From Candidatus Hydrogenedentota bacterium (GTDB taxonomy: Bacteria > Hydrogenedentota > Hydrogenedentia > Hydrogenedentales > SLHB01), in contig CAXXTH010000021.1 of assembly GCA_963668025.2 (NCBI GenBank), forward strand, positions 1-64,000: 64,000 bases of DNA. Direction: 5' to 3'. The notes under the pieces were generated by a model. The model ran no database searches. It was not told the DNA's origin and worked only from the letters and a program-made list of their open reading frames with translations. Both the position numbers and the translations under genes were made by a program. Below are positions 1-64,000 of the stretch, one piece after another; position 1 is the first letter of the stretch; the number at the start of each line of letters is the position of its first letter.

Positions 1-2
1 GC

Positions 3-716
3 AAAGCCTTCGCGGACTACATCCGCAAACTGGACCCCTATAAGCATCCCATTGTCATTCATACGTTCCCCAGCGAAAGGGATCAAGTCTACGGTAGCTT
101 GCTGGGATACCCGGCCATCGACGGCCCTTCGCTTCAACTGGCTCACATGGATGAGACCCACGCGGAAACCATCCAATGGGTGCGGCGTTCCGCCGAGGCG
201 GGCAAGCCGTGGTTTGTCTACCTGGATGAAATTGGCCCGCCCGACGTGGGCGTCCGAGCGGATGCCGATGATCCCTGCCACGACAACGTCCGCATACACG
301 CCCTCTGGGGAAACCTCATGGGCGGCGGAGCGGGATGCGAATGGTTTTTCCAAAGCGATATCCATTGCGAAGACTGGCGCTTGCGTGACCATATGTGGGA
401 CCAGACGCGCATCGCCCTTGAATTCTTCCAGAAACACCTCCCATTCACGGACATGCAGCCCCATGATGAATTGATCACAACTGGACAAGCCTGGTGCCTG
501 GCCAAACCGGGGCAGGTCTATGTGGTCTATGCCTTTGGAGAAGAACCTGTACAACTGAAGTTCGAAAAAGGCCGCTATCAAGTCTCATGGTACGACCCGC
601 AAACAGGTGGAGAACTAATTCCAGGCATCTCGGTGAAAGGACCAGGGCCTCAGAACTTGGGAAACCCTCCAAATAGCGCCAGGAAAGACTGGGCCATTTT
701 GGTGAAGAAAAAATGA
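3..716 (+). CDS. 5'-truncated DUF5060/DUF4038-type protein with C-terminal putative collagen-binding-like domain
   Basis: Frame is open from the window edge (KAFADYIRKLDPYKHPIVIHT...). The C-terminus WCLAKPGQVYVVY...WYDPQTG...DWAILVK is typical of this domain. Confidence 0.65.
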   Translation, partial: KAFADYIRKLDPYKHPIVIHTFPSERDQVYGSLLGYPAIDGPSLQLAHMDETHAETIQWVRRSAEAGKPWFVYLDEIGPPDVGVRADADDPCHDNVRIHALWGNLMGGGAGCEWFFQSDIHCEDWRLRDHMWDQTRIALEFFQKHLPFTDMQPHDELITTGQAWCLAKPGQVYVVYAFGEEPVQLKFEKGRYQVSWYDPQTGGELIPGISVKGPGPQNLGNPPNSARKDWAILVKKK

Positions 717-815
717 GATATCCGCGAAAAACCGGCCCGTCATGAAAATCCTGCCCCCAAAAAGGCTGCCCTTTCGGGACATGCCTTTCTGTATGCATTC
801 AATGGCCCCTGTCCA

Positions 816-2177
816 CAGGGCAATCGCATTAAAACGACCATGCTCCGGTATATGGCCCCGCTGCCTGACCTAAGCCCGCAGTTCTTTCTGCAGTCCTTTG
901 TACCTCGCACTGTCCCCATTTCTTTCTCTTGGTAGTCAAGGGGTACATTTTCTCGGTATTATTAGTTAGATAATAATCTATTGATATGATATCTTGCGTC
1001 CATGGCCTCACAGAAAGGAGAATGGACCCATGGACGCGAATCAAAACCTGTTTTTCCTTCACTTCGGACAGATCGATGACCCTCGTCTGGAGCGCAAGAA
1101 GCGGCACAGCCTGATTGACATCATCGCCATCACCATATGCGCGGTCATCGCGGGAGCCGATGGGTGGACACACATCGAGGAATTCGGCAGAGCCAAGGAA
1201 GAGTGGCTGCGCACATTCCTCAAACTCGAAAATGGCATTCCTTCCCACGATACCTTCGGGCGCTTCTTTTCCCTGCTCAACCCCACGGTCTTCCAGCAGT
1301 GTTTCATTAATTGGGTCCGGGCGCTCCAGCCACAGGTGGAAGGCGTTGTCGCGATTGACGGCAAGACGGCACGCCGCTCGCACGACCAAACCCAAGGCAA
1401 GAAGGCCATCCACGTGGTGAGCGCTTGGGCCACGAGCAATGGGCTGTCCTTGGGGCAGACCAAAGTGAACGATAAGTCCAACGAAATCACCGCTATCCCT
1501 GAATTGATCAAGCTCTTGGAACTGCGAGGCTGTCTGATTACCATCGACGCCATGGGCTGTCAACGGGAAATCGCCCAGACGATTGTCGACGCCGGTGCAG
1601 ACTACTTGCTGGCGGTCAAGGGCAATCAGGAAACCCTTGCCGAGGATGTGGAACAGGAGTTCAAAGAGGCAATGGCCCAGGATTTCGCCCACATGGACCA
1701 CCAGTATTACGAAACCCTCGAAAAGAACCACGGGCGCACGGAAAAACGCCAGTATTGGCTCACAAAGGATATTGCAGGATTAGGCCCCCTCGAACGCTGG
1801 CCCCAGCTGGCTGCCATGGCCATGTGCCGGGCCACCCGCACCGTCAAAGGCGAAACCTCCATCGAAGATCGCTTCTTCATCACCAGCAACACCCATGGCA
1901 ATGTGGAGAAAATCGCCACGGCCATCCGCGCTCACTGGCAAGTGGAGAATTGCCTGCACTGGGTGCTCGACGTCGCCTTCGACGAGGACCAATGCCGTAT
2001 TCGGGCCGGCTATGCCGCTGAAAACCTGGCCACCATACGCCGATTGGCATTGAACGCCCTCAAAGCCGATAAGACCACAAAGGTCGGCGTAAAGACCAAA
2101 CGAAAACGAGCCGGCTGGGATACCGACTATCTCTGTAAAACCCTTATGGTAACCTGAGTTTTAATGCGATTGCCCTA
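816..2177 (+). mobile_element. ISAs1-family insertion sequence
   Basis: Terminal inverted repeats CAGGGCAATCGCATTAAAAC (816-835) and GTTTTAATGCGATTGCCCTA (2158-2177) match 19/20 and enclose the transposase. Confidence 0.92.
1030..2157 (+). CDS. ISAs1-family (H-repeat associated) DDE transposase
   Basis: Motifs DPR, GIPSHDTF, AIDGK, KSNEI, TIDAMGCQ, HWQVENCLHWVLDVAFDED; RBS AAAGGAG upstream. Confidence 0.95.
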   Translation: MDANQNLFFLHFGQIDDPRLERKKRHSLIDIIAITICAVIAGADGWTHIEEFGRAKEEWLRTFLKLENGIPSHDTFGRFFSLLNPTVFQQCFINWVRALQPQVEGVVAIDGKTARRSHDQTQGKKAIHVVSAWATSNGLSLGQTKVNDKSNEITAIPELIKLLELRGCLITIDAMGCQREIAQTIVDAGADYLLAVKGNQETLAEDVEQEFKEAMAQDFAHMDHQYYETLEKNHGRTEKRQYWLTKDIAGLGPLERWPQLAAMAMCRATRTVKGETSIEDRFFITSNTHGNVEKIATAIRAHWQVENCLHWVLDVAFDEDQCRIRAGYAAENLATIRRLALNALKADKTTKVGVKTKRKRAGWDTDYLCKTLMVT

Positions 2178-2237
2178 CCTATACAAGATTTCCAGAACTC
2201 CAGGCAATTACTGGAATCGGAAGAGATAAACCACTAG

Positions 2238-2621
2238 CTATTCTTGAAGTGTCTTGAAACGATCACCAAAGGCCTTTGACTCGAGGAAGCAGTTCATGAG
2301 CACATCGGTGCGAAGCGATTTGACTGTTTGCGTTTCTCCTGATTGGAGATACTGATATATGTATTCAACCTCACCAGACAACAAGTCGTGATAGAACTCC
2401 TTGGGCTTGTCGCCTTTGGCCAGAAAGGGCTCATAATCCTCCTTTTCTAGTTGCTGGCTGAGATAGCAACCGAGTTCATCGAGGCTGAGTTGGGATAGCT
2501 TGAATTCCTCCTCCATGAGAAACCCGAACAGAACTATTTCAAGGTTCCATATGGCCCACCAATCATCCGGGACGCCGATGCTCTTGGATGTGAACGCGTA
2601 AAACATCTCATATCTCTCCAA
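2238..2621 (-). CDS. Hypothetical acidic protein immediately downstream of pgi
   Basis: 127-aa ORF with GGAG SD-like sequences. The start may be the ATG at 2606. No recognisable motif. Confidence 0.5.
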   Translation of the reverse strand: MERYEMFYAFTSKSIGVPDDWWAIWNLEIVLFGFLMEEEFKLSQLSLDELGCYLSQQLEKEDYEPFLAKGDKPKEFYHDLLSGEVEYIYQYLQSGETQTVKSLRTDVLMNCFLESKAFGDRFKTLQE

Positions 2622-2632
2622 GCTCCGAAATC

Positions 2633-4273
2633 CTACCTCATCCGCTTATACGCATTGATCAAGCCATTAGTCGATGCGTCGTGGCTGGATATTTCCTCGC
2701 CGCCTTCGAGTTCCGGCAGGATGGCCTTGGCGAGTTGTTTGCCCAGTTCCACGCCCATCTGGTCAAACGAGTTCACGTTCCAGATGACGCCTTGCGTGAA
2801 AATCTTGTGTTCATACAGGGCGATGAGCATGCCCAGGCTGTAGGGCGTCAACTCGCGGAACAGGAGCGAATTGGTCGGCTTGTTGCCTTGGAACGTTTTG
2901 GCCCGGGCGAGGCGGCCGAGTTCTTCGCAGGAGAGGCCCGTCGCGGAGAGTTCCGCGCGCGCTTCCGCTTCCGTCTTACCCTTCATGAGGGCCTCTGTCT
3001 GGGCGAAGAAATTCGACAAAAGTAGCGTGTGGTGTTTGCCTACGGGGTTCAGCGTGCGTGCCGGGGCGATGAAATCGCACGGGATGAGCTTCGTGCCCTG
3101 GTGGATGAGCTGGTAAAACGCATGCTGGCCGTTCGTGCCCGGTTCGCCCCAGATGACCGGGCCCGTGGAATAGTCCACGAATTGGCCGTCTTTGGTGACG
3201 CTCTTGCCGTTGCTCTCCATATCGCCCTGCTGGAAATAGGCGGGGAAGCGGTAGAGGTACTGGTCATACGGCAATATCGCGTGGCTCTCCGCGCCGAAGA
3301 AGTTGTTGTACCATACACCGAGGAGCGCCAGAATAACGGGCAGGTTTTTCTCGAAGGGCGCGGTGCGGAAATGCTCGTCCATGCTGTGGGCGCCCGACAG
3401 CAACTCATCGAACCGGTCCATGCCGATGGAAAGGGCGATGGGTAGGCCGATGGCCGACCACGACGAATAACGCCCGCCCACCCAATCCCAGAACTCGAAC
3501 ATGTTGTCCGTGCTGATGCCGAACTCGCTGACCGCCTCGGCGTTGGTGCTCAAGGCCACGAAGTGTTTCGCCACGGCGGATGCATCCTTCGCCGTCGCGA
3601 GGAACCAATCGCGGGCCGTGTGGGCGTTGGCCATGGTTTCCTGGGTCGTGAAGGTCTTCGACGCCACGATGAATAACGTGGTCTCCGGATTCAACGGTTT
3701 GAGGGTCTCGGCCATGTGTGTGCCGTCCACATTCGAGACAAAATGGGCGTGCAAGCCAGGCTGGGCGTAATGCGCCAAGGCGCTTGTAATCATCATGGGG
3801 CCCAAATCCGAGCCGCCGATGCCGATGTTCACGACGTCCGTGATGGCCTTTCCAGTGAAACCCTTCCATTCCCCTGAACGCACGGAGTTGGAGAACGCCC
3901 GCATTTTATCGAGGACGCGGTTCACCTTGGGCATCACATCCTCGCCATCGACATGGATAGGCCGGTTCGAGCGGTTGCGCAGGGCGATATGCAGCACGGC
4001 CCGCTTCTCGGTCACATTGATCTTTTGGCCGGAGAACATGGCTTCGATGGCATCGGAGAGACCGGCTTGGCGCGCTAAATCCATCAGCAGCGCCATCGTT
4101 TTATCATTAATCCTGTTTTTCGAGTAATCCAGCAAGAGATCTTCAAGTTGGATGGAATAGCGTTCAAATCGGTTGGTATCCTGGGCAAATAAATCCCGCA
4201 TATGGAGCGGGGCCATTTCTGAATAATGAAATGCCAAGGCCATCCAAGCCTTTGATTGAGTTAGATTTGACAT
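2633..4273 (-). CDS. pgi: Glucose-6-phosphate isomerase
   Basis: [56 protein letters not shown]. Confidence 0.99.
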
Positions 4274-4371
4274 GGTCGCGCCTCCGTTTGGTCCTCTTCG
4301 CGCGGACGCCGCGCGAAGAGGCCATTATGGCTTGTGGAAGAGGGTTGTTCAACTTGGAAAAGGCGGCTCCC

Positions 4372-4401
4372 TTGCGCAGGATAAGAAAAATATGCTAATA
4401 T
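4372..4401 (+). promoter_or_regulatory. Putative sigma70 promoter of the rimP-nusA-infB operon
   Basis: TTGCGC -35-like box, then an extended -10 TGcTAATAT. Confidence 0.4.
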
Positions 4402-4430
4402 GCTTCTCCAAGTGAGAGAAGTATTCGCTG

Positions 4431-4458
4431 GAGTGGGTGGATGCCCACTCTTTTTGTT
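4431..4458 (+). promoter_or_regulatory. rimP leader hairpin/attenuator
   Basis: GAGTGGG-TGGATG-CCCACTC followed by TTTTTGTT upstream of rimP; matches the widely conserved rimP leader motif. Confidence 0.7.
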
Positions 4459-4504
4459 GGTAAGGCCGTTGAAAAGAGGCATCCCGGAGGGTGCGCTTAT
4501 TGAT

Positions 4505-4972
4505 ATGGAGGGCGCCGTGGAACGAAGTGAGATCGTGCGGCGCACATGGGAGGCCCTTGAGCCGCATTTGGCGGAACAAGGGTACGAGCTAGTGGAGATC
4601 GCGTATGTCTGTGAAGGGCACCGCGCGACGTTGCGGCTTTTTATAGATAAGCAAGGCGGTTTTACGCTGAACGATTGCACTGCGGTGGCGCAACTGGTGA
4701 GCCCGTTGCTGGACGCCGCGGATTTTATCTCAAGCCGGTATTACCTTGAAGTAGGTTCGCCGGGCATTGATCGGCCGTTGCGGAAGCCAGCCGATTTCGA
4801 ACGCTTTATCGGCGAAAACGTCAAGGTGCGGGCGGTCGAGCCCGTGGAGGGGCGCAAGAAGTTTAAAGGCGTATTGACCGGATTTCGAGACGGGCTGATT
4901 GTCCTAGATTGCGGCGGGACGATCTGTGAGATTCATATCGAGAATCTCGAACGAGCCAATCTGGACCGCTAA
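4505..4972 (+). CDS. rimP: Ribosome maturation factor RimP
   Basis: LRLFIDK..DC..V, YYLEVGSPGIDRPL; located upstream of nusA. Confidence 0.95.
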   Translation: MEGAVERSEIVRRTWEALEPHLAEQGYELVEIAYVCEGHRATLRLFIDKQGGFTLNDCTAVAQLVSPLLDAADFISSRYYLEVGSPGIDRPLRKPADFERFIGENVKVRAVEPVEGRKKFKGVLTGFRDGLIVLDCGGTICEIHIENLERANLDR

Positions 4973-4979
4973 CCATAGA

Positions 4980-6164
4980 ATGGCCAGGGAGATAAAGGTG
5001 GACCCGAATCTTCAAATTATACTGCAGCAGTTGCAGGCGGAGAAAAGCGTAGACCGGGAAACGCTCCTGGAGGCTATTCGCAGTGCTCTCGAGAGTGCAG
5101 CGAGGAAAAGCTTCAGCCCGAACGCCGAAATCGCCGTGGATGTAGATCCGAACACGCTGGCATTCCGGGTTTTCGAAATCCGAACAGTGGTCGAGCAAGT
5201 CGAGGACAAGGCAGTCGAGATGAACCTCGAGGATGCGCGCGCGCTCAACTCGGATGTGCAGCTTGGAGATCGCCTCAAGGTGCCTACGGAGCCGAAAGAC
5301 TTCGGCCGTATTGCCGCGCAAACCGCAAAACAGGTCATCATTCAAAAATTGAAGGATGCCGAGCGCGAGAAGATCTTCGGTGAATTTAAAAACCGCCAGG
5401 GCGAATTGGTGACCGGCCTTGTCAAGCGCAATAGCCATGGTAATATTTATGTAACCATAGGCAAGGCGGAGGCGGTGCTTCCCCACCGGGAGCAGTCGCC
5501 TCGAGAGACGTTTAAGCCGGGCGACCGAATCCGGGCCTATATTCTCGAAGTGGAAAAGAGTCCTCGAGGCCCGCAAGTCGTGCTGTCCCGCACTACGCCG
5601 GAACTTGTGCGGGCATTGTTCGAGCTCGAGGTGCCGGAAATTTACGATGAGACTATCGAGATCAAAGGTATTGCACGCGAGCCGGGCAGCCGCACCAAAA
5701 TCGCCGTGCTGTCTCATGACGGGAATGTGGACGCCGTGGGCGCGTGCGTGGGCATGAAGGGCTCCCGCGTGCGGACCGTGGTCGAGGAATTATGCGGCGA
5801 AAAAATCGATATTGTGCGATGGAGCGATGATCCGGTCGAGATGTGCGGAAACGCGCTGAATCCCGCCGATATCATCGATATCACCATTGACGAAGAGAAT
5901 CGTGTGATTCTAGTGGTGGTGCCGCATGACCAGCTTTCGCTTGCCATCGGCAAACGCGGCCAGAACGCCCGGCTGGCTTCCCGGCTCATGGGATGGAATA
6001 TCGATATAAAGAGTGATAAACAATTGAGCGGAGAAGCTCCTGAAGAAAATATGGCCTTGGACGAAGGGCATGGTAGTACGCCATCGCCAGACACTGCTTT
6101 TGATGCGGCGCCGGAAGATCATCTTTCAGATGAGAATGGCGGCATGTTAGAAGAGGTGGAGTAG
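4980..6164 (+). CDS. nusA: Transcription termination/antitermination factor NusA
   Basis: FGRIAAQTAKQVI, AREPGSRTKIAV, GACVGMKGSRV, SLAIGKRGQNARLA. Confidence 0.98.
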   Translation: MAREIKVDPNLQIILQQLQAEKSVDRETLLEAIRSALESAARKSFSPNAEIAVDVDPNTLAFRVFEIRTVVEQVEDKAVEMNLEDARALNSDVQLGDRLKVPTEPKDFGRIAAQTAKQVIIQKLKDAEREKIFGEFKNRQGELVTGLVKRNSHGNIYVTIGKAEAVLPHREQSPRETFKPGDRIRAYILEVEKSPRGPQVVLSRTTPELVRALFELEVPEIYDETIEIKGIAREPGSRTKIAVLSHDGNVDAVGACVGMKGSRVRTVVEELCGEKIDIVRWSDDPVEMCGNALNPADIIDITIDEENRVILVVVPHDQLSLAIGKRGQNARLASRLMGWNIDIKSDKQLSGEAPEENMALDEGHGSTPSPDTAFDAAPEDHLSDENGGMLEEVE

Positions 6165-6264
6165 ACTTGCGTATGGGTGATATGCCGGTGTGACATCCAA
6201 CCCAAGATATGCTATAGTTATGATTTCTGTGTTGGCAGCCGATTCCGTTGGGGAGTAAGTATTT

Positions 6265-9200
6265 ATGCAGACAGTTCGCAGCTTGGCCGAGCGGCTTGAC
6301 ATGAGCGCCCAGGAGGCGGTCGAGAAGCTCCGCTATATGCTGTTCGAAGTCGAAGGCGTGGATTCTAAAATCACTGATGAACAGTGTGATTTGCTCATCG
6401 ATTCGGATGAGGACGAGAAAGTTGCGGAGCGCTATCGGCAAAAGCGCCAAAAAGAAATTGAAAAAGACCAAAAACGCAATGAACGGTTACGGCAAAATGC
6501 GGTGAAAGCCGCTGCAAAGCGCAAAGCCGACGCGGATAAAAAGCAGCCGGAAGGCGAAGAAACTGAAGCTAAGGCAAACGAGAGCGAAGAAACGCCCCCG
6601 GAGCAGCCAGAAGAAACATCGGAACCGATAGAGCCTGCGGAAGAATCCACACCGGTTATGGAACCGGTGGCGGTTGAGATTCCGCCCGTTGAAGCTCCAA
6701 AAGAAGATACGATTCACCCTGTAGCTGAACTATCTGAACCTATCGAGCCGAAAACCGCCGAAGTTGCTCCCGAAGAGATTCCACACGTGCAAAAAGCCCA
6801 TATGGCGGAAATTTTGCCGGCAAAAGAAAAGCCCAAAGCAAAAGAATCCGCTTTCCCTGCCCACACAGAAGCCGGAACGCCGGTGAAGGAGCCGAAGCCT
6901 TCTATTTCCATCGGCCGTGCAATCGAACGGGACGAACCCGTTGTCCAAATCCTTCGTGCGGATGGCACACCGGTTGAATCCCCGGAAGCCACTCTGGTGG
7001 AGCTGGAGCCAGAAGTCCAAGAAGAAGAAGAAACCGGATTGTTGGCGGAGGCGGAGCGCCAGCAAGAAGAAGAAGAGCGCCGCAAGCAGCTTGCCTTGGC
7101 GCGGCCGAAAGTCAAGCCGGATCCGGCTGTCGTCGCGGAAGTGCAGCGGAAAGCCGCTGAACGGCTTCAGAAAAAACGGGCCGCCGAGCGGGCGAAAGCG
7201 GGAGTCGCACCACCGCCGCCTGCCGCGCGCAGTGGCGAACGCACGCCTGCCGCACGTGGCGGCGAACGTACGCCTGCCGTACGCAGTGGTGGAGAACGCA
7301 GTCCGGAACGTGGCGGAGAACGCGGCGCGGAACGGCATACAGAGAAATCTCCCCATGCGAACGCCCCGCTTAAATCCGCCGGAAGCGGCAAGCCTACGGG
7401 CAAAACCGCTCGAAAACGCCTCAAGAAAGCAGACCGTGTGCGCGCCGAAGAAGGCAAGCGCCGCGATGCCGCCGCCGTGGTGCGGGAAATGCAAGCCATG
7501 GGCCCCGCAGGCATGCGGCAGCGCCGCCGCCGCACCCGTCGGGATGAGGGGCAAACTACGCCCGGTGAAGAGGTTGCGGCTCCCGTTATTATCGAGGTGG
7601 AAGATGCCCTAACGGTCGAGGAGCTGGCCAATCGTTTGGATGTGCCTGTAAATGACATCATTCTCGATCTGATGGACCTCAATGTGCTCGCCACTAAAAA
7701 TCAGGCGCTCGATATCGAGTTGATCCGCAAGGTAGCGGAGCCTCATGGCGCTGAAGTACGCTCCGTTATTCCAGAAGAAGAAACGCTGCTGGCTCCCGAG
7801 CCGGATAAACCCGAAGACCTTCAACACCGCGCCCCGGTGATTACCGTCATGGGCCATGTGGACCACGGCAAGACCACCTTGCTCGACCGCATCCGCAAAG
7901 CGAATGTAGCCGAAGGCGAAGTGGGCGGCATCACCCAGCATATCGCGGCGTACGAAGTGCAAGCGAGCACGGGGCGTGTCGTGTTTCTCGATACCCCGGG
8001 CCACGAGGCCTTCACGCAAATGCGCGCCCGAGGCGCCCAAATTACCGATGTGGTGGTGCTGGTCGTAGCGGCGGATGACGGCGTCATGCCGCAAACCCGC
8101 GAGGCCATCGACCACGCCCGCGCCGCTGGCGTGCCTATTGTGGTGGCCGTGAACAAATGCGACAAGCCTGACGCCCAGCCAGATCGCATCCGGCAAGAAC
8201 TCACCCAGTTCGAGCTGTTGAGCGAAGAATGGGGCGGCAACACCATTATGAAGAATATCTCCGCCAAGCTGGGCGAAGGCGTGGAAGACTTGATGGAGCT
8301 GCTCGCTCTTGAAGCGGAGCTGCTTGAATTAAAAGCGAATCCCAATAAACGCGCGCGCGGCGCTGTTATCGAATCCGAGATCTCGCGAGGGCAAGGCCCG
8401 GTGGCCTGGGTGCTGGTGCAAGAAGGCACGCTGCGTGTAGGCGATGTGTATATCGCCGGTAAAACGTATGGCCGTGTGCGCACCATGATGAATTCGCGCG
8501 GCGAACCGGTGCAAGAAGCCGGGCCCGCCACCCCGGTTGTCGTCACCGGATTTAGCGATCCGCCAGATGCGGGCGATCATTTCATTGTCATGGAAGAAGA
8601 GCGCGTGGCGCGCGCTATCGCCGCAAAACGCGGCGAGTTGGCGAAATTGAAACAAGACCGGGCGACGCGCCGCATTTCGCTCGAGAATTTCCATGAGCAA
8701 TTGCGTGCCGGTGAGAAGCAGGAGCTGCATGTAGTCCTCAAAGCCGATGTGCAAGGTTCGGTGGATGTATTCTCGTCGAGCTTGTCCAAGCTGGGCAATG
8801 AGGAAGTCAGCATCCACGTCGTCCACTCGGGCGTGGGCAGCATTAACGAATCCGACGTGCTGCTGGCCAGCGCCAGCAATGCCGTGGTGATAGGCTTCCA
8901 TGTGACCGCCAACACCCGCACCCAAAAGCTGGCCGAACAAGAAGGCGTGGATATTCGCTGCTACCAGATCATTTATGAAGCCCTGGAGGAGATCCGAAAG
9001 GCCCTCGAAGGCATGCTCGCCCCCGAGATGAAGGATGTGGTCACTGGCCACGCCGAGATCCGGCAGGTGTTCCGCTCTTCCGCCTTCGGCAATATTGCTG
9101 GCTGCTACGTGACGGATGGCGAGATCACGAGAGGCTCGCAGCTTCGCGTGGTGCGCGATGGCGTCGTGGTGCATGACAGCAAGATTGGCACGCTACGCCG

Positions 9201-9333
9201 GGGCAAAGACGATGCGCGGACCATCCAGACCGGCTTCGAGTGCGGAATCAAAGTCGATAATTTCGACGATATTAAAGAAGGCGATATTCTGGAGACCTAC
9301 CGCCTCGACTCGGTGGCTAAGACCCTCGAATAG
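6265..9333 (+). CDS. infB: Translation initiation factor IF-2 with long low-complexity N-terminus
   Basis: [44 protein letters not shown]. Confidence 0.99.
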
Positions 9334-9359
9334 CGCCGGTGCGCCTGGAGAGCGCGGAG

Positions 9360-9641
9360 ATGACCATTGGCGTGCTGCGCATTGATCTTCTAGCTCCTGG
9401 TTCGCGTTCGCTCAAGGAAAAGCGGCGGGTCGTAAGCAGCCTTAAACAGCTCCTCCATAATCGGTTTAATTGTTCCGTGGCCGAAATCGGCGAGAAAGAC
9501 CTATGGGCCCGTGCGCAACTTGCTGTTTGCGTCGTAGGCGACGATAGCCGGTTTGTGAATGCGCAACTGAGCGAGATTATCCGCTTCGCGGAGAATAAAA
9601 GCGGCGCGCAAGTGATTGATTACCAAATTGAACTCTTGTAA
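9360..9641 (+). CDS. DUF503 (YlxP-like) protein
   Basis: SLKEKRRVV..L..RFNCSVAEI; conserved position between infB and rbfA. Confidence 0.9.
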   Translation: MTIGVLRIDLLAPGSRSLKEKRRVVSSLKQLLHNRFNCSVAEIGEKDLWARAQLAVCVVGDDSRFVNAQLSEIIRFAENKSGAQVIDYQIELL

Positions 9642-9681
9642 ATGAGGCTGCGGCGGAATGCGCGGCCCGCGTGGAAGCATC

Positions 9682-10071
9682 ATGCTGAATAAAAAATCAG
9701 GACGCCCGTTGCGGGCAGGCGAGCAAATCAAAAAAGAAATCGCCGAGCTCCTCATGAAAGGCGCTAAAGATCCGCGGATCGGATTCGTATCCGTCATGGA
9801 AGTCCGCATGTCGCCTGATTTGCGCGTGGCAAGTGTATATGTAAGCTTGTTTGGTTCCGAATCGGAGCGCAAAAGCTCCCTGATCGGTTTACAGCAGGCC
9901 GCCGGGTGGTTCCGCCGCGAAGTTGGGCAGCGGGTCCGGTTGCGCTATACGCCTGAGATCCGGTTCTTTGCCGATGATTCTCTCGACCGGGTGTTCCATC
10001 TGGAAGAAGTCATCCGGGAACTGCATGAATCTGAAGACGAGGGAGAGGAACCGCATGGGGAAGAGGAGTGA
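9682..10071 (+). CDS. rbfA: 30S ribosome-binding factor A
   Basis: KDPRIGFVSV.EVRMSPDLRVA, LRYTPEIRF..D.S. Confidence 0.96.
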   Translation: MLNKKSGRPLRAGEQIKKEIAELLMKGAKDPRIGFVSVMEVRMSPDLRVASVYVSLFGSESERKSSLIGLQQAAGWFRREVGQRVRLRYTPEIRFFADDSLDRVFHLEEVIRELHESEDEGEEPHGEEE

Positions 10072-11038
10072 TCTAGCGGAAATCGCCGCTATCCTCCGAG
10101 CCGGCGAATCCTTTTTGCTCACCAGCCATATCAATCCCGATGGCGACGCCGTAGGAAGCATGCTGGCCATGAAACGCTTGCTGGAAGCCATGGGCAAGCG
10201 GGATGTGGCCTGTACGCTGGCGGACCCTATCCCGGCTATTTATAGTTGGCTTCCAGGAGCCGGCTCTATCCAGCAATCCGATGGAACGCTCTCCACCCAA
10301 AAAATCGTGGTGCTGCTGGATGCTTCACGGCGTAGCCGTATGGGAAGCGTGGATGCCCTGCTGGGGCCAGATTCCCAACTGCTTGTTCTTGATCACCACG
10401 CCGATGAGGAGCCCGATGGCGACTTGATCGCGGGTGATGCGTCTTATGCGGCGACGGGTGAAGTCGTGGCCGAATTGTTTGAAGCCTGCGGCATCGATTT
10501 TGATCCCATCTCGGCGGAGGCGCTGTATGTGGCGATCACCACCGATACCGGCAGTTTCCGTTTTCCGAGCACCAGCCCGCGCACGCACCGCGTTGCCGCG
10601 AAATTGATGGAATACGGCGTGGATATCTCCCGTATTGCCTGCCGCGTTTTTGACAGCATGAGCCCGGAGCGTTTCCGCCTCATGGTGCGCGTGCTCGACC
10701 GCATGCGGATTACCGATGGCGGGCGGGTGGCGTATACGGAAGTGGATGAACTGGACCTCGAAGAGACGGGAGCCAAAAGCGAGGATCTGAATAATTTGGT
10801 CAATTATGGCCGGAACATAGATGGAGTCATAGTGTCAGTTTTATTTAAGCATAAAAATGGCTCGACAAAAGCCAGCTTGCGCAGCACGCCGGATTTCGAT
10901 GCGGCGCGCGTAGCGGCTTGTTTCGGCGGCGGCGGCCATAAAGCGGCGGCGGGCGCTACTCTCGAAATGCCTCTAGCCGAGGCCAGGGATACGGTCTTGG
11001 CATGCATTCGTACTACTCTCAAGGAGATAGCGCCATGA
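10055..11038 (+). CDS. nrnA: DHH/DHHA1 phosphoesterase (NrnA-like oligoribonuclease/PAP phosphatase)
   Basis: HINPDGDAVGS, LDHH, TDTGSF, GGGGHKAAAG. Confidence 0.9.
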   Translation: MGKRSDLAEIAAILRAGESFLLTSHINPDGDAVGSMLAMKRLLEAMGKRDVACTLADPIPAIYSWLPGAGSIQQSDGTLSTQKIVVLLDASRRSRMGSVDALLGPDSQLLVLDHHADEEPDGDLIAGDASYAATGEVVAELFEACGIDFDPISAEALYVAITTDTGSFRFPSTSPRTHRVAAKLMEYGVDISRIACRVFDSMSPERFRLMVRVLDRMRITDGGRVAYTEVDELDLEETGAKSEDLNNLVNYGRNIDGVIVSVLFKHKNGSTKASLRSTPDFDAARVAACFGGGGHKAAAGATLEMPLAEARDTVLACIRTTLKEIAP

Positions 11039-11919
11039 AGGGGGTTTTGCTGGTGGATAAGCCAGCGGGGCTTACTTCCCACGACGTGGTGGACCGCGTG
11101 CGCCGGGCGGCGGGCACGCGCCGCGTGGGCCATACAGGCACGCTGGACCCTGCTGCGACCGGTCTGCTTATCCTATGCATCGGGCCAGCCACGCGCCTGT
11201 CCGAATTTCTTATAGGCATGGACAAGGTCTATGAAGGCGTCATGCGCCTGGGCGTGGTGACGGACTCGTATGATCTCGATGGCGTGGTCTTGGAAGAACA
11301 CCCCGTGCCGGAGCTGTCCGCCACGGCTATCCAGCAGGTCTGCAATCAATTCACCGGTGATATCCAGCAAATTCCACCCATGGTGAGTGCGGTAAAAATT
11401 GGCGGCGAGCGCCTCTACAAAAAGGCCCGCAAAGGCGAGGTGGTCGAGCGCGCGCCTCGAAACGTCACGGTGCGGGAATTCTCCGTGCTCCACTATGCGT
11501 CGCCAGACGCCGATTTTGTGCTGCGCTGCACCAGCGGCACCTATGCGCGGGCGTTGTGCCACGATGTGGGCGCATTGCTGGGTTGCGGCGGCGTGCTGGC
11601 GCGCTTGCGGCGCACCAGCGTAGGCCCCCATAGCGTGGAAAACGCCGTGGCGCTGGACGCCCTTACTTCTCCCACGGATGTGGTTTCGCGGCTTATCTCC
11701 ATGGAAAATGTGCTCGAGCTGCCCGTGGCGGTGGTGCGAAGCTCCGCCAAGGGGCTGGCGCTGAGCGGCGGCACGCTTGATGTGCGCCATCTCATGGAGC
11801 CAAGCCCTGTGTCCACGGGGTGGGTGCAGCTCAAAGATGAACAAGGCATCCTGATCGCCCTCGCGGAAGCCAAAATGGGCGGGCGGCTTCAGCCCAAGCG
11901 CGTATTAGACGAGGCTTAA
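11035..11919 (+). CDS. truB: tRNA pseudouridine(55) synthase
   Basis: DKPAGLTSHDVV, GHTGTLDPAATG, CTSGTYAR. Confidence 0.97.
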   Translation: MKGVLLVDKPAGLTSHDVVDRVRRAAGTRRVGHTGTLDPAATGLLILCIGPATRLSEFLIGMDKVYEGVMRLGVVTDSYDLDGVVLEEHPVPELSATAIQQVCNQFTGDIQQIPPMVSAVKIGGERLYKKARKGEVVERAPRNVTVREFSVLHYASPDADFVLRCTSGTYARALCHDVGALLGCGGVLARLRRTSVGPHSVENAVALDALTSPTDVVSRLISMENVLELPVAVVRSSAKGLALSGGTLDVRHLMEPSPVSTGWVQLKDEQGILIALAEAKMGGRLQPKRVLDEA

Positions 11920-12848
11920 TGCGCATCATACGCGATATCCGCCGGGAAACGCTTGGCATCCCACACGCCGTGCTCACCATCGGCAGCTTCGATGGCGTTC
12001 ATTTGGGCCACCAGCATATTCTACAGGAGGTCGTGCGCGAGGCGCGCGCCTGCTCCGGCATGGCCTGCGTGCTTACCATGAGCCCGCACCCGCGCGAGTT
12101 TTTCTCTCCGGACCATGCGCCCAATTTGCTCACGAGCGACGCCAAAAAGGCGCGGCTGTTCGAAGCGGCCGGCATGGACGCCATGCTGGTGCTGCCATTC
12201 AATCACGAAGTGGCTTCGATGGAGCCGGAGGTGTTTGTACGCGAGATCGTGCGGGAACGCTGCGGCGCGGAAGCGCTTATCGTGGGGCATGATTTCCGTT
12301 TTGGGCGGGGCGCGCAGGGCGATTACGACTTTTTACAGCGCATAGCCCCCGGGTTTGGCTTCGTGGTCCGGCAGATCGAGCCGCTGCTTATTCATGGCGA
12401 ACGCATCAGCAGCACCGTTATCCGCGAGCGCGTCTTGCAGGGCGAACTCGAGGAAGCAGAGCGTTTTCTGGGGCGGAAATACGCCATCGTAGGAGAAGTC
12501 ATCACCGGGCGCGGCATTGGCAAAACCCTTGGATTTCCCACGGCCAACATCAAGCCCCACCATAACGCCGTACCCGCCCATGGCGTGTATGCGGCTCGAG
12601 TGCGCCTGGATGGCGGCGAATACACGGCTGCGGTGAATATCGGCATCGCGCCCACCATCCGCAATGAAGATATTATCGTTGAAGCATTCTTGCTCGATTT
12701 CGATGGACGCCTCGCCGGTAGCGAGATAGAGGTCGTATTTCACAAACGCCTTCGCCCCGAGCGCAAATTTCCTTCCCATGAGGCTCTCATTGAACAGATC
12801 ACTTTGGATGTCGAGTCCGTCCGCCAGCATTTCGCTAGGCCAGCCTAA
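11919..12848 (+). CDS. ribF: Bifunctional riboflavin kinase/FAD synthetase
   Basis: GSFDGVHLGH, GHDFRFG, ISST, GFPTAN. Confidence 0.97.
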   Translation: MRIIRDIRRETLGIPHAVLTIGSFDGVHLGHQHILQEVVREARACSGMACVLTMSPHPREFFSPDHAPNLLTSDAKKARLFEAAGMDAMLVLPFNHEVASMEPEVFVREIVRERCGAEALIVGHDFRFGRGAQGDYDFLQRIAPGFGFVVRQIEPLLIHGERISSTVIRERVLQGELEEAERFLGRKYAIVGEVITGRGIGKTLGFPTANIKPHHNAVPAHGVYAARVRLDGGEYTAAVNIGIAPTIRNEDIIVEAFLLDFDGRLAGSEIEVVFHKRLRPERKFPSHEALIEQITLDVESVRQHFARPA

Positions 12849-12893
12849 AGAGCTTTTGGGATGGTATCGGCATCTTTCGGTAGTTTTATTTCT

Positions 12894-13158
12894 GTAGCAC
12901 TTTAGCCATCAGAAGCAAAAGGATCAGAATGCTTTTTGCAACCGCGAATACAGAGTAAACCGCCTTTGATGGAGGATTTTTTTAGACATGATTTACATGA
13001 TTGACAAGATTGACAAGATTGGAAAAGATTGCATCGCTTCTATGTGAAGCAAAAGTATGGAAAGAGCGAGCATGTTTTTTGTAGAGGAATTGCCATTAAA
13101 AAAATCTTGTCCATCTTGTTAATCATGTCTAAAAAAAAGCTCTTGCTTCATTCCGCAT
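12894..13158. mobile_element. Degenerate MITE-like element carrying GACAAGATT-type tandem palindrome arms (related to 60648-60925)
   Basis: Left end GTAGCACTTTAGCC. Arms TTTTTAGACATGATTTACATGATTGACAAGATT (about 12977-13020) and AATCTTGTCCATCTTGTTAATCATGTCTAAAAA (about 13103-13137). The right-side GCTCTTGCTTCATTCCGC is the inverse of a segment at the left end of the 60.6-kb copy. Confidence 0.65.
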
Positions 13159-13303
13159 ATCAATGAACTGAAGTAATGCGGCGAACCGGGCCTGCTTCGA
13201 TTGCGCCGCACCTTGCCTAATTGATATCCTATTGGCCATCTGGATAGTTGGGAAAAAGGCGCGGGAATGCGCCTACAAGTGGAAAAACAAGGAGATACAC
13301 ACC

Positions 13304-15256
13304 ATGACTGCTGGAGTCGAGACACGGGAATTCCAGGCGGAAGCCCGCCAACTCCTTCATTTGATGATCCATTCCGTCTATTCAAACACGGATATCTTCC
13401 TGCGGGAGCTGATCTCGAATGCGTCGGACGCCTTGGATCGGCTGCGCTTCGAGGCCATCGCCCATCCGGAGCTCATCCAGGAAGGTGCTGAACTGCAAAT
13501 CGTCATCGAACGTGACGAAAAGGCGCGGACGCTCACGGTGCGCGATAACGGCATCGGCATGAGCCGCGACGAGGTGATTAACCTCATTGGCACCATCGCC
13601 AAATCGGGCACTAAGGAATTCCTGGCGCGGCTGCGCGAGGCGAAAAACGCGGATATGCCCCCCGAGTTAATTGGCCAGTTCGGCGTGGGCTTCTATTCCA
13701 CCTTCATGGCGGCGGACCGCGTCGTCATGGTGACACGCCGGGCGGGCGAGTCCACGGCCACCAAGTGGGAATCTTTGGGAGAAGGCTCGTATACCCTCGA
13801 AGAGGTGGAGCGTCCGGAACAAGGCACAACCATTACGCTGCACCTCAAGCCGCTTGATGAAGAAGACGCCCATGACGTTGATTACACCAAGGAATGGAAG
13901 ATCCGCGAGATCGTCAAAAAGTATTCCGATTTCGTCGCGTATCCCATCCGCATGGATATCGAGCGCACGGAATACGAGCGCGACGCGGAAGGCAAGATCG
14001 TCGAGGGCGGCAAACAAGAAATCAAGATCGAGACCCAGACCCTCAATTCGATGAAGGCCATTTGGCTGCGCGATGAGAAAGAAGTCTCCGAGGAAGAATA
14101 CCAGGAGTTTTACAAGCATATTTCCCATGACTGGTCTGCGCCTCTCGCCACCATCAGCGCGGCAATCGAAGGCACGCTCATGTACCGCCTGCTTCTGTTC
14201 ATTCCCTCGAAAAAGCCCTTAGACCTGTTCATGCGTGAAGGCAGCCGTGGCGTGCAGCTTTATGTGAAGCGCGTGTTCATCATGGACGACTGCGAGGCCC
14301 TGCTGCCCGAATACCTGCGCTTCATCAAAGGCGTGGTGGATTCGGAAGACCTTTCGCTCAATATATCGCGCGAGATCCTCCAGCAGAACCGCCAGATCGA
14401 GCGCATGCGGCGCGGCCTCGTGGGCAAAGTGCTCGATGCGCTCAAGCGCATGCGCAATCAGGAAGACGAGAAATACCGCACCTTCTGGGGCGAATTTGGC
14501 CGCGTCCTCAAAGAAGGCGCGTTCCAGGACCGCGAACGCCAGAAAGAGCTGCTCGACTTGTTCCTGTTCCAATCCACCAATTCGGATTCCGAACTCACCT
14601 CGCTCAACGAATATGTGACACGCATGCGCGAAGGACAGGAAGCTATTTATTACATGACGGGCGAATCGCGCAAGGCCGTCGAGGATTCCCCCCATCTCGA
14701 GGCATTCCGTGCGAAAGGCTACGAAGTGCTTATCCTGGCTGATCCCGTGGACGAGGTCTGGACCCAGTCGGTCTTCGAATTCGAGGGCAAGAAATTCCAA
14801 TCCATCGGTGCGGGTGGCGTTGAACTAGGCTCCGAAGAAGAACGCAAACAGGAGGAAGAGACGCGCAAACAGAAGCAGGAAACACACGCCTCGCTCCTCG
14901 AATGCATTAAAAATAACCTCGATGAATACGTGAAGGAAGTACGGCTGTCCTCGCGCCTGACCACCTCAGCGGCATGTTTGGTGGGTGATAAAGGCGATAT
15001 GAGCCCACAGCTCGAACAGCTTCTGCGGGCGGCGAACCAGGAAGTGCCCACGACGAAACGCATTCTCGAATTGAATCCGAGCCATCCGCTGCTCGATAAA
15101 CTACAGGCCATCTATGACGCCAGCCGTGAAGACCCGCGCCTGGGCGATTACGCCCAACTGATTTACGGCCAAGCCGTGCTGGCGGAAGGCAACCAGCCGC
15201 CCAATCCCGCCGCGTTCAGTAAACTGGTGTCGAAAGTGATGGTCGAGGCTCTTTAG
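13304..15256 (+). CDS. htpG: Chaperone HtpG (Hsp90)
   Basis: FLRELISNASDA, DNGIGM, IGQFGVGFYS, GVVDSEDLSLNISRE; RBS AAGGAG. Confidence 0.99.
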   Translation: MTAGVETREFQAEARQLLHLMIHSVYSNTDIFLRELISNASDALDRLRFEAIAHPELIQEGAELQIVIERDEKARTLTVRDNGIGMSRDEVINLIGTIAKSGTKEFLARLREAKNADMPPELIGQFGVGFYSTFMAADRVVMVTRRAGESTATKWESLGEGSYTLEEVERPEQGTTITLHLKPLDEEDAHDVDYTKEWKIREIVKKYSDFVAYPIRMDIERTEYERDAEGKIVEGGKQEIKIETQTLNSMKAIWLRDEKEVSEEEYQEFYKHISHDWSAPLATISAAIEGTLMYRLLLFIPSKKPLDLFMREGSRGVQLYVKRVFIMDDCEALLPEYLRFIKGVVDSEDLSLNISREILQQNRQIERMRRGLVGKVLDALKRMRNQEDEKYRTFWGEFGRVLKEGAFQDRERQKELLDLFLFQSTNSDSELTSLNEYVTRMREGQEAIYYMTGESRKAVEDSPHLEAFRAKGYEVLILADPVDEVWTQSVFEFEGKKFQSIGAGGVELGSEEERKQEEETRKQKQETHASLLECIKNNLDEYVKEVRLSSRLTTSAACLVGDKGDMSPQLEQLLRAANQEVPTTKRILELNPSHPLLDKLQAIYDASREDPRLGDYAQLIYGQAVLAEGNQPPNPAAFSKLVSKVMVEAL

Positions 15257-15276
15257 AAGAAAATAGTTATTGAAAC

Positions 15277-15312
15277 GTAGCATGGCCGTCCCGGCCATGT
15301 ACATGGGCGGGA
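15277..15312 (+). repeat. REP-like hairpin (GTAG-CATGGCCG family), partial doublet
   Basis: GTAG followed by CATGGCCG-TCC-CGGCCATG; same family as 54739, 56035 and 59424. Confidence 0.7.
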
Positions 15313-15440
15313 AACGGATTTCGAGCGCTATTGGCAAGTTGGAAAGCGTTTCAGGTATCATTTTATGGTACATGTTTTCTTGGGCATAGGGTGGAGCGAT
15401 TCACGCGCCATCCGTGCGTCATTGTATCGGACACATCTCG

Positions 15441-15770
15441 ATGCACGAGGACAGACGATATAGCTGGCCCGTCCGGCTGTTTCTTACATATGGCGTCCCG
15501 GCGCTGCTGACTCTGGCAGTGCAGCCGACGTATCATACGCCGGGATGCGGCTGCCAGCGCATGAAGGGCATATTTTGGGGCGCGCCCAGGCCTGCCGTAG
15601 TCTGCCCCGCCTGCCAATTCACTTATTTCTTAAGCCTAAGCCCCGCCGAGGCCCCGGCGGTTATTGAACCGCCCGCCCGCATTATCGTGGACGGGGTGGA
15701 TATCGGTATGGCCGTATCGCCATGTTCGCGCGCAATCGCGCCTTGCGCCCACAGCCCCCCAGATGCGTAA
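15441..15770 (+). CDS. Small hypothetical membrane protein, DUF2946-like (His/Cys motifs, Pro-rich C-terminus)
   Basis: Hydrophobic segment, HTPGCGC and CPACQF motifs, C-terminal ...AHSPPDA; upstream of a putative metal ABC locus. Confidence 0.4.
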   Translation: MHEDRRYSWPVRLFLTYGVPALLTLAVQPTYHTPGCGCQRMKGIFWGAPRPAVVCPACQFTYFLSLSPAEAPAVIEPPARIIVDGVDIGMAVSPCSRAIAPCAHSPPDA

Positions 15771-15899
15771 CCTAAAAAGCATACTTTTCGTACAAGGTGT
15801 TTCTTTCATAATAGAGAGTGAGAAGCCGTGCGTGTTGGAAAACGCGGGCGGCGCGTACATTCTTTATATCGGGTATATACATATAGGAGTTCATAGCAT

Positions 15900-16562
15900 A
15901 TGGTTACGTTAGAACAATGCCGGCGCGTATTGGGGCCGGGAGTCGAATTTTTATGCGAGCGTTTCGAGGCGGAACCTGGCGAGCAAGTGGCCCTGTGGGG
16001 ACCGAGCGGGTGCGGCAAGAGCACGATGCTCAACCTCATTTCCGGGCTGTTGCGGCCCGACGGCGGCGTCATCCGCGTGGATGGCACGGAAACGCAAGGC
16101 ATGAGCGAGCGCGAACTCGACCGCTTTCGCGGCGAACGGCTCGGGTTCGTTTTTCAAACTTTTAACCTGTTGTCCCCCTTCACGGCGCTGCAAAACGTGC
16201 TGCTGGCCATGCGGTTCAGCGACACCCGGCCCGAGAAAGAATGGAAGCCCCGCGCCACGGAACTCCTCAAGCGGGTGGGGCTTTCCAGCCGGATGCATAG
16301 CAAGCCCCGCACGATGAGCGTGGGCGAGCAGCAGCGGGTAGCCATTGCCCGCGCCTTGGCGAACACGCAAAAAATCATCCTGGCCGACGAGCCTACGGGC
16401 AGCCTCGATCCGCGCACCTCGAAGGAGGTCATGGACCTCCTGCTGCGCTTATGCGCCGAAGAGCAGATGACGTTGCTCCTCGTGACGCATGACATGAACG
16501 TGGCGGAACGGCTGCCACGGCGTTTTGACTGCGTGGGTTTGGTAAGGGATTTACCCCGGTGA
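15900..16562 (+). CDS. ABC transporter ATP-binding protein (LolD/MacB-type)
   Basis: GPSGCGKST, MSVGEQQRVAIARAL, ILADEPTG, VTHD. Confidence 0.95.
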   Translation: MVTLEQCRRVLGPGVEFLCERFEAEPGEQVALWGPSGCGKSTMLNLISGLLRPDGGVIRVDGTETQGMSERELDRFRGERLGFVFQTFNLLSPFTALQNVLLAMRFSDTRPEKEWKPRATELLKRVGLSSRMHSKPRTMSVGEQQRVAIARALANTQKIILADEPTGSLDPRTSKEVMDLLLRLCAEEQMTLLLVTHDMNVAERLPRRFDCVGLVRDLPR

Positions 16563-16593
16563 AGCCGCCGGATGGGATAAAAGGATTGATATT

Positions 16594-17901
16594 ATGAGCT
16601 TATGGCATATCGCATGGAACTACCTGTGGAGCCGCAAAATGACGACTTCACTGACGATACTCTCGGTGGCGCTGGGCGTGGGCCTGATCGCCGCCGTACA
16701 TAGCCTTCGGGCGGAGGTCGAACGCCGTTTCGCCGAGGAAGGGCAGGCCTTCGACATCGTCGTGGGTGCGAAAGGCAGCCGCCTCCAATTGGTGCTGAGC
16801 TGCGTCTATTTCATCGGAGACGTGGCGGGTAATATTCCATACTCGCTTTTCGAGCAGCTCAAACAAGATGAAGACGTGTCCGCCGCCTTTCCCATCGGTT
16901 TGGGAGACACATACAAAGGCTTCCGGATCGTGGGAACGGTCCCTGAATTGATGCATCACAAATGGATTGTAGACCCTATCTCAGGCCGCGAACGCACTCC
17001 TTTCCAGTTGGCCGGTGGGCGATTCTTTGAAAAGCCCTTCGAGGCCGTGGTAGGCAGCGTCGTGGCGCAACAGACGGGACTACAAGTGGGAGATACTTTG
17101 GTGAGCACCCACGGTTTTGGGGGCCATTCCCATGACATATCACCTTACACGGTGGTGGGCATCCTCAAACCGGGAGGCACGCCGAATGACCGGGCCATTT
17201 TCAGCACTCTAGATTCGGTGTGGGAAATCCACGGCCAGCATGAGCATCATGAGGGTGAAGAAGAGCAACATGAAGGGGAAGCGGCTGCGGAGTCTTCCCA
17301 AGCTCATGCCGCCTCGATGCTGTCGCTGGATGATGAAGATAACGCCGCAAAACCCCTTGAAGTGACCGCCGTCCTGATCAACCTCAAGAGCCCCGCGTTA
17401 CGGTTCACGTTCTTCGAGAAAGTGAATGATTCGATGAACGCCATGGCGGCCATACCGGTGAATGAAGTGCAAACCTTCTTCAACTCGGTGCTCGAGACCG
17501 TTAAAATGGTGCTGCTGGCCGTGGCGTATTTGGTGGTGGTGACTTCCGCCCTAACCATCATGATTGGGCTGTATCTGTCCATATTGCAGCGCCGCCACGA
17601 TTTAGCGGTGATGCGCGCCCTCGGGGCTTCGCATTTGGATATATTCGGAGCCGTGATTCTTGAGGCGTTTTTAGTTACACTACTGGGTGTCTGCGCGGGC
17701 TGGCTGCTCGGCAACGTGGTGTCGTATGCTTTGGGCATTTACATGACCAACCGCTTCGGGATGAACATCACCGCGTTCGGCTTGTCCAATGAAGAGATGA
17801 AATCATTTTGTATCGTAGCCCTGGTAGGATTGTTTGCGGGGATCATGCCCGCATGGCAGGCTTATCAAACGGATGTGGCGCGCGATCTGAATAAAGATTG
17901 A
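16594..17901 (+). CDS. MacB/FtsX-family ABC permease with His/Glu-rich periplasmic loop
   Basis: IVVGAKGS.LQLVL, HGFGGHSH, GTPNDRAIF, HGQHEHHEGEEEQHEG, AVMRALGAS; about 4 TM segments. Confidence 0.9.
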   Translation: MSLWHIAWNYLWSRKMTTSLTILSVALGVGLIAAVHSLRAEVERRFAEEGQAFDIVVGAKGSRLQLVLSCVYFIGDVAGNIPYSLFEQLKQDEDVSAAFPIGLGDTYKGFRIVGTVPELMHHKWIVDPISGRERTPFQLAGGRFFEKPFEAVVGSVVAQQTGLQVGDTLVSTHGFGGHSHDISPYTVVGILKPGGTPNDRAIFSTLDSVWEIHGQHEHHEGEEEQHEGEAAAESSQAHAASMLSLDDEDNAAKPLEVTAVLINLKSPALRFTFFEKVNDSMNAMAAIPVNEVQTFFNSVLETVKMVLLAVAYLVVVTSALTIMIGLYLSILQRRHDLAVMRALGASHLDIFGAVILEAFLVTLLGVCAGWLLGNVVSYALGIYMTNRFGMNITAFGLSNEEMKSFCIVALVGLFAGIMPAWQAYQTDVARDLNKD

Positions 17902-17931
17902 GCCCGCCATCAGGAAAAGGAGAATGATATC

Positions 17932-18618
17932 GTGCGAAGGCGCACCCGTAGAGATTTAATCACTATCGGCGGCATTGTGCTTGTGATTGTGGCGGTAGTG
18001 GCGTTCAATAGTTCCATTCAGCGCGGCGGGCTCCGCGAGCAGTCCGAGGCATGGCGGCGCGCCATCGAGCAGAAGCGCCAGGCCAGCGACACGATAATGA
18101 TTGAATGGGACAACATGCGCAAGACCCGGGGCACACTCAAGACAGGCCCTACCTTTGATCCAGAGATCAAGAAGCTGCATGAAACCGAGATCGACATCGT
18201 AGGCTTCATGGTGCCGTTGTATGAATTCCGCGATGCCAAGGAATTTCTGCTTCTGCCGTGGCCAATCGAGTGCTATTTTTGCGCTACGCCGCCCATGCGC
18301 GATGTCGTCTATGTGCAGATGAAGGAAGGCGAGAAAGCCAAGGTGGTGAACGAGCCGGTCTTGATCCATGGGCAGATGGTGTTGAATGAAGGCCCAGGCA
18401 CGAAGTTTTTCTACGTGGTGAAAGACGCCGCCTGGGGCCCAGCCGATGCGGGAACCATGCTTCAAGACCTCACGCAGCAGCAGCCCCCCGCGGAAGCTAT
18501 CGCCCACTCCGCGAATATGCAGATGCAAAAAGAAGAGGGCGAGTTGCGGCCCGGGACAGCGCCGCCTTCCGCGTCTACGCCGGAAACCAGCGTTCCGCCC
18601 GCGCCCGCCGGGCAGTAA
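17932..18618 (+). CDS. DUF3299-family protein
   Basis: GFMVPL...EFLLLP...CYFCATPP...V.V motif; N-terminal TM; typical partner of this ABC pair. Confidence 0.75.
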   Translation: MRRRTRRDLITIGGIVLVIVAVVAFNSSIQRGGLREQSEAWRRAIEQKRQASDTIMIEWDNMRKTRGTLKTGPTFDPEIKKLHETEIDIVGFMVPLYEFRDAKEFLLLPWPIECYFCATPPMRDVVYVQMKEGEKAKVVNEPVLIHGQMVLNEGPGTKFFYVVKDAAWGPADAGTMLQDLTQQQPPAEAIAHSANMQMQKEEGELRPGTAPPSASTPETSVPPAPAGQ

Positions 18619-18807
18619 TGGCAGGTTTGCAAACGTAGAATCCATGGGGGAACTCTGAACGGCGGAGTTCCCCCTCTTCGTATTTTTGATGTTCCGTATT
18701 TTTTGTTTCACCGATGATGCTGATGAACACCGATATATGCAACTATATGATGTGGCTGGATTTGCATTTAGAATCTTCGCAAGGAAACAACATGTTGACA
18801 GATGGTT

Positions 18808-18829
18808 GTAGGGTGGGGCTTGCCCCACC
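18808..18829 (+). repeat. GTAG-type REP hairpin
   Basis: GTAG followed by GGTGGGGC-TT-GCCCCACC. Confidence 0.6.
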
Positions 18830-19045
18830 GCTCCAGGGAGGAGCCCGTCAAAATATCCTGCAAGGGTTGTAAGACGTAACAAGTTGATATACTTTGGTTT
18901 ACACGGGAAATTTTCGCAAGAAAATAAAACTAAGCTCTTAGTAGGGTAAAGGCATGGCATGCGCGTCCCCGTGTCTCCCGTGGTGAAAGAATCAGTTTGG
19001 TTACGGCCAGGCCGAATATTGAGCCAACCATGAGATATAAAAGAA

Positions 19046-19813
19046 ATGCCCCATATTCATCGCTTTTACATTGAGCCACTTGATAGTGGCATTCCGGAAG
19101 CCCTCCTGGCGGGGCAGGAGGCCCACCATGCCTTGCATGTGGTGCGTCTGCGCAAAGGGGATGCCGTCGTGTTGTTCGATGGCAAAGGCATGGAATACTG
19201 GGGAGTGGCGGTGGAAGCCATGCGGCAGGCGGTCCGTGTCGCCATCACCGAACGGCGCGTACAGGCCCCGCCCGCCGCGCGTTTGACGCTGCTTCAAGGC
19301 TGGCTGCATCGGGAGAAAAGCGTCGAAGAGCTGATCCGCCGCGCCACCGAACTCGGCGTAGCGCGGTTCCATTTCTATCAAGCCCAGCATTCGGAGCGTC
19401 CGCCTGCTTTGCCCGCGAAGCTGGAACGTTTCGCCATCGAATCGCTCAAACAATGCGGCCGCGCCTGGCTGCCGGAATTTCGCACGTCTTCGAGCCTGGC
19501 AGAAGCGTTGGGTGCGGAGTTCGCTGAAGAGAATAGCCCGCAATGCCTGTTACTCGCCACGCAAGACCGGCCTCCCACCCCACTGGGTGAAGCCCTTCGG
19601 GGAACGCGCGCGGGGCTTATTGTCGGCCCTGAAGGCGATGCGACCGATGAGGAGCTTGATATCGCCCAAGGATACGGCGCAAAGCCCATCTCACTCGGTG
19701 CGGCCACGTATCGTTCCGAAGTAGCCGCCGTGCTGGCGTCCGCGCTGGCGCTGTACGAATGGGGCCAGCTCGGGCCAAAATCCAGTGGGCTGGAGGAGGC
19801 CTATGCGACATGA
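19046..19813 (+). CDS. rsmE: 16S rRNA m3U1498 methyltransferase
   Basis: HHALHVVRL, ATELGV, QCGR, IVGPEGD, SLG..YRSEVA. Confidence 0.93.
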   Translation: MPHIHRFYIEPLDSGIPEALLAGQEAHHALHVVRLRKGDAVVLFDGKGMEYWGVAVEAMRQAVRVAITERRVQAPPAARLTLLQGWLHREKSVEELIRRATELGVARFHFYQAQHSERPPALPAKLERFAIESLKQCGRAWLPEFRTSSSLAEALGAEFAEENSPQCLLLATQDRPPTPLGEALRGTRAGLIVGPEGDATDEELDIAQGYGAKPISLGAATYRSEVAAVLASALALYEWGQLGPKSSGLEEAYAT

Positions 19814-20487
19814 CCGGCCCCGCGCCTGAATCCGCCAAGCTGCCCATGCTGGCCGTCACGGAGATTTTCCTCAGCATTCAAGGCGAATCCACTTGGGCGG
19901 GCCTGCCCTGCGTATTCGTGCGCCTCACGGGCTGCAATTTGCGTTGTGCGTGGTGCGATACGGCCTATGCCTTCCATGGAGGTGTTCAAATGGCTGTGGA
20001 CGATGTGGTGCAACGCGTGATGGAATTCGAGTGCCCGCTCGTGGAAATCACGGGCGGCGAGCCTCTCCTCCAGCGCCATTGCGCCACACTTGCCCAGGCG
20101 CTTCTCGAACGCGGTTTGACGGTCTTATGCGAAACCAGCGGCTCGCTGCCCATTGATCGCTTGCCAGAAGGCGTGTTCCGTATCATGGACTTGAAATGCC
20201 CGGGTAGCGGCGAGTGCGCGAAGAATGATTGGACGAATATCGCCCGCTTAACACCGCTCGATGAGGTAAAGTTCGTCATCGCCAGCCGAGCCGATTACGA
20301 ATGGAGCCGCGATACGCTCCGCGCGCATGCTCTCGAAACGCGCTGCCGCGCCGTACTCTTTTCGCCCGTATTTGGTTCCATTGAACCGCAAGACTTGGTG
20401 AAGTGGATTCTTGACGATCAATTGCCCGTGCGCTTCCAGTTGCAACTGCACAAATTCATCTGGCCTCCCGATGCGCGCGGCGTGTAA
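19810..20487 (+). CDS. queE: 7-carboxy-7-deazaguanine synthase (radical SAM)
   Basis: EIFLSIQGES, GCNLRCAWCDT, TGGEPLLQ, QLQLHKFIW. Confidence 0.93.
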   Translation: MTGPAPESAKLPMLAVTEIFLSIQGESTWAGLPCVFVRLTGCNLRCAWCDTAYAFHGGVQMAVDDVVQRVMEFECPLVEITGGEPLLQRHCATLAQALLERGLTVLCETSGSLPIDRLPEGVFRIMDLKCPGSGECAKNDWTNIARLTPLDEVKFVIASRADYEWSRDTLRAHALETRCRAVLFSPVFGSIEPQDLVKWILDDQLPVRFQLQLHKFIWPPDARGV

Positions 20488-20500
20488 AGGAATATTTCTG

Positions 20501-20561
20501 TTGCGCTTTTTGTGCCTTATGGGGCTAAATGATTAGCCACAAAAGGCGCAAAAAAGCGTAA
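20501..20561. repeat. Imperfect palindrome of CACAAAAGG/GCAAAAAG-type units
   Basis: TTGCGCTTTTTGTGCCTTATGGGGCTAA-ATGA-TTAGCCACAAAAGGCGCAAAAAAGCGTAA. Confidence 0.6.
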
Positions 20562-20657
20562 AAATGATTGCATGTGTAGATAAAGGCGCATTACAGTAAT
20601 GACGCTAGGGCGCATCAGGGAGCGCGCCATTTTACTGGATACCGTCATTGTGCGTTA

Positions 20658-22916
20658 ATGAAACAGGAGGAACTCATGATCGCATTCGAGCGGGAGTTGC
20701 CAGGACGGGAACGTATCCGTATTCGGTTTCTGCGTGAGGATGTGCTGCGCGTGCAGCTCACATGGGATGAGGATTTTCTCGATAGCGGCCTGAACCGGTA
20801 TGGTTTCATCACCGAGCCCGCCGCGCCTGCCGTGCGCGTGGACGCCTCCGAGGATGAATATGAAGCCAGCGCGGAATCCTCCCGGGTGCGCATACGCTTC
20901 GTGGACAGCGGTCGTATGCTTGAAATCACCGACAAAATCACAGGCCAAACCGTCTTGCGCCAAGTCGAGGCCCACAGCGGACGGCGCGCCGCCACGGCGC
21001 GTTTTCTTGCCGCGCCGGATGAAGACTGGGTGGGTTTTGGCGATCAATCGCGGGAGCGCCTTTTTCATCGCGGCCACACGGCGGATTGTTGGGTATCGAA
21101 CGCGAAATCATGCATTCCCGTGCCGTTCTTCATGTCCACCCATGGCGCCGCCGTGCTGGTCAATTCGACCCACCGGGTGGTTTTCGACATCTGCCGCACC
21201 GAGCCCAGCCACTTTTCATGGCGCGATCCTCGCGGGGTGGTGGATTACTACGTGTTCGTAGGCGGGGGATTCAAGGAGCTCCTGTATAAATATGCCCTCC
21301 TTACGGGCATGCCCAAACTCCCGCCCGATTGGTCTTTCGGCCTATGGCATATCTGCCGCGCCCAGGCGAATGATTATGAGATGGTGAACGACGCCCTCCA
21401 GTTCCGCCGGGAAGGCATCCCATGCGACGTGCTCGGCCTCGAATCCGGCTGGATGGAAACGCATTACGATTACTCCGTGGAGAAACAATGGAGCAATAAA
21501 CGCTTTCCGATTCCGCCTTCGGCGTGGACCGGCCCCGCGAACTTCTTCAATGCGGTGAAACGCATGGGCTACCATATGGAACTCTGGCTCTGCAACCGGT
21601 ACGACCTCTCCTACGAGGCAGAACGCCGCGCTGGGTACAGCCGCCCCACGTCCAAGGACGCCGAGCCTGCTCCTATGCTCCAAGGCGCCCAAAGTCTGAA
21701 TGCCCATTCCTCGCCGGTAAAATTACAGGATTCCATCACGAAGCCCGGTGAACCGTGGTTCGAGCACCTCCAGAAATTCGTGGACCAAGGCTTCGACTTT
21801 TTTAAACAGGACGGCTCCGAACAGTTGGATGAGCATCCGGACCGCCTCTATGCCAACGGCATGCGCGACAGCGAAATGCATAATCTCTATCCGCTTCTGT
21901 ATGCGCGCCAGATGTACGAAGGCTTCGCCGAATACACGCACCGCCGCCCTGTGGTGTTCACGTGCGCTGGGTGGGCGGGCTTCCAAGCTTGGGCAGGCGC
22001 TTGGGTTAATGACACCGGCGGCGGCCCTGGCGCGTTATGCGCCATGCTAAATACTGCGTTCGCGGGCCATAGCTGGGCCGTTAGCGGCATGGACGCGGAA
22101 TGCGAGGAGGGCCTCCATTTTGGCTATCTTCAGCCATGGAGCCACATTAACAGCGGCGTGTTTTTCCGCATGCCCTGGGTGCTCGGGTCGAAACTGCTCG
22201 ATATGCACCGGGAGTACGCCCGCCTGCGCGCCCAGTTGATTCCGTATCTGTATAGCTGGGCCTATTGCGCCACCCAGGCCGCCGTGCCGCTCATGCTGCC
22301 GCTTCCCCTCGAATTTCCCGACGACCAGCGCTGCCGCGCGATTCGGCATGAATACCTCCTTGGACGCGATTTGCTCGTGGCTGCCTACCAAAAGCAGGCC
22401 TATTTCCCCAAAGGCCGCTGGAAAGATTACTGGACGGGCGAGGTGCTCGAGGGCGGCGTCGAGCGGGACATCACATGGCCCGAAAACCGGGGAGGCGGGC
22501 TTTACGTCCGGGAAGGCGGCATCATTCCGCTGGCTCCGATCATGCAATACCGCCGGGAACGCCCCATGGACGAAATCACCCTCTATGTATTTCCGGGCCA
22601 GGAGGAGTCCTCGTTCACGCTGTATGAAGACGATGGCGTGTCGTTCGCCCATTTGGACGGGCAATGCGCGTTTACGCCTGTCACCGCTTGCGCCGCTGAA
22701 GGCCGTATCCGTATTCGCACCGGTGCGCCCGAGGGCGCATACGAAGGGCAGCCGGAACGCCGCTGGGCATTCCGGGTGGCCATGGACGCTGTTCCCTCCG
22801 AAGTCCTGGTGAATGGGCGCATCTTAACGCCCGAACAATGGCGGTATGATGCGGCGCGAGGCGAGTTGGAAACCGGCGCGTTTAGTGGAGACATTGAACT
22901 GGAAATCGGGTTATAA
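20658..22916 (+). CDS. Glycoside hydrolase family 31 protein with DUF5110-like C-terminus
   Basis: LTGMPKLPPDWSFG, GIPCD, DFFKQDG (nucleophile region), MHNLYP, EYLLGRDLLV, TLYEDDG. Confidence 0.88.
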   Translation: MKQEELMIAFERELPGRERIRIRFLREDVLRVQLTWDEDFLDSGLNRYGFITEPAAPAVRVDASEDEYEASAESSRVRIRFVDSGRMLEITDKITGQTVLRQVEAHSGRRAATARFLAAPDEDWVGFGDQSRERLFHRGHTADCWVSNAKSCIPVPFFMSTHGAAVLVNSTHRVVFDICRTEPSHFSWRDPRGVVDYYVFVGGGFKELLYKYALLTGMPKLPPDWSFGLWHICRAQANDYEMVNDALQFRREGIPCDVLGLESGWMETHYDYSVEKQWSNKRFPIPPSAWTGPANFFNAVKRMGYHMELWLCNRYDLSYEAERRAGYSRPTSKDAEPAPMLQGAQSLNAHSSPVKLQDSITKPGEPWFEHLQKFVDQGFDFFKQDGSEQLDEHPDRLYANGMRDSEMHNLYPLLYARQMYEGFAEYTHRRPVVFTCAGWAGFQAWAGAWVNDTGGGPGALCAMLNTAFAGHSWAVSGMDAECEEGLHFGYLQPWSHINSGVFFRMPWVLGSKLLDMHREYARLRAQLIPYLYSWAYCATQAAVPLMLPLPLEFPDDQRCRAIRHEYLLGRDLLVAAYQKQAYFPKGRWKDYWTGEVLEGGVERDITWPENRGGGLYVREGGIIPLAPIMQYRRERPMDEITLYVFPGQEESSFTLYEDDGVSFAHLDGQCAFTPVTACAAEGRIRIRTGAPEGAYEGQPERRWAFRVAMDAVPSEVLVNGRILTPEQWRYDAARGELETGAFSGDIELEIGL

Positions 22917-22925
22917 GGAAAAACA

Positions 22926-22984
22926 GTAATACTTTAGTCATCTGGATCATAAGCATTGGACCGATTGGACCGATTGGACCGATT
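22926..22984 (+). repeat. TIR-like remnant plus (ATTGGACCG)x3 tandem repeat
   Basis: GTAATACTTTAG at 22926, then three perfect 9-mers at 22955-22981. Confidence 0.7.
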
Positions 22985-23014
22985 TCTAAACCATCGCGGG
23001 CCGGAGGTGGATGC

Positions 23015-23767
23015 ATGACAGAGCCGCAATCATCGCCGGTTTGGGAAATCCCTCAAGAACCGCCTTTCTTAGTGCATGACACCGCGCATGTCTGGCGCGC
23101 CCAGCTCGATATGCCCGAAGAACGCCTGAACACTCTGCGCCCGCTGCTTTCCGAAGATGAACAGGAGCGGGCGGGCCGTTTCCATTTTCCGGAACACCGT
23201 ACGCGTTTCATGGCGGCCCGGGGGATCTTGCGCACGCTTCTGGGCGGCTACACGGGATTGCCCCCGGCGGATATTCGTTTTGCGTATGCCGCCCGTGGCA
23301 AGCCGTTTCTCGCGGAAAGCCATGCCATGAGTGGTGTTACGTTCAACATCTCCCATTCAGCGGATATGGCCCTGTTCGCCTTCGCACGCGAACGGCGGCT
23401 TGGCGTGGATATCGAGCGAATCCGCCCGGATGTCGAAGTGCTCAAGCTAGCGCGCCGCTTCTTCTCGCCCCGTGAATCGGAAACCTTGGCGCGCCTGCCG
23501 CAACGCGTGCGTTCCCAAGCCTTTCACGCCTGCTGGACCCGCAAGGAAGCCTATATAAAAGCCCATGGGGAGGGCCTCTTCATGGCGCTCGACCGCTTTG
23601 ATGTCGGTTTTGCGCCAGATGAACCGTGCGAATTGCTGCGAACCTTGGATGAACCGGAAGAAATCTCTCTCTGGCAGTTGGTGAATCTCGAGCCTGGCCC
23701 CGGTTTCGCGGGCGCATTGGCTGTCGAATGCCCCGCCGCCGCCGTATCGCGGTATAATTGGTTCTAA
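23015..23767 (+). CDS. Sfp/HetI-type 4'-phosphopantetheinyl transferase
   Basis: GKP, FNISHS, GVDIE, WTRKEAYIKA.G.GL. Confidence 0.95.
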   Translation: MTEPQSSPVWEIPQEPPFLVHDTAHVWRAQLDMPEERLNTLRPLLSEDEQERAGRFHFPEHRTRFMAARGILRTLLGGYTGLPPADIRFAYAARGKPFLAESHAMSGVTFNISHSADMALFAFARERRLGVDIERIRPDVEVLKLARRFFSPRESETLARLPQRVRSQAFHACWTRKEAYIKAHGEGLFMALDRFDVGFAPDEPCELLRTLDEPEEISLWQLVNLEPGPGFAGALAVECPAAAVSRYNWF

Positions 23768-23807
23768 AAGTCAATTATTACAATTTATTGATTTTATGCA
23801 TTTGCTA

Positions 23808-23836
23808 TTGACAACCTTTTTCAAACATGGGATAAT
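23808..23836 (+). promoter_or_regulatory. Sigma70-type promoter
   Basis: TTGACA-17 nt-GATAAT with a TG extension. Confidence 0.6.
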
Positions 23837-23881
23837 TTATGCAGGCGAAATGTAAAAGTCTGATTGGGCAGGCTGCGCATT

Positions 23882-24412
23882 ATGGGCATGCAAATATCAA
23901 ATACCTCCGTGGTTTCGACCACGCAGGCGTCTTATCGTAGAACGGCGGACACAAAGTCCTACGGGCAGGACAATGCCGCCAATACGGCGGTTATGGGTTC
24001 ATCCCGCAAGGTGGAACAACTCAAGCTGGGTTTCGGAGAAGGCACGGTTTCGACGGGCGTTGCCGCTATGCGCGCCATCGACACCAATATGTATGAAGCG
24101 CGCCAGCTCGTGCCCACCGTCGAGGAATTGCAGGAACAGGCCCGCGAACGCGCCCAGGAAGTACAAGCGCAATTCGAAGACGACACTCCCGCCACGGAAA
24201 CATACACCTACGATTTTCAAGGTATGCGGACAAAAGCGGGCGACCAAGCGCGCAACTACATCAACAGCTTGAATGACGCCGCCGCCACGGTCCAAGCGCG
24301 CCTGAACGGAGAATCGCTCCCCAGTGCGCAGACCTTGAATATCCGCATCGGCGATAACTCATTTAATCTCGGAGTCGAACCGGGCGTGCCCCGTTTCGAT
24401 GTCCGCGCATAA
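23882..24412 (+). CDS. Hypothetical protein (coiled-coil rich)
   Basis: About 176-aa ORF behind a consensus promoter; no recognisable family. Confidence 0.7.
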   Translation: MGMQISNTSVVSTTQASYRRTADTKSYGQDNAANTAVMGSSRKVEQLKLGFGEGTVSTGVAAMRAIDTNMYEARQLVPTVEELQEQARERAQEVQAQFEDDTPATETYTYDFQGMRTKAGDQARNYINSLNDAAATVQARLNGESLPSAQTLNIRIGDNSFNLGVEPGVPRFDVRA

Positions 24413-24512
24413 AACCTTTTACCATCCTGTTTGATCCCTCCTTACCAAAATCGTCTATACTGCCGTGTTCGCATGGTGATGCTCACAATAACAACATAGA
24501 AGGAGTCGCGGT

Positions 24513-26318
24513 ATGGCTAAGGCGGTCAAGACGCCGGTTCGCAAAGAGGTGAAGCTCGAGGACACCTGGGATCTGACGCCGCTCTACGCGGATGACGCGG
24601 CCTGGGAGAAGGATTTCCGCAAGTTCGAGAAAATGATCCCGGGCCTTGAGGCGTTCAAAGGCAAGCTGGGATCGTCCGCGAAGACGTTGCGCGAGTGCTG
24701 CGACTTCGAGGTGAAGTTCAACAAGCTCGCGGAACGCATCGGTTCGTACGCGCAACTGAAGTCTTCGGAAAACGTGGCCGACAGCGCATACCAAGGCATG
24801 CTGGCGCGGTATATCCATGTGGCGACGCGCGCGGGCGAAGCTTCGAGCTATATGGCCCCCGAAATCCAGGCCATCCCGAAAAAGAAAATGGACGCCTTCC
24901 TTCATTCGGCGGAGCTTAAACCTTACTGGCTCATGCTCGAAAGGCTGTTGCGCTACAAGCCGCATATTCTTTCCGAAAACGAAGAACGCCTGCTGGCCAT
25001 GCAGGGCGAGATAGCAGGTTCGGCATCGCAGATCTTCGAGCAGTTGAACGACGCCGACATGAAGTTCGGCATGGTGAAGGATGAGCGCGGGCGAAGCATC
25101 GAACTGACGCAGGGTTCGTTCCGCAGTTTCCTCGAATCGCCGGACCGCGCCGTGCGAAAGGCCGCCTTCAACCAATTTTATGCGCAATATGAGGCCCATG
25201 CCAACACGCTCGCGGCTGCGTTGAATGCCTCCGTACTGCAAGATGTGTATTACGCGCGGGCGCGCAATTACCCCTCGGCGCTCGAGGCCTCCTTGTTCTC
25301 CGACAAGGTGCCCGTGGCGGTGTATGACAGCCTGATCGAGGCGGTGCATGCGAATCTGGATACGGTTTACCGGTATCTCGAAGTGCGCCGCAAAGTCCTC
25401 AAAATCCGCGATATCCATTTCTATGACAATTACGTGCCCATTGTCGCGCAGAAACGTGCGCATATCTCCTACGAGCAAGCGTCGGAGACCGTGCGCGACG
25501 CCCTTTCGCCGCTGGGCGATGCCTATTGCAAGACCCTCGAAGCGGGCCTGGGCCGCCAGCGCTGGGTGGACCGCTATGAAAACCAGGGTAAGCGCAGCGG
25601 GGCGTTTTCATCGGGCAGCTACAGCGGCCCGCCGTATATCCTCATGAACTACCGCGATGACACCATCGACAGCATGTTCACGCTGGCCCATGAAGCGGGG
25701 CACTCGATGCACACCTATTGCAGCGCCAAGGCCCAGCCGTACCAATATTACGATTACCCCATTTTCCTGGCCGAGGTGGCCTCGACATTCAACGAATTGT
25801 TGCTCAACAAATATGTCATCGAACGCGCGAAGGACAAGCAGACGCGCGCGTATCTCCTGTGCCGTGAAATTGACGAGATTCGCGGCACGATTGTCCGGCA
25901 GACCATGTTCGCCGAGTTCGAGAAAAACATCCACGCCATCGCCGAGGCGGGTGAGCCGCTCACGCTCGAGGCCATCCGCGCGGAATACCGCAAGCTGCTC
26001 GATGCCTATTTCGGTCCGCGCTTCGTAATTGATGAGGTGCTGTCGCTCGAGGGCTTGCGCATCCCGCATTTCTTCAACGCCTTTTATGTCTATAAATACG
26101 CCACCGGGTTGTCGGCGGCCATTGCGCTGGCGGACAAGGTGCTCGAAGGCGGCGCGGCGGAACGCGACGCCTACCTGCGCTTCCTACAAGCGGGCGCGTC
26201 GAAATATCCGCTGGATGTCTTGCGGGATGCGGGCGTGGACATGGAACGGCCCGAGCCTGTCGACGCCGCCATGGCGCACTTCAAGGCCCGGGTCGAAGAA
26301 CTCGAAGCGTTGCTGTAA
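24513..26318 (+). CDS. pepF: Oligoendopeptidase F (M3B)
   Basis: TWDL, GKRSGAFS, PYILMNY, HEAGHS (HExxH), AEVAST, FYVYKYATG. Confidence 0.96.
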   Translation: MAKAVKTPVRKEVKLEDTWDLTPLYADDAAWEKDFRKFEKMIPGLEAFKGKLGSSAKTLRECCDFEVKFNKLAERIGSYAQLKSSENVADSAYQGMLARYIHVATRAGEASSYMAPEIQAIPKKKMDAFLHSAELKPYWLMLERLLRYKPHILSENEERLLAMQGEIAGSASQIFEQLNDADMKFGMVKDERGRSIELTQGSFRSFLESPDRAVRKAAFNQFYAQYEAHANTLAAALNASVLQDVYYARARNYPSALEASLFSDKVPVAVYDSLIEAVHANLDTVYRYLEVRRKVLKIRDIHFYDNYVPIVAQKRAHISYEQASETVRDALSPLGDAYCKTLEAGLGRQRWVDRYENQGKRSGAFSSGSYSGPPYILMNYRDDTIDSMFTLAHEAGHSMHTYCSAKAQPYQYYDYPIFLAEVASTFNELLLNKYVIERAKDKQTRAYLLCREIDEIRGTIVRQTMFAEFEKNIHAIAEAGEPLTLEAIRAEYRKLLDAYFGPRFVIDEVLSLEGLRIPHFFNAFYVYKYATGLSAAIALADKVLEGGAAERDAYLRFLQAGASKYPLDVLRDAGVDMERPEPVDAAMAHFKARVEELEALL

Positions 26319-26364
26319 ACTACTACAAACCTGCGCGCGCTGGCGCATAGGCAAGGAGCATGAT

Positions 26365-26712
26365 ATGAGTGAAGAAACGTTGTTTACGAAAATCATCAAG
26401 GGCGAGATCCCATCCACGCCGGTCTACTCGGACGAGGAGTTCTACGCCTTCCGCGACATTAATCCTGGCGCGCCCACGCATGTGTTGATCGTCCCGCGCA
26501 AGCCCATCCCGAAAGTCACGGACGCCACGGAGGAAGACGCGGCGCTATTGGGCCGGCTGATCCTCGCGGCGAACAAAGTGGCCAAACAGGAAGGGATCAC
26601 CGAAAACGGCTTCCGCTACGTCATTAATTGCGGTGAATGGGGCGGCCAGACGGTATTCCATTTGCATCTGCATATCCTGGGCGGACGCCCGATGGCGTGG
26701 CCGCCGGGATGA
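26365..26712 (+). CDS. HIT-family nucleotide-binding protein (HinT-like)
   Basis: AFRDINP.APTHVL, GQTVFHLHLHILGGR, WPPG. Confidence 0.95.
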   Translation: MSEETLFTKIIKGEIPSTPVYSDEEFYAFRDINPGAPTHVLIVPRKPIPKVTDATEEDAALLGRLILAANKVAKQEGITENGFRYVINCGEWGGQTVFHLHLHILGGRPMAWPPG

Positions 26713-26718
26713 GAGGCT

Positions 26719-26753
26719 AGGGTTTAGGGCATTGGGTTTGGGGTTTAGGGTTT
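26719..26753 (+). repeat. Degenerate heptamer tandem repeat (AGGGTTT-like, about 5 units)
   Basis: AGGGTTTAGGGCATTGGGTTTGGGGTTTAGGGTTT. Confidence 0.6.
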
Positions 26754-26798
26754 CGCCAAAAGGTGTCTGCTGTAGATTGCAAGATGATGGAGAACTTG

Positions 26799-26880
26799 GT
26801 GCGGTAGCAAGCTACCGCACTCTACGTGCGTTCTAAGTCTTTTCTTGTAAATGAATATGCGGCAGCTTGCTGCCGCTTTG
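26799..26880. repeat. Pair of REP-like hairpins
   Basis: GTGCGGTAGC-AA-GCTACCGCAC-TCTAC (GTAGA-headed on the minus strand) and GCGGCAGC-TT-GCTGCCGC-TTTG. Confidence 0.65.
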
Positions 26881-26954
26881 AGTGTGCGGTTTCCGCCGGA
26901 ATAAGCGTTTTCGCAGAGTGGTGGCGTGAAGTGTAAGACTTAGGGGGCGTTGTA

Positions 26955-27821
26955 GTGATTGATACTTCTACGGGGCTTTGTGCGATTATTGGCGATCCGG
27001 TGGGACATTCGCTGTCGCCAGCCATGCATAATGCGGGATTCGCTGCGGCGGGATTGAACTATGTCTATCTCGCGTTCCATGTCACCGACGTGGCGAACTG
27101 CCTCGCGGGCATGCGCGCCATGCCTAGCTTTCGCGGCATGAGCGTCACGATTCCCCACAAGCGCGCCGTCATGGAACACCTGGACGCCATCGAGCCTATG
27201 GCGGCGCATGTCGGTTCTGTGAACACCATCACCAACGAGGATGGCCGCCTGCTCGGCTCGACGACGGATGGCCCCGGCACGTTGCGGGCGTTCGCCGAGG
27301 CGGGCGTGAAGCTCGATGGCCAGCGCATCTTGTTCGTGGGTTCGGGCGGGGCCGTGCGCGCCGTGGCGTTCGCCTGTGCGGAGATGGCCCAAATCGAGCA
27401 ATTGACGATACTCGGGCGCACGCCTGCGCGCGTGGCGGATCTGGTGGACGACTTGCGGGCGAAGACGGACGCCTCGATCCTCGATGGGAGCATCGAATCG
27501 GATTTGCGCCAGGCCCTCGCGGCCCACGACATCATCATCCAAGGCACGCCCATGGGCATGTATCCCCATCCGGGCGAATCCTGCATCCCCGCCGAGTGGC
27601 TCGAACCGCGCCATGTGGTGTTCGACATGGTCTACCGTCCGTATAAAACCCGATTATTGCAGGACGCCGAGGCGGCGGGATGTACGATTATCCCCGGACT
27701 CGAAATGCTGGTGAACCAGGCCGTATTGCAGTTTGAGCGCTGGACTGGCGTGGCCGCGCCATACGAGGCCATGCGCGGCGCCCTTGTGGCGCGGCTGGCT
27801 GAAGAGGAAACCCATACATGA
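26955..27821 (+). CDS. aroE: Shikimate dehydrogenase
   Basis: GDPVGHSLSPAMHN, SVTIPHK, SVNT, GSGGA, DMVYRP, GLEMLVNQA. Confidence 0.96.
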   Translation: MIDTSTGLCAIIGDPVGHSLSPAMHNAGFAAAGLNYVYLAFHVTDVANCLAGMRAMPSFRGMSVTIPHKRAVMEHLDAIEPMAAHVGSVNTITNEDGRLLGSTTDGPGTLRAFAEAGVKLDGQRILFVGSGGAVRAVAFACAEMAQIEQLTILGRTPARVADLVDDLRAKTDASILDGSIESDLRQALAAHDIIIQGTPMGMYPHPGESCIPAEWLEPRHVVFDMVYRPYKTRLLQDAEAAGCTIIPGLEMLVNQAVLQFERWTGVAAPYEAMRGALVARLAEEETHT

Positions 27822-28759
27822 GTGAAACGGCGATACCACGGCAATTGGAGGCGTTAAAAGCCAATCTGGGCAAGGTGATTCTCGGCAAGCCGGAGGCCAT
27901 CAATCTGCTGGTGGAGGCCCTCGTGGCGGGCGGGTCGGTGCTGATGGAGGACGTGCCGGGCGTGGGCAAGACGACCCTCGCCAAGGCCCTCGCACGCTCG
28001 ATCAAGGCGAAATTCAACCGCATCCAGTTCACGCCCGACCTGCTTCCGGCGGATATCCTGGGTTCATCCATCTACAACCCTGTCGAAGGCACGTTCCGCT
28101 TTCAGGAAGGCCCCATCTTCTGCAATGTGCTCCTGAGCGACGAGATTAACCGCGCCTCGCCGCGCACGCAATCGGCCCTCCTCGAGGCCATGAACGAGCT
28201 TCAGGCTACCGTCGAAGGCGTGAGCCGGATGCTGCCCGCGCCTTTCCTGGTGCTCGCCACGCAGAATCCCGTCGAGTTCCATGGGACATATCCCCTGCCC
28301 GAGGCGCAGCTCGACCGCTTCCTCATCCAGCTCGATTTGGGCTATCCAGACGCCGAATCGGAAACGGCCATTTTCTACGCCCAAGCCCAGGCCCATCCCG
28401 TGGACAGCCTTGAGCCGGTCATGGACACGGAGGATGTGATGCGCATCCAGCATGCGTCGAGGGCCATCCGCGTCGAGCCTAGCGTGGCGCGCTATATCGT
28501 GGATATCGCCCAGCAGACCCGCACCGATCCCGCGCTCAAGCTCGGGGTAAGCCCGCGCGGCTCGCTGATGCTGTTTCGCGCGGCGCAGGCGGCGGCCCTC
28601 GTGGCCGGGCGCGATTACGTGCTGCCCGACGATATCCAGCGGCTTGCGCCGTCCGTGCTGGCGCACCGGCTCATGCTGACCTCGAAGGCGAAATACGGCG
28701 GCGTGGACAAGTACGCCGTGGTGGCGCAGATCCTCGGGCGCGTGCGCGTGCCCACGTGA
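27818..28759 (+). CDS. MoxR-family AAA+ ATPase
   Basis: EDVPGVGKT, RIQFTPDLLPAD, DEINRASPRTQSALLEAM, ATQNP, GTYPLPEAQLDRF. Confidence 0.96.
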   Translation: MSETAIPRQLEALKANLGKVILGKPEAINLLVEALVAGGSVLMEDVPGVGKTTLAKALARSIKAKFNRIQFTPDLLPADILGSSIYNPVEGTFRFQEGPIFCNVLLSDEINRASPRTQSALLEAMNELQATVEGVSRMLPAPFLVLATQNPVEFHGTYPLPEAQLDRFLIQLDLGYPDAESETAIFYAQAQAHPVDSLEPVMDTEDVMRIQHASRAIRVEPSVARYIVDIAQQTRTDPALKLGVSPRGSLMLFRAAQAAALVAGRDYVLPDDIQRLAPSVLAHRLMLTSKAKYGGVDKYAVVAQILGRVRVPT

Positions 28760-28766
28760 TGCGCAT

Positions 28767-30092
28767 ATGAAAAAACCTTCGCCCATCCAGCCCCTCGCTG
28801 AGCCTCCGGCGCTGCATGCGCCGCCACGCCGTTTCTCGACCCTCGAAAACCTCGTCAACTACTGGTGGCGCTTCAAGCTCACCGATTCAGGGAAGGCCCT
28901 TGTAGGCGGCGGATGGGTGGCGGCGTTTATCGGCAGCGCGTCCATCGAGGTGCCGGTATACCGCTTGCTCTTCGTCCTATTTTTCATCGGGCTTGCCGCT
29001 GTCGTAATCGGGTGCTTCTACCGCCCAAAGCTCCGCATCACTAGCCATATCCCGCGCCGCGTCCGCGCGGGCGAAACCTTGCACTGGAACTGCACGCTCG
29101 AGAACCGCTCGCGCCTGCCGTTGTATGACGCCGCCATGGGCTATTTCGGCCTGCCGCGCACGCTGGGCGTGGTGGCGGAATCCACTCCTATCCGACGCTT
29201 GGGTGCTGGTGAGACCGCCGAAGTTCTCTTTTCTCTGAACGCCACGCGGCGCGGGCTGTATGCGCTGCCGCCTTTACGCGGGTACACGACTTTCCCTTTC
29301 GGCTTGCTACGAATGGGCGCGCCGCGTGCGGACTCGCCCCCCTTGCTGGTGCTGCCTTCGTTTCATCCCTTGCACCAGGTCGATGTGCCTTCCTCGACCC
29401 GTTACCAGCCCGGCGGCATCGCGCTGACATCCCATGTGGGCGAATCGCCGGAATACATCGGCAACCGCGAATACCGTCCGGGCGACTCGATTCGCAAAAT
29501 CGACTTTCGCGCCTGGGCGCGCCTGTCCCGCCCCGCCGTCCGGGAATACCAGGAAGAATACTATTGCCGTGTGGCCTTGGTGCTTGACACCTTCCACCGC
29601 GCCCGTCGAAATAGCATATGGGAGCGTTTGCACCCAGCCGCACCCGAGCCAGCAGACGGCCTCGAAGCGGCGGTGAGTTTATGTGCGGCCATCGCCGATG
29701 CGCTGGCGCGGGGCGAATATCTGATAGACCTGTTTGCAGCGGGGCCGGAGTTGTATGTGTTCCGGTCGGGCCGCCACATTACCCATTTCGAGAGCGTCCT
29801 CGAGATACTTGCCTGCGTCGAAGCCTGTCCGGCGAATCCATTCGAGTCGCTCACGCCCGCGCTGGCCGAGGAACTGGGCCGCATTTCGAGCGTCGTGTGC
29901 CTGTTTCTCGATTGGGACGCGTCCCGGCGCGAATTGGTGCGGGCCGCCGCCGAGGCGGGATGCCGCGTTAAGATCATCCTCGTGCGCGATGCGCCTCCCA
30001 CGCTTCCTTTGGATGATGCCGAGGAATGGGCCGATTCCGTGGTCTCCATCACGCCGTCCGCCGTGGCGCAGGGAGGCGTCGAAGCTTTATGA
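28767..30092 (+). CDS. DUF58 domain protein
   Basis: Two N-terminal TMs, RRGLY, FPFGL, REYRPGDSIRKIDFRAWAR; follows MoxR. Confidence 0.9.
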   Translation: MKKPSPIQPLAEPPALHAPPRRFSTLENLVNYWWRFKLTDSGKALVGGGWVAAFIGSASIEVPVYRLLFVLFFIGLAAVVIGCFYRPKLRITSHIPRRVRAGETLHWNCTLENRSRLPLYDAAMGYFGLPRTLGVVAESTPIRRLGAGETAEVLFSLNATRRGLYALPPLRGYTTFPFGLLRMGAPRADSPPLLVLPSFHPLHQVDVPSSTRYQPGGIALTSHVGESPEYIGNREYRPGDSIRKIDFRAWARLSRPAVREYQEEYYCRVALVLDTFHRARRNSIWERLHPAAPEPADGLEAAVSLCAAIADALARGEYLIDLFAAGPELYVFRSGRHITHFESVLEILACVEACPANPFESLTPALAEELGRISSVVCLFLDWDASRRELVRAAAEAGCRVKIILVRDAPPTLPLDDAEEWADSVVSITPSAVAQGGVEAL

Positions 30093-32131
30093 AACGCCGG
30101 ACCCTATTAGCCCTCATCCTCGCCGCCCTGCAATGCGCCACGCTGTATGTGCTGGGAGATGCCGTGGCGTTTCCACTAGCCGCGCTGGCCGCCGCGCTGG
30201 CCCTGGCGTTCATGGGCCGGCGCTTTACCCCAAGCCGCGACCGCCAGATATACGCCGCACTGGGCCTGGCAGTTGTGTATTTCATCAAATGGCGCATCTG
30301 GCCCGGCGATACGGCGTACGCCTCGATTATGCCTAACTATGGAGCCTCCTACGCCGCCGCCCAATACTTCATCACGCTTCAAGTGGCTGCTTTCGCATTG
30401 CGTGCGCCCGATGGCGCGCCCCGCGAAGCGAAACCCAGCTTCACGGCCCTGGCCATCATAGGCATGGTGTTCGCCGCCAACCGAATCGTTCCGCTGGTGC
30501 CAATGTTGGCCACATGGTATGGCGTCTTCGTGCCGCCCTATACCGACGCCATCTGGTATCAATTCTTATCGACCGCCTTCGCGTTCACCATCGCGGCGTA
30601 TTATCTCGACAGCGGCGTACGGCAGGCGCATGCGCCGCGCATCCGGCGTATCGCGCTTGGCCTCATCTTGGCCGCCGCCATTGGATTGGGGTATGTGGCG
30701 GGGGCGTATCTCTTTGTATATGGCCGGGAAATCGACCAATGGCTCTTCCAGCATGCCCCCGCCGCGCCCAGCAGCGTGGCGGGCTTTTCGCGCAATGCCC
30801 GGCTCGATAGCATGACCGGCATGCGCACGAAAGACGGCGAGGCCCTGGCGGTCCGCGTCATCGCTGACGATGCGCCCGGCTATCTCCGGGGCATGGCCTA
30901 TGACTTATATGACCCGCCGCGCTGGCGCGCTTCGACGCCGGGCCAGGCCCTCGAACCGGCGTGGAATGCGCCCGAGGATTTGCCCGTTTCCCTCTCAGAT
31001 GGCCACGTTTTTGCCTTGCGCCCCGGCGCGTCCGGACCGTGGACGCGGCAGGAAGTATGGCCGGTGATCGCGACCGAAAACGCCCTCTTCACCAGCCTCG
31101 ATACGGCATGGCTCGGAGTACGGACGGATACGGTGGATGCCGATGCGGATATATCGGCCAGCGTGGAGAGCGCGCCGACGTCGCACGTGAACATCCGTGC
31201 GGGCGCGATTCCGGTGGAGGCGTTGTCCGAGGAAGAACGCCAGCGCCTCACGATTCTTCCAGCGGACCTGGATCCGCGCATTACCGCATTGGCACAAAGC
31301 CTCACGGCGGGACGGCAGGATGCCCTTGCCAAGATCGCCGCCGTGCTGGCTTATTTTCGTTCGGGATTTGAATACGGCCTGAACATCCAGGCGCCGGTAG
31401 GGGAAGACCCCCTAACCTATTTTCTACTCGAACGCCCGGCGGCCCATTGCGAGTATTTCGCTTCTGGCGCAACGGTGCTGCTGCGCGCGTCGGGCGTGCC
31501 CTGCCGGTATGTGAACGGCTATGTTGTGTCGGAACGCAACGAGACCGGCGGTTTTTGGGTGGCCCGAAGGCGCGACGCCCACGCTTGGGCCGAGGCCTGG
31601 ATCCCCGCGCAAGGATGGATGATCGTCGAAGCCACGCCGCCATCCGGCTTGCCCGAGGCCGCCGAATCCAGCGCCCTTTCGGATGCCTGGGACGCCATCC
31701 GTTTCCAACTCCGCCGCTCCATTGATGGTGTTCGGCAATGGCTGGCTGGGACGCTGCCGCGCCTCTGTGCGCAGTGTTGGCGAAGCATCCAAGGCCCGCC
31801 ATTGGCCGGAGGAATCATCTTATTGCTCGGTGTATTGGGCTCGGCAATAGGATGGCGCATGCGCCGCCGATACCACAGACACCGGGTATCGCCCGCATAC
31901 GAAAATCTGCGGCGGCTCCTCGCCGATGCCGACGCCCAGATGAAACGCCTAGGATACAAGCGCCCGCCACAGGAAACCTTGCACCAATTCGCAGCGCGCC
32001 TGCGCGCGGATGGAGTGAATGAACCGTGGCGGGAAACCGCCGCGGCATGGTATGAGCAATATGCCGGTGCGCGCTATGGCCCCCAGCCAGAAAGCGCCGT
32101 CCTGGAGCGTCTTTTGTTGCAAAAACATTAA
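30089..32131 (+). CDS. Transglutaminase-like membrane protein (DUF3488/TgpA-like)
   Basis: Multiple TMs, YLRG..YD.Y, HCEYFAS (catalytic Cys), HAWAEAW, EATP. Confidence 0.9.
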   Translation: MKRRTLLALILAALQCATLYVLGDAVAFPLAALAAALALAFMGRRFTPSRDRQIYAALGLAVVYFIKWRIWPGDTAYASIMPNYGASYAAAQYFITLQVAAFALRAPDGAPREAKPSFTALAIIGMVFAANRIVPLVPMLATWYGVFVPPYTDAIWYQFLSTAFAFTIAAYYLDSGVRQAHAPRIRRIALGLILAAAIGLGYVAGAYLFVYGREIDQWLFQHAPAAPSSVAGFSRNARLDSMTGMRTKDGEALAVRVIADDAPGYLRGMAYDLYDPPRWRASTPGQALEPAWNAPEDLPVSLSDGHVFALRPGASGPWTRQEVWPVIATENALFTSLDTAWLGVRTDTVDADADISASVESAPTSHVNIRAGAIPVEALSEEERQRLTILPADLDPRITALAQSLTAGRQDALAKIAAVLAYFRSGFEYGLNIQAPVGEDPLTYFLLERPAAHCEYFASGATVLLRASGVPCRYVNGYVVSERNETGGFWVARRRDAHAWAEAWIPAQGWMIVEATPPSGLPEAAESSALSDAWDAIRFQLRRSIDGVRQWLAGTLPRLCAQCWRSIQGPPLAGGIILLLGVLGSAIGWRMRRRYHRHRVSPAYENLRRLLADADAQMKRLGYKRPPQETLHQFAARLRADGVNEPWRETAAAWYEQYAGARYGPQPESAVLERLLLQKH

Positions 32132-32151
32132 TATTTAAATATTATAATTTT

Positions 32152-32225
32152 CTCACGCAAAGCCGCAAAGGCGCAAAGAAACCTCGTCATGCTCCCCCCT
32201 TTGCGCCTTTGCGCCTTTGCGTGAG
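32152..32225. repeat. ~74-bp GCGCAAAG palindrome, copy 1
   Basis: CTCACGCAAAGCCGCAAAGGCGCAAAG-AAACCTCGTCATGCTCCCCC-CTTTGCGCCTTTGCGCCTTTGCGTGAG. Confidence 0.95.
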
Positions 32226-32585
32226 AAATTCCTCCTGCAATCCATTCACCACCCGCTGTATCCCGTCCTTGATAAGCTCTTCTCCGAAATTCACCAATAA
32301 GCCAAGCCGTTTATCCGTCAAACGGAGATAGGTGAGGAGTTGTTTGGCATGGACCGGTGCGATTTTCTCCACGGACTTCAGTTCAATGATGAGCGTATCT
32401 TCTACGATGAGATCGGCGCGGAAACCTTCCTCGAATTGCTGGACCTCCCAGATAATAGGGACAGCAGCCTGCCGGTGTACTCGTAGTCCTCGATTCTCCA
32501 ATTCATGCACCAACACGGCCTGGTCCAAGCCTGGTGTGAATATAGTAACAGGCGTCCACGACCGATTTGGCGATCTCGTTTTCAG
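32187..32585 (-). pseudogene. GxxExxY-family nuclease-fold gene, copy 1 (disrupted)
   Basis: RADLIVEDTLIIELKSVE..H.KQLLTYLRL. A 23-nt deletion removes LLESVYE, the start codon is displaced to 35273-35275 by IS insertions, and the stop codon is lost so the ORF reads into the palindrome. Confidence 0.9.
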
Positions 32586-32595
32586 TGCGACCTAG

Positions 32596-34612
32596 CCCAT
32601 TTTCCGCAGTTGAGGCAAAGGAGGTTGGCGTTTTCTAGGAAAATTGGAGATTTCGGCGGGTTTTCGCCACTACATTTGGGATCGACTTTGGTTTATTGGG
32701 CAGGGGAAGGTCGAGTTTCTGGAGTAGGAGCGCGAGGCGCTGCTCGGGCTTGCTGACGGTGCGCAGGCGTAACTCTGTGCCTTGGCCGGTAGGCAAGACC
32801 ACGTCCAAGGAACGGACTTCGGCCATCTCTTCGAGGAGTTTTCGGGGCGCGGCGCCGAGGCCGGCGCCGTCCATCCATTGCTGGAGAGTCCGCCACATCA
32901 CGAGGGCAAGGAAGCACACGAGGATGTGTGCTTGGGTCCGGCGTTCTCTGTGATGGAAGATGGGCCTGAGGCCGAGGTCGTGCTTGCTGATGCGAAAGCT
33001 GTCCTCGATCTGCGTGAGGCCGATGTAGGCTTTCCAGAGTTGCTTTGGGTCGTGGTTCTGGAGGTTGGTGCGCAGCAGGTAGCAGCCGTCGGTAAGTTCG
33101 GCCCATTCGCGATGGGCGGGGTCTTGGGTGATGGCGATGGCGAGGCGCTTGCCGCTTTTGTGTTTGGGGTCGTCTTGTTCGCGGATGGCCACTTGGAAGA
33201 AGCGGGCGGCGCGGGAGTACTTCTGGAAGCACCGGCCCACGTGGCGTTCAGCGGCGCCGCGGTCGCGCAGGGCGCGTGTGCCGGCGTCGATGCGCGCTTT
33301 GAGCCGGTTGAGTTCAGCCTCGAGCTTCACGCGCTGTTTCTCGCGTATGGCCCGTTCTTTTTCGATGCGGCCGCGCGAGCGACAGAGCACGAAGGTCTCG
33401 TCTTCGTCCTCGGGCGAGGGGCGGAGTTTCACCTCCACCTCGGGCTCCACTTGCTCCCAACCCTGTTCCAAGAGGTCACGCTCGAACTGTTTGAGCATGC
33501 TTTTGGGCGTGCCCACGAGATAGCTCGCCTTGGCCTCGCGCAGCATCTCGAGGTTGTCCTCGCTCACCATGCCGCGGTCCATGACCCACGTGCGGCGCTC
33601 GTGGCCGTACTTCGTGCGCATGGCCTCCACCATCTCCTCCACCGTGGTCACGTCCCTGCGGTTGCCGTCGAAGACCTCGTAGGCCAGGGGAAGTCCCTCC
33701 GGCGTGGCCACCAGCGCAATGCAGACCTGCACGCAATCGGGCCGCTTGTCCCGGGAGTAGCCTCGTTTCGCTTGAGGGTTGTCCCCCGCCTGCCCCTCGA
33801 AGTACGTCGACGTGATGTCGTAGAGCAGGATGTCGAAGGTGGCGCCAAACAGCTCGCCATAGACCTTCTGGAAGTGACCGAAGAGCGCGTCCTTGTGGGG
33901 CAGCAGCGCGTCGAGAGCCCGGTACAGACGGTCCTCATTCACCTTCTCCGGCGCCACGTCGAGGATATCCTCCAAGGCCGTCTTGCCATACCACGACTCG
34001 GCGATGTGCAACTCCGACGACGGCGCGCAGAACCGCGCCAACGTGAGGATACAAGCCATTACGCCCCACGGGATCTCCTCGCGGCCTGGCGCCATGGCTT
34101 CGTCGAAAAACGTATCCAGCTTAAGCCGCCGCCACAACGCCAGCCCCAAGTAGACCTCGCCGAAACGGTGTAACCGTTCCACCCGCACCCGAGACGTGTC
34201 CACCGTCGCCCACGCCGGCGGTTCCGGCTCGACTTCGAGCAAGTCCCGCTGATGCACCCGGCCATCGAGGATCTCCCCGATGTGCTCCCAGCCCACCCGC
34301 GCTTCCTCATCCAGGCCCGGCAGCTTCCCGATGGTGGCCACCGTCCGCTGGCGCGGCCCATTCGCCGTGCGCACCGACTCCACGAGCGACCAATACTCGT
34401 AGGTCACGCCATCGAAGGTCTTCCGATTCGGCTTGAGAAACACGATGCCAGAGCCTCCCAACTGGCACTCATGATCTCACGCGCTGGCCCGCGTAACAAG
34501 GGGGTTTTCGCCACTACACGGAAATCCTACCAGCACGCAAGACCAACAAAGGACTTACAGCCGAAAAGACGCTCAAAACCAGAAAAAAGACGGCCTTACT
34601 GCGGAAAATGGG
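32596..34612 (-). mobile_element. IS1634-family insertion sequence
   Basis: Perfect 15-bp IRs CCCATTTTCCGCAGT / ACTGCGGAAAATGGG, flanked on both sides by CTAG (32592-32595, 34613-34616). Confidence 0.93.
32635..34443 (-). CDS. IS1634-family DDE transposase
   Basis: YDITSTYFEG, RGYSRDKRPD, VMDRGM, GCYLLRTN, IEDSFR..K.DL..RP..H, AHILVCFLA; probable GTG start (MFLK). Confidence 0.93.
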   Translation of the reverse strand: MFLKPNRKTFDGVTYEYWSLVESVRTANGPRQRTVATIGKLPGLDEEARVGWEHIGEILDGRVHQRDLLEVEPEPPAWATVDTSRVRVERLHRFGEVYLGLALWRRLKLDTFFDEAMAPGREEIPWGVMACILTLARFCAPSSELHIAESWYGKTALEDILDVAPEKVNEDRLYRALDALLPHKDALFGHFQKVYGELFGATFDILLYDITSTYFEGQAGDNPQAKRGYSRDKRPDCVQVCIALVATPEGLPLAYEVFDGNRRDVTTVEEMVEAMRTKYGHERRTWVMDRGMVSEDNLEMLREAKASYLVGTPKSMLKQFERDLLEQGWEQVEPEVEVKLRPSPEDEDETFVLCRSRGRIEKERAIREKQRVKLEAELNRLKARIDAGTRALRDRGAAERHVGRCFQKYSRAARFFQVAIREQDDPKHKSGKRLAIAITQDPAHREWAELTDGCYLLRTNLQNHDPKQLWKAYIGLTQIEDSFRISKHDLGLRPIFHHRERRTQAHILVCFLALVMWRTLQQWMDGAGLGAAPRKLLEEMAEVRSLDVVLPTGQGTELRLRTVSKPEQRLALLLQKLDLPLPNKPKSIPNVVAKTRRNLQFS

Positions 34613-34725
34613 CTAGAAACCCACGTCCTTTGGACGTGGTCATAGGGCCTTTGGCTCAGCCTGTTTGAGCCCATCGGCATCCCCTACACTCGTGTTGTTC
34701 CGCAACACCGAGGAAGGAGATGCCA

Positions 34726-35160
34726 ATGAGTCGTTTCCGCAAATTATCACATGCGATATGGTATTGCCAATATCACATGGTATGGGTGCCCAAATACCGC
34801 TACCGGGTTTTGACGGGACCGGTGGGCAAGGAGGTCTACACCTGTATCCAAATGTTCTGTGGGCAGCAAGGATGCGAGGTGCTCGAATTGAATGTACAGC
34901 CCGAGCACGTGCATTTGCTTGTGATGGTTCCGCCAAAGGTGTCGATATCGGATCTGGCGGGCATTTTGAAGGGGCGTACGGCGATCCGGATATTCAAGCA
35001 GTTTCCGCATTTGAAAAAGAAGCCCTATTGGGGCAATCATTTCTGGGCACCTGGATATTGCGTGGATACCGTGGGGCTTAACGAAGAAATGATCCGCAAG
35101 TACGTGAAGTTCCAGGAAGAAGCGGAACGTCACGATGAACAGCTAAAATTGAAGTACTGA
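34726..35160 (+). CDS. tnpA: IS200/IS605 Y1 (HUH) transposase TnpA
   Basis: YHMVWVPKYR, EHVHLL (HUH), LKG, FWAPGY, catalytic YVKFQ (YxxxQ); RBS AGGAAGGAG. Confidence 0.96.
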   Translation: MSRFRKLSHAIWYCQYHMVWVPKYRYRVLTGPVGKEVYTCIQMFCGQQGCEVLELNVQPEHVHLLVMVPPKVSISDLAGILKGRTAIRIFKQFPHLKKKPYWGNHFWAPGYCVDTVGLNEEMIRKYVKFQEEAERHDEQLKLKY

Positions 35161-35300
35161 ACCAAGCGGTGTTGCGGAACACAACCCACGCTTGCATCCT
35201 TTGGGTGCAAGCACTCAGCCACTCTCTGAGTGGCCAAAGCAAAGCCACGTCCTCTGGGCGTGGTTTTTTACTCATGCCGTCTCTCCCGATACTTTTTTAT

Positions 35301-35374
35301 CTCACGCAAAGGCGCAAAGGCGCAAAGAAACCTCGTCATGCTCCCCCCTTTGCGCCTTAGCGCCTTTGCGTGAG
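35301..35374. repeat. ~74-bp GCGCAAAG palindrome, copy 2
   Basis: Near-identical to copy 1; ends 14 bp from the stop codon of the cargo gene at 35389. Confidence 0.95.
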
Positions 35375-35388
35375 AAATTCTTTTCGTA

Positions 35389-37053
35389 TCAATTAGCCGG
35401 GATAGCTCCCGACTTTTTTAGCTCTTCTATTTGTTGATCTGGAGGCAATACAAAAGAAAAATCAAAGTTTAGTTCAGCAATTTGTCCATTCCGCAGAGTC
35501 ACGCGCTGGCAAATCGGTTCCGGATCATAAGTAACTCCTGGGATTGTGCATCCAAGTCCACAACTACAGAAACCAATCACATCGTACTCTCCAGGAGGCA
35601 AATTCAGGATCTCGTACTGGTTTTCGCCGACGGGACACCATGTTCTAGCGACGAGTCCATTATCATTCCCGTTGCCTGCCGATTCTGTATTGTCTACCCA
35701 AATGGTTGGCGCTGTACCGGCTTTATAGACTCGGACGATATAGGAGAAATCACTTACTTTAGTATAAGTGCCCCGGATGCCACATGAGCCCATGATGTCT
35801 ATGTTCGCTCGCACCGTTTCTCCCGGCGGCACATTGACTATCATACAGTTTACAGATGTCGTTTGTGCAACGACGTGAACATCCGAGAACGTGTATTCCG
35901 CTTGAACCTGGTACAAAGCAGCAGACAGATTCTCTATAGTAAAGGAGCCATCTGTTAATATGTTGGGATTTGCTATTCTTTTACTACGGACATTGCCATC
36001 GGGATCAAGCTGCGTTATCGAGACCTTCACATGCTTCGCTAGAGGTATTCCGTCTTTTACCGCATCGTCCTTGAGCGGAACTCCATTCATGGTGACATAA
36101 CCTTCGATGCGTCCAAATCCATCCAGGTAGATAATGCCCAGGTCGGTGTCTTCGCCGGAGGTTATCGTGATGTCCGGCAGTTCCTGGGTCACATAGCCAA
36201 ATGATGCGACGGATATCTTCGCCACGCCGGGCTCCAGATGGGTGATCTGAAAACGCCCGTCCCCCAAGTCACACTTGGGTACGCCCGTTGAACCATCCGC
36301 GCCATCGTTTCGAGTTAATTCCAGCACGCACGAATGAAAATCGTCGAAAGGTTTCTTGGAGTAACTCTTGCACACCTGCCCCGAGATACTACCCAGTTTG
36401 ATCACATGCACTTGCAGCTTTTTGTTGCTGGGCTCCATTCCTGTGAGATGGCCCTCTTGGTATTCCTCGTGGGTGAAGCTCAACGCGAGTTTGCCCTCCG
36501 GCAGACCAATCAAGCGAAAATCGCCTTTGGCATTGGTGGTGGTTTTCGCGAATATCCCGTTGGCGCCGCCGACGAGCGCCACTTGGACGCCTTCGACGGG
36601 GGCATCGGATATAGAGTCCTTCACATTCCCTGCGATAACGCTCTTTTCCGGATTGGGAATGCGCACGTTTACGTTCTCGATAGGCTCGTTTTCCCGCAAC
36701 GTACAGGCACGGTTTTGGGCGGGCAGCCGGTACAAGGTGGTGTCTTGCATGCAAGACACATAGAACAGATATCTCCCAGGGGCGATATCATGAATGCTGA
36801 ACCGGCCTTCAGGATCGCACTGGACAGGGATAGAGGCTTGCACGCCCTCGGAACTGGCGAGTTCCACCCAGACGCCCTCGATCGCTTTACCCGAGGTATC
36901 CGTCACCTGGCCCGTCACCCAGGTATCGTCTGGCGTCTCTGGCGAAGCCGTAACTTGCGCGGCTTGCAAGGCTTCATGCGGTGTACAGACCAAGAACACC
37001 AAAAGCCCGGCCGCCGCCCCAATAGCCAGCATGGATGCAATACGTAATCGCAT
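35389..37053 (-). CDS. Secreted/membrane-anchored protein with repeated carboxypeptidase-regulatory-like (transthyretin-like beta-sandwich) domains
   Basis: N-terminal hydrophobic helix; repeated 'G.V.D..G.P..GV.V...T...G.F.I..L.PG.Y' units; lower GC than neighbours. Confidence 0.8.
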   Translation of the reverse strand: MRLRIASMLAIGAAAGLLVFLVCTPHEALQAAQVTASPETPDDTWVTGQVTDTSGKAIEGVWVELASSEGVQASIPVQCDPEGRFSIHDIAPGRYLFYVSCMQDTTLYRLPAQNRACTLRENEPIENVNVRIPNPEKSVIAGNVKDSISDAPVEGVQVALVGGANGIFAKTTTNAKGDFRLIGLPEGKLALSFTHEEYQEGHLTGMEPSNKKLQVHVIKLGSISGQVCKSYSKKPFDDFHSCVLELTRNDGADGSTGVPKCDLGDGRFQITHLEPGVAKISVASFGYVTQELPDITITSGEDTDLGIIYLDGFGRIEGYVTMNGVPLKDDAVKDGIPLAKHVKVSITQLDPDGNVRSKRIANPNILTDGSFTIENLSAALYQVQAEYTFSDVHVVAQTTSVNCMIVNVPPGETVRANIDIMGSCGIRGTYTKVSDFSYIVRVYKAGTAPTIWVDNTESAGNGNDNGLVARTWCPVGENQYEILNLPPGEYDVIGFCSCGLGCTIPGVTYDPEPICQRVTLRNGQIAELNFDFSFVLPPDQQIEELKKSGAIPAN

Positions 37054-37140
37054 GGCTTGCCCTTTCTGTACCGGTAAAATTCCGTTTGCCAGCGTAAGGT
37101 GACGTCTTGATGATGCACAGGGATTGGCCGGTTTTTTTAG

Positions 37141-37214
37141 CTCACGCAAAGGCGCAAAGGCGCAAAGAAACCTCGTCATGCTCCCCCCTTTGCGCCTTTG
37201 CGCCTTTGCGTGAG
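37141..37214. repeat. 74-bp GCGCAAAG palindrome, copy 3 (perfect 27-bp arms, 20-nt loop)
   Basis: Read directly; lies 2 bp from the stop codon of GxxExxY copy 2. Confidence 0.95.
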
Positions 37215-37216
37215 AC

Positions 37217-37599
37217 TTACTCCTGCAATCCATTCACCACCCGCTTTATCCCGTCCTTGATAAGCTCTGCCCCGAAATTCACCAATAAGCCAAGCCGTTT
37301 ATCCGTCAAACGGAGATAGGTGAGGAGTTGTTTGGCATGGACCGGCGCGATTTTTTCCACGGACTTCAGTTCAATGATGAGCGTATCTTCGACGATGAGA
37401 TCGGCGCGGAAACCTTCCTCGAATTGCTGGCCCTCCCAGATAATAGGGACAGCAGCCTGCCGGTACACTCGTAGTCCTCGGTTCTCCAATTCATGCGCCA
37501 AACGGCCTCGTAGACCGACTCCAACAGGCCTGGTCCAAGCCTGGTATGAATATAGTAGCAGGCGTCCACGACCGATTTGGCTATTTCATTTTCAGTCAT
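37217..37599 (-). pseudogene. GxxExxY-family gene, copy 2 (single-base frameshift)
   Basis: MTENEIAKSVVDACYYIHTRLGPGLLESVYE, then a 1-nt loss at about 37502 (GCC GT- TTG versus GCC GTG TTG in copy 1). The rest continues in ORF 37217-37501. Confidence 0.9.
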
Positions 37600-37622
37600 G
37601 CCGTCTCTCCCTGTTTTTTTAG

Positions 37623-37696
37623 CTCACGCAAAGGCGCTAAGGCGCAAAGAAACCTCGTCATCCTCCCCCCTTTGCGCCTTAGCGCCTTTGCGTGAG
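37623..37696. repeat. ~74-bp GCGCAAAG palindrome, copy 4
   Basis: Same arms and loop. Compensatory change GCGCTAAG/CTTAGCGC preserves pairing. Confidence 0.95.
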
Positions 37697-37703
37697 AAAT
37701 TCT

Positions 37704-37726
37704 TTCACCACCCGCTGTATCCTGTC
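37704..37726 (-). pseudogene. 3' remnant of GxxExxY copy 3
   Basis: TTCACCACCCGCTGTATCCTGTC matches the copy 1 3' end (TTCACCACCCGCTGTATCCCGTC) at 22/23. Confidence 0.7.
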
Positions 37727-37802
37727 TCTAGTAAGAGCCTCTTTATGGTCCGCAGCTCTGGAGCTTCCGTTTCGGATTTATCTCACCCTCCACTGGCCGA
37801 AC

Positions 37803-37831
37803 TTGACACAACCCCTTATATCGTTTAATAT
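37803..37831 (+). promoter_or_regulatory. Sigma70-type promoter of cargo gene
   Basis: TTGACA-17 nt-TAATAT. Confidence 0.55.
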
Positions 37832-37877
37832 ATTGGACACATACACTAGACGTCAAGTAGAAAGTGAGGTTGTGCAG

Positions 37878-38786
37878 ATGTTTGATGAGCGCCGCCTGTT
37901 TCGATCTCCGGGAGTGCTGGCCGGTATTTTGCTTGCGTTACTCGTAGTTTTGGCGGTATTGCTCTTTTTTGTATTTCCTCCGAAGAGCAATGATGTCGAC
38001 TTCACTTATATAGACACCTCGACGGAGGATTCATCATCTCTTCCCCTTGCAGACACTGAAACCGCTCGCGCCGTTTCCACGGCCGAGCGGTTTCCTGCAT
38101 GTGACGGGCTCCTGGCGGAGTACAAACAGGACGCCGAACGTTTTCTCGCGGATGTGGCGGCCTACCGCCAGTCGATGCCGGTGTATGAACAGTACATGCG
38201 ATTGCTGGAAGGCACCATCGCTCCCCTACAGACTAGAGGTGAACAATGTTTGGAAGAGTTGCGTAGAGCGGGAATGGAGCCCAAAGGCAGGGATTTTGCA
38301 GATGTAGAAGTACCTGTCATCAAGGCCTTCACGTATACCTTTAGCGATTTCTCCTTGGAGTTTTTGAAAGACGCTTCGTGCCGAAGGCTGAACGTCAAAG
38401 AAAAAGACCTAAGTGGATTATCGAATTTGATACAGAATCCCATTATTCAAAAGATCACTATAAATGCCGCTTGTCCGTTCACGGCGGGAACACCAGAGTA
38501 CAAGAAGTTCTATGCCAGATACGAACTGATATTAGTGAAGTTCACGCGTATGTGTACCCCAGCAGTATCGGCGCTGCCTCCCTATCTGGAAGAGCGAAGG
38601 CAGAAGCTGCTCAAACGGCGGGAGGCGTTGATTGTGTTCGCTCCGTTCCAGGAAGAAATGCTTCCGGAACCGGTGGATCCGTATAGCCGAAAGATCGAAG
38701 AAATCAGTCAAGGCTTGCCCGAGCGCGATGTACCACTGATCGTGATACGCTATAATATGAAATGGATATACCAGCGTTTGTTTTAG
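37878..38786 (+). CDS. Hypothetical protein with N-terminal membrane anchor
   Basis: GAGG RBS; TM segment GVLAGILLALLVVLAVLLFFVF; no known motif; lower GC. Confidence 0.7.
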   Translation: MFDERRLFRSPGVLAGILLALLVVLAVLLFFVFPPKSNDVDFTYIDTSTEDSSSLPLADTETARAVSTAERFPACDGLLAEYKQDAERFLADVAAYRQSMPVYEQYMRLLEGTIAPLQTRGEQCLEELRRAGMEPKGRDFADVEVPVIKAFTYTFSDFSLEFLKDASCRRLNVKEKDLSGLSNLIQNPIIQKITINAACPFTAGTPEYKKFYARYELILVKFTRMCTPAVSALPPYLEERRQKLLKRREALIVFAPFQEEMLPEPVDPYSRKIEEISQGLPERDVPLIVIRYNMKWIYQRLF

Positions 38787-38850
38787 GCAATGGTTGATCA
38801 TCCGGATCTTGCACCACGAAAAACACAGCGTGGAATAGCCGCGTTTTTTT

Positions 38851-38880
38851 ACCGCGAATGAACGCGAATGAACGCGAATA
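38851..38880 (+). repeat. (AACGCGAATG)x3 tandem arm preceded by a T-tract
   Basis: ACCGCGAATG AACGCGAATG AACGCGAATA. Confidence 0.85.
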
Positions 38881-38890
38881 TATCCTCTAA

Positions 38891-38938
38891 ATAGTAGCAG
38901 GCGTCCACAACCGATTTGGCTATTTCACTTTCGGTCAT
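38891..38938 (-). pseudogene. 5' remnant of GxxExxY copy 3
   Basis: Encodes MTESEIAKSVVDACYY, nearly identical to the copy 2 N-terminus. Confidence 0.85.
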
Positions 38939-38962
38939 GATTTCTCGCCCAGCGGCTTTTTT

Positions 38963-39031
38963 ATCCCGAGCAAAGATGCGAAGGCGCAAAGAAGACTCGT
39001 CATACCCCCCCTTTTTGCGGCTTTGCGTGAA
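38963..39031. repeat. Degenerate GCGCAAAG palindrome, copy 5
   Basis: ...GCAAAGATGCGAAGGCGCAAAG-AAGACTCGTCATACCCCCC-CTTTTTGCGGCTTTGCGTGA; the loop is recognisably the same. Confidence 0.8.
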
Positions 39032-39231
39032 ACAAAAACAACTGGTAAAACCGCTTCCCATAGCATGGCGGAGAGAGCCACACAACGGGAAGCATGAAAA
39101 AACGCATGTCGTACCATTCATCCTTTTTTTCGATACGCTTGCCCTCTATTCCGGCTCTTTGAATTGTATCTCGCATCTGGAAGCCCGATCATGATAAAAT
39201 CATTCTTCCACCCGGGCCGGAGTATTTTCAA

Positions 39232-40065
39232 ATGAAGGAATTAAGGGCATTAGTGTATGAAGCGCTGGCTGAAGATATCGGCCAGGGCGATGTGACGACG
39301 GAAGCGATTATCCCATCGGATTCGCGCTGCCAAGCTTGGCTGATCGCCAAGCAAGACGGCGTATTGAGCGGGATGAAGGTGTTCCGCCTGGTTTTCGAGC
39401 TTCTCGATGCGGCGATTCGCGACTGGGAAGCGCTGTCTGACGGGGCATCTTTTACCAAGGGTCAGAAAATCGTAGGATTCGAGGGGAAGACGCGCGCCGT
39501 TCTTACAGGCGAGCGCCTTGCGTTGAATTTCGCGCAGCACTTGTCTGGTGTCGCGACTACGGCCGCCCAATACATGAAGGCTATTGAAGGATTGCCTGTC
39601 CGGGTATGCGATACGCGTAAAACCATGCCTTTGATGCGTAAACTCGAGAAGGACGCCGTCCGACATGGCGGCGCGACGAACCACCGGTATGCGCTGTTTG
39701 ATGGCGTGCTCATTAAGGAAAACCATATCACGGCGGCAGGCGGCATCAGGCCCGCCCTCGAGCGCGCGATTAATGGCACGCATCATTTGATGAAAGTCGG
39801 CATCGAGGTCACCAACCTGGCTGAATTCCGTGAAGCGGTGGATGCGGAAGCGGACGCCATTCTCTTGGACAATATGAGCCTGGAAGATATGCATGCGGCG
39901 GCCGAAATGGTCAAAGGCCGCAAAATTATCCTCGAGGCGAGCGGCAATGTCACTCTCGGAAATGTGCGCGCGGTGGCGGAGACAGGCGTCCATCTCATTT
40001 CCATCGGTGCGCTGACCCATTCGGCCCCTGCGGTCGATTTCTCTTTGATGATTCGGAATGCCTGA
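39232..40065 (+). CDS. nadC: Nicotinate-nucleotide pyrophosphorylase (carboxylating)
   Basis: LAEDIGQGDVTT, GERLALN, DTRKT, LIKENH, ILLDN, EASGNV, SIGALTHS. Confidence 0.97.
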   Translation: MKELRALVYEALAEDIGQGDVTTEAIIPSDSRCQAWLIAKQDGVLSGMKVFRLVFELLDAAIRDWEALSDGASFTKGQKIVGFEGKTRAVLTGERLALNFAQHLSGVATTAAQYMKAIEGLPVRVCDTRKTMPLMRKLEKDAVRHGGATNHRYALFDGVLIKENHITAAGGIRPALERAINGTHHLMKVGIEVTNLAEFREAVDAEADAILLDNMSLEDMHAAAEMVKGRKIILEASGNVTLGNVRAVAETGVHLISIGALTHSAPAVDFSLMIRNA

Positions 40066-40813
40066 GCCCATTCTGCACGATACGCTCAATCCGGCCCCCT
40101 TGGCCACCGCCATAGCCGGTTCGCGCGTGTTAGTGTATGATACGGTTGATTCGACCAACGAATGCGCGTTGCGCATCGGCGGCGATGGAACGGCCATTGT
40201 CGCGGAACGGCAGACGGCGGGCCGGGGCCGGCGCGGGCGTTCATGGGAAAGCGCGGCAGGGCTGGGTTTGTGGTTCAGTGTCGCCTTCGAGCTGCCCACG
40301 GAAGGCTTGCCCTTTGGAGCGCCCTTGGCGGTATGCGCCGCCCTTCGGGGACTGCTGGCGGGCACGGACCTTGCCCCTCGAGTCAAATGGCCCAATGATG
40401 TGCTGTTGAATGGTAAAAAAATCTGCGGCATGCTCGTGGAGACCCGCCAAGGCCGGATTGCCTTGGGCATCGGGATCAATGTCCATCATGCGAAAGAGGA
40501 TTTCCCGGTAGGCTTGCGGGAGGTGGCGACTTCCCTTGCCATCGAGGCGGGCCAGCATTTCGTACGGGGTGCGGTGCTCCGCGCGGTGTTAGGCGAGTTG
40601 GACAAGCGGGTGGCGGTGCTTCGCGCGGGCGGCGTCAGCGCCATTTGGCGCGAGTGGGCGGATGCTTGCGGTATGAAAGGGCGGCTGGTGCGCTGTGACG
40701 AGATGCAAGGCCGTGTCGCGGCTATCGAGGAAAGCGGGGCCTTGCTGCTAGAAACCGCGCAAGGAATGCGGCCCGTGCCATTCGGCGCGTCAGTGGAAGT
40801 ATTGGAAACATAA
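40058..40813 (+). CDS. birA: Biotin--acetyl-CoA-carboxylase ligase (no HTH)
   Basis: DSTN, QTAGRGRRGRSW, KWPND, KKICG, GIGINV. Confidence 0.95.
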   Translation: MPEPILHDTLNPAPLATAIAGSRVLVYDTVDSTNECALRIGGDGTAIVAERQTAGRGRRGRSWESAAGLGLWFSVAFELPTEGLPFGAPLAVCAALRGLLAGTDLAPRVKWPNDVLLNGKKICGMLVETRQGRIALGIGINVHHAKEDFPVGLREVATSLAIEAGQHFVRGAVLRAVLGELDKRVAVLRAGGVSAIWREWADACGMKGRLVRCDEMQGRVAAIEESGALLLETAQGMRPVPFGASVEVLET

Positions 40814-40868
40814 TATGCCGGGAAGCGCGTTTGGTGGCGGCGCTTCTAATGAATAGGGAGTATGGGCG

Positions 40869-41645
40869 ATGTTGCTGGTGATGGATGTGGGCAATTCGCA
40901 CACCGTGCTGGGCCTGTATGAAGGCGAGGCCATCCTGGGCCATTGGCGCATCGTCACGAGCAGCCACCGTACATCCGACGAATTGCGCATCTTGCTGCTG
41001 GGCCTCATGCAGCAGGAGAACATTGAACGGACGCGCATTCGCGGCTGCTGCATTTCCAGCGTCGTGCCTGCGTTTAATCAAGCCATCGAACAAGCCTCCC
41101 ACGACGCCTTTGGCATCGAACCGCTATTCATCGGGCCAGGTGTGAAAACAGGCCTTGTCATTCAAGTGGAAAATCCCAAAGAAGTAGGCGCGGACCGTAT
41201 CGCCAATGCCGTGGGGGCCATGGCGGCATATTCCGGCGCGCTGATCGTCGTCGATTTCGGTACGGCCACCACGTTTGACGCCATCACATCGAGAGGCGAG
41301 TTTCGCGGCGGGGTCATCGTCCCGGGCGTGCAAATTTCCGCCGATGCGCTCTTCGAGCGCTGCGCCAAACTGCCCCACGTGGATATTTGCGCGCCGCCGC
41401 AGGTGATCGGCCGCGACACCATCTCGAATATCCGCTCGGGCCTGACCTATGGCTACGCCGACTTGGTGGACGGCCTTATCGCGCGTATCGCGGATGAAAT
41501 GGGCGAACCCACGACGGTTGTCGCCACCGGTGGTTTATCGGAGTTGATCGCGAAGATCGCCAAGCGGATCGAACACTTGGATCCGCTCTTGACTCTGACC
41601 GGTTTGAAACTTATTTTTGAGAGAAACATGAAGGAACGCGCATGA
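40869..41645 (+). CDS. coaX: Type III pantothenate kinase
   Basis: DVGNS, EVGADR, VDFGTATTFD, GGVIVPG, ATGG. Confidence 0.96.
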   Translation: MLLVMDVGNSHTVLGLYEGEAILGHWRIVTSSHRTSDELRILLLGLMQQENIERTRIRGCCISSVVPAFNQAIEQASHDAFGIEPLFIGPGVKTGLVIQVENPKEVGADRIANAVGAMAAYSGALIVVDFGTATTFDAITSRGEFRGGVIVPGVQISADALFERCAKLPHVDICAPPQVIGRDTISNIRSGLTYGYADLVDGLIARIADEMGEPTTVVATGGLSELIAKIAKRIEHLDPLLTLTGLKLIFERNMKERA

Positions 41646-44173
41646 AGCGCTGGATGGCCATAGCGGCGCTGTTGGCGGCGGCATGCTGGACGGGATGCAG
41701 TCCCGCGCCCACGAACGCGCCTGCCCCCGTGGAGCCGGAAACAGCCCCCGCGTCGGCGGAAAGTGCCTCTCCCGCCGCCCCGGAACCCCCCAAAGATGCG
41801 TTCTCCGCCACGGGCGGCATCGAGCTGGCGTTCTATGATGACCGCCCCACGGCGGGTGAAGCGCCGAAAACCTTCACCATTGCGGCCCCGAATGTCGCGT
41901 TTGATTCCAAAGGCATGGCTTCGTTCAAGAAAGCCGAAGCGGTTCTGTATGGACGCGATGGGGCGGAATTCCACCTAAGCGCTGGGGCGGGGGAATTCGA
42001 CAAAGTTACCGGCCAGGCGAAGCTTGCGGAAGGCGTTGTCATGTCCTCCGGCGCGTTGAAAATCGAACTGCAAGACGTGGTTTGGGATAATACGCAGCGC
42101 CAGGCGCGCTCGGATAACCCCGTGGTGATCACCATGGGCGCGACGCGGTTGCAAGCGGCGATATTCTGTTTCACCCCTGAAGGGCAATTGCTCGATATCT
42201 CCGGTGTCGAGGGCGTTGTCGATCTGGCTGGCATGGAAGCGGTTGGCGCGGGGAAAGCGGCGGACGCGGCCAGCGAGACGCCGCCCGAGCCAGATAAAAA
42301 GCCGGAGCCGGAGCCGGAACAAAAAACGCCAGCGCTTTCGCCAGAAGAAGCGCAGAAAGCATTCGCCAATGCAAAATTTAGCCGCATGGTGTTGTCCAAA
42401 GCGCCGGAACTGCGCATGGCGGCCATGCGCCTCGAATACATCCGTGGCGGAGTGTCTATCCAATTGGCCTCCGAGGAGTCCGGCGTTGAACCCGTCAGCA
42501 TAGAAGCGAAAGATGTCGCGTTTGATTATGCGCAGAATGCCGGAGCGTCCATGCCCGCCTTGGTGCGGCTCGATGGCGGCGTGAAGGTCAATGGCCCTAC
42601 TGGGGCTATCGAATCGGCGAAGGCGGAGCTGGATTTGCAGGCAAAGCGCTTCCGGTTCGAAGGCGGCGTGTCGGGCGCATCACCCGGCGTCGAGTCGTTT
42701 CGCGCCTCCAACCTCACGTACCAGCCGGGCCGTGTGGCGCTCGATGGCGGCGTGGACCTGAAGAGCGGCGAAATGGCGGTTCAGGCGTCCGCCGTGGCGC
42801 TCGATGGAGAAAAAGACGTGTTGTCGGCCACGGGCAAAGTGCGCATTGACAGCCCGCAAGGGCTGGTTCTCGCGGGAGAAGCCGAACGGGATGGAAAGCA
42901 GCGCGCCATGACTTTCAAGGGCGGCGTGTCGCTGGATGGCCCCGAGGGCAAGGTCAGTGCTGGTTCCGCCCTTATTGATGACGCCAGCGGCACGATGACC
43001 TTCACGGGAAACGTGCAAGGCAGCATGGGCGAGATTAAGGATTTCCGCGCTTCGCGCATTGTGCGCAACACCAAGACGGGCGATGCGGATATCACGGATT
43101 TGACTGTGCGTGAAATGGCGCTGGGTAGCGGCGACCCCGCCCAATCTCCCGGCGGCATGAGTTTCAACAAAATTTCCATCGAGAAGGCCCCGAAGGTTTC
43201 CGTCAAATCGGGCAGCGTCGAACGCATCATGGGCGGCGTGGATTTTAGCCTGCAATCCGCGAAACCCGGCGAAGCGCCCATGCATGTCTTGGCGGACCAA
43301 GCGGAATTTCTATATACCACCCAAGGCGGGAAAATGCCGGACAAGGTGGTCCTTACTGGCAATGTGCTTGTCGATGGCCCCATGGGGAGCATCCACTCGA
43401 AAAAGGGCGAACTCGAGACGGCCTCGAAGCGTTTCGTGTTTTCGGGGAACGTCGCCGGTTCGGCGGGGCCCGTGGGCGATTTTAAGGCCGATACCCTCAC
43501 ATACGATACCGCGCAAGCCGTTCTCGATGGGCATGTGGATGTGGCGCATCCGGATGGCCATATTCGGGCGGACAAAGGCGTGTTGAACACCACGACCGGG
43601 GATCTGGAGTTTTCGGGGAATCTGAAAGCCGATACGCCGCAAGCCCAGGGCGTATCCGCCAGCAGGCTGGTGTATAACCAAAAAACGAAAGCGTTCACGC
43701 TGTATGAGTCCCAAACGCAGACCGTGCAGCTCGAACGTAAGAAGCCGCTCGATTCGCCGGAGCTCCGAACGGCGGATGTCCGGGATTGGCCTGGCTGGCT
43801 GGCGAAAATGCGCGGACAAGCCGCTCAGGACGCCCCCTCGCCCGGCAAACGGCTCATGTCTCTTTTGCCTCCCGATTTTGCCGCCGCATTGGGGCGTTTG
43901 TCCGCGGGAAAAACGCCGAACGGCAGTGTGCAGGGCGAAATCACGAAGGCAGTAAACGCCATATTGGCGCAACGTGATTTTTACGACGCGCCGTCCTGGC
44001 AGGGCATGGGGCTCGAACCGGAGGCGCAGGAATTGCTGGCCAAAGATAGGGCTTCCTTATCTAGCAAAGACATTCTCCGGCTGAATCGGCTGCTCTTGGA
44101 GGCGGCGTATCCAGCGGAACTCACACGGGCCTCACAGAGGCCCCCCGAAGCGGGTGCGGAAGAACATGGATGA
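41642..44173 (+). CDS. Large lipoprotein: LptC-like N-domain, repeated LptA/OstA-like beta-jellyroll segments and a helical C-domain
   Basis: Lipobox-like LLAAACWTGC; LptC-like 'SDNPVVI' region; many 'L.G.V.....G.I.A' strands; overlaps lptB. Confidence 0.7.
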   Translation: MKRWMAIAALLAAACWTGCSPAPTNAPAPVEPETAPASAESASPAAPEPPKDAFSATGGIELAFYDDRPTAGEAPKTFTIAAPNVAFDSKGMASFKKAEAVLYGRDGAEFHLSAGAGEFDKVTGQAKLAEGVVMSSGALKIELQDVVWDNTQRQARSDNPVVITMGATRLQAAIFCFTPEGQLLDISGVEGVVDLAGMEAVGAGKAADAASETPPEPDKKPEPEPEQKTPALSPEEAQKAFANAKFSRMVLSKAPELRMAAMRLEYIRGGVSIQLASEESGVEPVSIEAKDVAFDYAQNAGASMPALVRLDGGVKVNGPTGAIESAKAELDLQAKRFRFEGGVSGASPGVESFRASNLTYQPGRVALDGGVDLKSGEMAVQASAVALDGEKDVLSATGKVRIDSPQGLVLAGEAERDGKQRAMTFKGGVSLDGPEGKVSAGSALIDDASGTMTFTGNVQGSMGEIKDFRASRIVRNTKTGDADITDLTVREMALGSGDPAQSPGGMSFNKISIEKAPKVSVKSGSVERIMGGVDFSLQSAKPGEAPMHVLADQAEFLYTTQGGKMPDKVVLTGNVLVDGPMGSIHSKKGELETASKRFVFSGNVAGSAGPVGDFKADTLTYDTAQAVLDGHVDVAHPDGHIRADKGVLNTTTGDLEFSGNLKADTPQAQGVSASRLVYNQKTKAFTLYESQTQTVQLERKKPLDSPELRTADVRDWPGWLAKMRGQAAQDAPSPGKRLMSLLPPDFAAALGRLSAGKTPNGSVQGEITKAVNAILAQRDFYDAPSWQGMGLEPEAQELLAKDRASLSSKDILRLNRLLLEAAYPAELTRASQRPPEAGAEEHG

Positions 44174-44984
44174 ACTGCCTACCATAACCGGCAATGAAGA
44201 GCGGGCGGCATTGCTCGCGCGCGGCGTCCGTGAAACGGAAGGCCCGCCATTGCTGCGTATTGATAACGTGATCAAGCAATTCAAGCGCCGGGTCGTAGTG
44301 AACGAAGTGACGGTCGAACTGCGTGCGGGCGAGATCGTGGGATTGCTCGGGCCGAATGGCGCAGGCAAAACGACCACATTCCGCATAGCCGTAGGCATGT
44401 TGCGGCCTACGAGCGGCATTGTGTGGTTCGATGGGCGCGATATCACGCATTTGCCCATGTATAAACGGGCGCGGGCGGGCATCGCGTATCTGCCGCAAGA
44501 ACCGTCCGTATTCCGCAAGCTCACCGTACGCCAGAATCTTCTTGCCGTGCTCGAATATTTGCCCATGTCGCGGCAAGCGCGCCGCGACCGGGCCAGCGCC
44601 TTACTCGAAGAGTTCGGCATTCAGCATGTAGCCGAAAGCCCAGCCTATACCCTCTCGGGCGGTGAACGCCGCCGCACCGAGATCTGCCGCGCCCTAGTGA
44701 CCGATCCAAAGGCGTTCTTGCTCGATGAGCCTTTCGCGGGCATTGATCCCATCGCCGTGGCGGATTTGCAAGATATGGTGGCCTCGCTCAAAGACAGGGG
44801 CATTGGCGTCTTGGTGACGGACCACAATGTGCGCGAGACCCTCGCCATCACGGACCGCGCGTATATTTTAAGCGAAGGGAAAGTGGTCGTAGCGGGCACG
44901 CCCCGGGAGATCGCGGAAAATCCCATCGCCAAACGGACCTACCTAGGCGAGAAGTTTCGCATGGATTTCGATGAGGCGTCCTAG
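44166..44984 (+). CDS. lptB: LPS export ABC transporter ATP-binding protein
   Basis: GEIVGLLGPNGAGKTT, YLPQEPSVFRKL, LSGGERRR.EI, LDEPFAGIDP, TDHNVRETL. Confidence 0.96.
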   Translation: MDELPTITGNEERAALLARGVRETEGPPLLRIDNVIKQFKRRVVVNEVTVELRAGEIVGLLGPNGAGKTTTFRIAVGMLRPTSGIVWFDGRDITHLPMYKRARAGIAYLPQEPSVFRKLTVRQNLLAVLEYLPMSRQARRDRASALLEEFGIQHVAESPAYTLSGGERRRTEICRALVTDPKAFLLDEPFAGIDPIAVADLQDMVASLKDRGIGVLVTDHNVRETLAITDRAYILSEGKVVVAGTPREIAENPIAKRTYLGEKFRMDFDEAS

Positions 44985-45081
44985 ATGATCGGGCAGAGCG
45001 GACCGATCCGTCGGAGCTTCGATCATCCATTGCGCAAAACCGCCTATATTTTGAAGCTGTTTCCGTGCGTTGTCTTGGTTC

Positions 45082-45110
45082 TTGACACCCCGTTAGGCAT
45101 ATGCTATCAT
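45082..45110 (+). promoter_or_regulatory. Sigma70 promoter of tRNA cluster
   Basis: TTGACA-17 nt-TATCAT with a TG extension. Confidence 0.7.
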
Positions 45111-45123
45111 CCGCACTCGCTGA

Positions 45124-45198
<75 letters not shown>

Positions 45199-45251
45199 TT
45201 TTTTTGTTTTAGACGGCTTTGAGGCAGAATTTGTCAAAAGCCTGGGACATG

Positions 45252-45327
45252 GGGCGGCTAGCTCAGGTGGTAGAGCAGGGGACTCTTAATCCCAAGGTCG
45301 GGGGTTCGAATCCCTCGCCGCCCACCA
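45252..45327 (+). tRNA. tRNA-Lys(CTT)
   Basis: GGGCGGC acceptor stem, CTCTTAA anticodon loop, GGTTCGAATCC, CCA end. Confidence 0.96.
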
Positions 45328-45439
45328 GTTTTGTTCGTATTTCCGGCAAGGCCGGTGAACGGCCGGGCGGAAGCCTATTTCACGGAGCCAGGCTCCGCCC
45401 GCACCCGCATCAGCCAATACTCCGATTCTGAACCAAGCC

Positions 45440-45524
45440 GGGCGAGTGGCGGAATTGGCAGACGCGCTGGACTTAGGATCCAGTATCGCAAGGTGTGCGG
45501 GTTCGAGTCCCGCCTCGCCCACCA
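45440..45524 (+). tRNA. tRNA-Leu(TAG)
   Basis: GGGCGAG acceptor stem, CTGGA-CTTAGGA-TCCAG anticodon arm, long variable arm, CCA end. Confidence 0.96.
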
Positions 45525-45600
45525 AAAGATTTCGATGGCGGCTGCGTATGTGTGGAAAGCCGCCAAGCTGAGGCCAACCTAATCGAAAGAGATGCTAGCG

Positions 45601-47082
45601 ATGGCTGACAACGAAAACAACGAAGCAACCGCCAATGGCGCCGCCGCAACCGATGCGGCCAATCACAAACATGAGCATGGCCATGGCCATGCGCATGGCC
45701 ACGAGCACGAAGAAGAAAAAGAAGTCTTCGTCGAGGCTCCTGTGTTCAATATCGAGTACAAGGGTGAATGCGCCTATGAAGTAGGCGTCACCATTGCCGC
45801 TACGAACAAACAAAAGCAATCGGATGAACTCATCAATGAGTTGAAAGATGAAGCCGAAGTGCCGGGATTCCGCAGAGGCCGCGCCCCGCGCAAGCTCATC
45901 GAACGCAAGTTCGCCCATGCCGTCCGCAGTGAAGTGGAGAATAAGCTCGTCAGCGCCGCGTTCCGCAAGCTGGTTAAAGACGAAAAACTCCACCCTATCG
46001 CCATGCCCGATATTGATGGCCTCGAGGCCGACAAAGAACGCAAGCAAGAAGATCCGCTCGTGTTCACCTTCAAGTTCGAAGTCTCGCCCCGAGTCGAGCT
46101 CGGCAAATACCGCGGCATCGAAGTGGAGCGTCCGGTCTTGGAAGTGGATGAAAGCGAAATAGACGCCCGCATCGAAGAGCTTCGCGCCCGGCATGCGGTC
46201 TTCGATACGCTGGAAGGCGGCATCGCCGCCGATGGCGATCAAGTCGTGATCGACTTTACAGGCAAAATCAATGGCGAGGAATTCCAAGGCGGTTCCGCCA
46301 AGAGCTATCCGTACATTCTCGGAACGGGCCGCCTTATGCCCGAGTTCGAGAAGGTGTTGCTGGGCAGTTCTCCTGGCGATGAACTCTCTTGCGAAGTGAC
46401 ATTCCCTGGCGATTATTTCGCGGAGCAGTTGCGCGGCAAGCAAGCTGCTTTCTCCATTTCAGTGAAAGAAGTCAAGCGCCGCACCTTGCCGGAATTGGAT
46501 GATAAATTCGCCAAAGAAGCGGGATATGAAGACGCCGCCGATATGCGCGTAAAGATCGCCGAAGCCATGCGCAAATCGGCGGATGACTTTGGCAAGCAGA
46601 TCGCCGAAGAACGCGCCATGAATGCCATCATCGAGGACAGCACCTTCGAAATCCCGAAGAGCCTTATCAAGTCTTCCACCGATGAATACTATCGTAACGC
46701 CATCCGGCGCATGCTGCATGCCCGCGTGCCCATGGAGCAGATCCGCGCTCAAGAAGCAGAGCTGCTTAAAGAATCCGAGGCGGACGCCATTCGTGACATT
46801 AAGCGGGTGGTCGCGCTAAGTGAAATCAGTGAAGCGGAAGGCATCGAAGTCACCGATGAAGACTTCGAGCAAGAAATGTTGTCTTCAGCCCAGCGCATGG
46901 GCGTTGATATGAATGTGCTTGGCAACTATATCAACGAGGATGAAGAGCGCCGTAACACCTACGAAGACCGTATTCACCGGGCTAAGGCGATGAAGCTGAT
47001 CCTGGACAACGCGGTGATTACCGAAAAGAAGGTATCGCGCGAGGAACTCGAGAAGGACGCCGAGGCGGAAAGCAAGGACTGA
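45601..47082 (+). CDS. tig: Trigger factor with His-rich N-terminal extension
   Basis: [10 protein letters not shown] signature; FKBP domain ([20 protein letters not shown]); located between tRNA-Leu and clpP. Confidence 0.95.
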
Positions 47083-47086
47083 GCCC

Positions 47087-47674
47087 GTGGTAACCATATA
47101 CGAGCAGACCAGCCGGGGCGAACGCCCCTATGATATATACTCGAGGCTCCTGAGCGATCGGATTGTCTTCCTGGGCATGCCCATTGATGACATGGTGGCG
47201 AATTACACCATCGCCCAGCTCTTGTACCTCGAATCGGAAGATCCCGATAAAGATATCCATTTGTACATTAACACCCCCGGCGGCAGTGTCACCGCCGGGC
47301 TGGCTATTTATGACACGATGCAGTTCATCAAGCCCGATGTCGCCACGTTATGCGTTGGCCAAGCAGCCAGCATGGGCGCGGTGCTCATGAGCGCGGGGGC
47401 CAAAGGCAAACGTTATGCTTTGCCCTATTCCCGCTTTCTCCTCCACCAGCTCGCCACTGGCGGGCTTCATGGCCCAGCTTCGGATATCGACATCCAAGCC
47501 CGGGAAATTGTGCGCATAGGGGATATTATTGACGAGATACTCGTCCGCCATACCGGCCAGTCACTTGAAGTGCTTCGCCGGGATAGCGACCGGGACTTTT
47601 TTATGGATGCGCATGAAGCGCTGGAATATGGGCTAGTGGACGAAATACTCCACCGGCAGCAGATGGTTAAATAA
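47087..47674 (+). CDS. clpP: ATP-dependent Clp protease proteolytic subunit
   Basis: [27 protein letters not shown] triad. Confidence 0.97.
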
Positions 47675-47958
47675 CGGAAAAAGAATTACTTAGTTAAGCG
47701 GGCATACGTATTCTGGCTCCAGCGCGAAACGCTGGCGGGAACCTGCCGCTTCAAAAATGGCATCAACAACAGGTGAGTGGCGTGGCTGTCATGTAGCTCA
47801 CCGCGCTCCATGGTTTATTCCAGTGTGGTGCAGTTGAATAGGCCTCACATGTGGCGAAAAACCACTTTTATTTGCCGGAAAAGCGGGATGCCGTGGTATA
47901 ATAACACCGGTGCGTGCATGGTGCGGTTTACACCGTCTTGGGCGGAAAAAGTAAACTA

Positions 47959-47987
47959 TTGACAAACCGCGCGACAAATGATATAAC
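47959..47987 (+). promoter_or_regulatory. Sigma70 promoter of clpX
   Basis: TTGACA-17 nt-TATAAC with a TG extension. Confidence 0.6.
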
Positions 47988-48019
47988 GCTCACTGGCAGT
48001 TTACCGAAGGGAGGTTTAG

Positions 48020-49300
48020 ATGTCTCCACCTCGTTCTCGCGGAGAGGTCCACACCTGCTCGTTCTGTGGCAAGCGTCAGGAAGAAGTCGACAAACTCATT
48101 GCGGGCCCAGATGTTAATATCTGCGATGAATGTGTCGCCCTCTGTGCCGAAATTGTAGCGGAAGATCGGGCAAAAAAAGGCGTTTCCCATAGTCTACGAG
48201 TTCCGAAACCCGTGGAAATTAAAAGTTTCCTCGATCAGTTCGTCATCGGGCAGGAAAGGGCGAAACGCATCTTGTCCGTGGCGGTCCACAACCACTATAA
48301 ACGCATATCCGCGGGTGGGGAAGTGGACGGAGTCGAAATTCAGAAGTCCAATGTTTTGCTGATTGGGCCTTCGGGCTGCGGCAAGACGCTCTTGGCGGAG
48401 ACTTTGGCCAAGCTGTTGGATGTGCCCTTTGCGGTGGTGGATGCGACAACGCTCACCGAAGCAGGGTACGTGGGCGATGATGTCGAGAATGTCATCCTGA
48501 AGCTCCTGCAATCGGCGGAGTTCGATTCCGCTCGCGCGGAAATGGGCATCGTCTACATCGACGAGATCGACAAGATCGCCCGCAAGAGCGACAGCCCGTC
48601 CATCACGCGCGATGTATCGGGCGAAGGCGTGCAGCAAGCCCTGCTGAAGCTGCTCGAGGGCACCGTCGCCAATGTGCCGCCACAGGGCGGGCGCAAGCAT
48701 CCGCAGCAAGAATGCATTCAAGTGGACACGACGAACATCCTGTTTATCTGCGGCGGGGCGTTCAACGGGCTCGATAAGATCATCGAAAAGCGCGCCCGCA
48801 AGAGCGTCATCGGGTTTAATGCGGATATTCAATCCAAGAAAGAACGCCGCATCGGCGAATTGCTCGAGATGATCGAGCCGGAGGATCTGATCAAGTTTGG
48901 CATGATCCCCGAATTTTCGGGCCGCCTTCCCATCATCGCCACGCTGAACGAGCTGGACCGGGAAGATTTGATACGCATTTTGCTTGAACCGCGCAATGCG
49001 ATTGTGCGGCAATACGAGAAGCTCTTCGAAATGGAAGGGGTGAAGCTGCATTTCCAGGATGAAGCCATCGAGGCCGTGGCGGACAGCGCGATTTCGAAAG
49101 ATACGGGCGCACGCGGGCTTCGGGCGATTCTCGAGGAAGTCATGCTGGACATCATGTTTGATGTGCCCTCCCATGAGGATTTGCGCGAATGCGTGATTAC
49201 CCAAGGGGTGATCCAGAAAAAAGAAGAGCCGTTGTTGGTTTTCAAACGCAGCCAGGCCGAACCCACGGAGGGGGAGAAGGGGCGTTCCGCATTAGCTTGA
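48020..49300 (+). CDS. clpX: Clp protease ATP-binding subunit ClpX
   Basis: CSFCGK...ICDEC zinc finger, [30 protein letters not shown] loop. Confidence 0.99.
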
Positions 49301-49361
49301 CCCCACGGCTGGCCTAAACAGTCTAAAGCCCTCGATCAGGCGCAAGAGGGGTTTCCGAGAA

Positions 49362-49393
49362 AGCCGGAAGGGCGCCGCCCTTCCGGCCTTCTT
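49362..49393 (+). terminator. Hairpin between clpX and lon
   Basis: GCCGGAAGGGC-GCC-GCCCTTCCGGC followed by CTTCTT. Confidence 0.45.
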
Positions 49394-49444
49394 ATGCGCT
49401 CCGAATGACGGAGCCTAGCCTGCGCCGCACAAATGAGGTGTGTG

Positions 49445-51805
49445 ATGAAACGTAAACCCGTGGTTGACCGTTTGCCGCTGCTTCCGCTGAAGGATGTAGT
49501 GGTGTTTCCGCGCATGGTGATGCCGCTGCTCGTGGGCCGCCCCGCATCCATTGCCGCGGTCGAAGAAGCGCTGGCTTCTGATCGGCCGCTCTTTCTATGC
49601 GCCCAGCGAGACCCACAGGATGATTTGCCGGGACAAGATGACCTGTACGGCATAGGGATCGCCGCAAGCATTTTGCAAACCTTGCGCATACCGGATAACA
49701 CCCTCAAGGTGGTGGTCGAGGGCATGAAGCGGGGCTCCCTGCAAAAACTATCCAATGAAAATGATCATGCCGAGGCGGAAGTGATTCCCCTTGAAGATAC
49801 GCCGCTCAATGGCGATGAAGGCCTCGCCCTGATGCGTACGGCGCTGGGGCAGTTCGAAGAATACGTCCGGCTGGGCCAGCGCGTTTCTCCCGAGATCGTT
49901 GCGTCCCTGCGCGATGTGGAAGAAGCAGGCGTCCTGGCGGATCTGATGGCCGCCTATCTTCCCGTGCCGTTTGCGGAACGCCAGGCGCTACTGGAGATCC
50001 TTTCGCAGCGCCAGCGCCTGGAAGGCATTACCGCCATCCTCATGCGGGAGAATGAACTGCTCGACATGGAGCGCAAGGTGCGCGACCGGGTGCGTGATCA
50101 GATTGACCGGAGCCAGCGCGAGCATTTCCTGCATGAACAGCTCAAGGCGATTCATCAAGAACTGGGTTCACGGGACGAGGGGCTCGACGACTCGAACGAA
50201 TTGCGCACGCTTGTCGAAAAAACGCGCATGCCCAAAGAAGTGCGGGAAAAAGCCGAACGCGAGCTGGCCCGCTACGAGCGCATGCCTCCCATGAGCCCCG
50301 AAGGCACCGTCATTCGGACCTACCTCGAATGGCTCATCGACATGCCATGGAAAAAACGCAGCCGCGATATCATTGATCTTCCCATGGCCCAGCGCGTGCT
50401 CGATGAAGACCACTACGGCCTGCAAAAAATAAAGGAGCGCATTATCGAGTTTCTCGCGGTGCGCAAGCTGAGCAAGAGCACGAAAGGCCCCGTATTGTGC
50501 TTGGTGGGGCCGCCAGGCGTCGGCAAGACCAGTCTGGGCAAATCCATTGCACGGGCCATGGGCCGCCATTTCGTGCGGGTCTCGCTCGGGGGCGTGCGCG
50601 ACGAGGCGGAAATTCGGGGCCACCGGCGCACCTACATTGGCGCGCTGCCGGGCCGTATCATACAGAGCATCAAGCGCGTAGGCGTCAAAAATCCTGTTTT
50701 CATGCTGGACGAGATCGATAAAATGAGCATGGATTACCGGGGAGACCCCTCGTCGGCGCTGCTCGAAGTGCTCGATCCGGAGCAGAATAGCGCCTTCAGC
50801 GATCATTATCTTGAAGTGGATTTCGACCTGCACGAGGTGTTCTTTATCACCACGGCGAACAGCGAATACGATATCCCGATGCCCCTGCACGACCGGATGG
50901 AGATCGTGCGCCTATCCGGCTACACGGCCTTCGAGAAAGAGCAAATCGCCAAGGGATTCCTTGTCCCGAAGCAGATGAAAGAGGCCGGGCTCACCAATAA
51001 AATGCTCTCGTTCAAGCCGGATGGCCTCGACCGCCTAATCCAGCGCTATACGCGCGAGGCGGGCGTGCGCGAGCTTGAACGCCAAATCGCCCATGTTTGC
51101 CGCAAGGCCGCCCGGCGAATCCTCGAACGCAAGCAAAAGGGCGCGATTGTCATCAACGCCGAAATGGCGAGTGAATTGCTCGGGCCGGAAGAATACTCGG
51201 ATATGCGCGCCGATGAGAACCCCCAGATTGGCCTAGCGGTCGGTTTGGCGTGGACATGGGCGGGCGGCGATATCTTGAATATCGAGACAAGCATCATGAA
51301 AGGCAAAGGCGAGCTGACGTTGACGGGCCAGCTAGGCGATGTCATGAAAGAATCCGCCCAAGCCGCCCATACCTATTTGCGCGCCCATATGACCGAGTTG
51401 CACCTGCCCCCGCGTTTTTATCAGATGCTCGATGTGCATGTCCATCTGCCGGAAGGCTCGATTCCAAAAGACGGCCCTTCGGCGGGCGTGGCCCTTGCCG
51501 TAAGCATGCTTTCCGCTCTCCGCCAAATGCCTCCCCGGGCAGGCTTGGCCATGACAGGCGAATTGACCCTTCGCGGCCGCGTATTACCCGTGGGGGCCAT
51601 CAAGGAAAAAGTCCTCGCGGCCCATCGCGCTGGCATCCGGATGGTCATTTTGCCCAAGGAGAATGAAAAAGATCTCCATGAAGTGCCGGACGAAGTTAAA
51701 AAGGAGCTAGACATTAAACTGGTGAGTTCCGTGGATGAAGTATTTGCTTTGGCATTTCCCCGCCCGCGTTCGCCGCGTAAGAAAACGGCAAGGGGCCGCA
51801 AATGA
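49445..51805 (+). CDS. lon: Lon protease
   Basis: GPPGVGKTS, HRRTYIGALPG, PKDGPSAG, KEK dyad. Confidence 0.99.
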   Translation: MKRKPVVDRLPLLPLKDVVVFPRMVMPLLVGRPASIAAVEEALASDRPLFLCAQRDPQDDLPGQDDLYGIGIAASILQTLRIPDNTLKVVVEGMKRGSLQKLSNENDHAEAEVIPLEDTPLNGDEGLALMRTALGQFEEYVRLGQRVSPEIVASLRDVEEAGVLADLMAAYLPVPFAERQALLEILSQRQRLEGITAILMRENELLDMERKVRDRVRDQIDRSQREHFLHEQLKAIHQELGSRDEGLDDSNELRTLVEKTRMPKEVREKAERELARYERMPPMSPEGTVIRTYLEWLIDMPWKKRSRDIIDLPMAQRVLDEDHYGLQKIKERIIEFLAVRKLSKSTKGPVLCLVGPPGVGKTSLGKSIARAMGRHFVRVSLGGVRDEAEIRGHRRTYIGALPGRIIQSIKRVGVKNPVFMLDEIDKMSMDYRGDPSSALLEVLDPEQNSAFSDHYLEVDFDLHEVFFITTANSEYDIPMPLHDRMEIVRLSGYTAFEKEQIAKGFLVPKQMKEAGLTNKMLSFKPDGLDRLIQRYTREAGVRELERQIAHVCRKAARRILERKQKGAIVINAEMASELLGPEEYSDMRADENPQIGLAVGLAWTWAGGDILNIETSIMKGKGELTLTGQLGDVMKESAQAAHTYLRAHMTELHLPPRFYQMLDVHVHLPEGSIPKDGPSAGVALAVSMLSALRQMPPRAGLAMTGELTLRGRVLPVGAIKEKVLAAHRAGIRMVILPKENEKDLHEVPDEVKKELDIKLVSSVDEVFALAFPRPRSPRKKTARGRK

Positions 51806-52383
51806 GGGCTGTATCCGCGCGTTTTGTGAAGAGCGCTATGCTCCCGCAAGATTTCCCGCGAGAAGGCTATCCCGAGATCGCCTTCGCGGGGCGCAGCAAT
51901 GTAGGCAAATCTTCATTGCTGAATAGCTTGCTCGGGCGCAAAGGCCTCGCAAAAACGAGCAAGACGCCCGGTAAAACGCGCACGGTGAATTTTTTCGCCG
52001 TGAATGAACGGTTCTATTTTGTCGATTTGCCCGGCTACGGCTACGCCCGTGTCGCCCGTTCGCTCAAGGAAACATGGGGGCGCATGATTACATCCTATGT
52101 GGCGGAGCGTGAAGCGTTGCGCCTGGTGGTGCAATTAATCGACGCACGCCATCCGCCTACGCCCAATGATCACGAATTGCTCGCACTGCTCGATGAAGCC
52201 CGTGTGCCGACGCTTTTGGTGGCGACCAAATTCGACAAACTGAAGCAATCGGAACGCCATCATACGCTCAAGGTGATCCAGAAAGAATTGGAACTAGATG
52301 AAGAAGCAGCCTTGATTCCTTGCTCGTCGGTTACCGGCGAAGGCATCAAGGAATTGTGGAGCTTCATCGAGGATCAACTCTAG
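51802..52383 (+). CDS. engB: Ribosome biogenesis GTPase YihA/YsxC
   Basis: GRSNVGKSSLLN, SKTPGKT, DLPGYG, TKFDK. Confidence 0.97.
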   Translation: MRAVSARFVKSAMLPQDFPREGYPEIAFAGRSNVGKSSLLNSLLGRKGLAKTSKTPGKTRTVNFFAVNERFYFVDLPGYGYARVARSLKETWGRMITSYVAEREALRLVVQLIDARHPPTPNDHELLALLDEARVPTLLVATKFDKLKQSERHHTLKVIQKELELDEEAALIPCSSVTGEGIKELWSFIEDQL

Positions 52384-52811
52384 GCAGCCTTTTTTGTAGT
52401 GGAAACGCTACAATCCCTGCTCGATCCATCACCCGAAAGGAAATAAGGCCGGAGCAGAAAAAAGGGGCAATGTTTCCGAAATATTTGGCGGAATGCGTTG
52501 TATAGTATTCAACATACTACCACTAAGGAGGCGCGTCAAAATAACTTGACTATTTTTTCGCATTCAACGCAATTTTCATGGCGATAGGAATTACCGCTTC
52601 CTTTCCGAGTGGTGGGAGAAAATCGGTAAGTTATTTTGACGCGACTCTTAAGCCAATCCCGTGAAAGCGTGAATCTTGCTTGCTCGATGGTAGGTATATT
52701 GTAGCTCTTAGTGGTATGCAAATAGATAATTCGTAATTTTTTTGACAATGCGGTTCTTAAGCGCGGGTAGGAACAATGCCAGTTACCCGGAAATACGGAT
52801 GGCATTGTTGT

Positions 52812-52840
52812 TTGACATGAAAATCCGCGCGACGTACCAT
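52812..52840 (+). promoter_or_regulatory. Sigma70 promoter upstream of the lpxA leader
   Basis: TTGACA-17 nt-TACCAT. Confidence 0.55.
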
Positions 52841-52903
52841 ACTGGCGTTTGCTGGGCGTTATGCTGCTCGAGAGGTGGGCGCGGCGTGACGGGAGTGGGA
52901 AGC

Positions 52904-52935
52904 GCCCCCTTAGTCAGCAAGAGGGGGCTTTTTTT
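52904..52935 (+). terminator. Intrinsic terminator just upstream of lpxA
   Basis: GCCCCCTT...AGAGGGGGC followed by a T7 tract. Confidence 0.55.
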
Positions 52936-52952
52936 CTGAGGTCGGATTCTAA

Positions 52953-53741
52953 ATGAATATTCATCCAAGCGCGATCGTGCATCCAGACGCTGAATTGGCG
53001 GAGGGTGTGGAAATCCAGCCGTATTCGATCATCGGACCCCATGTCCGCATTGGCCGAGGCACTCGAGTGGGCCCCCATTGCGTAATCGATGGGCGCACGG
53101 AAATCGGTGAGAACAACGAATTTTTTAGTGGCGCCCAGATAGGCATTCTTTCCCAAGACAAGAAACACAAGCTAGGGCTCATTGGCCGGACGGCCATCGG
53201 CAACGGCAACCAGTTCCGGGAGCATGTCACCATCAGCGCAAGCACCATGGAGAGCTTCGATGATGACCACCGGGTCACCTCGATAGGCGATGACTGCTTG
53301 CTTATGGCGTATTGCCATGTCGCCCATGACTGCCATTTAGGTAATACCATTGTCATGGCGAGCGGCGCGATGATCTCGGGCCATGTGGATGTGGAAGACT
53401 ACGCCATTTTGAGCGGCAAGTGCGGCATCCATCAGGAATGCGTCATTGGCAAGTTCGCCTTTGTAGGCGGCATGACGCGCGTGGTGAAGGATGTGCCTCC
53501 GTTCTTGCTCGTCGAGGGCAATCCCGCGCGCTGTTGCGGCCCGAATTCCGTGGGACTGCGCCGTGCGGGCTTTACGCAGGAAGCCCGTGGCCGCATTAAA
53601 GAAATGTACCGCATTGTGTACCGCTCGGGCCTGAACACGACGCAAGCGTTGCACGAAATCGAGGCGCGTGTGTTGGAAAGTGAAGAGCGGACCCATTTTG
53701 TCGAGTTTATCCGCAAATCGATTCGGGGTATTACGCAGTAA
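52953..53741 (+). CDS. lpxA: Acyl-ACP--UDP-N-acetylglucosamine acyltransferase
   Basis: Hexapeptide repeats, IHPSAIV, HVAHDC, GHV, HQ, DVPPF, N.VGLRR.GF. Confidence 0.95.
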   Translation: MNIHPSAIVHPDAELAEGVEIQPYSIIGPHVRIGRGTRVGPHCVIDGRTEIGENNEFFSGAQIGILSQDKKHKLGLIGRTAIGNGNQFREHVTISASTMESFDDDHRVTSIGDDCLLMAYCHVAHDCHLGNTIVMASGAMISGHVDVEDYAILSGKCGIHQECVIGKFAFVGGMTRVVKDVPPFLLVEGNPARCCGPNSVGLRRAGFTQEARGRIKEMYRIVYRSGLNTTQALHEIEARVLESEERTHFVEFIRKSIRGITQ

Positions 53742-53773
53742 CCTGGCGTGGCGCCACCAAAGGGAGTTTCATT

Positions 53774-54730
53774 ATGCCGTCCGTTCGGATGGGCGTCATC
53801 GGCGTAGGCCATCTCGGCTACCATCATGCCCGGTTATACGCCGCCATTGAAGGCGCGGAACTCGTAGGCGTTATGGACCCAGACGCCGAACGTGCGCAAG
53901 AAGTGGCCAGCGAATTCTGCCCTGGCCGGGGATTCTCGAGCGTGGACGCTCTTCTTGAAGCGGGCATTGACGCCGCTTCCGTAGCCGCGCCCACGACGGC
54001 GCACCCGGAGATGACGCTTCAGTTATTGGATGCCGGCGTGGATGTGCTCGTCGAAAAGCCTATCGCGGCCACTATAGCCGAGGCGCGTATGATGGTCGAG
54101 CGGGCGAACGCCTTGGGCAGGCTGCTGCAAGTGGGGCATATCGAGCGGTTCAACGCCGCCGTGATCGCACTGCTTGAGGCTGTTAAGCGCCCGCGATTTA
54201 TCGAGTGCCACCGCCTGAGCACCTACCCCATGCGCAGCACGGATGTGAGCGTCGTGCTCGATTTGATGATCCATGACCTTGAGATCCTGAGGGCGATTGA
54301 GAAATCCCCCGTCGCCTCGCTGGATGCGGCGGGAGTGGCGGTGTTTTCCGAAACGGAAGATATCGCCAACGCGCGCATCCGGTTTGAATCAGGCTGCGTC
54401 GCCAATATCACCTCGAGCCGCGTCTCCATGGATAAAATGCGTAAAATCCGTATCTTCGAGGAAGACGCCTATGTGTCCACGGATTATAGCGAGCAGGAAG
54501 TGCGGGTGTTTCGTAAAAAGAGCGGTCCTCTTCATCCCGGCGCACTGCCCATGGACCGTATCAGCGTCGATACGCTGCCTGTCGAACGGGTCGAGCCGTT
54601 AAGGCTTGAGCTCGAGTCATTCGTTTCTTGTGTGCGGGAACGCAAGCGCCCCGTCGTAGACGGAGAAGATGCGCTTGCCGCACTGGTGTTGGCCCAGCAA
54701 ATCTTAGATTTTATCCATGCGCATGCATGA
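53774..54730 (+). CDS. Gfo/Idh/MocA oxidoreductase, GnnA-like
   Basis: GVGHLGYHH, VEKP, QVGHIERFN, DLMIHD, DIANARI.F..GC.AN..SR; sits between lpxA and lpxB. Confidence 0.8.
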   Translation: MPSVRMGVIGVGHLGYHHARLYAAIEGAELVGVMDPDAERAQEVASEFCPGRGFSSVDALLEAGIDAASVAAPTTAHPEMTLQLLDAGVDVLVEKPIAATIAEARMMVERANALGRLLQVGHIERFNAAVIALLEAVKRPRFIECHRLSTYPMRSTDVSVVLDLMIHDLEILRAIEKSPVASLDAAGVAVFSETEDIANARIRFESGCVANITSSRVSMDKMRKIRIFEEDAYVSTDYSEQEVRVFRKKSGPLHPGALPMDRISVDTLPVERVEPLRLELESFVSCVRERKRPVVDGEDALAALVLAQQILDFIHAHA

Positions 54731-54738
54731 CACTTCCC

Positions 54739-54786
54739 GTGGCATGGCCGTCCCGGCCATGCGCATGGGCGGGACGCTCATGCCAC
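54739..54786. repeat. REP doublet (GTGG-CATGGCCG family)
   Basis: GTGGCATGGCCGTCCCGGCCATGCGCATGGGCGGGACGCTCATGCCAC. Confidence 0.8.
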
Positions 54787-54856
54787 GAAATCCAAATAGG
54801 TGAAACGGACAGGGGTGGCATTGTGGAATGAATGAGCGTGAATACATCGTATTGGT

Positions 54857-56017
54857 ATGCAGGCACTTGCACACATCTCTTTTATCCGGCGCTCAGGGGT
54901 AGGTGGCGAATTGCAAATTTTCTTTGTAGCGGGAGAGTCTTCCGGCGACACCCACGGCGCGCATTTGGTGAGCGCCTTGCGCGAAGCCTGTCCAGGCCTG
55001 GAATGCGAAGGCTTGGGCGGCGTCCAGATGGAAGCGGCAGGGATGAAGCTCCGCTATGATTTAGCAGGGCGCGCCATCATGGGGTTCACGGAGGTTATCC
55101 GTTCCCTTGGTTTTCTCCGCCGTTTGTTTCACGACACCGTCGCGCGCCTAAAGGAAATGCGCCCCGACTGCCTGGTCTTGATCGATTACCCCGGTTTCAA
55201 CATCCGCCTTGCCAAGCAGGCCAAAGCTATGGGCATTCCGGTTGTGTATTATATTAGCCCGCAGATTTGGGCGTGGAAGAAAGGGCGCATTCACACGCTG
55301 GCGGCGGTGGTCGAGAAGATGCTCGTGATTTTGCCGTTCGAGCAGGCGCTCTATCAGAAAGTGGGCGTCGATTGCACCTATGTAGGCCATCCCCTGTTTG
55401 ATCACCTGCCATCCGTCCCACGGAGCGGGCGCTTGCGTGGCGGCATGGTCATCGGCTTGCTTCCAGGCAGCCGGGAACAGGAGATCGCACGCATTTTACC
55501 CTTGCTGCTGGAGGTGGCGGCGGGTATTGCCAAACAGCACCCTGATGCCCGGTTTATCGCGCCGTGCGTCGATGCCACTCGGGAAGCGCAAATCAAGGCC
55601 ATCGCGGCCGATTTTCCCGTCGAGACCTGTATTGGCGGCGCGTATGATGTCCTGGACGCCGCCCGTTTCTGCTTGGTGGCCAGCGGCACGGCGACCCTCG
55701 AGACCTGCCTGTTCGGTGTTCCGATGGTGATTGTGTACCGCATTTCGCCGCTGAGTTACTGGCTTGCCCGCATGCTGGTGGATATTAAATACATCGGTAT
55801 CGTGAATATCCTGGCGGGCAAATGTATTGTCCCCGAATTTGTACAGCATGGCGCATGCGTCCAAAACGTGCTGCCCGCCGCGCTCGAGTTGATCGAGGAA
55901 ACCCCCGCCCGGGCGCATATGCTCGATGAATTGGCAATGGTCAAGGCATCCCTGGGCGGGCCAGGCGCATCGGCCCGCGCGTCGGCGGAAGTGCTGAAGG
56001 TTATACAAGAAAGCTGA
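54857..56017 (+). CDS. lpxB: Lipid-A-disaccharide synthase (start may be TTG at 54911)
   Basis: AGESSGD, IDYPGFN, SPQIWAW, VGHP, LPGSR, SGTATLE. Confidence 0.97.
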   Translation: MQALAHISFIRRSGVGGELQIFFVAGESSGDTHGAHLVSALREACPGLECEGLGGVQMEAAGMKLRYDLAGRAIMGFTEVIRSLGFLRRLFHDTVARLKEMRPDCLVLIDYPGFNIRLAKQAKAMGIPVVYYISPQIWAWKKGRIHTLAAVVEKMLVILPFEQALYQKVGVDCTYVGHPLFDHLPSVPRSGRLRGGMVIGLLPGSREQEIARILPLLLEVAAGIAKQHPDARFIAPCVDATREAQIKAIAADFPVETCIGGAYDVLDAARFCLVASGTATLETCLFGVPMVIVYRISPLSYWLARMLVDIKYIGIVNILAGKCIVPEFVQHGACVQNVLPAALELIEETPARAHMLDELAMVKASLGGPGASARASAEVLKVIQES

Positions 56018-56034
56018 CAGGCGCTACTATTCTT

Positions 56035-56082
56035 GTGGCATGGCCGTCCCGGCCATGTGCATGGGCAGGACGCCCATGCCAC
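56035..56082. repeat. REP doublet (GTGG-CATGGCCG family)
   Basis: GTGGCATGGCCGTCCCGGCCATGTGCATGGGCAGGACGCCCATGCCAC. Confidence 0.8.
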
Positions 56083-56150
56083 TCTAGTCTTGCCTCCTAT
56101 CCGGCGAATTAAGCAGTTCGCACTGATGGCCGCCCGCATGGCACAATGGA

Positions 56151-59100
56151 ATGATGAAACAGCTTAGAATCTATCTATTAATAACTGTCGCGGCGCTGTG
56201 TTCGCCTTTGCCAGGCGCTGCCCAAACACCTGACGATCCCGTGGAATTATGGCGGCATGCCACCATCTACCGCGACGAATGGGGCGCGCCGCATGTGTAC
56301 GGCGAAACCGTGCGCGCCATGGCGTTCGCCTTCGGCTACGCCCAGGCGCAAGACCATTTACGCGAGATGCTGCTGGCGTACCGCATGGCCGATGGCCGGC
56401 TCGCGGAGGCGTTGGGGCCGGAACAAGCGCCTTCTGATGAATTCGCGCTGCGCATGGGCCATGCCGAATTGGCCGCGAAAGCCTACGCCAGCGCCGATCC
56501 CGTGACACGCGATCTTTGCGAAGGTTTCGCGGTGGGCGTCAATGCCTATTTGGTGGAGCATCAAGAACAAGCCCCGGAATGGGCGGACGGCATGAAGCCT
56601 GAAGATATTCTGGCGTTGATGCATTGTTATCTCATGTCATTTGCCCCCTTCGATCTGCCAGACGCCTACCACCGCCCGCCTGCCGCCCGGTCGGCCAATA
56701 CCTGGGCCATCGCACCCCAGCATACCCCGGACGGCAAGGCGCTGCTGGTCATCAATCCGCATACGGACTATTTCGGGCTGTTTCAATGGTATGAAGCGCA
56801 CTTGTCCGCGCCAGGATATGAGATATCGGGGGCTACGCTCTTCGGTCTTCCCGTGATTCTTCAAGGATATAACAATGTGCTGGGCTGGGGGCTCTCCCCC
56901 AATGCGCCCGATACCGCCGATGTATACATGGAAACACCGCCACAACTGCAAGTGGACCCGAAATCGTTGTCGCCGGAGAATATGGACCAGGTCTTGGCGG
57001 TGCAGCTTGCCAACATCCCCGAATCCAAGATCTATTATGTAAGCGGCGCGGAAGGGCTTCAAAAACGCTCGGTCTCCTACCGGATTAATCCGCGCGGCCC
57101 CGTGGTGGCGTGGGTGAACGGCAAGGCCCAAACGCTTCGGGCTGGGGGCTATCGGGAATTCGGCGCTATCAAGCAATTCTACGAAATGGGGGCCGCCCAG
57201 GGGCTTGATGCATTCCAACAGGCTATGGCCATGCAGCAAATCCCCTGTTTCCATGTGGTGTACGCCGACCGCGACGGCAATATCTATTATCTGTATAACG
57301 CCTTGGTGGGAATCAAGGATACTTCGAATCCCCAGCCTGTACAGGAAGGGGCCCATCCCACCGAGCCCATCATCATCCGTGACTGGACCAAGCCCGTACC
57401 CGGTGGGGATCCTGATTTTGACTGGCATGGCATGCTCCCATTCGCCCAACTCCCATCGTTGTTGAATCCGCCCGCGGGGTATGTCCAGGCCTGTGGCGCG
57501 CCGCCATGGCAGGTATCGCCCGGAGCGCCCCTCGACCTCAGCCAATGGCCTTCATCCATTGGCGAAGAACCGGACACCTTTCGCGCACGCCGCGTGCGCC
57601 AGCTTTTAGGATTCGGCGCACGGTCATTCACCGATATGCAGTCCATGGTATTCGATGTCGTGGCCCCCTTTGCGCTCGATGCCGTGCCGCATTTGCTCGA
57701 TATCGCCGAACAGCACCCGGACTGGGTTTCATCCGGGCACCCGGATCTGCCAGTCGGACTTGATGTGCTCCGCAATTGGAATAAGGTGGCCGAGCCCAAT
57801 AGCCCCGGCATGACGTTCTTCCATCTGTGGTGGGCGGCATATAAAAAGCTTGCGCCCGGGATTTCCGATGATACGGTGCTGGGCAACGCCTTCCTCGCGG
57901 ACCAGCAAAACCCGCTTTTAGCCATCCAAGCCGCGTCGCAGGCGTCGTTGCTCTTGCGCAATGAATACCAATCGCTCACGGTGGCCTGGGGCGATGTCCA
58001 TGTCGCCCAGCGGGGAGGGCAAATTGTGCCGGTGGCGGGCGCATCGAGTGGCCAGCCCATTTTTGTGTCGTCCGATGACACCTTCAAATCCAGCCGGTGG
58101 TTCGCCACGTATGGTTACGCGTATGCCAGCGTGGTCCAGTTTGGAGATCAGCCACACGCCGTGAGCATGGTTCCTTTTGGCGCATCCGAAGACCCGGAGT
58201 CGCCGCACTATGCCGATCAACTGCCTTTCCTCGTTGAACGCCGGTTCAAGCCGGTGTATACGGCTGAAATGGATGTGTTGCAACATGCCCGGAGCGCGTT
58301 TGGGCGGGTGCTGCAATTGCGCGCCGCAGGCGTGCCGGGACGGTTCCTCGTGCGTGCGGAGGACTCCGTGGAGGCTTCGATTAGCGTGTCGGCCCAGCCG
58401 CCCGCGCCGATTCCCGAAAGCCTTGCGCCTTATTCCTTATTTATACGGGCGGAGCAGAAGCCTGCTGATGTGGCCGCGTCCATTGATATTGAATTGTCCG
58501 TGCCGCCGGAAGCGTGTCCGGAAGAGGCCTTTTCCCGCCTCATGGTATACGGATATGAATCTGGCGCTGGATGGCAGCCGCTTCAGAACCAGCGGGCCAA
58601 TCCGCAAAACCGCAGCCTCGTAGCCAAAGATCGCGGCCTGCGTACATACGCCGTTTTAGGCCCATCGGCGTCTGCGCCCGCGCTGGCCGCTCCACGCGCG
58701 GGAAACGCGGCGGCTCTGGCGAAACGCTTGGTGCCTGGCCAGCCGCTGGTTCCCAACACGGCAGAGCCGGAGAATGCCGCGCCTGTGCCAGGTGAGGAAG
58801 CGCCCCCGCAACCATCAACAGCCCAGCCGCCTGTTCCCGCAGCTCCGGCTATACCCGGCGCTACCTCACCGGATGCCGTTCCCGAGGCGCCCGGTGCTCC
58901 AGTGGCTCCAGCCGAGACTGCCGTTCCAGGTGCTCCTGCGGCTGCTGAAGCAGCTACACCGGATGCGGGGGAATCCGCCATTCCCAAAACAGATAACAAG
59001 GTGGCGGTTGCATGGGGCAGGAGCCTTGAATTGCGTCCTGCCGGTGAAGGCAGCCGCATCCAGATCATTGCAGAGAAAAACATGGGCGCACGGCTCGCAC

Positions 59101-59408
59101 GCCTCGATACGCCGCCCGGAACTCTTCCGGAGGGAATGGCGGTCATTGGCGGAATAGCGGAGTTGGAATGCACCTCGCCAAGTGATGTTTCACAAGTGAA
59201 CGTGTCGCTGGCCATACCGCCCGGCGCATGCCCGAAAGAGCAATATGGCAGCCTGAAGTTATACGCTTACAGCACGGATTCGGGGTGGGTGGAATTGCCA
59301 GGCCAGGAATGCGATGCGGAGGCGGGCATTTTGCGCGTGACCGATACCGCGCCGAAAACATACGCTATATTGGGTCCATCATCTTTGGCGGGCGCTCCCA
59401 CGGAATAA
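56151..59408 (+). CDS. Secreted penicillin-acylase/S45 (Ntn-hydrolase) family protein with duplicated C-terminal domain
   Basis: Signal peptide; RDEWGAPHV, GYAQAQD, (S)ANTWA...NPH, YADRDGNI, NPPAGY, SPHYADQ. Confidence 0.85.
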   Translation: MMKQLRIYLLITVAALCSPLPGAAQTPDDPVELWRHATIYRDEWGAPHVYGETVRAMAFAFGYAQAQDHLREMLLAYRMADGRLAEALGPEQAPSDEFALRMGHAELAAKAYASADPVTRDLCEGFAVGVNAYLVEHQEQAPEWADGMKPEDILALMHCYLMSFAPFDLPDAYHRPPAARSANTWAIAPQHTPDGKALLVINPHTDYFGLFQWYEAHLSAPGYEISGATLFGLPVILQGYNNVLGWGLSPNAPDTADVYMETPPQLQVDPKSLSPENMDQVLAVQLANIPESKIYYVSGAEGLQKRSVSYRINPRGPVVAWVNGKAQTLRAGGYREFGAIKQFYEMGAAQGLDAFQQAMAMQQIPCFHVVYADRDGNIYYLYNALVGIKDTSNPQPVQEGAHPTEPIIIRDWTKPVPGGDPDFDWHGMLPFAQLPSLLNPPAGYVQACGAPPWQVSPGAPLDLSQWPSSIGEEPDTFRARRVRQLLGFGARSFTDMQSMVFDVVAPFALDAVPHLLDIAEQHPDWVSSGHPDLPVGLDVLRNWNKVAEPNSPGMTFFHLWWAAYKKLAPGISDDTVLGNAFLADQQNPLLAIQAASQASLLLRNEYQSLTVAWGDVHVAQRGGQIVPVAGASSGQPIFVSSDDTFKSSRWFATYGYAYASVVQFGDQPHAVSMVPFGASEDPESPHYADQLPFLVERRFKPVYTAEMDVLQHARSAFGRVLQLRAAGVPGRFLVRAEDSVEASISVSAQPPAPIPESLAPYSLFIRAEQKPADVAASIDIELSVPPEACPEEAFSRLMVYGYESGAGWQPLQNQRANPQNRSLVAKDRGLRTYAVLGPSASAPALAAPRAGNAAALAKRLVPGQPLVPNTAEPENAAPVPGEEAPPQPSTAQPPVPAAPAIPGATSPDAVPEAPGAPVAPAETAVPGAPAAAEAATPDAGESAIPKTDNKVAVAWGRSLELRPAGEGSRIQIIAEKNMGARLARLDTPPGTLPEGMAVIGGIAELECTSPSDVSQVNVSLAIPPGACPKEQYGSLKLYAYSTDSGWVELPGQECDAEAGILRVTDTAPKTYAILGPSSLAGAPTE

Positions 59409-59423
59409 AGTATATGCCTATCC

Positions 59424-59446
59424 GTAGCATGGGCGTCCCGCCCATG
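59424..59446 (+). repeat. REP hairpin (GTAG-CATGGGCG family)
   Basis: GTAG followed by CATGGGCG-TCC-CGCCCATG. Confidence 0.7.
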
Positions 59447-59470
59447 TCCCGGTCCGGTTCCCGTGTAACG

Positions 59471-60496
59471 TTATAGAATCAGCATCACATCGCCGTAGGA
59501 ATAAAAGCGAAACTCTTCGCGTACGGCGTACCGGTACGCCTCGATGACGAATTCCGTGCCTGCGAATGCGCATACCAGGGCGAGCAGGCTCGAACGGGGC
59601 ACGTGGAAATTCGTCTGGAGCGCGTCCACGCCATGAAAGGCGTATGGCGGGTAAATGAACCGGTTTGTGGTTCCAGAACCCGCTTGGAATCCGGTTTCTC
59701 CTTGGCATTGGGTCTCGAGGACGCGCGTACACGTGGTGCCCACGGCAACGATGCGGCCGCCATGGGCGCGGGTGTTATTCAGGAGAGTGGCGGTTTCGCC
59801 GGACATCTCGAATACTTCCGGCTCGAGCTGGTGCGTCTCGATAGTGTCTTCCATCAAAGGCCGGAAGGTGCCGTATCCCACATGCAGCGTCAGGAAGGCC
59901 TTGCGGACGCCTTTCTGTTCAATGCCATCAAACACCTGTGGCGTAAAATGCAGCCCCGCCGTCGGCGCGGCCACGGCCCCTTGCGTTTTTGCATATATGG
60001 TTTGATAGCGCTCAGTGTCACGCGCATCGGCGTGTTTGCGATGAATATATGGCGGCAAAGGCACTTCACCCGCCGCTTCGAGCCGCGCCAGCATATCGGG
60101 ATGATTAAATTGCACGCGCCGCCGCCCTCCGGGAAGCACATCGGCCATAATGGCGGATATGCCTTGGGCAAAATGCACCGGCGTTCCGGGCCGCACGCGC
60201 GCGGAAGGTTTCGCCAAGGCTTCCCACACCCCCGGCGCTTCTTCCCGAAGCAGGAACACCTCGATTTCGCCCCCAGTTTCTTTGCGGCCATGCAGCCGCG
60301 CGCGAATGACGCGGGTGTCATTGAGGACGATGCAGTCGCCTGTCCGCAAATACGACGGCATATTGCGGAATACATCGGCCCGTATCGTGCCGGATGCGCG
60401 GTCCAGCACCAGCATGCGCGCCGCATCGCGCGGCTCGCATGGCTCTTGCGCGATCAAGCGCTCCGGGAGTTCATAATCAAGTTCAGACGTTCTCAT
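59471..60496 (-). CDS. queA: S-adenosylmethionine:tRNA ribosyltransferase-isomerase
   Basis: LPERLIAQ.P, NDTRVI.ARL, PLPPYI, AAPTAGLHFT, HVGYGTF, TNFH, FYSYGD. Confidence 0.98.
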   Translation of the reverse strand: MRTSELDYELPERLIAQEPCEPRDAARMLVLDRASGTIRADVFRNMPSYLRTGDCIVLNDTRVIRARLHGRKETGGEIEVFLLREEAPGVWEALAKPSARVRPGTPVHFAQGISAIMADVLPGGRRRVQFNHPDMLARLEAAGEVPLPPYIHRKHADARDTERYQTIYAKTQGAVAAPTAGLHFTPQVFDGIEQKGVRKAFLTLHVGYGTFRPLMEDTIETHQLEPEVFEMSGETATLLNNTRAHGGRIVAVGTTCTRVLETQCQGETGFQAGSGTTNRFIYPPYAFHGVDALQTNFHVPRSSLLALVCAFAGTEFVIEAYRYAVREEFRFYSYGDVMLIL

Positions 60497-60647
60497 GGCG
60501 GGATACGATATCATCCGCAGGCGGTTTCTGCAATGATACGGCAAGGATAATCACACAAAACAATATCCCAAGTTGGCCTCAAGTGGTTTCATACGGTGTA
60601 ACTGCAACCACGCTCCGGATTTCATACCACGAAATACACGAAATTTA

Positions 60648-60925
60648 GTAACACTTTAGCGGACTGAAGCAAGAGCTGCTTTTTTTGACATGATTTACAA
60701 GATGGACAAGATTGGACAAGACCGCCAGGGTTATTTGCAGATTTGAAAATTACTCTGAAAAGTGTCCGGGCGCATTCTTTTGTGTAGCAAAATTGCCATC
60801 AAAAAATCTTGTCTCATCTTGTAAATCATGTCTAAAAATGAATGCCTCCATCATAGGCGGTTTATTATGTATTCTCAGTTCAAAGACCGTCCCGATGTTT
60901 TTACTTCAGTCGGCTAAAGTGTTAC
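60648..60925. mobile_element. 278-bp MITE-like element with 25-bp TIRs and internal GACAAGATT palindrome
   Basis: GTAACACTTTAGCGGACTGAAGCAA (60648-60672) and TTACTTCAGTCGGCTAAAGTGTTAC (60901-60925) are 23/25 inverted; inner arms at about 60680-60720 and 60805-60838. Confidence 0.8.
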
Positions 60926-61042
60926 GAGATATCAATGCTTTATGAATGTGGGTAAAATTCCAAAGAAACTCATTCATCCTAAACATAACCATCTGCGTGT
61001 CAAAAATATGTCAAATTCGAGTAATCTGTATTATGCTATTAG

Positions 61043-61996
61043 TTAATAGAGAGTAATGCTGTTAGGATTAATATTTTTCTCAATTCCAGGGTGCAACCAG
61101 AATTTTATACATGATCTCTTAAATCTATCTATAATTGGACTGCCTGCCAAACCTTCCCAATTATATTTATCGAACTCTCCCTTGTCCATATAAATGATAA
61201 CCCCATTATTTGAAGAGTCTTTCCCATATGAGTCTGTGAATGTGCATTCCTTATAGTACTGAAACTGGGAAACATATCCCGATGCAAAAAACGTTTGACC
61301 CATATTAACAAAATCGTGAATGGTTTCCTTCACACACATCTCAATTGTCAATTCTGTTGTTGGTTTCTGAGTCACCTCCAGTACACCATTATGGAAAAGT
61401 ATCTCGTATTCCTTATCGTCTGGAAGAACTGTTTTGCTGAGCATCTTTACTTCTTCTTCATCGGTGAATGATTTCGTTTCTCCCGTGTCAAATAAGGTTG
61501 ACGGATTTTTCAAACCTGAAAAGTGGATCCATCGAATATCATCGATGTCATACGGCTTAACGAATTCGAGGTAGGTTCCCGTTAAACCATCTTTGGTGAT
61601 TCCAGAGTATACGAGTTTCTCTCTCGTATGGATCTGGGCATTATCACCATTCCATGTTGAATAGCCACTCAATTCACCTCTCACTTCGTAAATCACTCCC
61701 TTCTTCAAAGACTTCCATTGATCGGGATTTTCAGCAGCCTTCGGACTTTGTGCTTGTGCTACTTTTTTACTACTGTGTTTCTCTTCTGAACTAATGGCAG
61801 AACCAATCATACCGACTAAAAATATCGCTCCGAAAAAGATACAGATAGCTTTAACTAAGTCCTTACTATGTTTTTGTTTATGTGGTTTCAAGATAGTCAA
61901 TGGCTGTCCACAATGATTGCAACTTCCCTTCATGCCTGCATATTCATCAGGCACTATCAATTCTTTTCCACAGTGGTGGCACTTTTGCTTAATCAT
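61043..61996 (-). CDS. Low-GC hypothetical protein: N-terminal zinc ribbon, TM, extracytoplasmic domain
   Basis: CHHC...CNHC; TM AICIFFGAIFLVGMIG; GAAGGG RBS; visibly AT-rich. Confidence 0.75.
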   Translation of the reverse strand: MIKQKCHHCGKELIVPDEYAGMKGSCNHCGQPLTILKPHKQKHSKDLVKAICIFFGAIFLVGMIGSAISSEEKHSSKKVAQAQSPKAAENPDQWKSLKKGVIYEVRGELSGYSTWNGDNAQIHTREKLVYSGITKDGLTGTYLEFVKPYDIDDIRWIHFSGLKNPSTLFDTGETKSFTDEEEVKMLSKTVLPDDKEYEILFHNGVLEVTQKPTTELTIEMCVKETIHDFVNMGQTFFASGYVSQFQYYKECTFTDSYGKDSSNNGVIIYMDKGEFDKYNWEGLAGSPIIDRFKRSCIKFWLHPGIEKNINPNSITLY

Positions 61997-62153
61997 GGTT
62001 TTTTCCCTTCGAGTTTACTTACCTCCGTTACGGAGTATTGCAACACCCCAATTCAATAAAAGCAATACTCGAAACAATTTATGACAAATTAATGAAAATA
62101 AACAGTGTGAGGCAAGATATAATAGGTAAGCTGTTGAGCATTCCATGGGCTCC

Positions 62154-63206
62154 TCATCCGTATTTATAACGCGCCGCGCATGAGCCTTCGCCCGACACCA
62201 TGCAGGGGCCCAGAGGATTGCGCGGCGTACAGGGCTTGCCGAAGAGCGGGCATTCGGGCGGATGAATCAGGCCCTTGAGCACTTCGCCACATCGGCATCC
62301 CGGCAGATGAATGGGCTCCAGCTCTGGCAAGCGGTAACGCAAGGCTGCATCGAATGCATGCAGTTCTGGCCGGAAACGCAGGCCGCTGCCGGGGATGGTT
62401 CCCAGGCCGCGCCATTCGGCGTCCGCCGGCTCGAAGGCCCGCATCAAAACGTCCCACGCGCGGCGGTTGCCCCTCGGCTTGACGGCGCGCGTATATTGGA
62501 CGAACGACCCCGTCCGCTCCTCGAGCAAGCACTCGAGCAGCATGGCGATGCCCTCGAGCACGTCGGAAGGCTCGAATCCCGTGGCCACGCAAGGGATGCC
62601 GTTGCGCTTGGCAAGATTTTCATACGCCTCTGGCCCGAGGATCACCGTTACATGCCCCGGCGTGAGGAAGGCGCTGATATGGGAAGCGCCCTCTAAAACC
62701 GCTTCCATGGCGGGCAGAATGAGCTTGTGCGAGGCGTAGATCGAGAAATTCGTGATGCCTCGTTCCTGGGCCTGGAGCGCGGTGGCCGCCACGCCCGGCG
62801 AGGTCGTCTCGAATCCCACGCCGAGAAACGCCACTTCCCGCTCGGGATTGGCCTCGGCGAGGGCGAGGGCGTCGAGCGGCGAATAAACGACCCGTACATC
62901 CGCACCGTTGGTGCGTTCGTGTTCGAGCGAGGAGGTAACGCCTGGTACGCGGAGCATGTCGCCGAAGGTGGCGATGATCAGGCCGGGGATCCGGGCAAGA
63001 AGCAGCATGCGCTCGATATCACGTTGTGAGGTGACGCAGACCGGGCAGCCGGGGCCGGACACCAATTCAACGTTTTCCGGCATGAGCGTGCGCAGGCCCC
63101 CGCGTCCGATGGCATGGGTGTGGGTGCCGCAGACCTCCATCAGGCGGACGTGGCGGCTAATAGCTTCCGCCGCACGGCGCAGGCGGTTCAGCGGCGGTTC
63201 AGGCAT
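62154..63206 (-). CDS. hypD: Hydrogenase maturation protein HypD
   Basis: MEVCGTHT, GPGCPVC, GFETT, PGHV, GPCMVSGEGSC. Confidence 0.97.
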   Translation of the reverse strand: MPEPPLNRLRRAAEAISRHVRLMEVCGTHTHAIGRGGLRTLMPENVELVSGPGCPVCVTSQRDIERMLLLARIPGLIIATFGDMLRVPGVTSSLEHERTNGADVRVVYSPLDALALAEANPEREVAFLGVGFETTSPGVAATALQAQERGITNFSIYASHKLILPAMEAVLEGASHISAFLTPGHVTVILGPEAYENLAKRNGIPCVATGFEPSDVLEGIAMLLECLLEERTGSFVQYTRAVKPRGNRRAWDVLMRAFEPADAEWRGLGTIPGSGLRFRPELHAFDAALRYRLPELEPIHLPGCRCGEVLKGLIHPPECPLFGKPCTPRNPLGPCMVSGEGSCAARYKYG

Positions 63207-63435
63207 CGGCGTTTTCCGTATCCATGCGATGGACATCCGCAAACAGCCGGAGCGTTTCCTCGGCGTCCTCGGGGGCGAGCTTCTCGATGGCGAACCCGGC
63301 ATGGACCAGCACCCAATCGCCCACCTCGGGGGCGTCAATGAGGCTCAAGTCCGCCTCGATGACATTGCCCTCGAGCTCGATGCGGCCGCGCATGCCGTTC
63401 ATTTGTGTGATGCGCGCGGGTATGGCTAAACACAT
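63199..63435 (-). CDS. hypC: Hydrogenase assembly chaperone HypC
   Basis: MCLAIP, VGDWVLVHAGFAI. Confidence 0.97.
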   Translation of the reverse strand: MCLAIPARITQMNGMRGRIELEGNVIEADLSLIDAPEVGDWVLVHAGFAIEKLAPEDAEETLRLFADVHRMDTENADA

Positions 63436-64000
63436 TGCAGCCTCCTGGCGGCCACCGCCGCTTGTCCCAAGCAAATGCCCCCATCGCCCGCAGGCGTATC
63501 GGTATTCAAGAGTATCTCGAAACTGTCTTCCGCCAGCAGCGGCATGAGCCGTTCCGTAAGGAAGGCGTTGGCGAAGACGCCGCCCGACAATACGGTGGCC
63601 GAGATGCCGGTATTGTCGCGCACCCGGCGGCAGATGTCCAGCGCCAGCCGGGCGGCTGAATTATGGAATCGCGCCGCACAAATGCTTGGCTCCACCCCCC
63701 GCCGCAGGTCGTTCACTATACCTATTACTATGTCCGCGCCATGGACCACCCAAGCGCCCGCCTCATCGCGGCTGGTTTCCACGGGATACCAGCCCGTCTC
63801 GTCCGGCTCTTCACTGGCCAGCGCTTCGAGTTCCATGGGGGCCTGGGCATGGTAGGTGTTCATATGACAAACACCCAGAAGCGCGCTTGCGGCGTCGAAC
63901 AGGCGGCCCATGCTCGAGGTGAACGGGCAATTCACGGTGCGCGCCAGCAGGCTGCCCACGATGTTCATTTCTTCTTGGGCAAACCCCGGCATTAGCTCCA
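63426..64000 (-). CDS. hypF: Carbamoyltransferase HypF, C-terminal part (runs off window)
   Basis: TSSMGRLFDA, ARFH, LSGGVF.N, P.GDGGICLGQ. Confidence 0.95.
   Translation of the reverse strand, partial: ELMPGFAQEEMNIVGSLLARTVNCPFTSSMGRLFDAASALLGVCHMNTYHAQAPMELEALASEEPDETGWYPVETSRDEAGAWVVHGADIVIGIVNDLRRGVEPSICAARFHNSAARLALDICRRVRDNTGISATVLSGGVFANAFLTERLMPLLAEDSFEILLNTDTPAGDGGICLGQAAVAARRLQCV

Follow-up and report, generated by a model that had tools for sequence, protein, structure and literature searches.

Integron cassettes are diverse, co-oriented genes that each carry their own attC site, an imperfect palindrome with extrahelical bases and conserved R and L boxes, served by the tyrosine recombinase IntI. 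Free-standing homing endonuclease genes spread when an allele lacking the gene is cut and then repaired with a gene-bearing copy as template, and decay after fixation. The ORF-bearing intervening sequences of 23S rRNA in Leptospira and Coxiella encode S23p, a four-helix bundle (PF05635), and are excised by RNase III. REP and REPIN elements together with a RAYT (TnpA-REP) gene form REPtrons (PMC3116915, PMC3337134, PMC8266576), and the REP head is GTAG or CGTC (PMC3733652). The function of the GxxExxY family is listed as unknown (PMC3424549). Of 121 genomes sampled from the phylum Hydrogenedentota, 100 encode GxxExxY (PDDEXK_3) proteins, which are also found in many other phyla, and no paper linking them to hairpins was found in the literature searched. 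The same genomes are rich in long intergenic tandem-unit palindromes, for which there is likewise no explanation.

The window, the whole 64,000-nucleotide stretch of DNA that was analysed, comes from contig C21 of a Candidatus Hydrogenedentota bacterium; positions given without a contig name refer to it. The interval between a transglutaminase-like gene and nadC (Table 1) is probably a low-GC island, the array having 50–52% GC and its flanks 56–64%, that holds a local array, now decayed, of a widespread selfish unit in which a long DNA hairpin is joined to a small GxxExxY nuclease gene. The unit measures 482 bp and consists of a ∼95-bp hairpin module, a leader of 22–25 nt with a ribosome-binding site, and a 381-nt gene for a PD-(D/E)XK-type GxxExxY protein. 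In the orientation of the gene, GAATTT is followed in the hairpin module by a 27-bp arm built from three GCGCAAAG-type octamers, then by the 20-nt loop, the second arm and finally (C/A)TAAAAAAR. The arms of the window hairpins (P) start with CTCACGCAAAGG.

Table 1. Features of the hairpin array, in window coordinates unless a contig is named.
Feature	Position	Strand	Details
P1 hairpin	32149–32228		30-bp arms, one mismatch, 20-nt loop; transglutaminase stop 17 nt before; −34.4 kcal/mol, z −11.0
GxxExxY#1 remnant	32229–32589	−	No stop ahead of P1; 22-nt deletion relative to GxxExxY#2; two insertion sequences separate it from its ATG
IS1634-family element	32590–34617	−	608-aa transposase at 32635–34461; 337 bits
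IS200	34613–35273	+	TnpA 34720–35160; own end hairpins 34617–34640 and 35241–35264
GxxExxY#1 orphaned start codon and ribosome-binding leader	35273–35299	−	Start codon 35275–35273
P2 hairpin	35300–35375		28-bp arms; T/A variant confined to one arm
Cargo (surface-protein) gene	35389–37053	−	554-aa protein; N-terminal hydrophobic segment and CarboxypepD_reg (beta-sandwich) repeats; GC 52%
P3 hairpin	37141–37214		27-bp arms, perfect; −37.2 kcal/mol
GxxExxY#2	37217–37599	−	Full length; frameshift from 1-nt deletion near 37501
GxxExxY#2 leader	37600–37622	−	23 nt; GGGAGAG ahead of ATG; contains the module flank (C/A)TAAAAAAR
P4 hairpin	37623–37696		27-bp arms, perfect; T/A variant in both
GxxExxY#3 3′ fragment	37698–37742	−	About 15 codons
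Orphan gene	37878–38786	+	302 aa; N-terminal membrane helix; promoter-like site 37803–37831
Terminator-like hairpin and other-family arm	38827–38889	+	Hairpin 38827–38845; arm ACCGCGAATGAACGCGAATGAACGCGAAT 38851–38879
GxxExxY#3 5′ fragment	38890–38938	−	ATG 38938–38936; about 16 codons
P5 hairpin, decayed	∼38965–39033		79–86% identity to the other P hairpins; −11.8 kcal/mol, z −2.0
Copies of the hairpin-bounded block	35292–37215 and onward; C23:332147–334806; C23:371800–374000

The initial annotation described five palindromes with 27-bp arms and loops in the same orientation. This holds for P1–P4, which are 74–80 bp long, with arms of 27–30 bp that are 96–100% complementary and 20-nt loops that all face one way; folded as single-stranded DNA they reach −34.4 to −37.2 kcal/mol (z about −11), values equalled by none of 200 shuffles. 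P5, in contrast, is decayed, its folding energy being equalled by 8 of 200 shuffles. The palindromes do sit close to gene ends, as had been noted: 2 nt separate the GxxExxY#2 stop (37217–37219) from P3, and 13–14 nt the cargo stop (35389–35391) from P2. The compensatory arm change pointed out in P4 is real and is found in both arms at C23:334158 as well, but the same variant occurs in a single arm in P2, C23:334452 and C23:371961, which are thus chimeric hairpins. Because the public contigs that align to the stretch end at hairpins, the order in which units follow one another across them lacks independent confirmation; the joins from transglutaminase to P1, and from P4 through the copy #3 fragment to the orphan gene, are each spanned by one contig with 0 differences.

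The gene identities first proposed, GxxExxY nucleases and a beta-sandwich protein, are upheld by profile searches. GxxExxY#1 and #2 score 104 bits against TIGR04256 (cut-off 35) and 99 bits against PF13366 PDDEXK_3 (cut-off 22), and the G-x-x-E-x-x-Y motif is present as GPGLLESVY in the 5′ frame of GxxExxY#2. Residues D, E and K within ADLIVEDTLIIELK correspond in the alignment to D62, E72 and K74, invariant in 30 relatives, and the structural model (pLDDT 97.4) has a PD-(D/E)XK fold with these invariant residues. The layout is likewise genuine, though incompletely described: both insertion sequences were overlooked, as was the fact that all three GxxExxY copies in the window are inactivated, two of them through insertions. 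The IS1634-family element is 99–100% identical to three other genomic copies (four in all), IS200 is present in about ten full, near-identical copies, and the two entered directly past the GxxExxY#1 start codon. The base missing from GxxExxY#2 is present in a related contig of run X4. In GxxExxY#3 a 1.1-kb replacement has removed the interior while both gene ends survive; the right breakpoint of this insert is the module of terminator-like hairpin and ACCGCGAATGAACGCGAATGAACGCGAAT arm, which recurs at C17:∼297.3k and C10:∼240.3k. No intact GxxExxY reading frame with these arms was found in the genome: the copies in the window and on C23 are interrupted, frameshifted or truncated, and the nearest paralog with related arms, at C17:901390, has an in-frame TAA.

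Hairpin–gene arrays with intact genes exist in a relative, where (G008:C76) two intact 128-aa GxxExxY genes lie in a 642-bp tandem repeat with arm-loop-arm modules between them; the repeat units share 98% DNA identity and hold only GxxExxY genes. The sister locus C23:334158–334806 grew by tandem duplication: one 5′ deletion is common to both of its GxxExxY copies, so the duplication came after the deletion. In a second array (C8:159130–161126), 0.9 kb of unique DNA separates two hairpin–gene units. Arrays probably grow via duplication or recombination at hairpins.

The window hairpins represent a single variant within a superfamily of tandem-unit palindromes, found throughout the genome, with arms made of 8–10 nt units. 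The genome has 126 long hairpins, from which the authors picked 37 as octamer-type. Inverted tandem-unit arms bracket seven of the eight solo GxxExxY copies, the unit differing copy by copy, and at least six different arm types accompany GxxExxY units in this genome. A tandem array of period 7–10 lies within 150 nt of 12 of 15 GxxExxY places, where about 0.1 per locus would be expected by the authors' estimate, based on 991 arrays of this kind across 6.1 Mb. In the phylum sample, arms bracket 25 of 30 GxxExxY loci (30 genomes) and none of 53 shifted controls. The bracketing is far above chance, and bears out the association of hairpin and GxxExxY gene that the initial annotation had proposed. 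Two layouts are seen, some GxxExxY genes lying inside the loop (arm-gene-arm, outer ends distal) and others between two hairpins, so either may represent the unit that moves.

Judged by sequence comparison, arm type also follows protein clade, across phyla too. Arm similarity correlates with protein similarity (Spearman 0.40, reached in none of 2000 permutations), and in 27 of 33 cases a locus shares an arm 7-mer with its nearest neighbour by protein, compared with 30% when all pairs are counted; kin among these loci are not independent, and co-inheritance alone would likewise yield a correlation of this kind. At least 119 genome_contigs stretches, from many phyla, contain the exact 23-nt arm, with ∼0.03 expected by chance on the authors' own arithmetic; between genomes the arms are kept and the loops differ. 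Seen from the hairpin, 77 of 80 identical-arm loci in other genomes have no GxxExxY within 150 nt, so hairpins persist, and perhaps spread, without an adjoining gene. The three GxxExxY proteins that do lie beside the identical arm, in a Nostoc, a Pyrinomonadaceae and a Deltaproteobacteria genome, are 61–67% identical to the window protein, while the best of 30 own-phylum proteins reaches 53%. That its closest relatives are arm-adjacent proteins of other phyla suggests, on the strength of these three proteins, that gene and arms travel together. The combined evidence supports a REP/RAYT-like partnership between GxxExxY putative nucleases and hairpins. Such a link gives the protein a candidate substrate and the repeats a candidate agent. 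What the window adds is that arm type appears to track protein clade across phyla, and that the unit can form arrays, which then break down.

It is unlikely that the hairpins are instead host or neutral REP-like 3′-UTR elements, with a function in RNA stability or in chromosome structure, and that GxxExxY genes are separate selfish elements that home into such hairpins or are tolerated beside them but do not spread them. Their usual position would suit such a role, since most octamer-type hairpins lie 10–60 nt past the stops of ordinary genes (BamA, glycosidases, sulfatase), often between convergent genes; so would the many identical arms without a GxxExxY neighbour, the conservation of arms but not loops between genomes, and one hybrid hairpin that retains pairing via G–T (G–U in RNA). 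Mere landing beside pre-existing host hairpins is, however, hard to reconcile with an arm type that follows protein clade, both among the six or more units of this genome and across phyla. Nor does the hairpin module qualify as a canonical terminator in either direction, since its T-run comes ahead of the stem.

A selfish hairpin–nuclease unit, the preferred reading, also has to accommodate the other genes of the array. The block of hairpin, surface-protein gene, hairpin, GxxExxY and hairpin occurs at three genomic loci with hairpins at both ends each time; the copies are 84–87% identical in nucleotide sequence, and their homology extends no further than the outer hairpin ends. The cargo gene has two genomic paralogs, each flanked by hairpins of the same kind, whereas none of 53 family genomes contains a close ortholog. 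Inspection by eye of the outer margins of the three blocks revealed no direct repeat of the kind left by a target-site duplication, and no empty site or circle was seen among the sequences compared. The surface-protein gene represents a single event, copied afterwards as a block. The presence of the block at three loci makes it possible that hairpins mediate the copying of whatever lies between two of them, and renders the movement of ordinary genes by hairpins testable. The orphan gene has no family match and is single-copy in the genome; it sits within the broken GxxExxY#3, is encoded by the other strand, and its end meets an arm that belongs to a different repeat family.

On the preferred reading, the nuclease would recognise or cut the hairpin or cruciform made by its own arms, and the broken hairpin would be mended from another copy, the arms serving as homology. 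Such repair may add, remove and rearrange units, and may turn a lone hairpin into hairpin-gene-hairpin. DNA between two cognate hairpins would be co-copied, giving the surface-protein block at three loci, and the surface-protein and orphan genes would be passengers that landed in dispensable selfish DNA, without dedicated capture machinery. A more far-reaching version, speculative and distinctly unlikely, would make the GxxExxY proteins hairpin- or cruciform-specific ‘homing’ nucleases, each lineage cutting the palindromes of its own tandem units, with copy-repair from another cognate palindrome carrying the nuclease gene, and any DNA enclosed by two cognate hairpins, into hairpins that lack the gene. 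If this ‘homing’ reading were true, it would provide integrase-free, recombination-based gene movement within and between genomes.

The initial annotation went further, taking the hairpins for the recombination sites of an integrase-free, integron-like cassette system in which GxxExxY cuts and foreign genes are captured and stacked. A non-GxxExxY gene does lie exactly between two hairpins, the cargo and orphan genes are low-GC and lineage-specific, the C8 array also holds unique DNA between its units, and the chimeric hairpins are consistent with exchange at or within the loop. The three hairpin-bounded blocks, which would fit capture by their sharp ends, are nevertheless mutual copies that reduce to one independent cargo event, and one gene, GxxExxY, fills three of the five slots. 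The orphan gene is bounded by the arm of another family instead of a P hairpin, the documented mode of growth is plain tandem duplication, and the arrays of the relative contain GxxExxY genes only. The cognate nuclease is nowhere intact in the genome, none of whose 11 Phage_integrase matches (IntI or another tyrosine recombinase) falls on the contig, and most identical arms elsewhere lack the gene within 150 nt. A cargo-accumulating capture system is therefore highly unlikely, and the integron/attC cassette array is unsupported as a model for want of a recombinase on the contig, an intact nuclease and a second independent cargo event. It is extremely improbable that the hairpins are ordinary REP/REPINs moved by a Y1 transposase with GxxExxY as a bystander, for although an IS200 TnpA lies inside the array and the genome has one true RAYT (C10:908725, 161 bits), this RAYT, rejected as hairpin partner, is flanked by a different REP, GTAGGGTGGGGCTTGCCCCACC, unlike the tandem-unit hairpins, the end hairpins of IS200 differ from P, its window copy is just one of the near-identical insertions, and P has no GTAG or CGTC head.

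Compared with the described systems, the selfish hairpin–nuclease unit shares with integrons co-oriented palindromes that punctuate a row of genes near their 3′ ends, sites for which single-strand folding is plausible, and a hairpin-gene-hairpin layout such as would be expected if a one-site circle had entered a resident site. It differs in its perfect P3 and P4 stems, 27 bp of tandem octamers with no bulges or extrahelical bases, as well as in the repeated occupancy by GxxExxY, the tandem duplication and the one ‘cargo’ gene that lies on the opposite strand in a broken unit. With the 23S intervening sequences it has in common a small selfish ORF enclosed by inverted repeats able to form a long stem, in one design across phyla, but the array lies between two protein-coding genes and not in an rRNA gene, the ORF family is PF13366 instead of PF05635, and complete hairpins flank the gene in place of a single enclosing stem. 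Homing endonucleases offer the parallel of a small nuclease gene that would spread via break-repair and whose copies here have decayed; the presumed target of the putative cleavage is, however, a dispersed structured repeat and not a unique conserved gene. The likeness to REP–RAYT systems extends to a small single-domain nuclease-type gene between inverted palindromic repeat copies, gene-less copies scattered through intergenic spacers, a repeat type tied to gene lineage, and local repeat clusters. The enzyme has a PD-(D/E)XK fold here and an HUH/Y1 fold in RAYT; the arms are 3–4 tandem units of 8–10 nt forming 25–35 bp stems, whereas REPs are 20–40 bp with a GTAG/CGTC head; and the gene here occurs in multiple copies, accompanied by several arm types in each genome, and is common to many phyla. 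The hallmarks of REP–RAYT, dispersed gene-less palindromes and a gene between inverted copies, are found here with GxxExxY replacing RAYT, and the link would be a second, mechanistically distinct partnership beside it.

The interval between the transglutaminase-like gene and nadC is a low-GC island, with 50–52% GC within the array and 56–64% in its flanks. It consists of dead hairpin-plus-GxxExxY units, two IS elements, a lineage-specific surface-protein gene (the cargo) and an orphan gene. In the reading direction of the GxxExxY genes, the array runs P5, copy #3, P4, copy #2, P3, cargo, P2, copy #1 and P1, followed by the convergent transglutaminase-like gene. The minus strand carries all of the GxxExxY copies, whose identity, as given in the initial annotation, is borne out by TIGR04256 (104 bits, cut-off 35) and by a match to PF13366.

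Coordinates of hairpins, insertions and gene pieces in the window, and of related hairpins elsewhere in the genome (C23 is another contig)
Feature	Position	Description
P1	32149-32228	hairpin, strong
P2	35300-35375	hairpin, strong
P3	37141-37214	hairpin, strong
P4	37623-37696	hairpin, strong
P5	about 38965-39033	decayed hairpin copy
IS1634-family element	32590-34617	transposase 337 bits; three more genome copies, 99-100% identical
IS200	34613-35273	about ten full genome copies and several deleted derivatives; own end hairpins
Copy #3, 5' piece	38890-38938	about 16 codons
Copy #3, 3' piece	37698-37742	about 15 codons
Related hairpins	C23:332162-334525	three strong copies and one decayed
Related hairpins	C23:371961	one strong copy; decayed copy at ~371800, half copy at ~373970

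Five 74-bp palindromes had been described, of which four stand as strong, co-oriented hairpins. The arms of P1–P4 are 27–30 bp long with 96–100% complementarity, each built from three GCGCAAAG-type octamers, and the 20-nt loop is identical in sequence and orientation. Folded as ssDNA they reach −34.4 to −37.2 kcal/mol (z about −11), a stability equalled by none of 200 shuffles. P5 has 79–86% identity to the other copies but has decayed (−11.8 kcal/mol, z −2.0). The closeness to gene ends reported earlier is confirmed: P3 lies 2 nt from the copy #2 stop, and P2 lies 13–14 nt from the cargo stop. In Rfam the sole match is a sub-threshold one to Chlorobi-1 (18.9 bits, cut-off 50; E 0.22). The compensatory T/A change of P4, taken in the initial annotation as a sign of selection or conversion for pairing, is indeed present in both arms, but it is a mosaic across copies: both arms carry it in P4 and C23:334158, a single arm in P2, C23:334452 and C23:371961. 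Selection for pairing would account for this pattern, and so, equally well, would inter-copy exchange in or close to the loop, or templated correction of one arm by the other. Six sequencing runs contain the sequence, none of them recorded as RNA. Contigs of the runs X1–X4 end at the hairpins, where the joints have short sides (<31 nt) within repeats, and summed read depth is much higher over the hairpins than over their flanks, a depth that is pooled across organisms and does not represent copy number.

Two open frames touch the hairpins. A short ORF from the loop ATG to the ATGA at the start of copy #2, a candidate leader peptide, was judged to be chance because its frame is not kept at P2, where by our reading the leader is 2 nt longer. 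The cargo frame (minus strand, 35389-37233) is stop-free from inside P3 (loop ATG, MTRFLCAFAPLRELKK...) into a signal-like start, MRLRIASML; this extension into P3 is probably chance as well.

Each GxxExxY copy in the window is broken, and therefore none is able to make the nuclease. Copy #1 has been cut off from its own ATG (35275-35273) and leader, still located below P2, by the IS1634 and IS200 elements; the layout first proposed overlooked these two insertions between copy #1 and P2. In addition, copy #1 lacks 22 nt that copy #2 retains (alignment offsets 4988 and 5010). Copy #2 is in two frames through a 1-nt deletion near 37501, and a related contig from run X4 has one more base there and stays in frame. 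Between the two pieces of copy #3 lie 1.1 kb that hold the orphan gene (37878-38786, opposite strand, 302 aa). Five internally deleted derivatives of the IS200 (258 + 177 bp), 95–97% identical to the full element, lie on contigs C10 and C18 (C10:18847-19275, C10:741882-742310, C18:131570-131998, C18:336091-336518 and C18:526819-527247) and look like MITE-like non-autonomous forms.

The association of GxxExxY genes with inverted arms of short tandem units is found throughout the genome. There are 15 GxxExxY profile matches, and eight of them are solo copies, six with a clean full frame; the exceptions are C8:159254, whose C-terminus is shifted in our reading, and C17:901390, which has an in-frame TAA. 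Inverted tandem-unit arms stand on both sides of seven of the eight, each with its own unit (CTCTGTG, CTTTGTG, TTTAGTG, ATCTTGT twice, CTTCGCG and ATTCGCGTCC), and the eighth, C10:1219644, has tandem units on a single side. In a tandem-repeat scan, 12 of the 15 GxxExxY places have a period-7-10 array no more than 150 nt away, where about 0.1 per locus is expected by our own estimate from the 991 arrays in the genome. The family is present in 100 of 121 sampled genomes of the phylum. For the best locus in each of 30 genomes, 170 nt upstream and 170 nt downstream were compared with controls shifted by 900 nt: an inverted repeat scoring at least 16 spans the gene at 25 of 30 loci, against 0 of 53 controls. 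The arms are all tandem units of 8–10 nt, and two topologies are seen: in one the gene is enclosed by the loop, in the other it is flanked by two hairpins.

The type of arm goes with the clade of the protein. In this genome, the window copies are nearest to C17:901390 (58–66%), whose arms are of the related GCGAAG/GCGCAAAG type, and the pair of copies that have ATCTTGT arms share 91% identity. Across 33 loci, protein identity correlates with the sharing of arm 7-mers (Spearman 0.40, matched by none of 2000 permutations), and an arm 7-mer is common to a locus and its nearest-protein neighbour in 27 of 33 cases, against 30% of all pairs; relatedness alone can yield part of this correlation. Among one-genome-per-species contigs, the exact 23-mer arm CGCAAAGGCGCWAAGGCGCAAAG is found in at least 119 stretches, with about 0.03 expected by chance (our own arithmetic), from phyla that include Cyanobacteria, Acidobacteriota, Myxococcota, Chloroflexota, Planctomycetota, Bacteroidota, Chlamydiota and Proteobacteria; the loop sequences vary from genome to genome. 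GxxExxY lies within 150 nt of this arm in only three of the 80 loci examined. The three proteins concerned, from a Nostoc, a Pyrinomonadaceae and a Deltaproteobacteria MAG, are the best matches of the window protein (61–67%); among 30 proteins of its own phylum the highest identity is 53%, and a fourth protein, 614 nt from an arm, reaches 44%. Gene and arms therefore travel jointly from phylum to phylum, and this co-movement, seen in three proteins, is the strongest comparative argument for a protein that works on the arms. PMC3424549 describes PF13366 as a family of unknown function with multiple transfers. In a Deltaproteobacteria MAG (locus L065:2200-3700), a row of TCACGCCAAGCCGCCAAG-type arms imperfectly faces CTTTGCGCC-type arms, with one intact GxxExxY among the pairs, forming an array on the window's arm in another phylum.

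The protein itself has a set of residues invariant in 30 relatives (G17, G19, E22, Y25, E32, D62, E72, K74, Q86, Y90, N103, F104 and R115). Its structure model (pLDDT 97.4) is a compact PD-(D/E)XK fold, and the best fold-search matches are Cas4 SSO0001 (Z 8.1), the BpuSI nuclease domain (7.7), 3ijm (7.7) and archaeal Hjc (6.7). The modelled fold thus points only to PD-(D/E)XK in general, with no specific subfamily nameable; a sequence search of solved structures gave no match below E 0.2 and no close relative. Prediction of a homodimer scored 0.00.

Genome-wide, strong copies of the window hairpin are confined to three places: the window and the two C23 sites of the table. Each has a GxxExxY remnant and the cargo or a paralog of it. 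Hairpins of the wider tandem-unit superfamily lie mostly 10–60 nt past the stops of ordinary genes, often between convergent genes. A single arm or a hybrid hairpin of the window family occurs at five further places. At C23:334158-334806, two successive GxxExxY copies both begin at the same internal position after the hairpin, and therefore a deletion came first, followed by tandem duplication of the 294-bp unit. By our own scans and thresholds, the 6.1-Mb genome has 126 long hairpins in about ten families, 37 of which, including P5 added by hand, were selected as having arms of tandem 8-nt units (CACAGAGA, CACAAAGA, CACGAAGA, CACCAAGA, GCGCAAAG). The genes ahead of them include those for BamA, glycoside hydrolases, a sulfatase, aminotransferases and radical SAM enzymes, and many are family-less ORFs.

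Most gene-less tandem-unit hairpins have a topology reversed relative to P1–P5: a T-rich arm ending GGTGAA, a short loop with TCCGGA, then TTCACC and an A-rich arm (examples are C18:137920, C17:240552, C17:1302520, C17:1577008, C18:216736, C18:373396, C19:168885 and C23:324762). Loss of the gene from an arm-gene-arm unit would leave just such a remnant. The hybrid hairpin C10:269367-269440 combines a left arm of GCGCAAAG type with a right arm of CACAAAGA type; of the six positions at which it differs, four are C-to-T changes and still pair as G-T (G-U), a hint of RNA-level pairing or of mutational bias. At C23:323284-327892 (L020:1618-6196), three tandem paralogous 431-aa genes with no Pfam family and no GxxExxY have a CACAAAG-type hairpin after the first and the second (L020:3063-3135, 4710-4782).

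Similar arrays exist elsewhere. On contig C76 of G008, a relative from another genus, a 642-bp tandem repeat, its units 98% identical in DNA, contains two intact 128-aa GxxExxY genes, with an arm–160 nt–arm module ahead of the first gene, another in the middle and another past the second. The genome of the window has a second array, C8:159130-161126 (L002), in which 0.9 kb of unique DNA (50% GC) lies between two hairpin-gene units of 92% identity; of its GxxExxY genes, one is shifted at the C-terminus and one is broken. The layout thus recurs, and the window array is a decayed example of it.

The initial annotation proposed a dedicated gene-capture system that accumulates cargo between hairpin sites. 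A search of 53 genomes from the family turned up no close ortholog of the cargo; the best matches reach 25–30% identity over parts of the protein, and a metagenome scan gave one 35-residue match. A block in the order hairpin, beta-sandwich paralog, hairpin, GxxExxY remnant, hairpin is present at three places; the cargo paralogs are 84% and 87% DNA-identical, and homology to the window stops at the outer ends of the hairpins. On the stop side the cargo has about 10 nt (AAAGAATTT) in common with GxxExxY, a hint only of a GxxExxY remnant there, and these nucleotides may be the hairpin module itself. The orphan gene has no family match and no paralog in the genome, where it is single copy. Its insert has a promoter-like site (37803-37831) and a terminator-like hairpin (38827-38845), and the arm at its end (38851-38879, CGCGAATGAA units) belongs to a different repeat family. 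A module of ~100 nt recurs at three loci (window 38800-38889, C17:297341-297444 and C10:240301-240390) in the order small terminator-like hairpin, T-run, ACCGCGAATGAACGCGAAT arm and ATATATCCTCTA; in the window it is the breakpoint within copy #3. The nearest genomes compared belong to other genera, with transglutaminase-like proteins at most 37% identical, and in none of 11 loci does nadC lie within 1.5 kb of that gene. Dedicated capture is unsupported, because there is a single independent cargo event, no recombinase on the contig and no intact cognate nuclease, and because the relative's array has GxxExxY genes only and most identical arms elsewhere have no adjoining GxxExxY. The best reading of the passenger genes is that they inserted into a selfish, dispensable stretch.

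In the mechanism we propose, the nuclease would act on the hairpin or cruciform made by its own arms. Breaks at the hairpins would be healed from other copies, with the arms serving as homology. Such repair could lead to gain or loss of units and to chimeric hairpins, could convert a solitary hairpin into hairpin-gene-hairpin, and could copy a hairpin-bounded block whole to three loci.

In the literature searched, no link of GxxExxY or PF13366 to palindromic repeats was found, nor anything related to the arm sequences. Among known systems, membership of the integrons fails on the recombinase, the site structure and the cassette diversity. The sole true RAYT of this genome (161 bits, C10:908725-909177) has on both flanks GTAGGGTGGGGCTTGCCCCACC REPs, which are GTAG-headed, unlike the tandem-unit hairpins; it is a classical REPtron beside tandem-unit hairpins in one genome. 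The hairpin-GxxExxY units lack the RAYT and the GTAG head that would make them members of the REP/REPIN group, and they differ in enzyme class and repeat architecture, but REP/REPIN elements with their RAYT share the design of these units and are the closest known system.
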